Assembly (NCBI GenBank): GCA_028717245.1
Contig: JAQUOD010000001.1
Location: 85,514 to 149,513, forward strand
Length of the DNA: 64,000 nucleotides
Direction of reading: 5' to 3'
Origin: Candidatus Omnitrophota bacterium
GTDB taxonomy: Bacteria; Omnitrophota; Gorgyraeia; Gygaellales; Profunditerraquicolaceae
In this document: piece after piece, positions 1-64,000 of the stretch
Numbering within the stretch: position 1 is the first letter of the stretch
Layout: the number at the start of each line of letters is the position of its first letter
Position numbers and translations under genes: made by a program
Notes under the pieces: model-generated
The model's database searches: none
What the model was told of the DNA's origin: nothing
The model's input: only the letters and a program-made list of their open reading frames with translations

Positions 1-606
1 TATTTTATCGATTACCTCGCCATAAAATTCTACTGCTTTATATGTGGCTCCGTTAGAGCCTATACTGCTGATAATATGTAAAATAATATCCTTAGCGAAT
101 ATCCCCTTAGGCATCTTACCCTTTACAATTATTTTTATGCTCTGAGGTACTTTAAACCAGTTTTTTCCCGTAGCCAAGGCGACTGCCAGGTCAGTTGAAC
201 CTACTCCCGTAGCAAAAGCGCCCAGCGCCCCGTAAGTACAGGTATGCGAGTCTGCGCCCAGTACTAAATCCCCGGGCAGGATCTGCCCGGATTCGGGGAT
301 AACCTGATGGCACACGCCGCAACCGGCTTCATAAAGGCCCACATTATAAGCATCGGCGAAGGCACGCATCCTTTTGTGGATCCTGGAGACGCCTTCGTTT
401 GGCGAAGGGGCGTTGTGGTCAATCACCATGCAGAATCTTGTTTTTATCCGTTTTACCTCTAATTCTTTTAACCTGTCCAGAATAATGGACGATGTCCCGT
501 CTTGGCCGAAAGCAAAATCAACCTTGCATATAGCAAGGTCCCCTGCTTTAAGTTTTCTTCCGGCATGGCTGCTAAGTATTTTTTCGGCGATAGTCTGATA
601 AATCAT
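1..606 (-). CDS. leuC: 3-isopropylmalate dehydratase/homoaconitase large subunit (aconitase family), N-terminal 201 aa; continues past window start
   Basis: Manual translation of minus strand: MIYQTIAEKILSSHAGRKLKAGDLAICKVDFAFGQDGTS...GADSHTCTYGALGAFATGVGSTD. ATG at 604-606 overlaps stop of upstream gene (ATGA). Not in ORF track because truncated. Confidence 0.7.
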   Translation of the reverse strand, partial: MIYQTIAEKILSSHAGRKLKAGDLAICKVDFAFGQDGTSSIILDRLKELEVKRIKTRFCMVIDHNAPSPNEGVSRIHKRMRAFADAYNVGLYEAGCGVCHQVIPESGQILPGDLVLGADSHTCTYGALGAFATGVGSTDLAVALATGKNWFKVPQSIKIIVKGKMPKGIFAKDIILHIISSIGSNGATYKAVEFYGEVIDKI

Positions 607-1778
607 AATTTTTTGGCCCAGCCTTCTATTCTATCCATGCCTTTTTCCAGTTGCGCCAGGCTGGTGGCGAAACTTATACGCACGTAATCATCACAGCCAA
701 AACCCGAACCAGGGATGAGGCTTACGGAGGCCTCATCAAGCAGGCGGCCGGCAAAGGTAAGGGAATCCATTTTAAACTTAGAAATATCGCAGAATATATA
801 AAATGCGCCCTGCGGCTTTACGGGTTTAAACCCCTTGATTTTAATCAGCCTGTTAAAGGCATAGTCCCTTTTCTTCTGGAATTCGCTAGCCATAAGTTTA
901 GAAAAATCATCCGTAGCGTTAAGGGCTTCTAGGGCTGCTTTCTGGCTGATTGAAGCAGGGTTTGAAGTAGAGTGGTCCTGCAATTTGGATATGGCCTCTG
1001 CTATATCCAAAGGGGCCCCCAGGTAGCCGATACGCCATCCGGTCATGGAATGGCTTTTAGATACGCCGTTAACAGTAATAACGGATTCGTATATATCTTT
1101 ACCGAGGGAGGCGATAGAGGTATGTTTTAAATTGTCGTAGATAAGCTTTTCATATACCTCGTCGCTGATTATGAAAATTTTTTTTGCTGTACAGATACGC
1201 GCTATCCCTTTTAGCTCTGCCTCTGTATAAACACAGCCGGTAGGATTGGATGGGCTATTTAGTATCAGCAGTTTTGTTTTGGAATTAATGTGTTTTTCTA
1301 AGTCTTTAGGGGTAATCTTGAAATGATTCTGCGCAAGGGTAGGTATGAAACGGATTTTACCTTCGCATAGATTTACCATTTCCGGATAACTCACCCAATA
1401 AGGAGAAGGTATTAAGACTTCGTCGCCCTCCTCCACTAATACAAACAGGGCATTGAAGATGCTGTGTTTTGCCCCGCAGGAAACAATTATCTGGTTGGGG
1501 GCGTAATCAAGGGAGTTATCTCTTTTGAATTTTTCGCAAATCGCTCCTTTTAATTCCGGGATACCGGTGGTAGGGGTGTATTTTGTAAATCCAGCTTTTA
1601 TCGCGTTTATGGCAGCTTCTTTAATGAAATCAGGCGTATCAAAATCCGGTTCTCCGGCGGCAAAGTTAACGACATCGCGCCCCTCGGATTTTAATTTTTT
1701 AGCTTTTGCGGTTATGGCAAGAGTTTGGGAAGGATTTATTTTCTTAAGGCGTTTTGCCAGCCTTGCATCTTTTTGCAT
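603..1778 (-). CDS. class I PLP-dependent aminotransferase (aspartate aminotransferase-like)
   Basis: 391 aa ORF; SKSHSMTGWRIGY lysine motif region, NPTG motif. Confidence 0.8.
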   Translation of the reverse strand: MQKDARLAKRLKKINPSQTLAITAKAKKLKSEGRDVVNFAAGEPDFDTPDFIKEAAINAIKAGFTKYTPTTGIPELKGAICEKFKRDNSLDYAPNQIIVSCGAKHSIFNALFVLVEEGDEVLIPSPYWVSYPEMVNLCEGKIRFIPTLAQNHFKITPKDLEKHINSKTKLLILNSPSNPTGCVYTEAELKGIARICTAKKIFIISDEVYEKLIYDNLKHTSIASLGKDIYESVITVNGVSKSHSMTGWRIGYLGAPLDIAEAISKLQDHSTSNPASISQKAALEALNATDDFSKLMASEFQKKRDYAFNRLIKIKGFKPVKPQGAFYIFCDISKFKMDSLTFAGRLLDEASVSLIPGSGFGCDDYVRISFATSLAQLEKGMDRIEGWAKKL

Positions 1779-1794
1779 CGAGATTTCTTTATGG

Positions 1795-2358
1795 TTATAA
1801 AGAGTCCCGCTCTTTTTTGAATATTCCCCGAAGCCCCCCTAAGAATTTTTTGGTAGGCTTTTTAGTAATGGGCGGTTTTTCCTTTACCGCTATTTCTGTC
1901 TTTGATTTTTCTTCTCTGAGTTTTTCTTCTTTTAAGGGCCTCTCTTCGGCTATTTCCGTTTTCTTTGGGGTTTCGGCCTGAATTTTCTTAGGCTTTTTTT
2001 CCTTAATTTCGGTAAGCGCCAGGATTGCTAATTGCGCATTATCCCCCCGCCTTACCCCTAAATTTAAAATTCTGGTGTAGCCGCCGATTCTATTGGTAAA
2101 ACGCGGGGCGATATCCTTAAAAAGCAGGCTGACCAGCTTATGGCTGCCCAGTATTTTATAGGCCTGCCTTTTGGCAAAAAGGGAGTTCTTTTTGCCTAAA
2201 GATATAAGCTCCTCTACCAATGGTTTTGCGGCCTTGGCCCTATGCAAGGTAGTTTTAATCTGTTGGTGAATGATCATGGCCCTTGCCAGGCTGATGAGCG
2301 TTGCCTTACGCCAACTGGTAAAACGGTTTAATTGTAATCTAGCCTTTGCGTGTCTCAT
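1795..2358 (-). CDS. rplQ: 50S ribosomal protein L17 with ~65-aa K/E-rich C-terminal extension
   Basis: MRHAKARLQLNRFTSWRKATL... L17 N-terminus; tail EIKEKKPKKIQAETPKK... Confidence 0.9.
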   Translation of the reverse strand: MRHAKARLQLNRFTSWRKATLISLARAMIIHQQIKTTLHRAKAAKPLVEELISLGKKNSLFAKRQAYKILGSHKLVSLLFKDIAPRFTNRIGGYTRILNLGVRRGDNAQLAILALTEIKEKKPKKIQAETPKKTEIAEERPLKEEKLREEKSKTEIAVKEKPPITKKPTKKFLGGLRGIFKKERDSL

Positions 2359-2393
2359 CTAGTTTATCCTTTATTATATTATCTATATTTAAT

Positions 2394-3383
2394 TTATGTT
2401 TTCTTTAATTTCTTAGAATCAACCTGCATGCCTAGGTTCACACCCATGCCCGCGAGCAATTCCTTTATTTCGGTCAGGGATTTCTTGCCGAAATTTTTAA
2501 AACTCAACATTTCCTCTTCCGTCTTCTTTACTAAATCAGCTATGGTCTTGATATTAGCTTCCCTCAGGCAATTTGAGCTCCTTACCGATAATTCCAGCTC
2601 CGATATGGGCAGCTTTAATTTTTCATATAGCATCATTTCTTCCCGGCTCATCTGCGGCTCTTCTTCTATTTCCTCGGGTAGCTGGCCGAAACTGACAAAG
2701 ATATCCAGGTGCCTCTGCAGGATATTGGAGGCATAAAGAAGGGCGTCCTTTGGGGTTATGGCGCCGTTGGTTAATATTTCTAATATCAGTTTATCGTAGT
2801 CTGTCCTTTGCCCTACGCGCGTATTCTCTACGTAAAAATTCACCTTTTTAACCGGGCTGAATATGGAGTCTATGGGGATTACGTTTATACTGGCGCCGTC
2901 TTTTTTATTTGCTTCCTGAGGCACATAACCCCGGCCCCTGGCTACCTCAAGTTCCGCCTGGAACTTTATATCTTTAGTAAGGGTGGCGATATGCAGGTCA
3001 GGGTTAATTATTTCTATAGTTTCATCGACCTCAATATCTTTTCCCTTGACCTCGCCTTTGGTATTTTTTTTCACGTAGATAGTCTTGGGTATCTTTGAGT
3101 GGGAATTCAAGACCAGGCTCTTTATGTTTAAAATTATCTCCGGGATATCTTCCAGTACCCCGGGGATAGTAGAGAATTCATGCTCTACCCCCAAAAATTT
3201 AACCGAGGTAACCGCGCTGCCTTCTATAGAAGAAAGCAAAACCCTTCTTAAGGAACTGCCTAAGGTTACGCCGTAGCCTCTCTCGAAAGGGGCAGCAGAA
3301 AATTTACCATAGGTATTAGTGTAGCTAGCTTCATCGCACTCCAGCTTCTTCGGTAATTGAAAATCCCTCCATTTTGTGCCCAT
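2394..3383 (-). CDS. rpoA: DNA-directed RNA polymerase subunit alpha
   Basis: 329 aa, follows rpsD/rpsK/rpsM as in alpha operon. Confidence 0.9.
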   Translation of the reverse strand: MGTKWRDFQLPKKLECDEASYTNTYGKFSAAPFERGYGVTLGSSLRRVLLSSIEGSAVTSVKFLGVEHEFSTIPGVLEDIPEIILNIKSLVLNSHSKIPKTIYVKKNTKGEVKGKDIEVDETIEIINPDLHIATLTKDIKFQAELEVARGRGYVPQEANKKDGASINVIPIDSIFSPVKKVNFYVENTRVGQRTDYDKLILEILTNGAITPKDALLYASNILQRHLDIFVSFGQLPEEIEEEPQMSREEMMLYEKLKLPISELELSVRSSNCLREANIKTIADLVKKTEEEMLSFKNFGKKSLTEIKELLAGMGVNLGMQVDSKKLKKT

Positions 3384-3416
3384 CTTCCCTCGCTTTCACT
3401 CTTAAGCAATAAAATG

Positions 3417-4046
3417 TTATTTAGAATACAACTCTACAATCAGCTGTTCCTGGATCGGTTGTTGTATATCCTCTTTTTCCGGTAATCTTAAGACCATTGC
3501 CTTTAGTTCTTTGGTGTCGAATTGCAGCCAGGAAGGTACCCCCCTATCGTTAGATAATTCAAGGTTCTCCCGGATTTTCTTTTGTCCCTTTTCTTTTGTT
3601 TTTATCTGAATAACATCGTCTTTACTTATAAGATACGAAGGTATGTTAACCCGCGTAGAGTTTACATAGACTAAATTATGGCGTACTATCTGGCGGCTCT
3701 GTGCCCGGGATAGGCCTAGGCCCAGCCTGAATACGACATTATCCAGCCTTCTCTCTAATAATTGCAATAGCACCTTTCCGGTTACGCCTTTTGTTTTAGA
3801 GGCAATATGGAAATACCTGCGGAATTGTTTTTCTAGGACCCCGTACATCCTTTTGGCCTTTTGTTTTTCTCTTAGCTGTAGCCCGTAGTTAGATAGTTTT
3901 TGCCTCCTGCCCTGGCCGTGTTGCCCCGGGGCATAGCTTCTTTTAGCAATGGCGCATTTGGGTGTGTTACATCTTGGCCCTTTTAAGAATAATTTTTCTC
4001 CCTGGCGCCTGCAGAGCCTACAAACAGCATTTATATATCGGCCCAT
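3417..4046 (-). CDS. rpsD: 30S ribosomal protein S4 (Zn-finger type N-terminus CxxC..CxxC)
   Basis: MGRYINAVCRLCRRQGEKLFLKGPRC... 209 aa. Confidence 0.9.
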   Translation of the reverse strand: MGRYINAVCRLCRRQGEKLFLKGPRCNTPKCAIAKRSYAPGQHGQGRRQKLSNYGLQLREKQKAKRMYGVLEKQFRRYFHIASKTKGVTGKVLLQLLERRLDNVVFRLGLGLSRAQSRQIVRHNLVYVNSTRVNIPSYLISKDDVIQIKTKEKGQKKIRENLELSNDRGVPSWLQFDTKELKAMVLRLPEKEDIQQPIQEQLIVELYSK

Positions 4047-4051
4047 TTATT

Positions 4052-4441
4052 TTATACTCTCCTTCTTTTTCTGGCACGGCATCCGTTATGAGGGATCGGC
4101 GTGACATCCCTGATTGAGACAACAGTCAGGCCCGCAGCCTGTAGCGCCCTGATTGCCGATTCCCTGCCTGAGCCAGGCCCTTTTACGTAGACCTCGATTT
4201 CTTTAATCCCGATTTCTTTGGCTTTTCTTGCCGCGTCGGTTGCAGCTATCTGGGCGGCAAAAGGCGTGGACTTTTTCGAACCGCTGTAACCTACGATACC
4301 GGGCGCCGACCAGACCAGGGCATTACCCTGTTTATCGGTTATGGTAATTATGGTATTATTGAAGCTTGCCTGTATATGGGCTATGCCGTTGGTTATGCCC
4401 TTTGCGATCTTTTTCTTTTTTGCCTTGTCCTTTACCGCCAT
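4052..4441 (-). CDS. rpsK: 30S ribosomal protein S11
   Basis: 129 aa, ...RKRRRV C-terminus. Confidence 0.9.
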
Positions 4442-4459
4442 ATTTTTTCACTCCATTAA

Positions 4460-4879
4460 TTATTTTGCAGGCTTAGCTGCAGGGGCGGCCTTTTTATCGT
4501 CGGTAGATTTCTTTATCACGGCCATGCCGCCTTTACGCGGGCCCTTTCTGGTCCTTGCGTTTGTACGCGTACGTTGCCCTCTTACGGGAAGGCCCTTTTT
4601 ATGGCGCATCCCCCTCCATGACCCGATATCCATCAATCTTTTGATATTTTGCGAGATCTCACGCCTTAGGTCGCCTTCTACCCTCATCCCGCTTTTCTGT
4701 ATGGTATTGGTGAGGCGCACGGTTTCCTCTTCAGTCAGGTCTTTGGCGCGCTTACCGGCATCGATAGCGGCTTCCTTAAGGATTTTATTGGAGGTATCCC
4801 TGCCTATGCCATAAAGATAGGTAAGGGCAATTTCGATTCTTTTTTCCTTGGGTATATCTACGCCTACGATTCTGGGCAC
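4460..4879 (-). CDS. rpsM: 30S ribosomal protein S13 (GTG start; short K/A-rich C-tail)
   Basis: [10 protein letters not shown]...; plus-strand 'cac' at 4877-4879 = GTG start. Confidence 0.9.
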
Positions 4880-4907
4880 TTCTTCCTCCTTTAAAACTTA
4901 ATTACTT

Positions 4908-5021
4908 TTAGCCCTGTTTTTGTTTATGTTTTGGATTAGGACAGATTACCCGGACAATCCCTCTCCTTTTGATAATCTTGCACCTGTCACAGATTTTTTT
5001 TACCGAAGCCTTTACTTTCAC
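4908..5021 (-). CDS. rpmJ: 50S ribosomal protein L36 (37 aa, GTG start), not in ORF track
   Basis: Manual translation: (M)[36 protein letters not shown]; C-x2-C-x12-C-x4-H zinc motif. Confidence 0.85.
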
Positions 5022-5076
5022 CCCGCCCTTCCTTCCGTATATTTCCCCACTCTCCCTTTTTTTAGGAAGGGCGGGG
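5021..5076 (-). promoter_or_regulatory. perfect 12-bp GC-rich stem (ccccgcccttcc / ggaagggcgggg) with 32-nt loop; on mRNA it sequesters the rpmJ GUG start and a GGAAGG SD-like tract
   Basis: Inverted repeat read directly; 3' arm on mRNA ends in the G of GUG. Confidence 0.5.
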
Positions 5077-5084
5077 TTCATATT

Positions 5085-5312
5085 TTATTTTGATCTAAAA
5101 GTAATCCTGCCTCTGGTTAAGTCATAAGGAGAAAGCTCCAGCTTTACTTTATCTCCCGGCAGTATCCTGATAAAATTCATGCGCATTTTACCCGAAACGT
5201 GGGCGAGCACGCGGTGCCCGTTTTCTAATTCTACCCGAAACATAGCATTAGGCAAAGCTTCAATTACCGTACCCTCGGTTTCAATCAGCTCTTCTTTTGC
5301 CATATTTGTCAA
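5085..5312 (-). CDS. infA: translation initiation factor IF-1
   Basis: 75 aa S1-like fold, ...[18 protein letters not shown]... Confidence 0.9.
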
Positions 5313-6052
5313 TCAGTCAATACCTGCGGCCCATCGTCCGTGATGGCTACCGTATGTTCAAAATGCGCCGAAGGCATACCGTCTTTTGTCACTGCGGTCC
5401 AACCGTTATCCAGGATCTCGCATTCCCAAGTTCCCATATTTACCATAGGCTCAATGGCAAAGACCATGCCGTTTTTTAATAATTCGCCCTCGTGGGGCCT
5501 GCCGAAATTAGGTATTTCAGGGGTTTCATGTAAGCTGTGGCCTATACCGTGGCCTACAAACTGCCTGACCACGGAAAAACCGTGTTTTTCCACATAGGTT
5601 TGGATCGCATAAGATATATCCGACAGGCGGTTATTTACCCTTGCCCGTTCTATGCCTTTTAAGAGAGCGTTTTTAGTTACGGCGATCAATCTATCCGTGC
5701 CGGAGGCAAGGCGGCCTACGCCCACGGTAATTGCCCCGTCGCAGAAATAACCTTTATAGTTTATACCTAAGTCCAGGCCGATAATATCGCCTTCTTTTAA
5801 TCGCCTGGGCCCGGGTATGCCGTGCACCACTTCTTCGTTAATGGAAGCGCAGATATTTCCCGGGAAGCCTTTGTAGCCTTTAAATGCCGGCAGGGCCTTT
5901 TCTTTATCCACTAGTTTTTGCGCCAATTCGTCAATTTCTAACGTCGAGACCCCTGCCTTAACAGAGCTTTTCAGCCTCTGCATTATTTCAGCAAGGATCT
6001 TTCCGGATTTTTTCAGCATTTTCAGGTCCTCTTTAGACTTTATGGGAATCAT
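5309..6052 (-). CDS. map: methionine aminopeptidase type I
   Basis: 247 aa; metal ligands region [12 protein letters not shown]. Confidence 0.9.
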
Positions 6053-6692
6053 TAGGTTCTTTTGTTAACTCAATAATTTTATTCAGCACCATTTCCGCAT
6101 CCCCGTCTGCCGAAAGGCGGTAAAGGCTGCCTTTTTGATTGTAGTATTGAACTACAGGAGAAGATTCCTTTAGATAGACCTCAAGACGTTTTTTAATCGT
6201 CTGGGGATTGTCATCGTTTCTTTGATAAAGTTTACCGCCGCATTTATCACAGGCCATATCTACTTTCGGCGGCATGTTCTTAATATGAAAATTCTCCGAA
6301 CAAACGCTGCAGACTAAGCGCCCAGAGAGCCGTTGTATGATTACCGGTTCGCTGGTATCAAGATAAATTACTAAATCCGGACCGGATTTTTTTAACATGT
6401 TATCCAGCGCTTCCGCTTGGCTGATATTACGGGGGTAACCGTCTAAAATAAATCCTCTTTGGGTATCCGATTGGTTAATACGCTCACTTAACATCTGCGT
6501 AACCAATTCATCGGGTACTAAAGCGCCCCTGTTCATAAAATCCTGGGCCTGTTTACCTAACGGGGTATTGCCTGAGACATTTTGCCTGAGTATATCTCCG
6601 GTAGAGATGTGCGGCAGGCCTAACTTCTCTGCCAATACCTTTGCCTGCGTGCCTTTTCCCGCACCCGGCGGGCCCAATAATATTATTTTCAT
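6033..6692 (-). CDS. adk: adenylate kinase (Zn-lid type CxxC..CxxC)
   Basis: ORF track start 6737 is an upstream extension; MKIILLGPPGAGKGTQA start at 6692, 1 nt after secY stop. Confidence 0.9.
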   Translation of the reverse strand: MKIILLGPPGAGKGTQAKVLAEKLGLPHISTGDILRQNVSGNTPLGKQAQDFMNRGALVPDELVTQMLSERINQSDTQRGFILDGYPRNISQAEALDNMLKKSGPDLVIYLDTSEPVIIQRLSGRLVCSVCSENFHIKNMPPKVDMACDKCGGKLYQRNDDNPQTIKKRLEVYLKESSPVVQYYNQKGSLYRLSADGDAEMVLNKIIELTKEPNDSHKV

Positions 6693-6693
6693 T

Positions 6694-8040
6694 CTATCTC
6701 CTTCCCCTGATGCGTCCACCCTTGATAAACCCTTCATAGTGGTGCATGAGAAGGTGTGATTCTATCTGTTTTATCGTATCCAATACGACGCCTACTACAA
6801 TTAATATTCCTGTGCCGCCGAAAAAAGAAGCCACCAAGTAAGGAATCTTAAGCCAGGCCATAATAAAATCCGGAAAGATCGCGATAAAGGCGATAAAAGA
6901 CGCTCCGGCTAAGGTTATGCGCGTCATCACGTAATCCAGGAATTCGGTAGTGGAAGTCCCCGGCCTGATCCCCGGGATAAAGCCGCCGTATTTTTTCATA
7001 TTTTCGGATAAATCCACGGGATTAAACACGATAGCGGTATAGAAATAGCAGAAGAATATAATCAATAACGCATATACAGCCGTATAGAGCAGGTGCCCTC
7101 TTACGAGCCCCTGGGCCCAGCTTTGAAATGTGGGGTTAGGTATGAATGAAGCCAAAGTAGCGGGAAAAAGGATTATTGATTGGGCAAAGATTATGGCAAT
7201 AACGCCGGAGGTGTCTACTTTTAAAGGTATGTAAGTGCTCTGGCCGCCGAAAATCTTTCTTCCTACAACCCTGCGCGCATACTGCACGGGGATCTTTCTT
7301 TGCCCCTGGGTAATGAGGATTACCGCAAAGACTACGCCTACCAAGAGAGCTGCCATAATCAACAAGGTAAAAGGCTGGATTTGCCTGCGGCCAGGCGAGA
7401 AAGGCGAAATCAATATGAATAATTGGTGCATTGCCGGCCAGAGCCGGGAAATAATACCGCAGGTGATGACTAAAGAGATGCCGTTACCGATACCCCTTTC
7501 CTGTATCTGTTCGCCTAACCACATAATAAATATCGTGCCGGTAGTTAAAGTAAGGACGGTTAATATGCGAAAACCCCATCCGGGGTATACGACTATCCTT
7601 AAACCTTCAAAACGCGCGGGATTCTCAAGCCACAGGGCGATAAAGAAGGATTGTATTAAAGAAAGCGCTACTGTCCCGTAACGGGTGTATTGATTTATTT
7701 TTTCATAACCGGCCTTGCCCTCCTTGGCTAGTTTTTCTAAGGCGGGTATGACCGCGGTTAAGAGCTGCAGTATGATAGAGCTGGATATGTAAGGCATGAT
7801 CCCCAAGGCAAAAATAGTAAGCCTTTCCATTGCCCCGCCGGAGAACATATTGATGATACCGAAGATTGTTCCGCCCTGGGTTTTGGCCATGCGATTGAAG
7901 AATTCGGCCAGTGCCGCTCCGTCGATACCGGGGGTAGGTATATAGCAGCCTATGCGGTAGACAATAATAAGGACTGCTGTTACGATAATCCTTTTTTTTA
8001 GGTCGGGGATCTTAAAGGAATTAACCAGCGCGCTAAACAC
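6694..8040 (-). CDS. secY: preprotein translocase subunit SecY
   Basis: 448 aa multi-TM, position between rplO and adk. Confidence 0.9.
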   Translation of the reverse strand: MFSALVNSFKIPDLKKRIIVTAVLIIVYRIGCYIPTPGIDGAALAEFFNRMAKTQGGTIFGIINMFSGGAMERLTIFALGIMPYISSSIILQLLTAVIPALEKLAKEGKAGYEKINQYTRYGTVALSLIQSFFIALWLENPARFEGLRIVVYPGWGFRILTVLTLTTGTIFIMWLGEQIQERGIGNGISLVITCGIISRLWPAMHQLFILISPFSPGRRQIQPFTLLIMAALLVGVVFAVILITQGQRKIPVQYARRVVGRKIFGGQSTYIPLKVDTSGVIAIIFAQSIILFPATLASFIPNPTFQSWAQGLVRGHLLYTAVYALLIIFFCYFYTAIVFNPVDLSENMKKYGGFIPGIRPGTSTTEFLDYVMTRITLAGASFIAFIAIFPDFIMAWLKIPYLVASFFGGTGILIVVGVVLDTIKQIESHLLMHHYEGFIKGGRIRGRR

Positions 8041-8539
8041 TAATAACCTCTATCTTTCCTCCGGCACCCTGGATCTTCTCCATAGCTTTACGGGAAAACG
8101 CGTGCGCCTGTATAGTAACGGGATTTTTGATGTCTCCGTCGCTCAATATTTTAACCCATTTACTTTTGTCCTTAATCATGCCCTTTTCCTGCAATAATTC
8201 CGGGTTTATGGTTTCTGTTTTTATTTTATTCAGGTCGCCTAAATGTATAATCTGATATTCCTTTTTGGACCTGCTGGTAAAACCGCGTTTGGGAATTCTG
8301 CGGATTAAGGGGGTCTGTCCGCCTTCAAATCCGAGATATTTGTGTTTTCCTGAACGCGAAGTCTGGCCTTTGCTGCCGCGGGTAGAAGTTTTGCCGTGGC
8401 CGGAACTGGAACCTCTGCCTAAAATCTTTTTACGCTTATGGGCACCCTTAGGCGTGCTTAAATTATAGAGACCAGTTGCAACAGGAACCGCTGTCTTTAC
8501 TTTGGGATGCGCCTTATTCTTTACTCTCTTTGTTTTCAT
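8033..8539 (-). CDS. rplO: 50S ribosomal protein L15 (23-aa N-terminal extension overlapping rpsE 3' end by 26 nt)
   Basis: ...[25 protein letters not shown]... L15 core; no rpmD (L30) between rpsE and rplO. Confidence 0.85.
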
Positions 8540-8996
8540 TTTGCATTACCTTTAAGTTCTTTAACCCCTGGACAGTAGCTTTAATTACGTTTAACGGGTT
8601 ATTAGACCTGAGACATTTGGTCAAAATATCCTTTATGCCCACGGCTTCGCATATTGCCCTGACCGGGCCGGCAGCGATAACGCCCGTCCCTTCCGAAGCA
8701 GGCTTCAAGAGTACCTTGGCCGCGCCGAATTCGCCAATAATTTCATGCGGTATAGTCGAACCTTCCATGGTTACGTTAAAAAGTTCTTTTTTTGCCTTAG
8801 TTAATCCTTTACGGATAGCATCTGCAACCTCGTTGGCTTTACCCAGGGCAAAACCCATACGGCCTTTGGTATTGCCTACTACTACCAGGGCGCTGAAAGA
8901 AAGTTTCTTCCCGCCCTTAGTTACCTTAGCTACCCTATTGATAGTAATAACCTTTTCTATAAATTCCTGGTTTTGCTCAATCCTTAATTCTTGCAT
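8514..8996 (-). CDS. rpsE: 30S ribosomal protein S5
   Basis: 160 aa, ...[14 protein letters not shown]... Confidence 0.9.
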
Positions 8997-8999
8997 TTA

Positions 9000-9362
9000 T
9001 TAAAACTCCATTCCGCCTTTTCTTAAGGCATCTGCAAACGCCTTGACTCTCCCGTGGTATAAATAACCCGCACGGTCAAAAACAATAGAATTGATGCCTT
9101 TTTCTTTAGCCTTTTTGGCAAAGACTTCGCCAAATAATTCCGCTGCCTTTAAATTTCCGGCAGAGGCGAATTTTTGCTTTATTTCTTTATCCAGCGTGGA
9201 TAGGGAAAACAAGGTCGCATTTTTTGTATCGTCTATAATCTGGGCATAGATATTTTTTAAGCTGCGGCGTAAAATTAAACGCGGCCTTTCTTTTGTGCCG
9301 GATAACAATAAACGTATACGCCGGTGCCTCTTCAATCTGGATAAATCTTTTTTCTTTTTCAT
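9000..9362 (-). CDS. rplR: 50S ribosomal protein L18
   Basis: 120 aa. Confidence 0.9.
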   Translation of the reverse strand: MKKKKDLSRLKRHRRIRLLLSGTKERPRLILRRSLKNIYAQIIDDTKNATLFSLSTLDKEIKQKFASAGNLKAAELFGEVFAKKAKEKGINSIVFDRAGYLYHGRVKAFADALRKGGMEF

Positions 9363-9365
9363 ATA

Positions 9366-9911
9366 TTATTTAGTCGTGGCTTGAGCCTTGCCTACCTTTT
9401 TCTTTATGTATTCCCCCGCGTAGCGAATACCTTTGCCTTTATACGGTTCAGGAGGATAAACCGCGCGTATTTCAGAAGCGATCTTGCCTATCTTTTCTTT
9501 GTCGATACTCCTGATTACAATCTGGGTCTGCTTGGGTGTTTCTATTTTTATTCCTTCGGGTATGGGGAAATTCACCGGGTGAGAAAAACCCAGCTGCATG
9601 TTTAGATTATTACCTTGGACCTGCGCGCGAAATCCCATTCCCTGGATTTCTAATTCTTTGGTATATCCTTCGGTAACTCCTTTAATCATATTAAAGACTA
9701 GGGAGCGATAAAGGCCGTGCAGGGCTTTATCGGATTTTATATTGGTTGCCCTTTTAAAAAAGACCTGGCCGTCTTTCATTTCTAACTTTATGCGGTCCGA
9801 AACGAGACAGTCCAATTTTCCTTTAGGGCCCTCGATATAGATTTTGCCCTCTTTTACCTCTACTTTTACTTCTTTGGGTATAGTTACAGGTTTAGCGCCT
9901 ATTCTAGACAT
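9366..9911 (-). CDS. rplF: 50S ribosomal protein L6 (likely start MSRIGAKP at 9911; ORF-track start 9926 lies inside an intergenic palindrome)
   Basis: L6 N-terminus consensus MSRI/V-AK-P. Confidence 0.85.
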   Translation of the reverse strand: MSRIGAKPVTIPKEVKVEVKEGKIYIEGPKGKLDCLVSDRIKLEMKDGQVFFKRATNIKSDKALHGLYRSLVFNMIKGVTEGYTKELEIQGMGFRAQVQGNNLNMQLGFSHPVNFPIPEGIKIETPKQTQIVIRSIDKEKIGKIASEIRAVYPPEPYKGKGIRYAGEYIKKKVGKAQATTK

Positions 9912-9924
9912 TTTTAATGAGCCC

Positions 9925-9947
9925 ATAACTTACGGAACGTAAGTTAT
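9925..9947 (-). repeat. perfect 10-bp palindrome ataacttacg-gaa-cgtaagttat (stem-loop) in rpsH-rplF spacer
   Basis: read directly. Confidence 0.7.
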
Positions 9948-9959
9948 TTGGGCGAATTA

Positions 9960-9983
9960 ATCCGCCAATGCTTTGTGGCGGAT
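9960..9983 (-). repeat. 8-bp stem hairpin atccgcca-atgctttg-tggcggat just downstream of rpsH stop
   Basis: read directly. Confidence 0.6.
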
Positions 9984-9990
9984 ATCCTAG

Positions 9991-10386
9991 TTACCAGATG
10001 TAACCGATAATTTCTCCGCCTGAACCGGAATCCCTTGCTTGTTGGTCGGTAGTGATCCCCTTAGGCGTAGAGACTATGGCTATGCCTCTTCCTCTTAATA
10101 CAGATGGCAGTTTTTTATGTTTTACGTATACGCGCAATCCCGGCTTAGATACGCGGCTTATATTTCTTATCGCGGGCTTTCCCGAAATATATTTCAAATA
10201 GACCCTAAGCAACCCTTGCTTTTTGTCTTCCATGAGCTTGAAATTTTCGATATAATTTTCCTTTTTCAGGATATCTAAAATCGCATTTAACTGCTTAGAG
10301 GCCGGTATATCCACGATTTCTTTTTTTGCCATCATGGCATTGCGTATCATCGCGAAAGCATCCGCAATTAAGTCTGTCCTGGACAT
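9991..10386 (-). CDS. rpsH: 30S ribosomal protein S8
   Basis: 131 aa. Confidence 0.9.
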   Translation of the reverse strand: MSRTDLIADAFAMIRNAMMAKKEIVDIPASKQLNAILDILKKENYIENFKLMEDKKQGLLRVYLKYISGKPAIRNISRVSKPGLRVYVKHKKLPSVLRGRGIAIVSTPKGITTDQQARDSGSGGEIIGYIW

Positions 10387-10426
10387 TTATCCCCCACTTC
10401 GTTCTAATTAACTTGTTAACTGATTT

Positions 10427-10612
10427 TTACCAGCTTGCTTTTCTGACGCCGGGTATCAAACCCTGCCAGACTAACTCCCTAAAACAGATACGGCAGAGCT
10501 TAAACCTTCTCAAGTAACCGCCTGACCTGCCGCAAATAGAACAACGGTTATATTTGCGCGTAGAAAATTTTGGCGCCCTTTTCCATCTTGCTATTTGTGA
10601 ATTTTTAGCCAT
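10427..10612 (-). CDS. rpsN: 30S ribosomal protein S14 type Z (Zn-ribbon, 61 aa)
   Basis: [23 protein letters not shown]. Confidence 0.9.
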
Positions 10613-10620
10613 ATTTTTAG

Positions 10621-11172
10621 TTAATCCCCGCTCTTAAAAGGCATGCCGAATAACCTTAATAATTCCCTGGCCTGTTCTTTATTCTTAGCATTTTTAATTA
10701 CTAAAGTTATATCCATGCCTTGCGGCCGGGTTATCTTATCATAATCTATATCAGGAAAAATGCCCTGTTCCGAAAGGCCCAGGGTATAATTGCCTTTTTC
10801 GTCAAAAGAATCCGGCGAAACGCCCCGGAAATCTCGGATACGGGGCAGGGCAACGTTTACTAACCTATCCAGAAATTCATACATCATTAAGCGCCTGAGA
10901 GTAACCTTGCAGCCTATGGGATGGCCCTCTCTAATTTTAAAGTTCGCGATTGCCTTTTTCGCCCGCCTTAAGATGGGCCTCTGCCCCGTGATCATGGCTA
11001 ATTCTTCCATGGCCTTCTCCAGAATTTTGATATCCTGCATGCCTTCACCCACTCCCATATTTACCACTATTTTTTCCAGGCGCGGGGCTGCCAATTTGTT
11101 CTTTAGGGAAAAGGTCTGGGCTATCTGCGGTGCGATTTCCTTCCTGTATTTTTCTAATAGCCGGGGAGTCAT
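10621..11172 (-). CDS. rplE: 50S ribosomal protein L5
   Basis: 183 aa. Confidence 0.9.
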
Positions 11173-11480
11173 AACACCTCTTTACAGCGTTTACAGATGC
11201 GGGATTTACTTTTGTCTTTTAAAAAGATAAATCCGGCCCTGGCACGACGGTTACAGTTTTTGCAAAAAAGCATAAGATTAGAAAGTTTAATAGGCACCTC
11301 GATAGAAACAACACCGCCCTGCTGGTCTTGTTGCGTCTTACGCCTGTGTTTCTTGGCTAAATTGATGCCCTCTACGAGTGCCCTGCCGGTTGAAGTAATA
11401 ACCTCAAGGACCCTGGCTTTTTTGCCTCTGTCTTTACCTTTAATAACCTCTACGGTATCGCCTTTTCTGATTTTAAACAT
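11169..11480 (-). CDS. rplX: 50S ribosomal protein L24 with C-terminal CxxC...CxxC zinc-ribbon-like tail
   Basis: KOW N-terminus; C-terminus [33 protein letters not shown]. Confidence 0.85.
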
Positions 11481-11504
11481 CGTCTTAACAGCTTTTAATC
11501 TTTT

Positions 11505-11541
11505 AATTACGAGTTACTAGTTACGAGCTTACGAGTTACTG
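11505..11541 (-). repeat. tandem heptamer array TTACGAG/TTACTAG x5 in rplN-rplX spacer
   Basis: aattacgag ttactag ttacgag c ttacgag ttactg. Confidence 0.8.
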
Positions 11542-11545
11542 AAAT

Positions 11546-11914
11546 TTAAATAACTTCCGGTGCTAACGATATAATCTTAGTAAAGTTCTTTTCTCTTAAC
11601 TCTCTGGCCACAGGCCCGAAGACGCGCGTGCCCATCGGGTTTGACTGGGCGTCGATAAATACAATGGCATTGCGGTCAAACCTTAATACAGAGCCGTCGC
11701 TACGCCTTATGGGTTGTTTTGTCCTTACTATGATTGCTTTGGCAACCGTCCCTTTTTTAACTATAGCATCAGGAGAGGATTCTTTTATATTGACATTAAC
11801 GATATCGCCTATTTCGGCGGCGAATCTTCCTTTTCTACCCAGGGGGGCGATGAAAGATGCGCGTTTTGCCCCGGTGTTATCCGCTACATCTAAAATAGTC
11901 CGTAGTTGGATCAT
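11546..11914 (-). CDS. rplN: 50S ribosomal protein L14
   Basis: 122 aa. Confidence 0.9.
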
Positions 11915-11917
11915 ACC

Positions 11918-12190
11918 TTAAGGCTCCTTGACTTCGATATGGGTTTGCGCCTTTTTGATAACTTCGGTTAACCGGAAACGCTTATCTTTTGATAATGGCC
12001 TGGTTTCTTCTATACGCACCACGTCTCCCTGCTTGGCGCTGTTTTTTTCGTCGTGGACTTTAAATTTATTGTGCTTTTTCATAATCCTGCCGTATTTGGG
12101 GTGTTTGCTTATGCGCGTTACCCTGACAATAATAGTTTTCTGCATCCTGTCGCTTATTACCGTACCCGTAAATTCTTTTCTTTTGTCCAT
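11918..12190 (-). CDS. rpsQ: 30S ribosomal protein S17
   Basis: 90 aa. Confidence 0.9.
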   Translation of the reverse strand: MDKRKEFTGTVISDRMQKTIIVRVTRISKHPKYGRIMKKHNKFKVHDEKNSAKQGDVVRIEETRPLSKDKRFRLTEVIKKAQTHIEVKEP

Positions 12191-12195
12191 CTAAT

Positions 12196-12414
12196 TTAGC
12201 CTTTCTTGACTGACGCCTCTGGGGTAGACTTGGAGATTACGCTTAAAACAGTCTGAATCCTGGCGATATCCCGCTTGATTAAAGAAAACATATGGGGTTT
12301 CTCTACCCTGCCGCCGTAACGCTGCATATTAAGTTTGAATAGGTCCTCTTTTAAGGCCTTTTCCTTTTGCAGCAATTCTTCTTTAGAAAGGTTATGTAAA
12401 TCTTGTATTTTCAT
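12196..12414 (-). CDS. rpmC: 50S ribosomal protein L29
   Basis: 72 aa. Confidence 0.85.
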   Translation of the reverse strand: MKIQDLHNLSKEELLQKEKALKEDLFKLNMQRYGGRVEKPHMFSLIKRDIARIQTVLSVISKSTPEASVKKG

Positions 12415-12437
12415 CCCGCTCTTCCTCTTTTATCTAT

Positions 12438-12464
12438 ATCCCTGCCCATTAGGAAGGGCGGGAT
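12438..12464 (-). repeat. GC-rich hairpin in rplP-rpmC spacer sharing 13-nt motif TAGGAAGGGCGGG with the rpmJ hairpin
   Basis: atccctgccc-attaggaa-gggcgggat; motif identical to 5062-5074. Confidence 0.6.
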
Positions 12465-12469
12465 TCATC

Positions 12470-12886
12470 TTATCTGTGAGTACGGCTGATAAATTTTGTT
12501 TTAAAAGGCAACTTATAGGCAGCTAGCCTGAAACACCTGCGCGCGAATTCCTCCGGTACGGCCCCCAGCTCAAACAAGATACGGCCCCTCTTTATTACCG
12601 CGACCCAATGGTCAAGATCGCCCTTACCTTTACCCATACGTACTTCTGCGGGTTTTTTGGTTATGGATTTATCGGGAAAGGCCCTGATCCAGAGTTTTCC
12701 GCCCCTGTGCAGCTGGCGGGCTAAAATAACACGTACTGCTTCTATCTGGGTATTTTTAAGCCAGCCGTTCTCCAGGGATTTTAACCCGAATTCACCGAAA
12801 GCTAAATTACAACCCGTAGTGGCTATCCCGCGCTTTGTCCCGCGCTGTAATTTACGATATTTTACCCTTTTGGGCATTAAAACCAT
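12470..12886 (-). CDS. rplP: 50S ribosomal protein L16
   Basis: 138 aa (true start probably MPKRVKYRK). Confidence 0.9.
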   Translation of the reverse strand: MVLMPKRVKYRKLQRGTKRGIATTGCNLAFGEFGLKSLENGWLKNTQIEAVRVILARQLHRGGKLWIRAFPDKSITKKPAEVRMGKGKGDLDHWVAVIKRGRILFELGAVPEEFARRCFRLAAYKLPFKTKFISRTHR

Positions 12887-12903
12887 TTTGCACCTGTTTT
12901 ATA

Positions 12904-13581
12904 TTACTGATTAGCTTCTTGCGCCTGTTTTGAAGCTTCTTCAGCAGTATTTTTAGTAAGTATATCGCCTTTGTAAAGCCAAGTCTTAACCCCGATTAAA
13001 CCGTAAGTGGTCAAGCTCTCTGCAAAGCCGTAATCTATGTCTGCGCGTAACGTAGCCAGAGGTATCTTGCCTTGCCGGTAAGTTTCGGTACGGGACATTT
13101 CTGCGCCGCCAAGCCTGCCTGCGCAGGTTATCTTTATCCCCTGGGCCCCTGCGCTCATCGTTTGCTCCATCGCCCGTTTTACTGCCCGACGGAAAGCAAT
13201 CCTCTTTTCCAACTGCAACGCAACGTTTTCCGCCACTAACTGCGCGTCCATAGCCGGGTTCTTTACTTCCTCTATGTCAATAGACAGCTCTTTATTTACT
13301 AGGCTATTTAAGTCTGCCCTCAGGCGTTCAATATCTGAGCCGTGCCTGCCGATAATTATACCGGGCCTGGCGCTGAATATCCTGATCCTGACGCGTTCTG
13401 CCAGCCTCTCTATGATAATCTTTGCGATAGCCGCCTGCTTAAACTTATTCTTAATAAACTTTCTGATTTTATAATCTTCTTCGATAAACTTGGCAAAATC
13501 CTGATGTTTAGCAAACCATCTGCTGTGCCATGTCCTGATAAAACCGATTCTTTGCAAAAACGGACTAACTTTTTGTCCCAT
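12904..13581 (-). CDS. rpsC: 30S ribosomal protein S3
   Basis: 225 aa KH domain. Confidence 0.9.
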   Translation of the reverse strand: MGQKVSPFLQRIGFIRTWHSRWFAKHQDFAKFIEEDYKIRKFIKNKFKQAAIAKIIIERLAERVRIRIFSARPGIIIGRHGSDIERLRADLNSLVNKELSIDIEEVKNPAMDAQLVAENVALQLEKRIAFRRAVKRAMEQTMSAGAQGIKITCAGRLGGAEMSRTETYRQGKIPLATLRADIDYGFAESLTTYGLIGVKTWLYKGDILTKNTAEEASKQAQEANQ

Positions 13582-13588
13582 CTTTCTC

Positions 13589-13924
13589 CTAACGCGCTTT
13601 TACTTCCAGCTCTATTTTAATATGCGCTGTCCTTTTTTTTATGGGCGTCGCCCTGCCGAATGCCGCTGCCTTAAACCTCTTCCAGCTGGGGCCAACGTCG
13701 CATATAGCCTTGGATATGTATAAAGCATCGGCGTTGAAACCTTTTACCTTTGCGTTAGCTACGGCTTGTTTTAATATTTTCCTAAGGTATTCGCAGGCCC
13801 TCTTGTTTAAATTGAGCAATAAGGCCTGTGCCTGAGGCACGTCTTTATTGCGGATTAAATCCATTACTTGCCTTATCTTAGGAGGCGAAACCCTGATAAA
13901 TTTTGCTTCTGCTTTTGCTATCAT
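13589..13924 (-). CDS. rplV: 50S ribosomal protein L22
   Basis: 111 aa. Confidence 0.9.
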   Translation of the reverse strand: MIAKAEAKFIRVSPPKIRQVMDLIRNKDVPQAQALLLNLNKRACEYLRKILKQAVANAKVKGFNADALYISKAICDVGPSWKRFKAAAFGRATPIKKRTAHIKIELEVKAR

Positions 13925-14212
13925 TTATGTTTTTTCCGGTGCCTTCTTGGCTTTTACGCCGCCGTGCTTTCTGAATATCCGGCTGGGTGCAAATTCCCCT
14001 AATTTATGCCCGACCATGTTCTCAGTGATAAAAATCGGTACGTGTTTTTTACCGTCATAGACCGCAAAAGTCAACCCAACGAAATCCGGTATAATAGTAG
14101 AACGCCTGGACCAGGTTTTTATGGCCTGGCGTAACCCCGAGCGTTTTAACCGCTCTACTTTTTCCAATAGCCTTTCTTCCACAAAGGGGCCTTTTTTTAA
14201 TGAACGTGGCAT
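13925..14212 (-). CDS. rpsS: 30S ribosomal protein S19
   Basis: 95 aa. Confidence 0.9.
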
Positions 14213-14214
14213 GG

Positions 14215-15048
14215 TTATTTCCTTCTTTTTATAATGAATTTATTCGAATACTTATTTTTCTTTCTTGTTTTGTAACCTTTAGTAGGCATGCCCCAAGGTG
14301 TTACTGGATGGGGATTGCCCTGGCCTGATTTTCCTTCGCCGCCGCCATGGGGATGATCCACGGGATTCATCGCCAGCCCCCTGACCGTAGGCTTAATCCC
14401 TAACCAACGTATCCTTCCTGCCTTGCCATAACTTATGGCCTCATGTTCAATATTGCTGACCTGGCCTATAGTGGCATGGCAGTCTAAATCTACAAGCCTG
14501 ACTTCTCCCGAGGGCAGCCTGATGTGCGCCCATTCCTGTTCTTTAGCCATAATCTGGGCGGATGAACCTGCGCTCCTGACGATCTGCCCGCCGTTACCTT
14601 TGATTAATTCGATGTTGTGGATCATGGTTCCCGAGGGGATATATCTTAAAGGAAGGCAGTTACCGATTTTGATTTCGGCGTTTTTCTGGTCAGAGGCGAT
14701 AATTTCATCTCCTACCCTTAATCCCTGGGGGCTTAAAATGTATTTTTTTTCCTTATTAGGATATTCAACCAACGCGATCCTGGAGGTACGGTTAGGGTCA
14801 TACTCAATGGCAATAACCTTTGCGTTCACCTCAAGGAGAGCCCTCTTAAAATCAATAAGGCGCAGCATTCTTTTATGCCCGCCGCCGATATGCCTTGTGG
14901 TTATGCGGCCATAAACGTTTCTGCCCCCGGTCTTCTTGAGAGGGGCGATGAGTGACTTTTCGGGTTTATCTTTAGTAATTTCCGAAAAGTCGCACCCGCT
15001 CATCCAGCGCCTTGAATGTGTTGTTGGCTTAAATTTTTTAATTCCCAT
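14215..15048 (-). CDS. rplB: 50S ribosomal protein L2
   Basis: 277 aa. Confidence 0.9.
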
Positions 15049-15051
15049 GGT

Positions 15052-15072
15052 ATTAGAATTACTAGTTACTAA
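15052..15072 (-). repeat. short TTACTAG-family heptamer tract in rplW-rplB spacer
   Basis: tattaga attacta gttacta ag. Confidence 0.5.
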
Positions 15073-15347
15073 GCAACAGTTATCTTCTGCCCTTCTTTTA
15101 GGGTGACTACTGCTTTCTTAAAATCCGGGGTCTTGCCTAATTGATACCTTACCCTTTTTAATTTTCCGCTGGCTATAAGGGTATTGACACCTTTAACCCC
15201 TACTTTATATATATCCTCCACGGCCTTTTTAATTTGAATTTTATTCGCTGCCTTATCTACCAGAAAAAGGTATTGGTTTTCTGGTTCGTGCAGGGTTGAT
15301 TTCTCGGTCTTTAATAAAGCCTTGATGATTTCGTGAGAATAAGTCAT
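15069..15347 (-). CDS. rplW: 50S ribosomal protein L23
   Basis: 92 aa. Confidence 0.9.
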
Positions 15348-16015
15348 TTTTTTAATCTTGCGGTCAACTCGCGCAGGCCATCTTTGGTAATAATCAATTT
15401 ATGGGCAGCCAGAATCTCATATGCATACGTATCCTGCGCGCGGTTAATACTTAAAAAATCAATATTACGCAAAGCCAATTTTAAATTTTCGCCCATTTTA
15501 TCTAATAATAGGAGCGCTTTTACATGCTTTGAGCCGGAGCCCTTTCTGTTTTTCTTGTTTGGATTAATTTTTAAATGAGAAAGGATCTTGACAGCCTCTT
15601 TTGTTTTTGGCGTTTCTATTTTTAGGTTATCCAGGACAATTAAATTATTTTCATTCACCTTTGCGTTAAGGCTGGACATTAGGGCCAAGTTTTTTATTTT
15701 CACAGGCAGGGTATAAGAAAAATCCCGCGGATGGGGCCCGAAGATTACGCCGCCGTGCCTCCAGAGAGGAGAACGTATGGAACCGACCCTGGCGCGCCCG
15801 GTCCCTTTCTGCCTCCAGGGTTTACGTCCGCCGCCGGATACCTCGCCCATAGTCTTGGTAGAGGCCAAGCCCTTTCTTTGGGATGCCCTGTAAGCGACCA
15901 CAGCCTGATACATAGCCTTGGTATTGACCTGGCCGTTAAAAACAACAGCATCAAGCTTTAAGGTTTCTATTTCCTGGCCTTGCGTATTATATATAGGTAA
16001 AGTAATGCTGTTCAT
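15344..16015 (-). CDS. rplD: 50S ribosomal protein L4
   Basis: 223 aa. Confidence 0.9.
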   Translation of the reverse strand: MNSITLPIYNTQGQEIETLKLDAVVFNGQVNTKAMYQAVVAYRASQRKGLASTKTMGEVSGGGRKPWRQKGTGRARVGSIRSPLWRHGGVIFGPHPRDFSYTLPVKIKNLALMSSLNAKVNENNLIVLDNLKIETPKTKEAVKILSHLKINPNKKNRKGSGSKHVKALLLLDKMGENLKLALRNIDFLSINRAQDTYAYEILAAHKLIITKDGLRELTARLKK

Positions 16016-16024
16016 TATCGTTGT

Positions 16025-16654
16025 TTATTTTTTAGTTTCCGGTCTCTTCTTTTTTTTCGCCTTAGTAATAACTAAATAACTATTATTACATCCCGGCACC
16101 GCGCCTTTTATTAATATAAGGTTATTTTGTGCGTCTATCTTAACTACCCGTAAATTCTGTAAGGTTACGCGAGCGGCACCCATATGTCCGGGAGCGTGAT
16201 GGCCTTTAAATACCCTGCCGGGAGTAGTGCTGGAACCCATGGAACCTACGCGGCGGTGCGATGTTGAGCCGTGCGTCTTGGGCCCGCCATGCCAATTCCA
16301 ACGCTTCATCCCTCCTTGAAACCCCTTACCCTTGGATATACCGGATATATCTACAAAATCCCCGATTTGAAACAAATCCACTTTTAATTCCTCTCCGACT
16401 TTATATTCTCTACCAGGTTCTTTTATAAACTCTCTAATTAATTTCCGGGGGGTAATGTTTAGTTTTTTAAAATATCCTGCCAGCGGTTTTTTTGTGCGTT
16501 TCTCGGTAGCGGCATCAAACCCCAGCTGTATGTGTTTGTCTTTGACGGCTAAGACAGGGCATGGGCCTGCCTCAATGGCTGTAACGCAGACCTTTTTATT
16601 ATCCGCGCTAAAAACCTGCGTCATCCCTATTTTTTTTCCTAATATCCCTGTCAT
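16025..16654 (-). CDS. rplC: 50S ribosomal protein L3
   Basis: 209 aa. Confidence 0.9.
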
Positions 16655-16953
16655 TTGATTTCCACATCTACCCCTGCCGGCAGATTGAGTTTTCTTAACG
16701 AATCAATCGTCTTGGAGGTAGGCTCGAAGATATCGATAAGGCGCTTATGCGTAGAGAGCTCGAATTGTTCGCGCGATTTCTTATCGATAACCGGAGACCG
16801 TAACACGGTATAAATTTCTCTTTTAGTAGGCAACGGCACCGGCCCGGAAATTTTTGCGCCGGTGCGTTTTACGGTTTCCACGATCTCTTCTACTGCCTGG
16901 TCCAAAAGACGGTGATCGTAGGCTTTTAGTTTTATGCGTATCTTCTGTAGCAT
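16651..16953 (-). CDS. rpsJ: 30S ribosomal protein S10
   Basis: 100 aa. Confidence 0.9.
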
Positions 16954-16987
16954 GTCCGTTTTAGTCCGTTGTTAGTCTGTCAGCCGG
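16954..16987 (-). repeat. direct repeats GTCCGTT / TTAGTC(C/T)GT in tuf-rpsJ spacer
   Basis: gtccgttttagtccgttgttagtctgtcag. Confidence 0.5.
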
Positions 16988-18190
16988 TTAAGCAATAACT
17001 TCAGTTACTACGCCTGCGCCGACGGTACGCCCGCCTTCGCGTATGGCAAAACGTGATTCTTTTTCCATGGCAATAGGCGTGATTAACTCTATTTCTACAT
17101 TCACATTATCTCCGGGCATAACCATTTCTACGCCCTGCGGAAGAGTTACGCTTCCGGTAACGTCAGTGGTACGAAAATAGAACTGCGGCCTGTACCCCTT
17201 GAAGAAAGGAGTATGCCTTCCGCCTTCCTCTTTGGCTAATACGTAGACCTGGGCCTTAAATTTGGTATGGGGGGTAATGGATTTAGGTGCGGCTATAACC
17301 ATACCGCGCTCAATACCGTCTTTTTCGACACCCCTTAAGAGCAGCCCGACGTTATCGCCGGCCTGGCCTTCATCCAAAAGTTTCCTGAACATTTCAATGC
17401 CCGTGACTACTGTTTTCCTTACTTCTGGCCTTAAACCAACCAGTTCGACTTCATCGTTTAATTTGACTTTGCCGCGCTCGATTCTTCCTGTCCCGACCGT
17501 TCCTCTGCCTTCAATGCTAAATACATCTTCCACGGCCATAAGCAAAGGTTTGTCGAGATCTCTTACAGGAATGGGAATAAACTCATCCACTGCTTTCATC
17601 AAATCTAAAATAGGTTTAGCTTCAGGGCTATTTGGGTCATCTGTTGCCATTGCCTTTGAGGCGCTCCCTTTAATAATAGGTGTCTTGTCGCCGGGATAGC
17701 CATATTTTGTCAGCAGTTCCCTGACCTCCATTTCTACTAAATCAAGGAGCTCTTTGTCGGTAACCAAGTCCACCTTATTTAAAAATACTACCATTGACGG
17801 AACGTTTACCTGCCTTGCCAAAAGAATATGTTCTCTTGTCTGAGGCATGGGCCCGTCGGCTGCAGAAACAACGAGTATTGCCCCGTCCATCTGGGCTGCC
17901 CCCGTAATCATGTTTTTGATATAGTCGGCATGGCCCGGGCAATCTATATGGGCGTAGTGGCGCGCATCGGTTTCGTATTCAACGTGCGCAACCGAAATCG
18001 TAACTACTTTTGTTTCGTCCCTTACGGTACCGCCTTTGGCAATATCAGCATAATCTCTTGCAGTAGCCTTACCGAGTTTTGAGAGTACCTTTGTAATAGC
18101 TGCCGTTAACGTTGTCTTGCCATGGTCAATATGGCCTATGGTCCCGATATTTACGTGAGGCTTGCTCCTGACAAACTTTTCTTTAGCCAT
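16988..18190 (-). CDS. tuf: elongation factor Tu
   Basis: 400 aa, [10 protein letters not shown]. Confidence 0.95.
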
Positions 18191-18209
18191 TTATACACCT
18201 CCTGTTTAT

Positions 18210-20306
18210 TTAAAGAGTTTTCCTTGTCCCCGTAGTTGTAAAACCTGACTTTATCTTTTCTGCTATATGTGAAGGCACCTCAGCGTAAAACGAGGGCTCC
18301 ATTGTATAGGACGCCCGGCCTTGCGTTAAAGAACGCGATACGGTTGCGTAATTAAATACTTCTGCCAAGGGCACATAATTTCTGATTGTACGCACATTCC
18401 CGCGCACGGCAAGCGAGGTTATCTTTGCCCTCCGGGAATTTAAGTCGCCGATTATCTGCCCCATATATTCCTCCGGCACGACAATCTCCATGTCCATAAT
18501 CGGCTCTAATAAAATAGAATTTGCTTTCTTGAGGCCTTCATTAAAAGCGATTGCCCCGGCCATTTTAAAGGCCATCTCCGAAGAATCTACTTCATGGAAC
18601 GAACCGTCTATTAATTCCACTTTTACATCCGTAACCGGATAGCCCGCTAATACGCCGCTTTTAGCCGCGCCTAACACACCGTCTTCGACCGACGGGATAA
18701 ATTCTCTAGGGATAGCGCCGCTCCTTATTTTATTCTCAAAGGTTATCCCGGCACCGGGCATCTCCTGGGGCGACATCTCCAAGACCGCATGTCCGTATTG
18801 TCCGTGGCCACCGCTTTGTTGGATAAATTTTCCCGTTGAGATTACCTTTTTAGTAATAGTTTCGCGATAGGCAACCTGGGGTAAACCTACCTGTGCCTCC
18901 ACACTAAATTCGCGTAATATTCGGTCGATAACTATCTCTAAATGTAACTGGCCCATTCCTGAAATAATGGTCTGCCCTGTTTCGTGATTATAGGTTACGC
19001 GAAAAGAAGGGTCCTCTTCCGCTAATTTATGTAAAGCCATGCCCATTTTTTCCTGGTCTTGTTTAGTTTTGGGTTCTACTGCCTGCTGGATTACCGGTTC
19101 GGGAAAACGCATTGCTTCAATAAGTATGGGGTTAGCCTCCTCGCAAAGCGTGTCCCCTGTTTTAGTCTCTTTTAATCCCGCAACCGCAGCAATATCGCCG
19201 GTAGAAATGTTGTCTACGACCTCTTGGCGGTTAGCATGCATAAACATTAATTTTGTAATGCGTTCCCTGGTCCTGCGCGAGGCATTATAAATATAAGACC
19301 CGGAATTCAGGACTCCGGAGTATACCCGCAGGTAATTAATCCTCCCTACATAAGGATCCACCATTACCTTAAAGCATAAAGCGCAGAAGGGCGCTTCGTC
19401 TGAGGCAGCTATCTCCTCGTGCTCCCGCGTTTCCGGCTCCATACCCTTTATCGGCGGTAAATCCAGAGGCGAAGGCAGATAATCGCAGATGGCATCCAAA
19501 AGCATCTGCATGCCTTTGTTCCTTAAAGAGGAGCCGCACAAAACCGGGATAAACTTATCCTCAATAACCTTTCTCCTTATCGTTTCTTTTATCAAGGCCG
19601 CAGTTATTTCTTTATTCTGTACGTAATAACTCATTATCGTATCGTCTACCTCTGCCAATTTTTCCAGCAGTATGTGGTGGTATTTATCTAATTCAGCCAA
19701 TTTGTCAGCGGGCACATCCATAATATCGAACTCTCTGCCTGCGTCGTCTTTATATACGATTAGTTTTTTTTCTATGATATCAATAATACCTTTAAAATTT
19801 TCTTCCTGGCCAAAAGGCAGCTGTATCGCGGCAGCGTTTGCCCCTAATTTTTTATGTATTTCTTCAATAGTGCCGAAAAAGTTGCTTCCGATACGGTCCA
19901 TTTTATTTACGAAGGCGATCTTGGGCACGCCGTAACGCTCAGCCTGGCGCCAGACTGTCTCTGACTGCGGCTCAACCCCGCCCACTCCGCAGAAAACAAT
20001 TACTGCCCCATCCAGCACCTTCAGGGACCTTTCGACCTCTACGGTAAAATCAACATGCCCGGGGGTATCAATGATATTGATGCGAAAGTCATTCCAGTTA
20101 CAGGTAGTACAGGCAGCAGTAATAGTAATGCCCCTTTCCTGTTCCTGGACCATCCAGTCCATAGTAGCAGTGCCTTCGTCTACCTCTCCGATTTTATAGG
20201 TCTTGCCCGTAAAATAAAGTATGCGTTCGGTAGTGGTAGTCTTACCCGCATCAATATGGGCGATAATACCGATATTTCTAAGTTTAGTTAAAGATTTTTC
20301 TTTCAT
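18210..20306 (-). CDS. fusA: elongation factor G
   Basis: ORF-track N-terminus is an extension; [24 protein letters not shown] start at 20306, 13 nt after rpsG stop. Confidence 0.9.
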
Positions 20307-20319
20307 CGTGATAACGAAA

Positions 20320-20790
20320 TTACCACCTAAAATGCGCAAATGCCTTATTAGATTCTGCCATCTTATGCGTGTCGTCCCTTTTCTTAATAGCCGCGCCTTC
20401 TCCTTTATAAGCAGCGATGATTTCATCGGCTAATTTTTCCTTCATACTTTTACCTTTTCTGGTCCGGGAAAAGTCCCTTATCCAGCGTAGTGCAATGGAT
20501 GTGCCGCGTTCCTGTTTTACCTCAATCGGCACCTGGTAAGTCGCGCCTCCCACGCGCCTGGGTTTTACTTCCAGGCGTGGCCTAACATTATCTATTGCCT
20601 TATGAAAAATCTTCAATACGTCCGGATCATTGAGCTGTTGTTTTATTACTTCAAATGCGCCGTAAACTATCCTTTCGGCAATGGACTTTTTACCTTCCAG
20701 CATAACCATATTGACAAACTTGGCTACTATTTTACTGTTAAACTTAGGGTCAGCTAATACTTCTTTTTCCTGTGCTTTTCGTCTTCTCAT
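20320..20790 (-). CDS. rpsG: 30S ribosomal protein S7
   Basis: 156 aa. Confidence 0.9.
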
Positions 20791-21161
20791 TGCTTAGGCC
20801 TCTTGGCTCCATATTTTGAACGCGACTTCTTGCGTTGATTAACTCCGGCCGCATCCAGGGTGCCCCTGACAATATGGTATCTTACGCCAGGTAAATCTTT
20901 CACGCGTCCGCCCCTGACTAAAACTATGGAGTGTTCCTGTAAATTATGACCTTCGCCAGGTATATACGAAGTTACCTCTATCCCCGTCGTTAACCTTACC
21001 CTGGCAATTTTACGTAAGGCAGAATTAGGTTTCTTGGGAGTCATAGTACGCACCTGTAGACACACGCCCCTTCTCTGAGGGCAACCTTTTAAGGCTGGCG
21101 ATTTTGTCTTTTTCTTTTTTAAGATCCTACCCTGCCTGATTAATTGTGCAATAGTCGGCAT
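20787..21161 (-). CDS. rpsL: 30S ribosomal protein S12
   Basis: 124 aa. Confidence 0.9.
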
Positions 21162-21167
21162 TTAACC

Positions 21168-24100
21168 TTACTTACTTTCTACGGTAACAGCTTCTTTAGG
21201 TTCGTTTACTGTTTTAGTTACTTCAATATCGCGATGGGTATAAAAACCCGTGCCAGCCGGGATAAGATGGCCTACTATAACGTTTTCTTTGAGGCCGAAT
21301 AATTCATCACTTTTGCCTGAAGCCGCGGCATCGGTAAGGACCCTTGTTGTTTCCTGAAAACTGGCCGCAGAAATAAAACTTTCCGTGGTCAGGGCGGCCT
21401 TAGTAATACCTAAGAGTAAAGGCGTGGCGACCGCGGGCTTCTCGCCTTTTTTGATTACGCGCATATTCTCCTTCTGGAATTTCCATTTATCTACCTGTTG
21501 CGTAGCCAGGAATTCCGTATCGCCCGGATCTTCTATTCTGATTTTTTTTAACATCTGCCTGATAATTGTCTCAATATGTTTATCGTTTATGCGTACGCCT
21601 TGCAACCGGTAAACCTCCTGGACTTCATTAACCAGGTATTCCTGTAAAACCTTATCGCCGCAGACCCTTAAAATATCCTGCAATACTACCGGCCCGTCGG
21701 TTAATTGCTGTCCGGCTGAGACCTTATCGCCCTTATATACGTTGGGGTGCTTTCCGTGAGGAATACTGTATTCCCTCTGCATACCGGTAGGCGATTTTAC
21801 GATAATCACGCGTTGGCCTTTCTTAGTCTCGCCGAATTCTACGAAACCGTCTATTTCGCTGATGATTGCCGGATCTTTGGGCCGCCTGGCTTCAAATAAT
21901 TCCGCTACGCGCGGTAGGCCGCCGGTAATATCCCTGGTTTTCACGATGTGCCTGGGGATTTTCGCTAAGAGCTCGCCCGCAGTTGTTTTCTGGCCGTCAT
22001 TGACCAATATATGTGCCCCCGCAGGGATAGGATATATACCCATAACTTCTTTTTTGTCGTCCAGGATTATTATTTGCGGGTGGTATTCCTGCTTGTGTTC
22101 TACGACCACGCGTTCGGTTAATTTGGTTACGGGATTCAGTTCTTCCCTGATAGTAACATTATCGCGCAGGTCCTCATATTTTACCTGCCCGGCCACTTCA
22201 GTAAGAATAGGCTGGGTATAGGGGTCCCAACGGATAAAAGAGATGCCTTTTGCTACCTCTTCTCCGTCAGCAATACTGATAAAAGAACCTTGCGGCACGG
22301 CATAACGTTCAAGTTCTCTTCCCTGTTTATCGTTTATGCTTATGGAACCATTTCTGTTTAAGACTATAACCCCTTTATTTTTTTCTACAACCCTTAAGCT
22401 GTGGTATTTGATTTCCCCCTTATTTTTTGCCTTTATAAATGACTGCGCAACGATCCTGGAAGCAGTACCGCCGATATGGAAGGTCCTCATGGTCAGCTGT
22501 GTGCCGGGTTCGCCTATGCTCTGCGCGGCGATTACGCCTACTGCCTCACCTAACTCTACGGGCCTGCCGGTGGCGAGATTGCGGCCATAACATTTCACGC
22601 AAACTCCTCTGCCTACTTCGCAAGTGAGGACGCTGCGTATACGTATCTTCTCAATGCCCAATTTCTCGATCATCTCGGCTTTTTCTTCGGTAATTTCAGA
22701 ACCCGCTTCTATGATCACCGCATCAGTAATGATATCCACGACATTATCCAGCGCCACTCTTCCTATTATACGGTCCTTCAGGCTGACTACTACTTCGTCG
22801 CCCTCAATAATCGCAGAAACCGTAATACCGTTTAGCGTGCCGCAGTCACCCTCAGTCACAATAACTTCCTGAGCCACATCTACGAGCCTGCGCGTAAGAT
22901 ACCCTGCGTCCGCGGTCTTCAGCGCCGTATCGGCAAGCCCCTTGCGCGCGCCGTGAGTAGAAATAAAATATTCCAAAACGTTCAAGCCTTCCCTAAAATT
23001 GGCGGTGATAGGGCTTTCGATGATTTCTCCCGAAGGCTTGGCCATCAGGCCGCGCATGCCCGCTAACTGCCTTACCTGGAGCCTTGAACCTCTTGCCCCT
23101 GAATCCGCCATCATAAATATGGGGTTAAACGGCTCCATCTCTTTAAATAATAAATCGGAGACCTTATCGGTAGCGTGGGTCCAGACATCAATAACCTTAT
23201 TATAGCGTTCTCTCTCTGTAATAATGCCGTTACGATACTGCTCCTCGATCTTGGCGACTTCATCCTTGGCTTCTTTTAAGACCTCTCCCTTGGCTTTGGG
23301 GATCTTGAGGTCATCTATACCGATAGATATTCCTCCGAGGGTAGCGAATTCAAATCCCATTTTTTTGATATCATCGAGCAGCACGATTATCCTGGAGTGC
23401 CCGAAACGTTTATAGCATTCGGCTACGATATCGCCTACCTTGCTTTTGTTTAATTCTCTATTCACAAAACCAAACCCGGAAGGTAATATCTGATTAAAAA
23501 TAATCCTGCCTACGGTGGTAGAGATAATCTGTTTTTCCGTAATGACTTTTTTTTCTTCTAAATCATAAAGGGAATTTATCCTTAATTTTATTTTGGCATG
23601 CAGGTCCAGTTCTTTATCTTCGTAAGCGATGATGGCCTCATCGGAATTAGCGAATATTTTATTCTCGCCCTTTGCCCCGGGTTTCTCTTTGGAAAGATAC
23701 GATACCCCTAAGATTGTGTCCTGGGTAGGGCTGATAATCGGCCTTCCGTCTGCCGGAGAAAATACGTTGTTTATGGAGAGCATGAGTATTTTTGCTTCGA
23801 TTTGGGATTCTAGCGAAAGGGGCACATGCACTGCCATCTGGTCGCCGTCAAAATCCGCGTTAAAAGCAGTGCATACTAAAGGATGAATTTTTATGGATTT
23901 GCCTTCGATTAAAACGGGTTGAAAGGCCTGTATGCTTAAGCGGTGAAGGGTGGGTGCGCGATTTAAAAGAACGGGATGGTCTTTGATTACTTCATCCAGG
24001 ATATCCCATACTTCAATCTTTCCGTGTTCTACCATTCTGCGCGCGCCTTTAATGGTATGCACAAACCCTCTTTCTCTTAATTTTTTGATGATAAACGGTT

Positions 24101-25202
24101 CAAATAATTCCAGGGCCATCTGTTTAGGCAGGCCGCATTCGTGCAATTTGAGTTCCGGCCCTACTACAATGACGGAACGGCCGGAATAATCCACGCGTTT
24201 GCCCAGGAGGTTCTGCCTGAACCTGCCCTGTTTGCCTTTAAGCATGTCCGCAAGCGACTTAAGCGGCCGGTTATTCGCGCCCATTACCGGCCGGCCGTGG
24301 CGGCCATTGTCCAGAAGGGCATCCACTGCTTCCTGGAGCATGCGTTTTTCGTTACGGATAATGATTTCCGGGGCGTTTAATTCTATAAGTTTCCTTAAAC
24401 GATTGTTGCGGTTAATAACCCTGCGGTATAAATCATTGAGGTCAGAGGTAGCAAATCTTCCGCCGTCTAAGGGCACCAGGGGCCTTAGATCCGGGGGTAT
24501 AACCGGTAGAATATCCAAAATCATCCACTCCGGCTTATTACCGGATTTCTTAAAATCTTCAATAATCTTTAAGGTTTTTAGGGTTTTGCGGTTAGCCATT
24601 ATTTCTTTGGACTTGCCTAAATCCCGGCGCAGCTTACGGCAGTAAGTATCCATGTCTAATTCTTTTAATAAATCCTGCACTGCTTCTGCGCCGATCTTGG
24701 CCTTAAAATTACCGCCGTATTTACTTAATGCCTCCTGGTATTTCTCTTCGCTTAAGAGCTCTTTTTTCTTTAAAGTAGTGGTGCCGGGGTCAATGACCAC
24801 ATATTCTTCATAATAGATTATTTTTTCTAAATCCCGTAGCGTCATATCTAAGAGTGCTGATAAGCGGCTGGGGACAGCTTTAAAAAACCAGATATGCGTA
24901 ACGGGCGCGGCTAATTCAATGTGCCCCATACGTTCCCTGCGTACGGCTGAGCGCTCTACGGTTACGCCGCAACGGTCGCAGGTGACCCCTTTAAATTTTA
25001 TGCCTTTATATTTACCGCAGTTACACTCCCAGTCACGCACAGGGCCAAAGATTTTTTCGCAGAACAAGCCGTCTTTTTCCGGCTTAAGGGTACGGTAATT
25101 TACCGTCTCTGCCTTTCTAACCTCTCCCTTGGACCAGGATTTTATCACCTGGGAGGATGCAATTTTAATCGAGATACTGTTAAACTGGATAATTTCTTCC
25201 AT
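21168..25202 (-). CDS. rpoC: DNA-directed RNA polymerase subunit beta'
   Basis: 1344 aa, NADFDGD motif. Confidence 0.95.
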
Positions 25203-25204
25203 GC

Positions 25205-28200
25205 TTATTTGTCCTTGTCCATATGCACATCCAGGCCTAACCCCTGGAGTTCTTTTATCAAGACATTAAATGATTCGGGCGTGCCATGGGTCAACCTCTG
25301 CTCTCCCTTGACAATTGCCTCGTATATACGAGTCCTTCCTGAGACATCGTCGCTTTTTACGGTAAGCATCTCCTGTAAGGTAAATGCCGCCCCGTATGCC
25401 TCTAATGCCCAGACTTCCATTTCTCCTAATCTTTGGCCGCCAAACTGGGCCTTGCCGCCCAAAGGCTGCTGTGTAACCAAAGAATAAGGCCCGATGGAAC
25501 GGGCGTGGATCTTTTCATCTACCAGATGAATCAGTTTCATCATATAGATATAACCTACAGTGACCTTCTGGTCAAAAGGCTCGCCGTTAAATCCGTCGTA
25601 AAGGGTTATTTTGCCGTCTTCGGGTAAGCCCGCTTTTTTCAACATTTCTTTAATTTCTGCTTCTGTGGCACCGTCAAATACCGGAGTGGTCACCGCAAGG
25701 CCCAAGGCCTTGGCTGCCCAGCCCAGATGCGTCTCCAGGATTTGCCCTACATTCATACGGGAGGGGACGCCCAGGGGGTTTAATACTATATCAATAGGCG
25801 TGCCGTCGGGTAAATAAGGCATGTCCTGCTCGGGGACTATTTTTGCCACTACCCCTTTATTGCCGTGCCTGCCGGCTAATTTATCGCCTTCGGAAAGCTT
25901 GCGCTTTGTGGCAATATAAACCACTACCCTTTTTAAAACCCCGGGCGGCAATTCATCGCCGCGTCTGACCTTTTCTATTTCCTGTTCCTGTTCGGCTAAT
26001 AGTTTTTGTATCTGCTCGTCGAATGAAGAAGCCAGAATTTTTGCCTCTTCATTATTAGTAAAATCCATGGTCTCTATTTTTCTTTTATCTACGCCTAAAA
26101 CCTGGCTCAGGCGCGCTGTTTTTTCGGTCTGTATAAAATCCATTTCCTGTTTATAGTAAGCCTTTAGTTCCCGGATTTTTGCCAATTCCTTGGTCTTATC
26201 TTCCTTGGATTTCCTGCCTCTTTCTTTACGCTGGAAGATGTGTACGTCTATAACTACGCCTTCTACGCCCGGCGGAACGGTTAAAGAAGTATCGCGTACA
26301 TCCCCGGCCTTTTCGCCGAATATGGCGCGTAGGAGCCTCTCTTCCGGAGAAAGCTCTGACTCGGTCTTGGGCGTAACTTTGCCTACCAGGATATCCCCTG
26401 AAGCTACTTCTGCGCCGATACGGATTATACCTGTTTCGTCTAAGTTGTTTAAAGATTCTTCGCTGACATTGGGGATATCGCGGGTTATCTCTTCGTTACC
26501 CAGGCGCGTTTCAGTGGCTTCTGTTTCAAATTTTTCTACGTGTATAGAAGTAAAGGCGTCTTCTTTAGTCACCTTTTCGCTGACCAGGATAGCATCTTCA
26601 AAATTATACCCTCGCCAGGGCATAAAGGCGCAGAGTAAATTCTTTCCCAGCGCCAATTCCCCATTTTTTGTAGCTGTGCCGTCGGCAATGACCTCGCCTT
26701 TTTCGACATGCTGGCCCGGTTTTACCAGCGGCCTTTGATTTAAACAGGTATCTGCGTTTGTACGCAAAAATTTATTAAGGTGATATGTCTTTTTACCTAT
26801 AGTTATGGTTGAAGCATCGACATAGGCCACCTTGCCTGATTCCGCGGCTACTATTACAGTGCCCGAATCAACGGCAACCTTCTTCTCCATGAATGTCCCT
26901 ACGATAGGCGCCTCAGTAATCATTAATGGCACAGCCTGTCTTTGCATATTTGAACCCATCAATGCGCGGTTAGCATCATCATGTTCCAGGAAAGGGATTA
27001 AAGAAGCAGCAACGGAAACCAGCTGTTTTGGGGAGACGTCCATATATTCCACGCGCTTAGGGCTGACTTTGGGAAAATCGCCTTTATAGCGGCAGGATAT
27101 TTCGCGTTCTAAGAAATGCCCTTCGTCGTCTATGGGGACGTTCGCCTGGGCGATTACCTTTTCTTCCTCAATATCCGCGGTTAAATATTCAATCTTACGC
27201 GTAACCCGGCCCTCTTCTGCCTTACGATATGGCGTCTCCAGTAATCCCAGGGGATTTACCCGGGCATAAGTACTCAGAGAGGCGATCAAGCCGATATTCG
27301 GGCCTTCAGGGGTTTCAATGGGGCAAACCCTGCCATAGTGCGAAGGGTGTATATCCCTGACTTCAAACCCGGCGCGTTCCCGGGATAACCCGCCGGGGCC
27401 TAAGGCGCTAAGCCTGCGTTTATGGGTCATCTCAGCCAGAGGATTTACCTGGTCCATAAATTGCGAGAGCTGGCTGCGCATAAAGAAATCGCGGATCTGG
27501 TTAGATAATAGCTTGGAATTTATCAGGTAATGCACGCTTATGTTGTCAAAATCGCCCAATATGCTTAATCTCTCGCGTATCGAACGTTCGATCCTGCTTA
27601 GGCCTATCCTTACCTGGTTCTGCACTAATTCGCCGATAGTCTTGACGCGGCGGTTGCCCAAATGGTCTATATCGTCAATTTTTCCCTGGCCGTCTTTTAA
27701 TTTAATCAAGTATTCTATTACCTTAATAATAGTAGCCGAATCAAGGATCCTTTTTTCTAAAGCTACGTCCATGCCTAATTTTCTGTTTAAGATAAACCTG
27801 CCCGCCCTTTCTAAATCGTACCTGTTGGGGTCAAAGAATAAGCGGTAGAATAAGGCCTCAGCTGCTTCTTTAGTAATCGGCTCAGTCGGCCGCATCTTGC
27901 GATAAAAATCTAAATAAGCCTCTTCTTTATTTTTGGTATAGTCTTTCTTTAAGGTATTGGTTATCTCCGGATACTCATGGCCGAAGGCCGCAATAATCTC
28001 CTGGTCGGTGGAAAAACCGAGTATCCTTAATATCTGGGTGGCGGGAAAATTTCTGCGCCTGTCTACATAAGCAAGGATGGTTTCGGATAAGTCATATTTA
28101 AACTCAAGCCATGCCCCGCGGTAAGGGATAACCCGGCCGTGGAATATCTTTTTGCCGGTAGGATGGCTTTCTTCTTCAAAGGAAACTCCCGGAGAACGCT

Positions 28201-28609
28201 GCAATTGGCTGACTACTACGCGTTCATCGCCGTTTATGATAAATGTACCGGTTTCTGTCATTAAAGGTATTTCGCCGAAGTAGGCATCCTGTTCTTTGAT
28301 TTCTTTGGGGGTAGTCAACCTGAACTTTACCTTTAAAGGTGCAGCGTAGCTTAATGCCCGGCGCTTGGATTCGGCAATATCATATTTGGGTTTCCCGAGA
28401 GAATAACTGATAAATTCCAGCCTCACTGTGCGGCTTGCGTTTTCTATCGGGAATATATCCAGGAATACCTCCTGTAATCCCTGATGTTTTTTTTCGCGGG
28501 AGGGAATATCTATCTGCAGAAATTCACAGTAAGATTCAAGCTGGATATCAAGAAGATTAGGCAGGCCGTAATATTCCTTAAATTTTGCAAAGTTTTTATG
28601 TTTAAGCAT
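25205..28609 (-). CDS. rpoB: DNA-directed RNA polymerase subunit beta (compact, 1134 aa)
   Basis: [10 protein letters not shown]... rpoB; 2-nt gap to rpoC. Confidence 0.95.
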
Positions 28610-28620
28610 ATTGTCTATCA

Positions 28621-28722
28621 GGTTACGTAAGGTTGCCTAAGGTTACGTAAGGTTCCATAAAGCTGCCTTTTTTAAGGTAACCTTATGTAACGTTATGGAA
28701 CCCCATGGAACGTTAGGTAACA
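28621..28722 (-). repeat. inverted arrays of 10-mers GGTTNNNTAA forming a ~45-bp imperfect hairpin in rplL-rpoB spacer
   Basis: ggttacgtaa ggttgcctaa ggttacgtaa ggttccataa ... ggtaacctta tgtaacgtta tggaacccca tggaacgtta ggtaac. Confidence 0.8.
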
Positions 28723-28729
28723 TTTCTTA

Positions 28730-29122
28730 TTATTTTAATTCTACCGTTGCCCCGGCGGCTTCCAATTTTTTCTTCATCTCCTCAGCCTCTTCCTTAGCTA
28801 CGTTTTCCTTTACGGGCTTGGGAGCTGCGTCTACTAAGTCCTTTGCTTCTTTTAGGCCGAGGCTGGTCATTGTCCTCACTTCTTTTATTACCGCAATCTT
28901 ATTGGCACCTGCGCTAGCCAAAACTACGGTAAAGGTACTTTTTTCTTCCGGCGCTGCGGCAGCGGCCCCTGCAGCAGCCCCCCCGGCAGCTGGTGCCGCC
29001 ATAATCGGCATATTCGCCTGCACGCCGAACTTCTCCTCCAAGGCCTTCACTAAATCCGATAGCTCTAATACGCTCATCTCCTCTATGGATTTAATCAGCC
29101 CTTCCATATTTTCTTTAGCCAT
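28730..29122 (-). CDS. rplL: 50S ribosomal protein L7/L12
   Basis: 130 aa. Confidence 0.9.
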
Positions 29123-29149
29123 TTTATGAACCTCCTTTTAGACAAGTTT

Positions 29150-29221
29150 GTATCAAAGTATCAGGTATCAAGGTATCAAAGTTTTTTCTTTGACACTTTT
29201 GACACATTGATACTTTGACAC
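29150..29221 (-). repeat. GTATCAA/TTGACAC inverted octamer arrays (hairpin, loop ttttttc) in rplJ-rplL spacer, directly upstream of rplL RBS
   Basis: gtatcaaagtatcaggtatcaaggtatcaaag-ttttttc-tttgacacttttgacacattgatactttgacac. Confidence 0.85.
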
Positions 29222-29225
29222 TATT

Positions 29226-29753
29226 TTAGTTTTCTTTCTTCTTCTTTATCTGCTCTAAACAATAAACTAATTTTCTTAAATTCCCCTTAAGAACCATTAC
29301 TAAACCAAAGATAGGTGATTTTAAAGCCATTACAGCCTGATATCTCAAAATTTCCTTACAGGGAAGCCGGGCCATCCTTTCGATATCTTTTTTATCCAGG
29401 ATCTTGTCTTCTAAAAATCCTGCTTCTAATTTTAACTGTTCATGCTCACGGAAAAAGCCATATAACACGCGCGAGGTATCTACTGGTTCTTCTTTGGCAA
29501 ATACTAAACCGCAGGGCCCCTCTACGGACTTAATTAAACCTTCTAAACCGGAGTCTTTCAGGGCGCGCCTGGCTACGCTATTTTTGGTCACGAAGAGCTT
29601 GGCCTTTGCGCCTTTTAGCGATTTCCTCAGGGTAGTCAGATCCGGACTGGATAATTTCGAATATCCCACGATAAAAAGGCCCTGCGATTCCTTAAAATAT
29701 TTTTTAAGGCGGTTTTCCAGAGTTTCCCTGAATACTAAACCCAGTTTTTTCAT
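29226..29753 (-). CDS. rplJ: 50S ribosomal protein L10
   Basis: 175 aa. Confidence 0.9.
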   Translation of the reverse strand: MKKLGLVFRETLENRLKKYFKESQGLFIVGYSKLSSPDLTTLRKSLKGAKAKLFVTKNSVARRALKDSGLEGLIKSVEGPCGLVFAKEEPVDTSRVLYGFFREHEQLKLEAGFLEDKILDKKDIERMARLPCKEILRYQAVMALKSPIFGLVMVLKGNLRKLVYCLEQIKKKKEN

Positions 29754-29755
29754 CT

Positions 29756-30436
29756 TTAGAATACCAGCCTTAAGCCCTGGTTCATGGTAGTAGAAACGAA
29801 CATACTGTCTATAAATTTACCCTTGACCGATGCGGGCTTGGCTTCATTAAGCGCCTCTATTACCCGCGAAGCGTTTTCGTAAATTTTATCTTCCGGGAAG
29901 GAAAGTTTGCCTACGGATAAATGTATGCCGCCCTGCTTATCTACGCGGAATTCAACCTTACCCTTCTTTACGTCTTCGATGGCCTTGGCAATATCATTAG
30001 TCACTGTGCCGGTCTTAGGGCTAGGCATCAAGCCGCGCGGCCCCAAAATCTTCCCCAGTTTACTTAAGTCTTTCATCATTTCCGGGGTAGCGATGGCGCA
30101 ATCAAAATCCAGGAATCCTGCGGACACTTTATCTATCAGATCATTAGCCCCTATGTAATCGGCAGCAGCTTCTTTTGCCTGTTTTTCGTGTTCTCCCCTG
30201 CAGAATACAGCCACCCTTACCTTTTTTCCGGTGCCGTGCGGCAGGACTACCGTGCCGCGGATCATCTGGTCTGATTTTTTCGGGTCAACATTAAGATGAA
30301 AGTGCAAATCTACAGAGGGGTCGAATTTAGGGAACGACAACTTCTTTAAAACAGAAATTGCCTCTTTTAATATGTAAGCCTTATTTCTATCTACTTGTTT
30401 TTCAGATTCCCGGTAACGTTTACTGTGCGTTTTCAT
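29756..30436 (-). CDS. rplA: 50S ribosomal protein L1
   Basis: 226 aa. Confidence 0.9.
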   Translation of the reverse strand: MKTHSKRYRESEKQVDRNKAYILKEAISVLKKLSFPKFDPSVDLHFHLNVDPKKSDQMIRGTVVLPHGTGKKVRVAVFCRGEHEKQAKEAAADYIGANDLIDKVSAGFLDFDCAIATPEMMKDLSKLGKILGPRGLMPSPKTGTVTNDIAKAIEDVKKGKVEFRVDKQGGIHLSVGKLSFPEDKIYENASRVIEALNEAKPASVKGKFIDSMFVSTTMNQGLRLVF

Positions 30437-30451
30437 CTCTTTTTTTGGCCT

Positions 30452-30877
30452 TTAACCCTCTATGGCTATACCCATACTCTTAGCCGTGCCTGCTATGATC
30501 TTAATTGCCTCTTCCATATCGGTAGTATTTAAGTCCTTTGCTTTCTGTTTCGCAATTTCTTCAACCTGTTTTTTGGTCACCTTACCGATGATTTCTTTAC
30601 CGCTTATGCCTGATGCCTTGGCGAGGTTGGCTGCGCGTTTCAGGAGCACTGAAGAGGGGGGGCTTTTTATAATAAAACTGAAGGTCCTGTCTTCATACAC
30701 GCTGATCACTGCCGGTAGAATTAAGCCGTCCCTGCCTTTAGTCTGGTCATTGAACTGTTTGCAGAATTGCATAATATTTACTCCGTGCTGGCCTAACGCG
30801 GGCCCGACCGGAGGAGCGGGATTCGCCTGCCCTGCGGGAACGTGTAATTTAATTTGCGCGACTACCTTCTTAGCCAT
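30452..30877 (-). CDS. rplK: 50S ribosomal protein L11
   Basis: 141 aa. Confidence 0.9.
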
Positions 30878-30880
30878 AAC

Positions 30881-31408
30881 TTATACCTTTTCTACCTGCC
30901 AATACTCTAATTCTACGGGCGTTGACCTGCCGAATATGGAAACGTTCACCTTCAATTTACCCCTTTCGGGATGGATTTCTTCAATGGTGCCGTTGAAATT
31001 CAAAAAAGGCCCTTCGTTTACCCTGACCTGTTCGCCTTTTTCAAAAACAATCTTAGGGCTGGGTTTGGCCTGGGTCTCCTGCGTCCTCTTTAAAATATTT
31101 TCAACTTCCGCTTCCGATAAAGGCATAGGTTTTTTTCCTAAGCCGATAAACCCGGTTACTCCCGGCGTAGTCTTAATATGGAAATAAGTGTCTTCATTTA
31201 ATTCCATTTCCACAATAAGATAACCCGGGAAAAATTTTCTTTGCGATATCTTCTTTCTGCCGGAACGAACTTCGGAAATCTGCTCGGTAGGGATAATAAC
31301 TTTGGTGACAAATTCCCCGAGCCCTTGCAAGGCGATTTTATTCTCTAATGCCTGCTTTACTTTACTCTCTAAACCGGTCTGTGTGTGAACAACGTACCAC
31401 TTCTTCAT
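30881..31408 (-). CDS. nusG: transcription termination/antitermination factor NusG
   Basis: 175 aa NGN+KOW. Confidence 0.9.
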   Translation of the reverse strand: MKKWYVVHTQTGLESKVKQALENKIALQGLGEFVTKVIIPTEQISEVRSGRKKISQRKFFPGYLIVEMELNEDTYFHIKTTPGVTGFIGLGKKPMPLSEAEVENILKRTQETQAKPSPKIVFEKGEQVRVNEGPFLNFNGTIEEIHPERGKLKVNVSIFGRSTPVELEYWQVEKV

Positions 31409-31596
31409 CTAAATACCAACCTCAATATGCGGGAAAGTAAGATGTCGATTACGCCTATAAATAAAGCCATAATAAAGGTGGCCGCGATCACCACGGCAGT
31501 AGAACCCATCAATTCCTGGCGGGTCGACCAGGATACCTTGCTTAGCTCTGCTTTGACCTCTTTTAAAAAGGTCGTTATCTTTTTGAATACGTTCAT
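31405..31596 (-). CDS. secE: preprotein translocase subunit SecE
   Basis: 63 aa single TM. Confidence 0.85.
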   Translation of the reverse strand: MNVFKKITTFLKEVKAELSKVSWSTRQELMGSTAVVIAATFIMALFIGVIDILLSRILRLVFR

Positions 31597-31621
31597 TTTT
31601 TAGGTTCGGCCTTCAATTAAG

Positions 31622-31692
31622 CAGGAGCGGCAGGAGTCGAACCTGCAGTAACGGTTTTGGAGACCGTTGGTTTGCCATTAACCGACGCTCCT
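31622..31692 (-). tRNA. tRNA-Trp (anticodon CCA), no encoded CCA end
   Basis: Manual fold: acceptor AGGAGCG/CGCTCCT, anticodon loop CTCCAAA, T-arm GCAGG-TTCGACT-CCTGC. Confidence 0.85.
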
Positions 31693-31807
31693 ATTTTTAT
31701 ACCGTTTTCTTTCCCTCGTTTATACGTTTGCAGCCACAAAACGCAGGCGGAACTTGGCCGCTTGAGTATTCAGCTCCGGGAAACCGCGTGCTTTAACCCG
31801 CGGAGCT

Positions 31808-31957
31808 TCATTTTATCTCCTTGTGGAGGGTATGCTTATAACAGAATCTGCAGAACTTTTTTATCTCTAACTTATCCTGATGCAATTTTTTATTCTTAGT
31901 GGTGGTATAATTCCTATTTTTACAAACCGTGCATTCTAATGTAATAATTTCGCGCAT
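31808..31957 (-). CDS. rpmG: 50S ribosomal protein L33 (49 aa, C4 zinc ribbon), not in ORF track
   Basis: Manual translation [49 protein letters not shown]. Confidence 0.85.
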
Positions 31958-31963
31958 CTTTGT

Positions 31964-32035
31964 AGTGTCAAGGTGTCAAAGTATCAGAGTGTCAAAGTAA
32001 AACTTTGATACCTTGATACATGATACTTTGATACA
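31964..32035 (-). repeat. GTGTCAA/TTGATAC inverted octamer arrays (hairpin) between rpmG and tRNA-Thr
   Basis: gtgtcaaggtgtcaaagtatcagagtgtcaaag-taaaac-tttgataccttgatacatgatactttgatac. Confidence 0.85.
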
Positions 32036-32044
32036 GCTTTTACA

Positions 32045-32117
32045 AGCTGGAGACGGGAATCGAACCCGTGACCCCGTCCTTACCAAGGACGTGCTCTACC
32101 GACTGAGCTACTCCAGC
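32045..32117 (-). tRNA. tRNA-Thr (anticodon GGT), no encoded CCA end
   Basis: GCTGGAGTAGCTCAGTCGGTAGAGCACGTCCTTGGTAAGGACG...GGTTCGATTCC...CTCCAGCT. Confidence 0.9.
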
Positions 32118-32549
32118 GGTTTACCATAAGCCACGTCATTAGTAAAAAACCCTTTAGACGATTTTATCGTCGGGCTATAATCCATTGTTATCCTATGGAG
32201 CCCCACGGCTTTACAGCCGTGGTACCTATATTTACCCGCCTACACTTCGCTACGGCGGGTCCGCCTTAGACACGTTTATACGACATCCGCCGTAATGCTA
32301 CCTCCCTGCATTCATCTACGGGTTTACACCCGTGGATTTCTGCACGAAGGCGGATAAAAATAATTTCAGGATAAAAAAACTCACCCCATGAAGAATTTAT
32401 AAAATTCTCCTTAACCTTATATGCCGTATATCTATACAGAGAGATATAGAAAAGCGACTTTAGGTTTGCGTAAAGGAAAAAGTATATATTAAAAATCTAC
32501 CTTTGTCAACCTTTTTTTAATATTTTTTTATAGGCTAGCGGGGTATGGC

Positions 32550-33362
32550 CTATTCCACCTCTAAAACGGAACAGGTTTTAATGTTGGATAGATTGGCGAA
32601 ATCCTGAAGAGTAAGGTCTTCGGGCCGGATATTTCTATTGATCCCGTATTTTTCAAAAAATGCGGTTAGTTTCAAAACAGGGATAATGCCAGAAAGGCTG
32701 TTCCTTAAGGTTTTTCTCCTTTGGTTAAATGCCTTTCTGATAATGGTAAAAAATAACTTTTCATCTTTTAACCTGACAGCGCCTTCCTCCCTGACCTCTA
32801 GCTCTATAAAGCAGGAATCTACTTTGGGGGCGGGGAAAAAACTGTTCTTTTTAATAAAAAATAACGGCCTAGCGGCGCAATAATACTGCACATAGCAGCT
32901 AAAAGAGCCGTAGTCCTTTGAGCCGGCTTTAGCGGTTATCCTTTTAGCGAATTCCTTCTGGACGGTAATAAAGATGGATTCAATCTTATCGCGGTATTTT
33001 AAAAGATGCTCGATAATAGGCGTGGTAATATAATATGGGATATTTCCCACCACTTTTATTCTCCCCTTCACTTTCTTAAAATAATTCTTCAGGTTAAATT
33101 TCAGGATATCCCGGTTAATTATCCTTATATTTGCGTAATCCTTGGTACTATCCTTTAAAACCCTGCTTAAATCTGGATCTATCTCCAGCGCATAGATAAA
33201 GGCGCAATGCTGTCCTAGTAACCTGGTTAAATCGCCGTAACCCGAACCTATTTCTAATACATGGTCGCCTGCCCCTAATTGACAGGATACGGCTATCTTT
33301 CTCTGGATATTTTTATCTACCAGGAAATTCTGGCCTAATCTTTTTTTTGGTTTAAGGTACAT
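32550..33362 (-). CDS. rsmA: 16S rRNA (adenine1518/1519-N6)-dimethyltransferase
   Basis: KKRLGQNFLVD..., SAM motif LEIGSGYG. Confidence 0.9.
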   Translation of the reverse strand: MYLKPKKRLGQNFLVDKNIQRKIAVSCQLGAGDHVLEIGSGYGDLTRLLGQHCAFIYALEIDPDLSRVLKDSTKDYANIRIINRDILKFNLKNYFKKVKGRIKVVGNIPYYITTPIIEHLLKYRDKIESIFITVQKEFAKRITAKAGSKDYGSFSCYVQYYCAARPLFFIKKNSFFPAPKVDSCFIELEVREEGAVRLKDEKLFFTIIRKAFNQRRKTLRNSLSGIIPVLKLTAFFEKYGINRNIRPEDLTLQDFANLSNIKTCSVLEVE

Positions 33363-34300
33363 CTGTATGCGAGCATGGTTGCCTCAATTAATGATGCGGG
33401 ATTGGCCAACCGGTAGTTTTTTGCGATATCAAAGGCAGTCCCGTGTAAAGGAGATGTTCTGATAAAAGGAATGCCCAATGTCAAATTTACACCGCTAAAG
33501 CCGGCTGATACCTTCAAAGGGATTAATGCCTGGTCGTGATACATGGCAATCATGCAGTCGTATTGTTTTTGCAGTGTTTTTAAGGCTGCTATATCCGCCC
33601 CCTGCGGCCCGGCTATGCTTATGCCTTTTATTTTTTTTCTTAAAAGCGACAGAACAGGTTTAATCACCCTATTTTCTTCCTTTCCTATCAGCCCATTATC
33701 AGAGGCGTGCGGATTAAGCCCGCACAATACGATGCGCGGGTTTCTTGTACGGAAGAGTTTTTTTAAGGATTCATAAGTTAAAATTACGGTTTGAAATATT
33801 GCTTTTTTGCTTAAGCATAGGGGGACGTCTTTTAAAGCAATGTGGCGCGTAACCAGGGTGATTTTTAATTTTTTATTTAAAAGCATCATGGCAAAATTTT
33901 TCGTATTTGTAACAGAGGCCAAATATTCCGTATGCCCGCTGAAATTTTTAAACCCCGCCAAACTCACTGCCTCCTTGGATATAGGGCAGGTAACCAGAGA
34001 ATCTATCTTGTTATGATTAATTAAATCCATTGCCTTATCCAGGTATTCTATGGATGCCTTGCCATATTCAGCCCGCATTTCACCGAATCTAAAATTTTTA
34101 CGTGCTACATTATTTAAATCTATAAATTTTATATCTGACACCTGACACCTGGCACCTGACACCTGATTAAATACCCACCTATCTCCTATGATAACAAAAT
34201 CAGCCAAACCTCTTAATTGAGGTATTGCTTTAGCGATAATAGCAGGGCCTACACCCGCCGGGTCGCCTATGGTAATGCCGATTTTTATTTTATTATGCAT
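33335..34300 (-). CDS. pdxA: 4-hydroxythreonine-4-phosphate dehydrogenase
   Basis: IGITIGDPAGVGP..., HTEY, synteny surA-pdxA-rsmA. Confidence 0.9.
   Translation of the reverse strand: MHNKIKIGITIGDPAGVGPAIIAKAIPQLRGLADFVIIGDRWVFNQVSGARCQVSDIKFIDLNNVARKNFRFGEMRAEYGKASIEYLDKAMDLINHNKIDSLVTCPISKEAVSLAGFKNFSGHTEYLASVTNTKNFAMMLLNKKLKITLVTRHIALKDVPLCLSKKAIFQTVILTYESLKKLFRTRNPRIVLCGLNPHASDNGLIGKEENRVIKPVLSLLRKKIKGISIAGPQGADIAALKTLQKQYDCMIAMYHDQALIPLKVSAGFSGVNLTLGIPFIRTSPLHGTAFDIAKNYRLANPASLIEATMLAYRCTLNQKKD
34135..34165 (-). repeat. in-frame tandem heptamer tract CACCTGA/CACCTGG x4 inside pdxA (encodes periodic QVSGARCQVS)
   Basis: ctgacacctgacacctggcacctgacacctg. Confidence 0.8.
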
Positions 34301-34310
34301 TTATTTGTTT

Positions 34311-34392
34311 CCGTAATCCGTAATTGGTAATTCGTAATTCTTATTTTATTTTAAAAAATTACGATTTACGATTTATGAATTACGATTTACGG
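34311..34392 (-). repeat. inverted heptamer arrays CCGTAAT x4 / ATTTACG x5 (hairpin) in pdxA-surA spacer
   Basis: ccgtaatccgtaattggtaattcgtaatt ... aattacgatttacgatttatgaattacgatttacgg. Confidence 0.85.
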
Positions 34393-34417
34393 CTTTTAAA
34401 TTACTATTTACTAAAAG

Positions 34418-35365
34418 TTAATCTTGCATAATTTTAATATAAGACTGCTTTTTGAGTTCGTCCAACCACGTTGCTAATGCCTCTTGCATCTTTTGGTCAA
34501 AAAGGAAGGTATAAATATCACCCTGGGCCCCAGAGATACTTTGCTGCCGGGGGGGTATTATATTATCCAGTTTAAAAATATAATATTGTTCTTCTATTTT
34601 GACCGGTGCGGAGATTTCACCTACCTTCAACCTGAATATTTTTTCTTCGATGTCTTTTCTCAACTGCCCATTCCCTGCCCCGCTCATTTTATTTACAGCC
34701 AGGAAATATTTACTGGCGACATCCTGAAATTCCTGCCCATTCCTTAAATCATTAAAGACTTTGCTCGCCAGGTCCTCTTCACCGGTATTTATGGATTCAA
34801 ATTCGCGCTGTTCGGGTAGTTTAAATTTATCGATGTTTTGCTGATAGAAATCGGTGACTTCTGCGGGATTAACCAGAATCTTGCTCTTTATCTTTATTTC
34901 GATAATAGTATACATAAGCAGCTGGTCTCTTATCTTTGATTCTAAGTCTGCCTGCACCAGCCCTTGCTTAGCCAGGGAAGTTTGAAAATCCTTCTCTGAA
35001 TCGTAACGCCTGCGGATATCGTCTATCCTAGCTTTGATCCTGCTCTCGTCTATTCTGATATTGCTTTTTTTGGCTTCCTGTAAAATAATGCGGTCTTCAA
35101 TAAGCTTGTCCATTAAATCCAGCTTTATAGATTGCATTTTACTTTCCAGGCTTCTCCCTTTAAATTCTCCCATTAATTGTACGCGCGTAAAATTAACGAA
35201 GTCGTCTAAGTCTTTCTGGGTGATGACATCGTTATTCACGATAGCGACGATTTTGTCTTCGGCGTGTAAGTTGTAAGCTGTAAGTTGTAAGCTGTAAGCA
35301 ATGGAAAAAAGCAAAAATAATGATATTTTTAAACCCTTTAACCCTTGGTTTTTGATTTTATCCAT
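34418..35365 (-). CDS. surA: SurA-like periplasmic chaperone/peptidyl-prolyl isomerase (signal peptide, short form)
   Basis: 315 aa, N-terminal signal peptide; position upstream of pdxA-rsmA as in E. coli. Confidence 0.6.
   Translation of the reverse strand: MDKIKNQGLKGLKISLFLLFSIAYSLQLTAYNLHAEDKIVAIVNNDVITQKDLDDFVNFTRVQLMGEFKGRSLESKMQSIKLDLMDKLIEDRIILQEAKKSNIRIDESRIKARIDDIRRRYDSEKDFQTSLAKQGLVQADLESKIRDQLLMYTIIEIKIKSKILVNPAEVTDFYQQNIDKFKLPEQREFESINTGEEDLASKVFNDLRNGQEFQDVASKYFLAVNKMSGAGNGQLRKDIEEKIFRLKVGEISAPVKIEEQYYIFKLDNIIPPRQQSISGAQGDIYTFLFDQKMQEALATWLDELKKQSYIKIMQD
35264..35299 (-). repeat. in-frame tandem heptamer tract (C/T)TGTAAG x5 inside surA signal-peptide region (encodes AYSLQLTAYNLH)
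   Basis: gtgtaag ttgtaag ctgtaag ttgtaag ctgtaag c. Confidence 0.8.
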
Positions 35366-37262
35366 TTTGAAATACGCCTGTATTCTTAAAATTTCCGATT
35401 GTTTCTCTTAATAACCTGCAGTATAAATCGAATCCTACCGCAGCTATAAAACCGTGCTGTTCTAGGCCTAAAAGGTTGCCCGCGCCCCTAAGTTCTAAAT
35501 CCTGCATGGCAATTTTAAAACCCGCGCCTAACTCGGAATGTTCCTGAATAGCTAAGAGCCTCTTTTGCGCATCCGTATCCAGCATTTCTTTTCTAGGGAC
35601 CATATAATAAGCATAAGCAGGCTTATCAAACCGGCCCACCCTTCCGCGCAACTGGTGCAGGTCGGATAATCCAAAGTGCTGGGCATTATTGACAATGATG
35701 GTATTGGCATTAGGGATATCAATGCCGGATTCTATAATCATGGTACAAACTAAAACGTCTATCTTAGCTTTAAAAAAATCCAGCATCACATCCTCCAGTA
35801 AGCTCGCGTTCATCTGGCCATGTGCTACGGTTAATCTGGTAGTGACGGGTAAAAGCCTCAATATCCGTTCCTTGATTTTTTCGATATCAAGGATGCGGTT
35901 ATGCACGAAATAAACCTGGCCTTTTCTTTGGATCTCCCTCAAGATGGCCTGCCTGATCAGGTCCTCATCGTATTCTACCACAGTTGTCTTTATAGGCAAT
36001 CTATTTTCAGGAGGGGTATTGATTACGGATAAATCCTTAGCGCCCATCAGGCTCATATATAAGGTGCGGGGTATAGGTGTAGCAGTAAGGGTGAGGACAT
36101 CGCAGTCAAGCCTTAAGGTCTTAAGCCTCTCTTTTGCCAAGACCCCGAAACGCTGCTCTTCGTCAATAATTACTAACCCCAGGTTCTTAAAGATTACGTC
36201 CTTCGATAATAATCTATGCGTCCCGATTACTATATCCACGTTGCCGTTATTGAGCCTCCTGATGATTTCATCCTGCTCTGTTTTAGTTTTAAAACGCGAG
36301 AGCATCTGGATATGCACGGGAAAATCCTTCAGGCGCCGGCTGAAATTCTGATAATGCTGTTCTGCCAGAATTGTCGTGGGCACTAGATAAACTACTTGCT
36401 TATTATCCATAAGCGCCTTAAAGGCTGCGCGCATGGCTACCTCAGTCTTTCCATACCCTACATCCCCGCATAGAAGCCTGTCCATGGGCTTAGCTGATTC
36501 CATATCGGTTTTTACCTCTTGGGTCGCCTTGATTTGGCCGGCGGTCTCTTTGTAAGGAAAGGTAGCCTCAAATTGCTTCTGCCAGTCCGTATCCGCAGAA
36601 TAAGCGAAACCCGAAACACTTAAGCGCATTGCCTGTAACGAAAGAAGCTCCAGGGCTAATTTACGTATGCCTTTCTTTGCCCTCTCCTTTGTCCGTAGCC
36701 AATCTTTGGTGCCTAAACGATAAAGCTTGGGCCTTCTAGTTTGAAAGGCAATGTATTTTTGCACCAGGTGCATATCTTCGATGGGTACATATAATTTTTC
36801 CTGCTGGTCATACTCAATAGTCAGGTGGTCTTTGTAGGTACCCGCAACCTTTATTTTATCTAACCCCAGAAACCTGCCTATGCCGTGCTGCGTATGCACC
36901 ACATAATCGCCTATATCTAAATCCAGAAAGTTTTCTACGGGAAAGTTTTCTGTCAGCAGCGCGGCTTTAAAAGCATGGGCCCTTTTTAAAGGCAGTATAA
37001 TAACCATTTTGTGTTCCCAAAGAGGAATTCCGTCGGAAGGATTAAACGTTTTTATAGAGGCAATCCTGCCTTCTCTATCCAGTTCGAAGCGTATGGGCAG
37101 TTCAAAGGCAAAGGGAAATATGTCCAGGATTGCGCCCCTCCGGGAAAAATCCCCTTCTTCAGAAGGCATTTCCTGCCTTTTATAGCCAAAGTCAATGAGG
37201 GCAGCACAGGTGTCTTCCAAATCCACTGCCCCACCTACATATAACTTTAAGGATTTAAACAT
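35358..37262 (-). CDS. mfd: transcription-repair coupling factor Mfd, minimal form (RID + SF2 translocase only, 634 aa)
   Basis: GYKRQEMPSEEGDFSRRGAILDIFP; RID-like IGDYVVHTQHGIGRF; LLCGDVGYGKTEVAMRAAF, DEEQRFGV, TATPIPRT, ELRGAGNLLG. Confidence 0.75.
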   Translation of the reverse strand: MFKSLKLYVGGAVDLEDTCAALIDFGYKRQEMPSEEGDFSRRGAILDIFPFAFELPIRFELDREGRIASIKTFNPSDGIPLWEHKMVIILPLKRAHAFKAALLTENFPVENFLDLDIGDYVVHTQHGIGRFLGLDKIKVAGTYKDHLTIEYDQQEKLYVPIEDMHLVQKYIAFQTRRPKLYRLGTKDWLRTKERAKKGIRKLALELLSLQAMRLSVSGFAYSADTDWQKQFEATFPYKETAGQIKATQEVKTDMESAKPMDRLLCGDVGYGKTEVAMRAAFKALMDNKQVVYLVPTTILAEQHYQNFSRRLKDFPVHIQMLSRFKTKTEQDEIIRRLNNGNVDIVIGTHRLLSKDVIFKNLGLVIIDEEQRFGVLAKERLKTLRLDCDVLTLTATPIPRTLYMSLMGAKDLSVINTPPENRLPIKTTVVEYDEDLIRQAILREIQRKGQVYFVHNRILDIEKIKERILRLLPVTTRLTVAHGQMNASLLEDVMLDFFKAKIDVLVCTMIIESGIDIPNANTIIVNNAQHFGLSDLHQLRGRVGRFDKPAYAYYMVPRKEMLDTDAQKRLLAIQEHSELGAGFKIAMQDLELRGAGNLLGLEQHGFIAAVGFDLYCRLLRETIGNFKNTGVFQNG

Positions 37263-37271
37263 TCTACTAAA

Positions 37272-39476
37272 TCAAGCGCGGGATTTTTTTCTCTGCCAGG
37301 CAAGGACTAAAGGCGAAGCAATGTAAACCGTAGAATATACGCCGGAGATAAAACCTACCAATAAGGCAAAGGCGAAGTTGCTCAATACCTCTCCGCCGTA
37401 AAACAGGATAGCAACGACTATCAATAGAGTAAAACCGGAGGTAAGCAGGGTCCTGCCTAATGTCTGGTTTACGCTTAAATTGATCAGTTCACGTAGGCTA
37501 ATTTTGTGTAAAAGGCGGCTATTCTCCCTTACCCTGTCATAAATAACAATCGTATCATTTATGGAATAACCGGCGATGGTCAAAAAGGCAGTGACGCTTA
37601 AGAGGTCTATTTGCCTGCCGGTTACAGCCAAAAATCCCAAAGTGACCAGTACGTCGTGAATGAGGGCAATTACGCCGGCTATGGCAAAGTTAGGGTGCTT
37701 GAATCTAAAGGCCACGTAAATAAGAATCCCGAGCATTGACCAGATAAGGGCATGGACAGCTTTGTTTTTAAGGTGTTTGCCGGCTACCGGGCCGACATGC
37801 TCTATGCGCAATACCTGGATATCCTGTTCGGGGAATTTCTCTTTTAATTTACTGGTAATCAGGTCGCTTTTATTAGCCGCTGTCCTGATAAGCACAATCC
37901 TGGGATTCTCCTTGAACTGCTGTATGGAGGCATCGCCTAAGTTCAATTCCTTCAGCGTCTCTCGCACGGCATCCGGGGCAACGGGTGCTTTAAAACTATA
38001 TTCCTGTAATTCCCCTCCGGCAAAATCAATCCCATAGGCATTTTTACCTTTAGCGAAGAAGGCGACGAGCCCGAATATGATGACAAATAGTGAGATAGCA
38101 TAAAAAATTTTTCTTTTACCGATAAAATCCAGCTTTGTCTCTTTGATAAGCCTGAGCATGGGTAAAGATCTTAGAATCCCAAGATCCAGGAGGATTTCAA
38201 AGATAGTGCGCGTAACCACGATAGCCGTAAACATACTGGCAATAAGGCCGATGGTCAGGGTAACGGCAAAACCCCTGATTGCGCCTGTCCCGAACTGAAA
38301 TAATAAAAAGGCAGCAATTAAAGTGGTAAGGTTAGAATCAAAAATTGCGCTAAAGGCCTTATTATAGCCATTGGCTATAGCAGTGCGCAGGGCCTTGCCC
38401 GTAGAAATCTCTTCCCTGATACGCTCATTAATAAGTACATTGGCATCTACAGCCATGCCTAAGGATAAGGCTATACCGGCAATACCGGGTAAGGTTAAGG
38501 TCGCGGATACGCCCGGAAATAAAAGCGGCAACAACCCCAGACCGCCTAAAATAATCAGCAAGTTTAGTAAAAGCGCTATATCGGCGATAACCCCGGCCAA
38601 AAGATAATAAGCAGCCATAAAAATGAATACCAACGCGCTTCCTATAATAGTAGCTCTTATCCCTTTATTTATGGAATCCTGCCCCAATAAGGGGCCGATG
38701 GTCCTCTCTTCTTCTATATACATAGGCGCAGGCAAAGCGCCTACCCTTAAGACAATGGATAAATCCTGGGCCTGCTCAACGCTAAAACGGCCGGTAATGA
38801 CTGCCTCTCCCGTAGGTATAGCTTCTTTTATACGCGGGGCAGACTGCACCTTACCGTCTAGCACAATAGCCAGGCGCCTGTCTATATTATTTCTGGTAAT
38901 CTCGGCAAATTTCTTTGCTCCCTGGGCATTAAATTCCAAGGAAACTACCGGTTCGTTGAATTGGCTCTGGCTGAAACGTACCGAGGCATTAGTCAGGGCA
39001 TCGCCGGTTAAAACCGCTTCTTTTTCTAAAAGCAGAGGCTCATTATCTTCCTGGGAATATTTTAATTCATAGCCTTCTACTGCATTATTTTGCAGGGCTT
39101 GTTTTAATTTATCCGGGTCGGACGAGACAAGCTTAAATTCCAGCATGGCGGTCTTGCCGATTATATCTATCGCGCGTTCTCTATCAGTGACCCCGGGTAA
39201 TTGCACCACGATTTCATCCTGCCCCTGTTTTTGTATAGAGGTCTCCCTGACGCCGAACTGGTCAACCCTGTTTCTGATTACCTCTATGGCGCGGTCAGCC
39301 GCATCCTCCTTGGCCTGCCCCGTAAGGCGGCTGGCATCGACTTTCAACAAAAGATGCATACCACCCCTTAAATCCAGGCCTAAATTTATCCTTTTTTCCA
39401 GAGGAAAGGAAAAATATACGCAGATGCCCAGTACGGCTAAGATAAAAATTATTTTGTAAATAAGTTTTCTTCCCAT
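37272..39476 (-). CDS. secDF: protein translocase subunit SecDF (fused)
   Basis: SecD and SecF halves in one ORF; start MGRKLIYKII at 39476. Confidence 0.85.
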   Translation of the reverse strand: MGRKLIYKIIFILAVLGICVYFSFPLEKRINLGLDLRGGMHLLLKVDASRLTGQAKEDAADRAIEVIRNRVDQFGVRETSIQKQGQDEIVVQLPGVTDRERAIDIIGKTAMLEFKLVSSDPDKLKQALQNNAVEGYELKYSQEDNEPLLLEKEAVLTGDALTNASVRFSQSQFNEPVVSLEFNAQGAKKFAEITRNNIDRRLAIVLDGKVQSAPRIKEAIPTGEAVITGRFSVEQAQDLSIVLRVGALPAPMYIEEERTIGPLLGQDSINKGIRATIIGSALVFIFMAAYYLLAGVIADIALLLNLLIILGGLGLLPLLFPGVSATLTLPGIAGIALSLGMAVDANVLINERIREEISTGKALRTAIANGYNKAFSAIFDSNLTTLIAAFLLFQFGTGAIRGFAVTLTIGLIASMFTAIVVTRTIFEILLDLGILRSLPMLRLIKETKLDFIGKRKIFYAISLFVIIFGLVAFFAKGKNAYGIDFAGGELQEYSFKAPVAPDAVRETLKELNLGDASIQQFKENPRIVLIRTAANKSDLITSKLKEKFPEQDIQVLRIEHVGPVAGKHLKNKAVHALIWSMLGILIYVAFRFKHPNFAIAGVIALIHDVLVTLGFLAVTGRQIDLLSVTAFLTIAGYSINDTIVIYDRVRENSRLLHKISLRELINLSVNQTLGRTLLTSGFTLLIVVAILFYGGEVLSNFAFALLVGFISGVYSTVYIASPLVLAWQRKKSRA

Positions 39477-39478
39477 AT

Positions 39479-39778
39479 TTAATTTCCCGGGTTTATGCCT
39501 TGTGTTTTCTTGATATAAGCTATGCAATTTTTCTCTATTTCTATCTTTACGTTATCGTCTACCCTTAAGATTACGCTCTTATCCTTTACATTAATGATTG
39601 TGCCATGGATGCCGCTGGAGGTCACTACCTCATCATTCTTATTAAGGCTGCTCAACATCTTCTGGTGTTCTTTCTCCTTTGTTTTTTGCGGACGGATAAG
39701 CAGAAAATAAAAAATAACGAAGATAAGGATTAACGGAAAAAACTGCATGATAGGATTAACTGCCGGTGCCTGTGGCAT
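39479..39778 (-). CDS. yajC: preprotein translocase subunit YajC
   Basis: 99 aa, single TM. Confidence 0.8.
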   Translation of the reverse strand: MPQAPAVNPIMQFFPLILIFVIFYFLLIRPQKTKEKEHQKMLSSLNKNDEVVTSSGIHGTIINVKDKSVILRVDDNVKIEIEKNCIAYIKKTQGINPGN

Positions 39779-39779
39779 C

Positions 39780-40034
39780 TTATGCCTCCTTTTGGGTAAC
39801 GGATTGTTTTTTCATCAGACTTTTAACTGTCAGAGAAAGCTGGGCGCCATTCTTTTTCCAGAATTCCAGCCTCTCCTTATTTATCCTGGTAGCCCCTGAA
39901 ACCGGATTGTAAAAACCTATTTCTTCGATGAACTTACTATCCCGCCCGGAGCGTTCATCAAAGACGCTGAGGCGAAAATGCGGCCTCTTCTTGGGATTTT
40001 TACCTATCCTTCTTAGACGTATAATTACTGCCAT
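39780..40034 (-). CDS. rpsP: 30S ribosomal protein S16
   Basis: MAVIIRLRRIGKNPKKRPHFRL... Confidence 0.9.
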   Translation of the reverse strand: MAVIIRLRRIGKNPKKRPHFRLSVFDERSGRDSKFIEEIGFYNPVSGATRINKERLEFWKKNGAQLSLTVKSLMKKQSVTQKEA

Positions 40035-40062
40035 TTCGTTAGCCTCCTTTTTAGATACGTTT

Positions 40063-40125
40063 GTATCAAAGTGTCAGGTATCAGGGTATCAAAGTTTTTT
40101 CTTTGATACTTTGATACTTTGACAC
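40063..40125 (-). repeat. GTATCAA/TTGATAC inverted octamer arrays (hairpin, loop ttttttc), paralogue of the 29150-29221 element; abuts trpE stop and rpsP RBS
   Basis: gtatcaaagtgtcaggtatcagggtatcaaag-ttttttc-tttgatactttgatactttgacac. Confidence 0.85.
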
Positions 40126-41612
40126 TATTTAACAATTGCCTCTATTAATGCCTTTGCCTTGTTTATAGATTCCTGGTATTCATTTTTTGGCACCGAATCA
40201 GCGACGATACCGGCACCTGCCTGAATATATGCCATCCCATCTTTAATAATTACGGTCCGAAGGGTTATGCAGGTATCCATATTATGCGAAAAGCTGAAAT
40301 ACCCTACGCATCCGGCATAGGGCCCGCGCCTTAAATTTTCCAGCTCGTCTATAATTTCCATAGCGCGTATCTTAGGGCTGCCGCTTACTGTCCCGGCGGG
40401 AAAACAGGCCCTTAAAACATCGTAGATATTATATCTCTTATCCAAAATACCCTCAACTTCACTGACTATATGCATTACGTGGGAGTATCTTTCTATGGAC
40501 ATAAACTCACTCACCGCTACCTTGCCTTTTTTACAGACCTTGCCTAAATCATTCCTGCCTAAATCTACCAGCATCAGGTGTTCTGCGCGTTCTTTCTTAT
40601 CTTCAAGAAGCTCCTTTTCTAATTGCTTGTCTTCTTTTTCATTTTTCCCGCGGGGCCGGGTACCGGCAATAGGCCGGGTGCGGGCAATGCCGTCTTCACA
40701 GCGTACCAGTATCTCAGGAGAAGAGCCGACTAAGGTAACTTCCTTTAATTTCAAAAAAAACATATAGGGAGAAGGGTTCAGGCTCCTTAAATCCCTGTAG
40801 ATATCGAAGGGGTCTTTATCTATCTTTATTTCAAAGCGCTGCGACAATACTGTCTGGATGATATCCCCCTTTTTTATATAATCCCTCGCCTTATTTACTA
40901 TTTTACAAAATTCCTTTTCTTTAAAGTTAGAAATTACTTTTATGCTGCGCTTACCAGTATCATTACGCTTTGCTTTCTTGAGCAAGGGTTTCTTCAGTTC
41001 ATTGCATATGGAATCTATTTTTTTCAGCGCCTGATAATAAATCTGCGTTTTTTTAACCCGGGGGATTTTTTTATGCGCCGGCAGGATAATGTTAACAATG
41101 ATCTTTATGGTATGGTTAATATGGTCAAAGACTAGGATGCTATCGGTAAGTATAAAGACGGAATCGGCGATCTTTAGGTCATCCGGATTTCTATCGGGCA
41201 GGTCCTCAAAGAACCTTACCATATCATAAGCCATGAAACCCACGAGCCCTCCGTAAAAGCGCGGTAGTTCTTTAATCCGGGCGGCCTTAAAATCCTGCAT
41301 GATTTTTTTAATTTCATCCAGGGGGTCATTGCGGGTAACAAAATGCCTGGCTGAACTTCTTGCAGGATAAATGACCCGGACATCCCTGCCTTTACTTCTA
41401 AAAATAAGCGCGGGGTTACTCCCTAAGAAAGAATAGCGGGCGATCTTTTCCTGTCCTTCTACGGACTCAAGGAGAAAGGCATAATCGCCTTTTTTTATTT
41501 TTAAGAAGGCAGACACAGGCGTATCTAAATCCGCGCTGATCTCCTGATAAACCGGAATAAGATTATATTTTTTAGATAGTTCCAGAAATTCTTTTAGTGA
41601 TGGATAGTACAT
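40125..41612 (-). CDS. trpE: anthranilate synthase component I
   Basis: TPVSAFLKI, LLESVEGQEKIARYSF motif. Confidence 0.8.
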   Translation of the reverse strand: MYYPSLKEFLELSKKYNLIPVYQEISADLDTPVSAFLKIKKGDYAFLLESVEGQEKIARYSFLGSNPALIFRSKGRDVRVIYPARSSARHFVTRNDPLDEIKKIMQDFKAARIKELPRFYGGLVGFMAYDMVRFFEDLPDRNPDDLKIADSVFILTDSILVFDHINHTIKIIVNIILPAHKKIPRVKKTQIYYQALKKIDSICNELKKPLLKKAKRNDTGKRSIKVISNFKEKEFCKIVNKARDYIKKGDIIQTVLSQRFEIKIDKDPFDIYRDLRSLNPSPYMFFLKLKEVTLVGSSPEILVRCEDGIARTRPIAGTRPRGKNEKEDKQLEKELLEDKKERAEHLMLVDLGRNDLGKVCKKGKVAVSEFMSIERYSHVMHIVSEVEGILDKRYNIYDVLRACFPAGTVSGSPKIRAMEIIDELENLRRGPYAGCVGYFSFSHNMDTCITLRTVIIKDGMAYIQAGAGIVADSVPKNEYQESINKAKALIEAIVK

Positions 41613-41622
41613 ATTGGGCTTT

Positions 41623-41676
41623 GAGCTTTAAGTTGTAAGCCATAAGCTTAAAGCTTAGAGCTTACAGCTTATAGTC
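41623..41676 (-). repeat. heptamer array AGCTTAN (consecutive agcttaa agcttag agcttac agcttat) with inverted partner; overlaps hisI stop codon
   Basis: gagctttaagttgtaagccataagcttaaagcttagagcttacagcttatag. Confidence 0.85.
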
Positions 41677-42018
41677 TATTTTTCTATAAAAGCACGATCT
41701 ATTTCCCGTATGGCAGGCAACGCCTGACTGGCGCACCTTAATCAGCAACGCATCCATATCGCAATCGTAAGCCACTGACTTGACAAGCTGGTAATTACCC
41801 GACGTTGCGCCTTTAATCCAGTAAACTTTGCGCGAGCGCGACCAGAAGCAGGTCTTGCCTGTTTTCAACGTCCTCTTTAGAGAAAATATATTCATATAAG
41901 CGAGCATGAGCACTTCACCGCTTCTATAGTCCTGTATTATCGCGGGGATTAACCCCTGTTTATCCAGCTTTAATTTTTTTAAACTAAATCCTTTTTTCAT
42001 TTTTATAGGCGCACGCAT
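41662..42018 (-). CDS. hisI: phosphoribosyl-AMP cyclohydrolase
   Basis: GLIPAIIQD...LMLAYMN...YWIKGATSG...[10 protein letters not shown]. Confidence 0.9.
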
Positions 42019-42758
42019 ACCCCTTTTTCTTTCAGATATTCCTTTACCTGCCTGACGGTATATTCCTGGTAATGAAAGATGGAGGCTGCCAAGCTTGCAG
42101 AAGCCTCTGTTTTAGCCAGGACATCATAAAAATGCTCCGGTTTTCCTGCCCCACCGGAAGCTATCACCGGAATGTTCACCTTTTGCGCGACAGCCCTGGT
42201 TAAAGGTAAATCGTAACCGTCTTTGGTGCCGTCATAGTCCATACTTGTCAGGAGTATCTCACCTGCACCCAGTTCCTCTGCTTTTTTTGCCCACTCCAGG
42301 GCATCTAATTCCGCAGAGGTCCTGCCACCGTTAATATAAACCTGCCAGCTATTGTCCTGTTTCTTTGCGTCTATCGCTACCACGATACACTGACTGCCGA
42401 ATTTTCTGGAAGCATCGCTGATTAAATCCGGGCATTTTACCGCCGCGGTATTTATGGAAACTTTATCCGCGCCTGCATTTAAAAGGTCGCGGATATCTTC
42501 AATATCCCTGATTCCGCCGCCTACGGTAAAAGGCATAAATATATTCTCGGCGATCTTCTCGACCAAACCAATAAGCGTCTTCCTGTTCTCAAAACTGGCA
42601 GTAATATCTAAAAATACTAGCTCATCTGCCTGCTGCTGGTCGTAAATCTTAGCTACTTCAACAGGGTCGCCCGCGTCCTTTAAGGCCACAAACCTCATAC
42701 CTTTAACCACCCTGTTTTCTTTGATATCCAGGCAGGGGATAATACGTTTCGTTAACAT
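42003..42758 (-). CDS. hisF: imidazole glycerol phosphate synthase cyclase subunit
   Basis: [13 protein letters not shown]... Confidence 0.9.
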
Positions 42759-42765
42759 TTATTTT

Positions 42766-42818
42766 GCTTTAAGTTGTAAGCTATAAGCTGTAAGCTTAAA
42801 GCATAAAGCTTATAGCTA
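42766..42818 (-). repeat. tandem heptamer array GCTNTAA x7; overlaps lipoprotein stop codon, 8 nt upstream of hisF start
   Basis: gctttaa gttgtaa gctataa gctgtaa gcttaaa gcataaa gcttata gcta. Confidence 0.85.
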
Positions 42819-43268
42819 TTTAACTTTCTTATCCAAATACCCTTTCAGCAAGTCCCAGGTTTTATTACCCATTTTACCATCTGGACTGAGATTATTTGCT
42901 TTCTGAAAAGCCCTTATTGCTTCACGGGTCTGCTTACCCATACGGCCATCAACAGATCCGGGATTATAGCCGGCATTAGTTAAAGCAACCTGTATCTGTT
43001 TTATAGTTGGCCGTGATTTTGTTTCTTGGCTGACCTTCTTTTTACCTGTTGCTTTTACCAGGCTTTCTTTCTGCTCAACAGTACTAGTTAAGGTGTCCCT
43101 TAGGCCGCCGATCTCTTGGTCTTTGGCTTCAATTTCTGCCTGTAAAACCGAAATCTGATTTTTTAATCCCTGAATTTCCAAATCCTTATCTTTGCGGCCG
43201 GTAGCGCATCCACCCAGAGAAATTAGAAAAATAGAACAGACGAAAAAAATAACTACCCTTTTAAACAT
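42816..43268 (-). CDS. lipoprotein with coiled-coil and C-terminal peptidoglycan-binding (PG_binding_1-like) domain
   Basis: signal peptide + lipobox LGGC; ...GYNPGSVDGRMGKQTREAIRAFQKANNLSPDGKMGNKTWDLL. Confidence 0.7.
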   Translation of the reverse strand: MFKRVVIFFVCSIFLISLGGCATGRKDKDLEIQGLKNQISVLQAEIEAKDQEIGGLRDTLTSTVEQKESLVKATGKKKVSQETKSRPTIKQIQVALTNAGYNPGSVDGRMGKQTREAIRAFQKANNLSPDGKMGNKTWDLLKGYLDKKVK

Positions 43269-43290
43269 ACCTGCCTCCTTTTTTTACCTC

Positions 43291-44010
43291 TTATAATATT
43301 TTTATGGCCTCAGCTAAAGTAAATTTTCCTTCATATAAGGCCTTGCCTATAATTACACCTACTAATTCTTTTTTATCCAGCAGCCTAAGTTTAGATATAT
43401 CAGCCAGAGAAGAAATCCCGCCTGAAGCAATCACCCCTAAGCCTGTTTCCTTAATTATACTCTTTATGCCTTTTATATTAGGTCCCTTTAAAGTCCCGTC
43501 CTTGAGGATATCAGTATAAATTACCTGCTTAAACCCTATTTGTTTTAAGCGGCATGCCAACTTTAAGATATCTACGCTTGCGGAATTACTCTGCCAACCC
43601 TTGGCTAAGACACGGTTAGCCTTAGCATCAAGGCTAACGATAATCTTATCTTTAAATTTCTTAAAGGATTTTTCCAGAAAACCCTTATCTTCTACTGCCT
43701 TAGTGCCCAAAATTATACGCCAGATACCGCAATCAAGCAATGTTTTTATTATTATTTCATTTCTTACGCCGCCGCCGAATTGAACGGGTACGTCTATCTC
43801 TTTTACTATCTTTTTTACTATATCCAGGTTTTTCGGCTTACCGCTTATCGCGCCGTCTAAGTCTACTATATGGATTAACCTTGCTCCCTGTTTCTGCCAG
43901 TGCCGGGCAGTCTTTAGGGGGTCGCGGGAATAAACCTTTTTGTCAAATCTTCCCTGCGTGTATCTGACTACACACCCATCTTTTAAATCTATAGCGGGAA
44001 TGATTAGCAT
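43291..44010 (-). CDS. hisA: ProFAR isomerase
   Basis: MLIIPAIDLKDGCVVR... Confidence 0.9.
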   Translation of the reverse strand: MLIIPAIDLKDGCVVRYTQGRFDKKVYSRDPLKTARHWQKQGARLIHIVDLDGAISGKPKNLDIVKKIVKEIDVPVQFGGGVRNEIIIKTLLDCGIWRIILGTKAVEDKGFLEKSFKKFKDKIIVSLDAKANRVLAKGWQSNSASVDILKLACRLKQIGFKQVIYTDILKDGTLKGPNIKGIKSIIKETGLGVIASGGISSLADISKLRLLDKKELVGVIIGKALYEGKFTLAEAIKIL

Positions 44011-44639
44011 AATTCTACAAAATTTTTCAGTATTTTTAAACCGGTTTCCTGGCTTTTCTCAGGATGAAACTGCACGCCGTATATATTCTCCCGCCAAAGA
44101 ACCGGGCTAAAGCTAATCCCGTATTCAGTAGTAGCAGCGATGATATCTTTATCCTTGGGTTGCGGATAATAGGAATGGCAGAAATATACGTAAGCATTAT
44201 CCGGTATATCTTTTAACAGGGGGCATTCCTTTGACACCTTGACACCCTGACACCTTGATACTATTTTCAACTGGTTCCAGCCCATATGCGGGACCTTCAA
44301 ATTGCCTTTAATTTTAAATTTCTTTACCTCGCCTTTTAATATCCCTAATCCTTTTATCCCTTTTGCTTCATCGCTTCTCTCAAAGAGAAGCTGCATCCCT
44401 AAACAGATACCCAGAAATATCTTTTTTGCCTTAATATGCTCCTTTAGCGCCGTCAACAGATCCTGTTTCTTTAATTCTGCTACAGCATCGGCGAATGCCC
44501 CTACCCCCGGCAATACTACCTTATCACAAACCTTGATATCTGCGGGCTTGTTGGTAACTATTGTCTTTGCGCCCATAGACTCTAAGGCCTTTTGCACGCT
44601 ATGAATATTTCCCATGCCGTAGTCAATTATGGCAATCAT
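44004..44639 (-). CDS. hisH: imidazole glycerol phosphate synthase glutaminase subunit
   Basis: MIAIIDYGMGNIHSV..., GICLGMQ, HSY. Confidence 0.9.
   Translation of the reverse strand: MIAIIDYGMGNIHSVQKALESMGAKTIVTNKPADIKVCDKVVLPGVGAFADAVAELKKQDLLTALKEHIKAKKIFLGICLGMQLLFERSDEAKGIKGLGILKGEVKKFKIKGNLKVPHMGWNQLKIVSRCQGVKVSKECPLLKDIPDNAYVYFCHSYYPQPKDKDIIAATTEYGISFSPVLWRENIYGVQFHPEKSQETGLKILKNFVELC
44229..44262 (-). repeat. in-frame octamer tract TTGACACC x3 inside hisH (encodes SRCQGVKVSKE; about 9-aa insertion relative to HisH homologs)
   Basis: ctttgacaccttgacaccctgacaccttgatactatttt. Confidence 0.8.
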
Positions 44640-45242
44640 CTAGTCAATTACGCCTTTCGTTGAGGGGATACCTTTTCTGCGGGGATCAATTTGAGTAGCT
44701 TCATCTAACGCCTTGCCTAAGGCCTTAAAGACGGGTTCAATAGTAGCATGCAAATCGTCATTGGGATTTTCAACCGATATATTCAGGTTCATTCCTAGTT
44801 GTTTAGCAAAAGCATCTAGGAAATGCTCTGCGCAATTAAGCTCGTAGCCATCTTTGTCAGCAACTGTTGTTGGAGCTATGTTAAATCTTGACGACCCCCT
44901 CCCGCTTATATCAACTGACACACTTGCAGTCACATCTTCCATCGGGACAGATGCAGAACCAAGCCTTTTAATTCCTTCCTTATCCCCCAAGGCTTCTTTG
45001 AACGTTTGTCCCAAAAGAATCCCCGTATCCTCATTTGTATGGTGTATATCGATTTTAAAATCGCCTTTGTTAACCTTTATTTTTAAATCAAAATGCCCCC
45101 AAAAAGCAAATAATTCAAGCATATGATCCAAAAAACCTATGCCCGTATCTATTTCGTATTCCCCGGCACCATCGATATTTAATTCGACGATTATGTCAGT
45201 CTCTTTAGTTTTTCTTTCTTTCTTTGCTATTCTTTCTTTCAT
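44640..45242 (-). CDS. hisB: imidazoleglycerol-phosphate dehydratase
   Basis: 200 aa IGPD. Confidence 0.9.
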   Translation of the reverse strand: MKERIAKKERKTKETDIIVELNIDGAGEYEIDTGIGFLDHMLELFAFWGHFDLKIKVNKGDFKIDIHHTNEDTGILLGQTFKEALGDKEGIKRLGSASVPMEDVTASVSVDISGRGSSRFNIAPTTVADKDGYELNCAEHFLDAFAKQLGMNLNISVENPNDDLHATIEPVFKALGKALDEATQIDPRRKGIPSTKGVID

Positions 45243-45258
45243 ATGCGCTCGCTTTTTA

Positions 45259-46482
45259 TCAAAACCTTATCTTCACCGAATCCAAATGTTTATCCAAGCC
45301 TTCAATACCGGCCATCTTTTCCAGGGGCTCTTTAATTTTCTCGAGGGCCTTACGCGAGTAACCGATGATGTGGCTGCTCTTCATAAAATCCAGCACCGAG
45401 AGCCCGGAAAAGAACCTGGCAGTGCCGCCTGTAGGTAAAACGTGGCTCGGGCCTGCTACATAGTCGCCTACTGCAGTCGGGCTATGCGGGCCTAAAAATA
45501 TAGCCCCGGCATTCCTGATTCCTTTTAATAATCTTTGTGGATTCTTGACCAGAATCTCCAGGTGTTCGGGTGCAATCTTGTTGGCAATATCAACTGCCTG
45601 TTCCAGGTTTTTTGTCAGAATAATAAAACCCGGGTTATCCGCGCATTGAGATTTTATTTCTCTCGCCAGGCTCTTAGAATTGGTAATCAATACCGCTAAA
45701 CCTCCGGCGTGTTCAGTCTGTGCCCTAAGGTCAGCGACAATAAATTTAGGGTCGCTGAAACGGTTGGCAATAATCACCAGCTCCGTAGGCCCGGCGATCA
45801 TATCAATATCCACTGACCCGAATACCTGCCTTTTCGCTTCGCTTACATAAATATTGCCTGGCCCGACTATTTTGTCTACCCGCGGAATAGTCTTTGTCCC
45901 ATACGCTAAAGCAGCAATGCCTTGCGCGCCTCCTACGCGATAAATTTCATCTACCTTAAGCAGGTCTGCTACTACAAGTATGTGGGGATTTATAAGCCCT
46001 TGTTTATCCGGGGGGCTAGCCAGGGTTATCTTCTTTACCCCGGCCATTTTTGCGGGAAGCACTGTCATATAAACAGTAGAAACCAGTGGCGCTGTGCCCG
46101 CGGGGATATATATGCCTACCCTGTCTAAAGCAGTATAATTCTCGCCTAAAATAGCGCCATCCCCGGCTTTCATCCTCCAGGATTTCTTTATGGTCCTGCG
46201 GTAAAAACGGTTGATATTTTCAATGATAACCTTGAGGCTGGAAACAAAATTAGGGCTGATATTCTGATATGCGCCGCTGATTTCAATTTCAGAAACTTTT
46301 AGCTGTCTGGGTAGCATTTTAACGCCGTCAAATTTACGCGTATACTTTAAGAGCGCTTCATCACCGAGAAGGCGCACATCATCAATAATCTGCCTGACTT
46401 TTTCTTCAACTCGCCTGGATTTAATAAACCCGCGGTTATAAATCTTCTCTAACTTTTTGCTGCTAAAGCGTATGATTTTCAT
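45259..46482 (-). CDS. hisD: histidinol dehydrogenase
   Basis: 407 aa. Confidence 0.9.
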   Translation of the reverse strand: MKIIRFSSKKLEKIYNRGFIKSRRVEEKVRQIIDDVRLLGDEALLKYTRKFDGVKMLPRQLKVSEIEISGAYQNISPNFVSSLKVIIENINRFYRRTIKKSWRMKAGDGAILGENYTALDRVGIYIPAGTAPLVSTVYMTVLPAKMAGVKKITLASPPDKQGLINPHILVVADLLKVDEIYRVGGAQGIAALAYGTKTIPRVDKIVGPGNIYVSEAKRQVFGSVDIDMIAGPTELVIIANRFSDPKFIVADLRAQTEHAGGLAVLITNSKSLAREIKSQCADNPGFIILTKNLEQAVDIANKIAPEHLEILVKNPQRLLKGIRNAGAIFLGPHSPTAVGDYVAGPSHVLPTGGTARFFSGLSVLDFMKSSHIIGYSRKALEKIKEPLEKMAGIEGLDKHLDSVKIRF

Positions 46483-49097
46483 TTTAGTTCCCTGATAATC
46501 TCTTTAAGTTTCTTGAATGCCTGCGGAAAATTCTCCGGTTTATTTCCCCCTGCCTGGGCAAAATCCTTCCTGCCTCCGCCGCTACCGCCGATTTCCGGGG
46601 CGATTGCTTTTATTATCTTAGCGCTATCAATATCTAAAATTTGCGTATTTAAATTTGTACCCGTAACCAACAGGGCCCCTCCAACGGAAGTAGTTGTCCC
46701 TAAGGCAACGATAACGCTTTTTTCCTTCGCTTTGATTAAATCCACGGCCTTTCTTAAGGCGTCCATATCCTGGCCTTCAATAAAACGGGCGATAACATTA
46801 ATACCGTTAATAATTTCTCCCTCTTTAATATAATTATCTATTGAGGCTCTAAGCATATCCGTCTTGCGGTAACTTAGCTTTTTTTCCAGTTCTTTTATCT
46901 GAAATAGCTTCTTCTCTAATTCCTGGGTTATCTTTTGGCTAGGGACATTTAAAAGAGAAGAAATATCAGCCAGGATATTCTCTTCTTCCTTAAGCGCCTT
47001 ATAGGCACAATCTCCTGTAAGCGCTTCTATCCTTCTTATCCCGCTGGCTATCGACCCCTCGTTAACTATCTTAAAGAGCCCGATTTGGCCGGTGCATTCA
47101 AGGTGTGTTCCGCCGCAGAGTTCTTTAGAGAAATCTCCGATTGCTACCATACGCACCTTTTCTGCGTATTTCTCCGTAAAGAATGCCAATGCCCCTTGTC
47201 TTTTAGCCTCTGCGAGGGTCAGCGTCTTTGCCTTCAAGCACGTATTATTTACTATGTAGTTATTGACTAATCCTTCTATTCTATCCAACTGTTCCCTAGT
47301 CACATCCTTAAAATGCGTAAAGTCAAAACGTAATCTATCTTCGGCTACTAATGAACCTTGCTGTTGCACATGCGCTCCCAAAATTACGCGTAATGCTGCC
47401 TGCAATAGGTGTGTGGCAGTATGATTTCTGGCTATGGATAGCCTGCGTTTAATATCCACACAGGACATTAACTCATCTGTGGTTCTAAAACTTCCGGTTT
47501 TTACCCTTCCTTTATGCACAATAACATTATCAAATTTACGGGTACCGGTTATCTGAAAGACATTCTTCCCTTTTATCAATTCACCCGTATCGCCTACCTG
47601 GCCGCCGGATTCAGGGTAAAGAACGGTTTTATCTAAAATTATCCGGGCCTCTTCGCCCGCGCTTATTTTTTTTACCGGAGTATTATCTTTAATAATCTTG
47701 ATAACCTTTGCCTTTGTCTCGTATTTGGAGTAACCCAGAAAACTAGTCTTAGCGCCTGCTAAATGCAATTCTTTAATATCAAAGACATCGCCTTTCATCC
47801 GACTCTGTAATTTAGAACGGTTTTTCTGCTCTCCTAATTCCTTATCAAATGCCTCCTGCGAGAAATTTATGCCGGCTTTCTCCAGCCAACCCCTGGTTAA
47901 CTCTAAAGGTATCCCGTAGGTATCGTACAACTGAAAGGCAAGCCTGCCGGCCCTTTGCGCGTCCTGCTTATTACTAAAACCCTTAAATTTTTCTTCAAAC
48001 AAAACGCTGCTAGAATCTAAAGTAGAAATAAAATTATTCTCTTCAGCCAGAATAATCTGGGAGATATTTTCTTTACGTTTATCCAACTCTGGATATGGCA
48101 ACTTCATAATATCGGATAAAAGAGGGGTTAATTTATAAAGAAAAGGTTTAGCTATCCCTAACGCCCTTAAATGCAGCATGCTTTTACGGATTATTTTTCT
48201 TACTACATACCCGCGGCCTTCATTAGAAGGCAATACGCCATCATAAATAGCAAAAACAATGGCACGTATATGGTCACTAACAGCATAAATAAATTCCTTA
48301 TCTGACACTTTGACACTTTGACACTTTGACACTATCTCTTTCACTATGGGTTGGAATAAATCCGTTTCAAAATTATTCGGCACCCCCTGCATAACCGCTG
48401 CCAATCTTTCCAGCCCCATACCCGTGTCAATATTCTTTTTGGGTAAAGGTTCTAATTTTCCGTCTGCTTTGCGGTTAAATTGTGTAAACACTAAATTCCA
48501 TATTTCCGGGAACCTGCCGCAACTGCAAGCCGGGCCGCAGCCAGGCTTCCCGCAACCTGCGCCCTGGTCAAAGAATATCTCAGAACATGGCCCGCATGGC
48601 CCATTTGGGCCGTTAGCTTTGGCTTCTGATGGCCAGAAATTTTCTTTATCGCCTAATTTTACGATTTTATTTACCGGAACCTTTATTTTATCTTTCCATA
48701 TGTTATACGATTCATCATCGTCTTTATATACAGAAACCCAGAGTTTATCTTCTTTAATCTTAAGCTCTTCGGTCAGGAACTCCCACGCCCAGGTAATTGC
48801 CTCTTCCTTAAAATAGTCCCCGAAAGAAAAATTTCCCAGCATCTCAAAAAAGGTATGGTGAGACGGGGTCTTGCCTACCTTATCTAAATCATCGGTGCGC
48901 AGGCAGCGCTGGCTGCTGGCAGCGCGGCTAAAACCGGTTAAATGCCCCAGGAATTGCCTCTTGAATTGGTTCATTCCGGCAGGAGTAAATAATACGGTAG
49001 GGTCGTCCTTGGGGATAAGCGAATCGCTTTCTACGATTTTATGCTTTTTAGCTTTAAAAAAGATGGGGAATTTTTCTCTTAATAAATCCGCTTTCAT
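46479..49097 (-). CDS. alaS: alanine--tRNA ligase
   Basis: start MKADLLREKF at 49097 overlapping recX stop (ATGA..TAA); ORF-track start 49154 is an extension. Confidence 0.9.
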   Translation of the reverse strand: MKADLLREKFPIFFKAKKHKIVESDSLIPKDDPTVLFTPAGMNQFKRQFLGHLTGFSRAASSQRCLRTDDLDKVGKTPSHHTFFEMLGNFSFGDYFKEEAITWAWEFLTEELKIKEDKLWVSVYKDDDESYNIWKDKIKVPVNKIVKLGDKENFWPSEAKANGPNGPCGPCSEIFFDQGAGCGKPGCGPACSCGRFPEIWNLVFTQFNRKADGKLEPLPKKNIDTGMGLERLAAVMQGVPNNFETDLFQPIVKEIVSKCQSVKVSDKEFIYAVSDHIRAIVFAIYDGVLPSNEGRGYVVRKIIRKSMLHLRALGIAKPFLYKLTPLLSDIMKLPYPELDKRKENISQIILAEENNFISTLDSSSVLFEEKFKGFSNKQDAQRAGRLAFQLYDTYGIPLELTRGWLEKAGINFSQEAFDKELGEQKNRSKLQSRMKGDVFDIKELHLAGAKTSFLGYSKYETKAKVIKIIKDNTPVKKISAGEEARIILDKTVLYPESGGQVGDTGELIKGKNVFQITGTRKFDNVIVHKGRVKTGSFRTTDELMSCVDIKRRLSIARNHTATHLLQAALRVILGAHVQQQGSLVAEDRLRFDFTHFKDVTREQLDRIEGLVNNYIVNNTCLKAKTLTLAEAKRQGALAFFTEKYAEKVRMVAIGDFSKELCGGTHLECTGQIGLFKIVNEGSIASGIRRIEALTGDCAYKALKEEENILADISSLLNVPSQKITQELEKKLFQIKELEKKLSYRKTDMLRASIDNYIKEGEIINGINVIARFIEGQDMDALRKAVDLIKAKEKSVIVALGTTTSVGGALLVTGTNLNTQILDIDSAKIIKAIAPEIGGSGGGRKDFAQAGGNKPENFPQAFKKLKEIIRELK
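48302..48333 (-). repeat. in-frame octamer tract TTGACACT x4 inside alaS (encodes SKCQSVKVSDKE)
   Basis: ctgacactttgacactttgacactttgacact. Confidence 0.8.
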
Positions 49098-49558
49098 TAT
49101 TGATTCAATGCCTCTAAAATTATACCGGGAGAAAAACCGCGGCGTAAAAGGCATGCATAGATACGCCTTTTTATTTTTTGGGGATCGCTGCCTTTTGCTT
49201 TATTGAGTTTATCTTGGATAATCCGCGTAACTATCTCCTTTTCAGGATAGTTTTTTTTGATTTCGTTTATCTGGTTCTCAATGATTTCTTTATCAACGCC
49301 TTTTACCTGTAATTCCTGCCTTAGCCTCCTTATCCCTAACGGCCTTTTTATGCGCGATTCAATCCAGGCCCTGGCAAAATGATTATCGTCAATAAAGGCC
49401 TTGTCTTTTAAAAAAGAAAGGGTTTCTTCTATAATCCCGGGGGTGAATTTTTTCTTTTTCAGCCGTTGGCGAATCTCCTGCTCGCTACGCGGCCTGAATT
49501 TAAGCAGCAAAAAGGCGTAATTTTTTGCCTTTTCCAATAAACCTTTATCCTTATCCAC
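49097..49558 (-). CDS. recX: recombination regulator RecX
   Basis: 153 aa. Confidence 0.8.
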   Translation of the reverse strand: MDKDKGLLEKAKNYAFLLLKFRPRSEQEIRQRLKKKKFTPGIIEETLSFLKDKAFIDDNHFARAWIESRIKRPLGIRRLRQELQVKGVDKEIIENQINEIKKNYPEKEIVTRIIQDKLNKAKGSDPQKIKRRIYACLLRRGFSPGIILEALNQ

Positions 49559-51053
49559 CCGCTTTTATCAGAAAGAATCCCCTGTCGGTTTTTACCAGGC
49601 AATCGCCTTTTAAGCCTTTGGTTAGCTTCTGGTAATCCGCAAGGTTATTGACTTCTTGTCTATTCAGCTCTAAAATTACATCCCCGGGAATTATACCTGC
49701 TTCATCTACCGGGCTGTTTGATTCCACATCTATCACTACTACGCCTCTCTTCTCCTCAATCCCAAAGCGCTTGATGTTTTCCGGGTTTAAATCTTCTACG
49801 GCTAAGCCGCGCCATTTATCCTGCGCTTTTTCAACGGCGGCCTCTTCCTTTTCCTCTAAGTCCTGGGGCCTTTCGCCTATGACTACCTCTAAAGATACGG
49901 GATGCTTATCCCGGATAACGTTTAATTTTACCTTCTGGCCGACTTCTTCTTTTCCGACGATACTCAACAACTCCCTTACGTTATTAACCCGCTTATTATC
50001 GAATTCTTTGATAATATCGCCTTCTTTTATGCCGCCTTTCTCTGCCGGGCTATTCTCCAGGGTCTTGGCTACTAAAACACCGTTTTTATCGGCTAACCCG
50101 AAATGTTTAGCCAGGTCTTCGGTTAAATCCTGCACAGTTACGCCTAACCAGCCATACATTATCTTTTTACCTTCAATCAGCCGCGAAATGATTCTTTTAG
50201 CGCTATTAATGGGTATGGCAAAACCTATGCCCTGATAACCGCCGCTTGTAGAGAATATAGCCACATTAATGCCCACTATTTCGCCTTTAAGATTGACTAA
50301 GGGCCCTCCTGAATTACCGGGATTTATGGCAGTGTCGGTCTGGATCAGGTCATTATAATCCCGCTCGCGGGAAACAGTCCTGCCTAAGGAGCGGTGCAGT
50401 GCGCTGATGACTCCTACGGTTACCGTAGGCTCGGAATTCTGCATGGCAAAGCCAAAAGGGTTACCGATAGCCACTACCCACTGCCCGATTTTTAAATTAT
50501 CCGAATCCCCTAAAGATGCTATGGGTAAATTACGCGCGTTTATTTTGATGACGGCTAAATCCGAACGCAAATCCTTGCCCTTTAATTCGCCCTTAAACTC
50601 TCTCCCGTCGGGTAAAATCACGTTTATTTTATCGGCATCATTAACCACATGCTCATTAGTCAGAATGTAGCCTTCGGCATCAATGATTACGCCGGAACCC
50701 AGGCCCATTTGTTTATATTCTTTCTGCGGCATCTCGCCAAAAAATTCATCAAAGAACCGGCGGAAAAACTCGTCTTCCCCAAAAGGCGCTTCTTGTCCAA
50801 AGGGAGAATTAAAATAAAACCTCTTGCCTCCCCCGATCTTTGCCGTATGCTCTGTGCTGATAGATACTACTGCCTTACCGGCAATATTCGCCACATTAAC
50901 TACCGCATCTTCCATCCCGGAACCTTCAAGAGAAGGGTTTTTTGCTTCCTGGCTCTCTGCGGGCGAAAAAAGATTCAACTTAGCGGTAGAAATGACCCCC
51001 ATAGTTAAGCCCAGTAATAAAGTTATCGCGAAGAATATTATTTTTTTCTTCAT
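49551..51053 (-). CDS. degP: HtrA/DegP-family periplasmic serine protease with two PDZ domains
   Basis: signal peptide; GNSGGPLVNLKGEIVGINVAIFS. Confidence 0.85.
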   Translation of the reverse strand: MKKKIIFFAITLLLGLTMGVISTAKLNLFSPAESQEAKNPSLEGSGMEDAVVNVANIAGKAVVSISTEHTAKIGGGKRFYFNSPFGQEAPFGEDEFFRRFFDEFFGEMPQKEYKQMGLGSGVIIDAEGYILTNEHVVNDADKINVILPDGREFKGELKGKDLRSDLAVIKINARNLPIASLGDSDNLKIGQWVVAIGNPFGFAMQNSEPTVTVGVISALHRSLGRTVSRERDYNDLIQTDTAINPGNSGGPLVNLKGEIVGINVAIFSTSGGYQGIGFAIPINSAKRIISRLIEGKKIMYGWLGVTVQDLTEDLAKHFGLADKNGVLVAKTLENSPAEKGGIKEGDIIKEFDNKRVNNVRELLSIVGKEEVGQKVKLNVIRDKHPVSLEVVIGERPQDLEEKEEAAVEKAQDKWRGLAVEDLNPENIKRFGIEEKRGVVVIDVESNSPVDEAGIIPGDVILELNRQEVNNLADYQKLTKGLKGDCLVKTDRGFFLIKAGG

Positions 51054-51073
51054 CCCACGCCCCTTTTTTAAGT

Positions 51074-52099
51074 TTATGCTAAGGAGATTTTCTTACGGAT
51101 TTCTTTTTCTATCTCTTCCTGTAATTTTGGTTTTTCTCTCAGCGCCTTTACTGCCTGGTCTCTTCCTTGGCCAAGCTTCTCGCCTCCAAAAGAAAGCCAG
51201 GTCCCGGTTTTCTCGATAATTTCTAAATTCACCGCGGCATCTATAACGCTGCCGGGCTTGACAATGCCTTCATTATGCATGATTTCAAATTCTGCCTCGC
51301 GAAAAGGAGGGGCTACTTTGTTTTTAACTACCCTGGCCCTGACCCGGTTGCCGATAACCATATCGCCGGATTTTAGGGTAGCAATCCTTCTTAAATCCAG
51401 CCTTACAGAGGCATAAAATTTTAGTGCCCGTCCCCCGGGCGTGGTTTCCGGCGAACCAAACATTACGCCGATTTTTTCCCTGATCTGATTAATAAAAATC
51501 ACGCAGGTGCGCGACTTGCTGATGGCCGCGGTAAGTTTACGCAGTGCCTGCGACATCAGCCGGGCCTGCAAACCCATATGCGAATCTCCCATCTCGCCTT
51601 CTATTTCCGCGCGGGGAGTAAGCGCGGCTACGGAATCAATCACCACCATATCTACGGCATTTGAACGCACTAATGTCTCGGCAATCTCCAGCGCCTGTTC
51701 TCCGGTGTCCGGCTGAGAAATCAAAAGTTCGTCTAAATTTACCCCGATAATCTTAGCATAAGTAGAATCAAAGGCGTGTTCGGCATCAATAAAAGCAGCA
51801 ACTCCGCCTTTCTTCTGAATTTCCTTGATTACGCTTAAGGTGAGCGTAGTCTTACCTGAAGCCTCTGGACCGAAAATCTCGATTACCCTGCCGCGGGGAA
51901 GGCCGCCTACGCCTAAGGCAACATCCAAAGTAAGCGCGCCCGTAGGGATGGCCTCTACGTCTACTTTTATGTCCCCGCCCAGCTTCATAATTGAACCTTT
52001 ACCGAATTGTTTTTCTATCTGGGAGAGCGCCAATTCCAGTGCTTTTTGACGGTCAGAAATGTCCTTTGCGCCTTCTTTCTTTATGTCTTTGGTAACCAT
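51074..52099 (-). CDS. recA: recombinase RecA
   Basis: [13 protein letters not shown], 341 aa. Confidence 0.95.
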
Positions 52100-52133
52100 G
52101 ATAACCTCCTTTTTTTCTGCAAATTAGATTTTA

Positions 52134-52173
52134 ATTATATCTTAACACCCCTTGCCTGTCAATACATATTGAC
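52134..52173 (-). promoter_or_regulatory. recA promoter: -35 TTGACA (52157-52162), 17-nt spacer, -10 TATAAT (52134-52139); 7-2-7 palindrome GTCAATA-CA-TATTGAC (52158-52173) overlaps -35
   Basis: rc reads TTGACAggcaaggggtgttaagaTATAAT...aaaaaaaggaggttatcATG. Confidence 0.55.
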
Positions 52174-52401
52174 CCATACTTAACATTTAACGGGTGGCTT
52201 GGTTTGGTTTCGCACAGCAGTTTTAAAGGGGACCCCGCGAGTGGGTGTGGGCGAGGAAAATTTGACGAGTACACACCCTAAAAGCAGGGGATATTTTTAA
52301 TCCCTGTGGGAAGCAAAACAAGACAGCCGCAATAAAAATCCCTCCTTTCTACTCCTAATAGACGCAGGAGTAAGAAAAATCTAACAGTCAGTCCTCCTGG
52401 C

Positions 52402-52430
52402 TTGACAATAAGCTGAAAATATGTTAGATT
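52402..52430 (+). promoter_or_regulatory. candidate sigma70 promoter for GGDEF gene: TTGACA-17-TAGATT, start codon ~10 nt downstream (near-leaderless)
   Basis: cTTGACAataagctgaaaatatgtTAGATTtataacattATG. Confidence 0.4.
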
Positions 52431-52439
52431 TATAACATT

Positions 52440-53606
52440 ATGGAAGAGATAAATAAAATCAAACAAGAAATCGAGCGCACCAAAACCGAACTGGCTATCC
52501 TTTATGAAATATCCAATGCCATGCGTACCACTCTTAAGCTGGATGAAATACTCTACATTATCCTGACCGGGGTCACCGCGCATATAGGATTGGGGTTTAA
52601 CCGCGCCATCCTCTTTTTAGTCAACGAAAAAAATAGTGTTATCGAAGGTAAAATGGGTATTGGCCCGGGAGACGGCGAAGAAGCTAATCAAATCTGGACC
52701 AGGGTAGAACGCGAGCAGATGGATTTAGACGACCTGATTAATGCTTATAAGGTTTCTAAGGATATCCTGGAATCCAGCTTCAACCAGCAGATACGCGCCC
52801 TGAAGATGCCCTTAAAAGAACAAAATGGCGGATTACTGGCTTTGGGGGTACTGGAGGGCATGCCTTTGCATCTAACCGCTGAAACCATACAAAACTATAG
52901 TAAGGATCCTATTATACGGATATTAAAGGCTGATGAGTTGGTAGTAATCCCCCTGAAAGCAAAGGATAAAGTAAACGGAATAATTTTAGCAGATAATTTT
53001 ATTACTAAAAAGCCTATTACCAAAGATGATATACGCATGCTGATTATGCTGGCTAACCAGGCGGGTCTAGCCGTTGAGAATTCACAACTTTACGAAAAAG
53101 CCGTTATCCGCGCCCATACTGACTTGCTTACCGAACTTTATAATCATGGGCATTTCCAGTACCTTTTATCTACAGAGATAGAGAAGGCAAAGGCGAGTTC
53201 CCTTCCTTTAAGCCTGATTATGCTGGATATCGATAATTTTAAGGTCTATAACGATGCGCTCGGGCATCAGGCCGGGGATAAAATCTTAAAGGCGCTGGCG
53301 TTGCTGCTAAAGAACCAATCCCGCAAAATGGATTATGTCTGCCGTTACGGCGGGGAGGAATTTACCATTATCCTGCCGCAGACGGAAAAAAAAGAGGCGT
53401 TCTTAATCGCTGAACGCCTGAGGATGGATATTGAAAAATACACCTTTATCAATGAAGAAATCCTGCCTAATAAAAAATTAACCGTGAGTATGGGTTTGGG
53501 TTCTTACCCGGAAAACGGGGCTACTGCCTCTGATTTAATCACCAGTTCTGACCAAGCCCTCTATCAGGCCAAGCATAAAGGAAAAAATAATACCTGCTGT
53601 TGTTAA
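52440..53606 (+). CDS. diguanylate cyclase with N-terminal GAF-like sensor domain
   Basis: RYGGEEF motif, LIMLDIDNFKVYND. Confidence 0.85.
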   Translation: MEEINKIKQEIERTKTELAILYEISNAMRTTLKLDEILYIILTGVTAHIGLGFNRAILFLVNEKNSVIEGKMGIGPGDGEEANQIWTRVEREQMDLDDLINAYKVSKDILESSFNQQIRALKMPLKEQNGGLLALGVLEGMPLHLTAETIQNYSKDPIIRILKADELVVIPLKAKDKVNGIILADNFITKKPITKDDIRMLIMLANQAGLAVENSQLYEKAVIRAHTDLLTELYNHGHFQYLLSTEIEKAKASSLPLSLIMLDIDNFKVYNDALGHQAGDKILKALALLLKNQSRKMDYVCRYGGEEFTIILPQTEKKEAFLIAERLRMDIEKYTFINEEILPNKKLTVSMGLGSYPENGATASDLITSSDQALYQAKHKGKNNTCCC

Positions 53607-56600
53607 GCCCCGGCAGGTTCAACTACGGCTACATCCGCCTCTTTATCTTTTACGGCTTTACTCCCCCCGAACTTCACGGAAACAATCTTAGAAACCCCGG
53701 ATTCCTCCATAGTGATCCCGTACATCACGTCCGCGTTGGCAATGGTTTTCTTGTTGTGGGTAATCACGATAAACTGGGAGGTCCTAATAAACTCCTGCAG
53801 CATGCGGCCGAACCTGTCCACATTGGCTTCATCCAAGGCAGCGTCTATCTCATCCAATACGCAGAAAGGCGAAGGCTTAACTTTAAATATGGCAAAAATA
53901 AGCGCTATCGCAGACATGGATTTTTCTCCGCCGGAGAGTAAAAGCACATTCTGTAATTTTTTGCCCGGAGGCCGGCAGATAATTTCAATCCCCGATTCCA
54001 GCGGGTCCTGTTCATCAACTAAAAAAACCTGGGCATCGCCGCCGTTAAAGAGCAGCCGGAAATAATTCTTAAACTCCAGGCGCACCTTTTCAAAGGTCTC
54101 TAAAAACATTTTTTTAGTGGTGCGGTTAATCTTTAAGATCGCCTCATGCACTGATTCGCGCGCCGTTACCAGATCATTCTGCTGCTGGGTCAGGAAATCA
54201 TAGCGTTTCTTTAATTCGTCATATTCTTCTATGGCTACCAGGTTAACCGTGCCATAGGAATCTAACCTGTCTTTTAATTTTTCTATTTCCTGGGAAAGCG
54301 TATCCTTATCTATTGCCTCCTGGAGGCTATTACAGGGCATATCCAAATCCGCCTTATAGGACTGCAGGATCCTCTCTTTAAGGCTAGTGATTTTAAAATC
54401 TACGTCTTTATTTTGCATCTGTAGCTCGTATAATTTATTTTTTATGTTGTCCAATTCTTTCCTGTCTGCCTCTACCTTGCCTACGGCATCGCTTACACCT
54501 TCATTAATCCCGCGGTATTTATCTTCTGTTTCTTTGAGGAGATTATTTTGCTCCTGAATATCCAACTGCGCCTGCTCAATCCTGCCCTCTGAATTTTTAA
54601 TCTCCAAGGCCAGTTGTTGTTGTTTATCCGCATTTTCTTTGACTTGCTCCTCAAAATTCAGGAGGCTCTCCTTATCCTGTTGACAGGTATCTTCCAAAAT
54701 TTTAAGCGTAGCTCCTTCAGAATCTATGCGCTTACTTAAACCCTCCAGCTCTGTTTTAGCCTGGGTAATCGCCACTAACGTCTGCTCTTTAAGGCTATGA
54801 TTTGCATTAATGTTATTCTGTTCTTTAAGGATCAGCTCTTCATGTCCCTTTTGCTCTTTATCCAGCTCTGCTGCCTGGGTTTGTAGGCCCACTAGCGTAT
54901 TCTCAAGACTGGATAAATCCTGCCCCACTTCAGATAATTCTAAAACTATTACCTCCTCTTCATCCCTTATTTTATTAAACTGCTCCAGGACTGCCTGATG
55001 AGATGCTTTTTTATTGGCTAAGGTTATTTCCTGGTTACGTAAGGCCTCCTGAAGATGAAAGATAGCCTGATTTAATTCTGCGATACGCGCCTGGCTTGCT
55101 GTCTTAGCGCCCTCCATGGCCCTTAGGCTGTCTTCAAGTATAGATAATTTCTGGTTAATTTTCTGCGCATCCAAATCAATGGGTTTAGCTTCTCCGTATA
55201 ATTTAAATTTTGCGCCTTCGATAAGTCGGCCATCCAACGTCGAGCCGGATGGATCTTTTATTTTTATTACTAAAGCGGTTATTTTATCCGATGGCTGCCT
55301 GTCTAAATAAATCTGCGCATTCATGGATTCACTGATATCTTCGTATTTTGTCTTTAGCTTATCCAGGAATTCTTTGTGGGACAACAAACCCGACTTTTCT
55401 CTTTCTAAATTAGAGATGTCTGTATTTAAGTTATTCAGGCCCTGGGTTTCCCGCTGTAATTTATCCTTAGCATCGGATATCTTCGAACTTAAATCCTGGA
55501 AGTCTTTTTCCAGCTCTTTTAGTTCTTGGTTGAGATTATCCAGATTATCCTGAATCTTCGCCTTTTCTTCATTGACCTTTATCTTTTCGATTTCCAGCCT
55601 CTTTTTACGCGCTGAATAAATGTGCTGCTTGCCGGTTAAATCAGCAATCTCATTTTTAACCTGCGTAAATTTAGTAACCAGCCCAAGAATGCTTCTATTG
55701 GTTTTAGCAATAGCCTCCAGGGAATTTTTAGTGGATAAGGTTATATTGCTCAGCCGCCCTTCTTTATCCTGCAGGAAGAGCCTTTTTTCTTCAATGGTTT
55801 GGTTTATCGCATTGCGTTCGTTCTTTAAATTATTTAATTTTTCTTCATCCAGCGAGAGCCTCTTCTTGGTCTGCTCAATCTGCCCCTCTAGGTGCTTCTG
55901 GCTTACGTCTAATTCCTTTATCTTTTCTTGGTTAAAATTGACGCGCTCTTTATTGGCTAAAATAGAGTTCTCCAGGGTCATGATTTGATTTTTTATGGCC
56001 ATGATCGCCTCTTCCATGGCTTTTAGTTCACCGCGTTGGTCGCTATTCTTTGATTCATGCCCCTGGATGATGCTTAAAAGCCGGTCTTCTGCTACCTGCA
56101 ATTCCTTCAGCTGGTTTATGATATTATCTTTTTCTAAGGCCAATTGGTTCTTATCCCATAGGGCCAGGCTGATTTCTTTTTGTTTTAATTCCTCAAAGGC
56201 TTCTTTATACCGGCGCGCCTTATTGGCCTGGCGCTCTAAAGAGCCGATCTGGCGTTTTACTTCCGTAATGATATCATTGACCCTTAAAAGGTTCTGTTGG
56301 GTTTCTTCTAATTTCCTCATTGCCTCTCTTTTTTGAACCTTATATTTAGTAATCCCTGCGGCCTCATCAAAAACCAGGCGCCTGTCTTCCGGCCGGGAAC
56401 TTAAGACTAAATCTATCTTTCCCTGCTCTACCAGAGAATAACTTTCAGCCCCAATGCCGGTACCCATCAGCAAATCCAGGATATCCTTAAGCCGCACCTG
56501 GGTTTTATTTAACAGGTATTCGCTCTCGCCTGACCTGAAGATCCTTCTAGTAATGGTCACCTCATCATGATCAATACTGAAATATTTCTGGTCATTATCA

Positions 56601-56851
56601 AAGGTGAGGCTGACTTCTGCCATGCTTAAGGGCTCTTTAATATCCGTGCCGTTAAAAATCACATCCTGCATATCCGAGCCGCGTAGCGACTTTACTGACT
56701 GCTCGCCCAGAACCCAGCGTATAGAATCAAAGATATTGGATTTCCCGCAGCCGTTTGGGCCGACTACCGCAGTAACCCCGGGTTCAAAATGTAAAACGGT
56801 TTTATTCAAAAATGACTTGAAACCCACTATCTCCAGTTTTTTGAAATACAT
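53603..56851 (-). CDS. smc: chromosome segregation protein SMC
   Basis: MYFKKLEIVGFKSF...GPNGCGKSN, long coiled coils, 1082 aa. Confidence 0.9.
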   Translation of the reverse strand: MYFKKLEIVGFKSFLNKTVLHFEPGVTAVVGPNGCGKSNIFDSIRWVLGEQSVKSLRGSDMQDVIFNGTDIKEPLSMAEVSLTFDNDQKYFSIDHDEVTITRRIFRSGESEYLLNKTQVRLKDILDLLMGTGIGAESYSLVEQGKIDLVLSSRPEDRRLVFDEAAGITKYKVQKREAMRKLEETQQNLLRVNDIITEVKRQIGSLERQANKARRYKEAFEELKQKEISLALWDKNQLALEKDNIINQLKELQVAEDRLLSIIQGHESKNSDQRGELKAMEEAIMAIKNQIMTLENSILANKERVNFNQEKIKELDVSQKHLEGQIEQTKKRLSLDEEKLNNLKNERNAINQTIEEKRLFLQDKEGRLSNITLSTKNSLEAIAKTNRSILGLVTKFTQVKNEIADLTGKQHIYSARKKRLEIEKIKVNEEKAKIQDNLDNLNQELKELEKDFQDLSSKISDAKDKLQRETQGLNNLNTDISNLEREKSGLLSHKEFLDKLKTKYEDISESMNAQIYLDRQPSDKITALVIKIKDPSGSTLDGRLIEGAKFKLYGEAKPIDLDAQKINQKLSILEDSLRAMEGAKTASQARIAELNQAIFHLQEALRNQEITLANKKASHQAVLEQFNKIRDEEEVIVLELSEVGQDLSSLENTLVGLQTQAAELDKEQKGHEELILKEQNNINANHSLKEQTLVAITQAKTELEGLSKRIDSEGATLKILEDTCQQDKESLLNFEEQVKENADKQQQLALEIKNSEGRIEQAQLDIQEQNNLLKETEDKYRGINEGVSDAVGKVEADRKELDNIKNKLYELQMQNKDVDFKITSLKERILQSYKADLDMPCNSLQEAIDKDTLSQEIEKLKDRLDSYGTVNLVAIEEYDELKKRYDFLTQQQNDLVTARESVHEAILKINRTTKKMFLETFEKVRLEFKNYFRLLFNGGDAQVFLVDEQDPLESGIEIICRPPGKKLQNVLLLSGGEKSMSAIALIFAIFKVKPSPFCVLDEIDAALDEANVDRFGRMLQEFIRTSQFIVITHNKKTIANADVMYGITMEESGVSKIVSVKFGGSKAVKDKEADVAVVEPAGA

Positions 56852-56863
56852 CGCCTCTCCTTG

Positions 56864-57055
56864 TTATGAATGTACTTTGGTTTCTAACCAGGCATCAATT
56901 TTATCTTTTTTAAAACGCCACTGGCCGACAAGCTTTACTGCCGGGATCTTATTATTTTTGAGCCAGTCATAAATGGTCCTGCGGGTTACTTTTAAGTAAC
57001 CGGCTAAATCTTCAATAGTCATTAATGCACTGTTATTCATCATAACTTGCCTCAT
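56864..57055 (-). CDS. small helix-turn-helix (excisionase/MerR-like HTH_17) DNA-binding protein
   Basis: MTIEDLAGYLKVTRRTIYDWLKNNKIPAVKLVGQWRF. Confidence 0.65.
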   Translation of the reverse strand: MRQVMMNNSALMTIEDLAGYLKVTRRTIYDWLKNNKIPAVKLVGQWRFKKDKIDAWLETKVHS

Positions 57056-57067
57056 AGTATTGTTTTA

Positions 57068-57096
57068 ATTATAAAGAAAAAAACAAAATTTGTCAA
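57068..57096 (-). promoter_or_regulatory. perfect-consensus sigma70 promoter TTGACA-17-TATAAT for the HTH-smc pair; predicted transcript is leaderless or near-leaderless
   Basis: rc reads TTGACAaattttgtttttttcttTATAATtaaaacaataATG. Confidence 0.5.
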
Positions 57097-57431
57097 GGAA
57101 AATCTTTACATTCTTTTACATATATATCCAAAAGGGATAGTTTTAGTGCTAAAAGGTATGAAAATAGGAAGAATTTCTAAAATAACGGTTTAGCGGGTGA
57201 CGAGGCATGTTTTAAGCAGCATCTTGAAGATGCGAGCGGGCAGGGTTCACCTGCTCTTAGAAACCAGTGAGAGCGAGCAGCTTCACCGAAGCGAGAAAAT
57301 TCCACGCTGGGGAATTTCGAGCGGTGCTGCGAAAACATGACTCGGCAGGACCCGCTACCTCGTAAGAGAAAAGATCGATAGCGCTATAAAAAAATATGCA
57401 AGGCAGGACCCGCTCTAAATGGATGGGAAAA

Positions 57432-58634
57432 TTATTTCCTGAGGGTTTGTTGGAATTGTTTGGTTAAGACAGGAACTATTTGGAAGAGGTCACCGACAAT
57501 ACCATAGGTCGCTACTTTAAAGATAGGCGCATCGGGATCTTTATTGATGGCGATGATGATTTTTGAGGACTGCATGCCTACGAGATGCTGGATCTGGCCG
57601 GAGATGCCGCAGGCAATATAAATTTTAGGCGATACTGTTCTTCCGGTCTGGCCTACCTGATGCGAATAAGGCATCCACCCGGAATCTACTGCTGCGCGCG
57701 AAGCACCCACTGCGGCACCTAAAACATGTGCGAGCTCTTCTAAAATTTTAAAGTTCTCCGGTCCTCCCATCCCCCGGCCGCCTGAAACAATAATATCCGC
57801 CTCTGATAAATTTATCAGGGCCTCTACTTCTTCTACTATATCCAGGAGTTTTGCGCGCGAAGCGTAGAGAGAATTATCAAAAGTTTCCCGGATAATTTTA
57901 CCCTTTCTCTTTTTATCCGGCTCCATCGGTTGCATTACCTTATGCCGGACAGTGGCCATCTGCGGCCGGTAGTTTGGGCTGATGATAGTAGCCATGATGT
58001 TTCCGCCGAATGCCGGCCGGGTCTGCAGGAGTATTTTCTTTTCCTGGTCAATATCCAGGCCCGTGCAATCCGCAGTCAGGCCTGTTTTTATTTTAACGGC
58101 CACGCGCGAGATTAAAGAACGGCCGATAGCCGTTGCCCCGCAGAGCACGATCTCGGGCTTATGTTTCTTGACTAACTCAACTAAGATATTAGTGTAAGGT
58201 TCATCCTGAAAATTAGCTAATTCCGGGGCCTCTATTAGATAAATATTATCCGCCCCGCGCCAAGCCAACTCATCCAATTGGTCATCTAGATTGTGGCCGA
58301 TTAAAATACCGCTTACCTGACAATTAAGTTTTTGGGATAATTCCCGGGCCTTGCCTAAGAGTTCATAGGAGACAGACTGGACTTTACCTTTCTTCTGTTC
58401 GATGAATACCCAGATCCCTTTATAATCTTTTATATCCGGTAAAACGCAGGCAGTAACCTCTTTTTCTAAAAACACTGCCTTAAATTTACAGGCAGGAACG
58501 CAAGCGCCGCAGAGATTACATTTATGTAAGTCAATCACTGCCTTCTTGTCCATTATGCGGATTGCGTCAAAAGGGCAAGCCTTAACGCAAAGCGTGCATC
58601 CCGTGCATTTTTCTATAATTATTTGTATACCCAT
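57432..58634 (-). CDS. etfA: electron transfer flavoprotein alpha subunit with N-terminal 2x[4Fe-4S] ferredoxin domain
   Basis: [12 protein letters not shown]...[11 protein letters not shown]; Etf alpha FAD-binding C-terminus. Confidence 0.85.
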
Positions 58635-58643
58635 ATCTTTTTT

Positions 58644-58702
58644 GGCACCTGGTGCAAATTCAATCGGGTACCTGGTGCGAATTTAAGATTGTACCTGTCC
58701 CC
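58644..58702 (-). repeat. 57-nt element copy A (two CACCTGGTGC palindromes 23 nt apart) in etfB-etfA spacer
   Basis: ggcacctggtgcaaattcaatcgggtacctggtgcgaatttaagattgtacctgtccc; about 90% identical to 60671-60728. Confidence 0.8.
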
Positions 58703-58706
58703 AGCG

Positions 58707-59486
58707 CTATACCTGGACCTGCAATAGCTCTACTAATTGCGCGGCAATCTCAGGAATCTCACCCTTAAGTATCTGGCCACCGGTTCTCTGAGGAGGAGTA
58801 AAAATCTTCACTACTTGCGTAGGAGAACCGCATAATCCGATCTGTTGGGGATCTAAATTTAGTTCTTTCTGCGTCCAGAGGGTAATTTTAGCCTGCTTAG
58901 CGCGCATCATCCCTTTTAAAGAGGGCAGCCGCGGTTCATTTATCTCTTTGACCACAGTTAAAAGCGCCGGCAGGGGTACTTCAATTATCTCAAAACCCTC
59001 TTCCATTAATCTCTCTACGCGCAGAGTTTTTTCTTTTATCTCTTCTATCTTTTTGACATAAGTAACCTGGGGTATGTCTAAATGCGTGGATATCCCCGGC
59101 CCAACCTGGGCAGTGTCGCCGTCAGAGGCCTGCTTACCGCAGATAATTAAATCAAACCCCCCTATTTTTTTGATGGCAGCGGATAAGGTATAACTGGTGG
59201 CCCAGGTATCGCTTCCGGCAAAGGCGCGGTCGCAAACCAGGATACCTTCATCTATGCCCATGGAAATCGCTTCTCTTAAGGCCGCTTCTGCCTGCGGAGG
59301 ACCCATAGTAATCACCGTGACCTTGCCGCCGGTTTTTTCTTTCAGCCGCACTGCCTCTTCAATAGCATACATGTCAAAGGGATTAATAATGGACTTTACC
59401 CCTTCGCGGATTAAGGTATTCGTTTCCGGGTTAATTTTTACTTCGGTGGTTTCCGGGACCTGTTTGATGCAGACGATGATATTCAT
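58707..59486 (-). CDS. etfB: electron transfer flavoprotein beta subunit
   Basis: MNIIVCIKQVPE... Confidence 0.9.
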   Translation of the reverse strand: MNIIVCIKQVPETTEVKINPETNTLIREGVKSIINPFDMYAIEEAVRLKEKTGGKVTVITMGPPQAEAALREAISMGIDEGILVCDRAFAGSDTWATSYTLSAAIKKIGGFDLIICGKQASDGDTAQVGPGISTHLDIPQVTYVKKIEEIKEKTLRVERLMEEGFEIIEVPLPALLTVVKEINEPRLPSLKGMMRAKQAKITLWTQKELNLDPQQIGLCGSPTQVVKIFTPPQRTGGQILKGEIPEIAAQLVELLQVQV

Positions 59487-59500
59487 TTTCAGCCTTAAGC

Positions 59501-60652
59501 TTATTTAGCCATTTCTTTGATTAACTGCAATGCGATAATGTTACGCTGAATCTGGTTTGTACCTTCGTAAATTTGGGTAATCTTGGCATCGCGCATATAT
59601 TTTTCCGCGGGATAATCCCTCATATAACCGTAACCGCCGAGTATCTGTACGGCATCAGTAGTAACTTTCATGGCTACGTCTGAGGCATACATCTTGGCCA
59701 TGGCCGAATCCTTGCCTACGTCTTTACACCCGCCATCTATTTCCCTGGCGCAGGAATAAACTAAGGCCCGGGCAGCTTCAATTTCCGTAGCCATATCTGC
59801 CAACATCCATTGTATACCCTGAAAGCTAGCTATGGTTTTACCAAACTGCTGCCTCTCTTTAGCATATTTTACCGCCACATCCAGCGCCCCCTGGGCAATA
59901 CCTAAGGCTTGAGCAGCTACTCCCGGCCGCGACATATCAAAGGTCTTCATAGTCACGATAAAACCCATGCCTTCTCTGGATAAAAGATTTTCTTTGGGGA
60001 TTTTGCAATCAGTGAAAATAAGTTCACGCGTTGAAGAAGCGCGGATGCCTAATTTTTCTTCTTTTTTACCAAAGGTAAAACCAGGCGTGCCCTTTTCTAC
60101 TATAAATGCCGAAGCACCCCGAGCCCCCTTAGTCTTATCCGTCATGGCAATAACCGTATAGACATCGGCATCCCCGCCGTTAGTAATAAAGTGTTTAAGG
60201 CCATTTAAGATATAATGGTCCCCGTCTTTACGCGCAGTAGTCTTAATGCCGGAGGCATCAGAACCTGCTTCCGGTTCAGTAATGCCGAAGGCAGCGATTT
60301 TTTTGCCTTTTGCCAGCTCCGGCAGGTATTTTTTCTTCTGCTCGTCATTGCCGAATAAGACAATCGGAAATGTCCCTAAGGCCGAGGCAGCATAGCATAC
60401 CGCGATACCTCCGCAGGCACGCGATAATTCTTCGGTAGCAATACACAAGTTTAATACGCTGTTAGCCATACCGCCATACTCAGCAGGAATAAATAAACCG
60501 AATAAATCCGCATCCGCAATGATCTTGATAATTTCCCAAGGGAATTCTTCGGTTTGATCGTGTTTGGCCGCTACCGGGCGGATCTTCTCGTCGGCGATTT
60601 TACGCGCCAGTTCCTGAATCATCTTTTGTTCGTCACTTAGCAGGTAATCCAT
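59501..60652 (-). CDS. acyl-CoA dehydrogenase (butyryl-CoA dehydrogenase-like)
   Basis: 383 aa ACAD fold; adjacent to etfBA. Confidence 0.85.
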
Positions 60653-60670
60653 CCCTTCCTCCTAAAAATT

Positions 60671-60728
60671 AACACCTGGTGCAAAGTCAATCGGGCACCT
60701 GGTGCGAAACTAATCTTGTACCTGTCCC
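60671..60728 (-). repeat. 57-nt element copy B in the 5'UTR of the acyl-CoA dehydrogenase gene, between predicted promoter and RBS
   Basis: aacacctggtgcaaagtcaatcgggcacctggtgcgaaactaatcttgtacctgtccc. Confidence 0.8.
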
Positions 60729-60746
60729 TTTAAATAAATCTTAAGA

Positions 60747-60774
60747 ATTATACCATACTGAAATTATTTTACAA
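60747..60774 (-). promoter_or_regulatory. candidate sigma70 promoter TTGTAA-16-TATAAT for bcd-etfBA; -35 overlaps the GNAT gene stop codon
   Basis: rc reads TTGTAAaataatttcagtatggTATAAT. Confidence 0.4.
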
Positions 60775-61218
60775 GGTTTTTAGAAGGGCGATTTCCTGGC
60801 AATTGGGGAATTTGCAGCAGTTAATGCATTCTGCCCAAATTTTATGGGGGAGAGCAGAATTCTTTACTCTTTTGAACCCGAATTTCTTAAAATACCCGGG
60901 CTGATAGGTAAGCACAAATATCCTCCTGGCTGCTAAGGCCCTGGCTTCATTTAAACATGCCAGGATTAATTCCCTGCCTATACCCTTGCCTTGTTTTTGT
61001 TTGGCTACGGCCAGGGATTTTATCTCCGCCAGGTCCTCCCAGGAGATATGTAAAGCACAACAACCGATAATTTTCCCGCCTTCTTCAATTACCCAGAAAT
61101 CCCGCAAGTTTTCATATAATTCATTAAGCGAGCGCGGTAACATCAGGTCCTGTTTGGCAAAAAAATTAATCAAACCCTGTATTTGTTTTATATCTTTTAT
61201 CTTTGCTTTTCTAATCAT
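60769..61218 (-). CDS. GNAT-family N-acetyltransferase with C-terminal Cys cluster (CINCCKFPNC)
   Basis: 149 aa; acetyl-CoA binding motif QKQGKGIGRELI. Confidence 0.7.
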   Translation of the reverse strand: MIRKAKIKDIKQIQGLINFFAKQDLMLPRSLNELYENLRDFWVIEEGGKIIGCCALHISWEDLAEIKSLAVAKQKQGKGIGRELILACLNEARALAARRIFVLTYQPGYFKKFGFKRVKNSALPHKIWAECINCCKFPNCQEIALLKTL

Positions 61219-61224
61219 CTTCTT

Positions 61225-61260
61225 CGGCTTATAGCTTACAACTTATGGCTTACGGCTATT
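61225..61260 (-). repeat. tandem heptamer array (G/A)GCTTA(T/C) x5 overlapping glgC stop codon
   Basis: cggcttat agcttac aacttat ggcttac ggctatt. Confidence 0.8.
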
Positions 61261-62482
61261 TAATTTCTGCCCCCTTCTCCACTACCACGATGCCCGATTT
61301 GGTAACATAAAACCTTTTTCTATCCTCTTCAAGATCATAGCCGATTACCATACCTTGCGGGATATGCACATCCTTATCAATAATGGCCTTTTTTATCTTG
61401 GCGTATCTGGCTACATTGACGCCTTCCATAATTATAGAATCATAAACCTCTGAATAGCTGTGGATTCTTACATCCGGAGAAAGTATAGAACGCTGAACTT
61501 TGCCTCCGCTGACAATGCATCCTCCGGCAATCAGTGAATCCAGCACCAGCCCGACGCGGCCGGTGATCTGATCCCCGGAAAAGACTGTCTTAGCCAGGGG
61601 AAACTGCTCTTGATAGGTCCTGATCGACCAGTCTTTATCGTAAAGATTAAATACCGGGTCAACCTGCACTAAATCCATATTTGCTTCATAATAAGCATCA
61701 ATAGTTCCGATATCCCGCCAATACTGCGCCTCTTTTTTATTCTCATCAACAAAATTAAAAGCAACGACCTTAAGGCCTTTTTTGAGCATCTGCGGGATGA
61801 TGTCTTTGCCGAAATCATGGGTAGAATTGTGTTTCTTAGCGTCCTGCTGCAGTTCCTCTTCCAGGACCGGATGTTTAAAAACATAGATGCCCATAGAGGC
61901 ATAGACCTTATCCTGATTCTGGGGTATGGTCTTGGGCCTTGCCGGCTTCTCCTGAAAACCGCTCACCCTGCCTATTGCGTCTACCTCTACTACGCCTAAA
62001 TGCGGGGCTTTATTTTTATCCATCTCTACCACCCCGACGGTCAAATCCGCATCAGCCTGACGATGAAAATCTATCAGGGTATAATAATTCATTTTATAGA
62101 TGTGGTCTCCGGCCAGGATTAAAACTTCATCCGGATTATCAATTTCCAGGGTATAGAGGTTTTGATAAATGGCATCGGCAGTGCCTAAATACCAGGAATC
62201 CCCTACTCTTTGTTGTGCCGGTAATAATTCGATAAACTGGCCTAACTCAGAAGGCAGGATATTCCATCCCAAACGGATGTGCCTCTGTAAAGATGCGGAC
62301 TTATATTGCGTGAGGACATAAATTTTGCGCAGCCCCGAATTGATGCAATTACTCAGGGTAAAATCAATAATCCGGTATATCCCGCCAAAAGGCACTGCGG
62401 GTTTGGTGCGGTCTTTGGTCAGGGGCAATAGCCGCTCGCCCTTACCGCCTGCCATGATAAAAGTTAAAACGCGTTTCCTCAT
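61256..62482 (-). CDS. glgC: glucose-1-phosphate adenylyltransferase
   Basis: [25 protein letters not shown]. Confidence 0.9.
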
Positions 62483-63078
62483 TTGAATAAGATACCGGTT
62501 AACCCGCGCCTGACCATCATTACGCCGATGGCTGCCAGTAAGATATACATCACCTTAGAAAATGCCCTTGTCCCGCCCTGCCCCATAATTTTCATAAAAA
62601 ATTCTGCCTTTACCAGGGCGATCCAGACAATCAGCATATTCAGCACCAGAGAAACAAAAGTAGGCACAACGCCGAAAGTATCCAGCATGATTAAGGTAGT
62701 AGTTAAGACTGCCGGCCCGGTAATCAAGGGTGTACCTAAGGGAAACACACCAGCATCTTTATCATGGCCATCGGATAAAATAATCTTGCGCGCACCGGGT
62801 AACAATAGGCGCACAGAAATTACAAAGAGGAGCGCGCCGCCGGCAATCTGAAAATCAGGGATACTAATACCGATGAGGCGAAATACCCATTTACCGACAA
62901 ACATAAAAAGGATTGCCAATACCGTGGCTGTGGTTACGGATTCGGTAATCGTCCTTTTCTTCTGGTGTTTACTGATTCCTTCTACCAGAGAAATAAATAA
63001 CGGGATAGTGCCGATAACATCCACGGCCACAAAAATGGGGATAAAGGTAAGTATATACGGCTCTAATATCTTTAACAT
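62479..63078 (-). CDS. marC: MarC-family integral membrane protein
   Basis: 199 aa, 6 TM, UPF0056 pattern. Confidence 0.7.
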
Positions 63079-63124
63079 AATTTTATATTATACCGAAGAG
63101 TTGCCTAAAAGGCAAGAAAGAAAC

Positions 63125-64000
63125 TCATTCTATTTTCTTAATTAAAAACAGGCATAAGAAACTAGTCAGGGAAGATAAAACGATGAGCCATTTTAATCCC
63201 AGAATAGGCAGTAAAAAAGCCCCTGATAAATTACTTGTTACGAGTGCCAGGTTACTTATGCTGCATAAAAGCGCAAAGGAAGTGGCCTCTAGTCCTGGTA
63301 TGGTATTTCTAGCCATAAAGTCCATAACCATGATAAATATAAACATACCTATCAGGCTATAGAGCGTATCATAAATCACCGCGGTAACGGGCGTATAATA
63401 AAGGTAGCTTAAAGAAGTCAAGGCCCCTAAAAATACCGATATATATAGCCATTTCTTAATATTAATCTTTTGGCTGATTTTATAATAGACCAATGACCCA
63501 ACAATCCCAAAAACCGTGCTGATTGTCCCCAATCCCCCTATCCATATTTTACTCCACTTAAAACTATCTCTCTGTATAAAGAAAAGCGGCGTCCCGAAAG
63601 ACGGAGAGTATCTGTATAAAAATATAAATAACCCTACAATGAGCAGCTTTTTATGGGAAAATAATTTTTTTAAGTCTAGAAGCAGTGTTGTGGATGGCTT
63701 ATTCTGTGAAGCATTATCTTCCTTATAGAAATACGCGGGGATCCCTACTAACACATAAACAGGAACCAGGCACAAGAATGCCGCGCGATACCCCCATTTC
63801 TCTGCGATATATCCTCCCAATATCCCCGTAAGTAACCCTGCTATGGAAATAGATATCCACTGAATACTCTGGATCCTGCCTGTAGCATTATATTTTTTTC
63901 CTTCTACGCACATAATCCCGTCTACGGCGACATCCCGGAAGGCGGCATTAGCAGAATTAATAATTAATATAGCGATAAGGATAACAAGCGGTAACTGAGT
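63125..64000 (-). CDS. MFS-type transporter, C-terminal part (frame stays open upstream to window end)
   Basis: multi-TM; manual extension ...NSANAAFRDVAVDGIMCVEG... has no stop before position 64000. Confidence 0.6.
   Translation of the reverse strand, partial: TQLPLVILIAILIINSANAAFRDVAVDGIMCVEGKKYNATGRIQSIQWISISIAGLLTGILGGYIAEKWGYRAAFLCLVPVYVLVGIPAYFYKEDNASQNKPSTTLLLDLKKLFSHKKLLIVGLFIFLYRYSPSFGTPLFFIQRDSFKWSKIWIGGLGTISTVFGIVGSLVYYKISQKINIKKWLYISVFLGALTSLSYLYYTPVTAVIYDTLYSLIGMFIFIMVMDFMARNTIPGLEATSFALLCSISNLALVTSNLSGAFLLPILGLKWLIVLSSLTSFLCLFLIKKIE

Follow-up and report, generated by a model that had tools for sequence, protein, structure and literature searches.

Introduction

The bcr1 elements of the Bacillus cereus group are interspersed repeats of about 155 bp that reside in intergenic regions and are not conserved between related strains; they encode no protein, and compensatory changes keep their branched, cruciform-like fold (PMC3184786). 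The element reported here, identified in a 64,000-nt stretch of a Candidatus Omnitrophota genome (contig JAQUOD010000001.1; the whole stretch is referred to as the window), resembles bcr1 in size, in its patchy intergenic distribution, in its compensated branched fold and in that no protein is encoded. In contrast, bcr1 copies are flanked by 5-bp direct repeats, are restricted to a single species group and resemble one another, whereas our element shows no target-site duplication, its copies within one genome are 55-73% identical, its hosts range in GC content from 0.31 to 0.67, and its core, a three-way junction, contains about 35 conserved nucleotides.

REP/REPIN sequences are described (PMC3116915, PMC8049555) as dispersed intergenic hairpins without target-site duplication that form long-lived populations within genomes and whose folded single strands are recognised by a RAYT (HUH) transposase encoded elsewhere. 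REPs are simple palindromes of 20-40 nt with a GTAG or CGTC tag (PMC3733652). Our element is likewise dispersed, intergenic and free of target-site duplications, but it spans 150-190 nt, has a branched conserved core and carries no GTAG/CGTC tag, i.e., it is not a REP by this description, nor was a RAYT gene seen.

Among Correia elements, internally deleted shorter variants exist. Correia/ERIC-type MITEs in general are 100-170 bp long, have inverted-repeat ends that fold as a long hairpin and show variable intergenic occupancy (PMC3184786). The size, the inverted-repeat ends, the shorter variants and the variable occupancy are all shared with our element, which differs from these MITEs with regard to their TA duplications, their narrow host range and their lack of covarying internal hairpins. 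For the attC sites of integrons, structure is conserved while sequence varies; they fold as single strands, often abut a stop codon and are exchanged between close relatives. Our element is similar in that structure prevails over sequence, in the single-strand fold, in the location near a stop codon and in the exchange among relatives. However, the R''/R' boxes of attC (RYYYAAC...GTTRRRY) are absent or wrongly ordered, the termini being TTTAGCGGG...CCCGCTAAA or unrelated sequences, such that an assignment to attC fails. Furthermore, in contrast to attC, the neighbours are syntenic housekeeping genes, the orientation is random, and neither cassettes nor arrays are present.

Finally, orphan non-coding RNA classes (raiA, OLE and the motifs of PMC11109978 and PMC8632094) are, like our element, defined by covariation, combine conserved junctions and loops with variable stems, and have no assigned function. 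They are usually single-copy with a characteristic neighbourhood or with a promoter and a terminator, whereas our element is multi-copy, indifferent to its context and subject to turnover at the DNA level, and none of the 4227 models of Rfam 15 matches it. A description of the family was found neither in Rfam 15 nor in the literature that can be searched, where absence does not imply that it is unpublished. The family and its combination of properties appear new, while the kind of object is known, be it structured repeats dispersed between genes or non-coding RNA classes of the orphan type.

Results

Gene Setting and Fold of the Domain

An earlier note on the window, made from its letters, had reported a non-coding region at 57100-57431 with a direct repeat and a long-range closing helix, located between the end of the etf operon and a strong HTH-smc promoter. 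The placement is correct, and the promoter turned out to be a perfect consensus on the minus strand. The genes of the locus are as follows.

59501-60652, - strand: acyl-CoA dehydrogenase
58707-59486, - strand: EtfB
57432-58634, - strand: EtfA, ferredoxin-fused
57096-57068, - strand: HTH-smc promoter, perfect TTGACA-17-TATAAT
56864-57055, - strand: HTH_17 protein, 63 aa
53603-56851, - strand: SMC

Every gene flanking 57189-57359 is encoded on the minus strand, while the element is found on the plus strand, i.e., antisense to etfA and HTH-smc. With regard to the interval, the structured domain is restricted to 57189-57359. Positions 57100-57175 lie outside of it. They form part of the block upstream of the HTH-smc promoter, and within the gap this block alone is conserved by BLAST (about 60 relatives). 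The 80 closest EtfA loci from species-representative genomes, with 74-88% identity, stem mostly from Candidatus Omnitrophota, and some from Planctomycetales or from genomes named plainly 'bacterium'.

The 13-mer GGCAGGACCCGCT occurs exactly twice in the window, namely at 57344-57356 and 57402-57414. That is, the direct repeat is real, and the coordinates given for it before (57343-57355 and 57398-57410) needed a correction by a few positions. Allowing for up to 2 mismatches, 4 matches are observed in the window compared to 1.07 expected. The arms 57198-57213 and 57332-57347 are inverted repeats with 88% complementarity, and an outer helix pairs 57191-57198 with 57350-57357. This confirms the proposed helix that closes a domain of about 170 nt (57189-57359), the arms of which had been placed 1-4 nt off.

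The minimum free energy (MFE) of the plus strand of 57189-57359 is -73.5 kcal/mol (z = -5.5), and none of 200 shuffled sequences was equally stable. The minus strand shows an MFE of -63.1 kcal/mol (z = -4.0), i.e., the plus strand folds better by 10 kcal/mol. Given this fold and the family consensus discussed below, we dissected the domain into the following parts.

57178-57183, + strand: TAAAAT, a hexamer resembling a -10 box, located 5 nt before the start of win-1 and without a usable -35 (weak and uncertain as evidence of a promoter)
57189-57359, + strand: win-1, a complete family member with closing helix and three-way-junction core (from covariance-model matches, MFE and nhmmer/cmsearch homologues)
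57191-57213, + strand: 5' arm of P1 (outer part 57191-57198 / 57350-57357, inner part 57201-57213 / 57332-57344)
57332-57357, + strand: 3' arm of P1, including the first 13-mer (57344-57356)
57345-57349, + strand: unpaired bulge GCAGG on the 3' arm of P1, kept as (A/G)CAGGA in Omnitrophota-type copies
57216-57221 / 57325-57330, + strand: P2, GCAGCA/UGCUGC
57229-57281, + strand: arm P3-P4, one arm of the three-way junction
57229-57233 / 57277-57281, + strand: P3
57234-57235 with 57275-57276, + strand: tandem G.A pairs
57236-57237 / 57273-57274, + strand: 2-bp GC clamp
57238-57246, + strand: conserved loop GGGCAGGGU
57247-57250 / 57267-57270, + strand: P4, with variable loop 57251-57266
57233-57242, + strand: conserved block CGAGCGGGCA
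57270-57277, + strand: conserved block AGAGCGAG
57291-57322, + strand: arm P5, with clamp 57291-57292 / 57321-57322
57296-57303 / 57311-57318, + strand: P5 stem
57303-57311, + strand: conserved P5 cap CACGCUGGG

The local hairpin gcatc-ttgaa-gatgc that had been pointed out within the domain is present at 57219-57233. The family consensus, on the other hand, pairs 57229-57233 with 57277-57281 (P3).

The Second 13-mer and a Second Family Member

Beside the complete element, the window holds two more sequences related to the family.

57388-57419, + strand: solo 3' arm AAAAAATATGCAAGGCAGGACCCGCTCTAAA, containing the second 13-mer (57402-57414), without matching 5' arm or core
52186-52337, + strand: win-2, a second family member, in the recA/GGDEF intergenic region

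The solo arm resembles the 3'-arm consensus of the family, AAGACAGGACCCGCTAA, including the terminal CTAAA, and agrees with the corresponding arm of win-1 in 14 of 16 positions. It is most simply explained as the relic of another family member. Its minus-strand reading together with the T-run that follows constitutes the only terminator-like site after etfA, which is weak and comprises 5 bp (57413-57398).

It had been proposed that one strand has two alternative partners here, as is typical for riboswitch or attenuator switching. When the first 13-mer is blocked, the second copy (57408-57414) can indeed serve as the partner of 57192-57198, at the expense of 7.6 kcal/mol. The outermost 7 bp alone are altered, while the remainder of the fold is unchanged. 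A duplicated 3' arm further downstream is seen in the window and in no other family member examined. Thus, the alternative pairing is possible but the choice between two partners is not conserved, which removes the attenuator idea.

In win-2, the P1/P2 arms are those of the family (TTTAACGGGTGGCTTGGTTTGG...CAAGACAGCCGC) and enclose an unrelated core, for which no homologue was found among the loci compared. It scores 29.2 bits with covariance model R1 (E = 6.9e-5 over all loci, 5e-8 locally), and its fold is rod-like (z = -4.8).

Family Discovery and Covariation

An nhmmer search with the domain found homologues in three EtfA loci. They share the blocks CGAGCGGGCA, AGAGCGAG and CGCUGGG, while the stems in between differ by compensating changes; for the four sequences, RNAalifold reports 45 base pairs, 25 of which are compensated. 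From these four sequences we built the covariance model R1, with which win-1 scores 167.4 bits (129.1 bits with model R2). Searching with R1 revealed further copies in two loci (L059, L029), core-less minis in L025 and L013, as well as win-2. In addition, metagenome contigs were scanned with a pattern composed of the three core blocks. This resulted in at least 120 stretches with the core pattern, and all 120 that were listed match the covariance model, mostly with 40-163 bits, and 4 truncated copies with 27-39 bits. Overall, more than 130 copies were found.

We assessed the consensus structure on an alignment of 87 sequences. Here, 94% of the cells in paired columns are indeed paired, compared to 59% after shuffling and 35-49% for slid partners; since the alignment was fitted to the model, the observed fraction is somewhat inflated, with a margin over the controls that is very large. 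The covariation score is 0.672 (shuffled 0.153, slid partners 0.06-0.11), and 42 of the 45 pairs show double-sided changes. Among them are pairs of P1, which covary across the family. The P5 stem is fully compensated among homologues (GUUUUGCC/GGCAAAAC, GUUGCGAC/GUCGCAAC and GGUGCGGC/GCCGCACC), and P2 reads GCAGGG/CCCUGC or GCGGGG/CCCCGC where win-1 has GCAGCA/UGCUGC. We are thus dealing with a family of homologues in many genomes that share a structure whose helices are supported by compensatory changes.

In contrast to the stems, which are free to vary, about 35 unpaired or junction nucleotides are conserved. The consensus shows an asymmetric loop GGGCAnGGuU opposite RAGA in P3-P4 and a P5 cap CnCGCUGGG; furthermore, Omnitrophota-type copies have in common an asymmetric loop in P1 with UGG opposite (A/G)CAGGA. 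The blocks are not an artefact of the search pattern: the 6 full copies found without it keep them with 0-3 changes each, usually 0-2. Elements are about 150-190 nt long within the family, and in many members the pairing of the flanks extends for a further 10-25 bp, which results in units of 140-227 nt.

The helix pairs of the family comprise 89 G.U/U.G but only 43 A.C/C.A combinations. Together with the conserved loops and the better folding of the plus strand, this excess would fit a function of the single-stranded plus strand, either as RNA or as single-stranded DNA.

As had been suggested, we ran cmscan against Rfam 15. Apart from tRNAs and chance matches, scans of the window and of 36 homologous loci with the 4227 models returned nothing, be it at the gathering threshold or at E <= 10. 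Neither an aptamer nor a 6S RNA was matched by the element at E <= 10.

Turnover and Copy Number

The order etfA to HTH-smc is kept in about 60 Omnitrophota relatives, but only 5 full copies of the element are found in that gap, namely in the window, L025, L027, L029 and L059, the last in opposite orientation. A further relative (L034) has its copy between acd and etfB instead. In the relatives, the distance from the etfA stop codon to the conserved promoter block is only about 25-120 nt, compared to which the window has about 260 nt extra.

The etfA genes of L025 and L027 are 93.7% identical at the nucleotide level (82.7% at four-fold sites, 96.7% over the last 150 nt). Both relatives have an element at this site, with identical orientation, but the two elements show only 63% identity, near the median of 58% for the family as a whole. 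The sequences diverge from about 8 nt past the stop codon onwards. Judged from these sequences, the difference looks like a replacement rather than a divergence in place. Flipped copies are also observed at orthologous sites, e.g., L128 vs. L146 and L108 vs. L137.

Among the matches listed, 9 contigs carry two copies, mostly with 55-73% identity and with one pair at 93%; no near-identical burst within a genome was seen among the contigs examined, L161 excepted. Core-less mini hairpins are found in L025, L013 and L206, and solo arms in the window, L136, L175 and L150, scattered beside full copies or at gene ends. The P1 arms, which are imperfect inverted repeats of 25-50 bp and thus qualify as terminal inverted repeats, are kept in the minis. 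With regard to target-site duplications, the lengths of flanking direct repeats equal those of the shuffled-partner control. The lack of such duplications together with the lack of near-identical bursts (L161 excepted) renders a classical cut-and-paste transposition unlikely. What is shown by these comparisons is a dispersed, multi-copy placement that ignores the neighbours, with gain, loss, flipping and replacement among relatives.

Genomic Context of the Copies

Considering the copies with defined orientation and both neighbours among the matches listed, co-directional genes enclose 36 antisense and 26 sense copies, while 16 and 12 copies are located between divergent and convergent genes, respectively. 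The gene downstream of a copy shares its strand in 49 cases and is encoded opposite to it in 58 (among the matches listed). That is, the orientation relative to the neighbours looks random.

The 370 neighbouring proteins of the listed matches fall into 313 clusters of ordinary housekeeping genes. Counting all 755 ORFs, no protein family recurs in more than 5 of the 120 listed loci, and no recurrent transposase-like neighbour is among them. This also bears on retrons, for which a reverse transcriptase would be expected directly downstream: the neighbours in the 120 listed loci are diverse housekeeping genes without a recurrent family. No reading frame is preferentially open across the family, i.e., there is no sign of a conserved small ORF or type I toxin.

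Signals of an own transcription unit are scarce. Sigma-70 promoters are not enriched on either side of the element compared to shuffled sequences or the opposite strand, an A at -11 is weakly enriched in the Omnitrophota subfamily, the TAAAAT hexamer of the window is also found upstream of the element in L034, and a terminator-like T-run follows in only 2 of 80 copies. The room to the nearest stop codon has a median of 98 nt on the 5' side vs. 32 nt on the 3' side, i.e., about 65 nt more. The GC content of the host loci ranges from 0.31 to 0.67 among the matches listed, and the element is usually GC-richer than its surroundings.

Discussion

Our preferred explanation, to which we give an even chance, is that of a non-autonomous dispersed repeat whose selected unit would be the fold itself, with the single-stranded form being recognised by a factor encoded elsewhere. 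A single strand of the element, in the form of a transcript or of single-stranded DNA, would fold into the long imperfect closing helix P1/P2, which opens into the three-way junction. There, the P5 cap and the P3 loop face each other across the junction and may dock, forming a compact recognition or active site. Similar to REP/REPIN or bcr1-type elements, we suppose that a trans-acting factor encoded elsewhere binds this fold; among the ORFs of the loci examined, no such enzyme was identified. Since the element is dispersed, occurs in either orientation, is subject to turnover and leaves minis and solo arms, it is not a cis-regulator of etf or smc. Locally, the etf mRNA would carry the complementary sequences of element and solo arm and thus end in a hairpin-rich 3' region, which may affect this mRNA. 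What speaks against our preferred explanation is that pairing is kept in each of the old, divergent copies, which fits better with an RNA useful to the host than with a decaying selfish repeat.

The main rival explanation, which we regard as possible and rather unlikely, is a family of independent genes for a trans-acting small RNA (an RNP RNA or a protein-sequestering RNA), where each copy has its own promoter. For win-1, this would place the start site near 57190, with transcription converging on that of etfA. Such genes would account for the fold and the conserved loops being retained by all divergent paralogues of one genome as well as for the random orientation, which is expected of independent genes, and the extra 65 nt or so on the 5' side, the TAAAAT hexamers of the window and L034, the A at -11 in the Omnitrophota subfamily and the higher GC content of the element point in the same direction. 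However, promoters are not enriched over shuffled sequences or the opposite strand and T-runs after the 3' end are confined to 2 of 80 copies. It also speaks against this rival that near-identical relatives hold non-orthologous copies at one site, that minis without a core and solo arms occur, and that pairing extends into the flanks by 10-25 bp in many copies. The turnover at the DNA level is hard to square with stable genes. The 'other sRNA' that the earlier note had kept as a fallback is directionally right, because the region does hold a real non-coding domain with a strong structure and a long helix at its base. When the structure is placed within longer transcripts instead, it could be a self-processing, ribozyme-like or RNase-targeted module in which the P5 cap docks into the P3 loop. 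The three-way junction, its roughly 35 conserved unpaired or junction nucleotides and its variable stems are indeed reminiscent of small ribozymes and aptamers, and several divergent copies per genome without partner gene, promoter or terminator would be no surprise. On the other hand, about half of the copies are antisense to the flanking transcription, no Rfam ribozyme matches at E <= 10, and no cleavage-site feature was identified, which makes this reading improbable.

Very improbable is a classical MITE, i.e., that the P1 arms serve as terminal inverted repeats for the transposase of a related IS that moves the element by cut-and-paste. It would explain the long imperfect inverted repeats at the ends, their retention in the minis and around the different core of win-2, and the presence/absence variation at orthologous sites, but not the covarying internal hairpins, for which recognition of inverted repeats alone is insufficient. 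Moreover, target-site duplications do not exceed the control, the terminal bases show the covariation of a helix (TTTAGCGGG/CCCGCTAAA vs. TTTTGCGGG/CCCGCAAAA) and do not form direct repeats, copies within a genome are old and divergent, and the 755 ORFs contain no recurrent transposase-like neighbour. The two regulatory ideas of the earlier note fare worse. A riboswitch or attenuator, in which the 5' arm switches between the 13-mer copies and thereby controls etf or HTH-smc, can draw on the existence of both 13-mers and on an alternative 7-bp pairing that is only 7.6 kcal/mol above the MFE. It is hardly tenable given that the element is encoded opposite to both operons, lies upstream of the HTH-smc promoter and thus outside its leader, and has homologues with unrelated neighbours, i.e., without a fixed downstream gene, that lack the second arm; furthermore, no terminator (T-run in 2 of 80 copies) and no Rfam aptamer match at E <= 10 is available. 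Sequestration of RNA polymerase by a 6S-like mimic of an open promoter has practically no chance either. In its length (about 170 nt) and its long closing helix the element is reminiscent of 6S RNA, but no 6S model matches, the family is multi-copy with mini derivatives and rapid turnover, and the consensus, a three-way junction, leaves essentially no single-stranded 5' strand for a bubble. It is this junction without an open central bubble that removes the 6S idea.

Coming back to the dispersed repeat with a selected fold, a further-reaching interpretation is tentative and in our opinion more likely to fail than to hold. According to it, the family could represent a new functional class of structured RNA or a mobile element folded as single-stranded DNA, with the three-way-junction core acting as ribozyme or as recognition module of a trans-acting enzyme, widespread in Omnitrophota and other uncultivated anaerobes, and spread or exchanged without target-site duplication. 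If the family is real and functional, it would add a widespread, strongly covarying element of about 170 nt to the few bacterial non-coding classes without a known function, in a host phylum known only from metagenomes. An RNA-like core combined with DNA-level turnover, core-less derivatives and no target-site duplication is an unusual mix among bacterial repeats. Such a mix could indicate that structured elements are mobilised or exchanged in a novel manner, or that a new type of RNP or ribozyme is involved. For practical purposes, models R1 and R2 allow for annotation of the element, such that it is not misread as a riboswitch, an attenuator or an sRNA of the adjacent genes. This would also mark sites that are prone to breaks in metagenome assemblies: among the matches listed, the distance to a contig end is at most 150 nt for 11 elements, compared to 6 expected.

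Additional Observations

A candidate third copy in the window (19899-19994) is a false positive located inside the coding sequence of EF-G. When viral contigs were scanned with the core pattern and a 17-mer arm, the hits were chance matches that the covariance model rejects; a phage-borne element is thus dismissed for the collection of viral contigs scanned. Close to the copies, 6 tRNAs are encoded within 160 kb, which is no clear enrichment. Finally, two upstream modules, M1 and M2, which we do not count as parts of the element due to their variable distance and either orientation, recur 5' of some copies.

Second family member in the window

Besides win-1, the structured intergenic repeat copy at 57189-57359 (+), the window holds a second member of the same element family.

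Window 52186-52337, + strand: second element copy (win-2), between recA and a GGDEF gene

The arms of its closing helix are almost identical to those of win-1, its core is unrelated, and its predicted fold is a rod (z = -4.8). When a homologue of the win-2 core was sought among the compared loci, none was found.

Association with etfA and flanking genes

The gap downstream of etfA is a hot spot for hairpin elements in general. Among the matches listed, the element lies 28-33 nt past an etfA homologue in 2 of the 120 metagenome loci, which were not selected via etfA; both homologues lack the ferredoxin domain.

L092 7412-7572: element after etfA homologue
L131 41-195: element after etfA homologue

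Taken together with the Omnitrophota cases, these two loci hint at a recurrent association of the element with the etfA 3' end. Family-wide, and again among the matches listed, the element's flanks are asymmetric: the stop codon of a convergent gene is found at a median of 32 nt from the element 3' end (10 nt or less in about a quarter of the cases), and that of a co-directional upstream gene at a median of 98 nt from the 5' end.

In other genomes, this gap contains a different hairpin family, whose arms are GGGACGGTTCT.../...AGAACCGTCCC; a T-run comes after the hairpin.

L004 about 2940-3050: GGGACGGTTCT/AGAACCGTCCC hairpin
L058 about 5215-5265: GGGACGGTTCT/AGAACCGTCCC hairpin

Accompanying repeats and variant loci

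Two more short recurrent modules, ATTCGCTCGAAAAnCGCCAGATTCAT and GCCAAAAAATTTCTAATGTGCCTCCAGC, are found directly 5' of elements, with variable spacing to the element and in both orientations.

Short modules ATTCGCTCGAAAAnCGCCAGATTCAT / GCCAAAAAATTTCTAATGTGCCTCCAGC:
L025 5474-5499
L136 4726-4751
L152 3424-3449
L034 2901-2928
L150 1001-1028
L151 2748-2775

Their recurrence suggests that the element-bearing intergenic regions are a BIME-like repeat mosaic. In L034, the acd-etfB spacer (2737-3215) spans 480 nt compared to 14 nt in the window; it contains a long inverted repeat (about 2800-2925) and then a sense-oriented element, which ends 27 nt upstream of the etfB start codon. Within L029 (about 6076-6115), an insertion of about 35 nt, bordered by the 7-nt direct repeat TGGACTG, splits the true 5' arm (GAACGGGTGGCTTGGACTG) from the remaining element.

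HTH_17-smc promoter block

Window 57068-57125, - strand: HTH_17-smc promoter block, perfect TTGACA-17-TATAAT

The direct repeat ATGTAAAAGA/ATGTAAAGA stands ahead of this promoter. Across about 60 Omnitrophota genomes the whole block shows 75-97% identity, far above the remainder of the etfA-HTH_17 gap, and because of this conservation it may be an operator or UP-like element. For the SMC protein (window 53603-56851, - strand), no Pfam hinge domain was reported at E <= 1e-3; the protein has 1082 aa and an SMC_N match.
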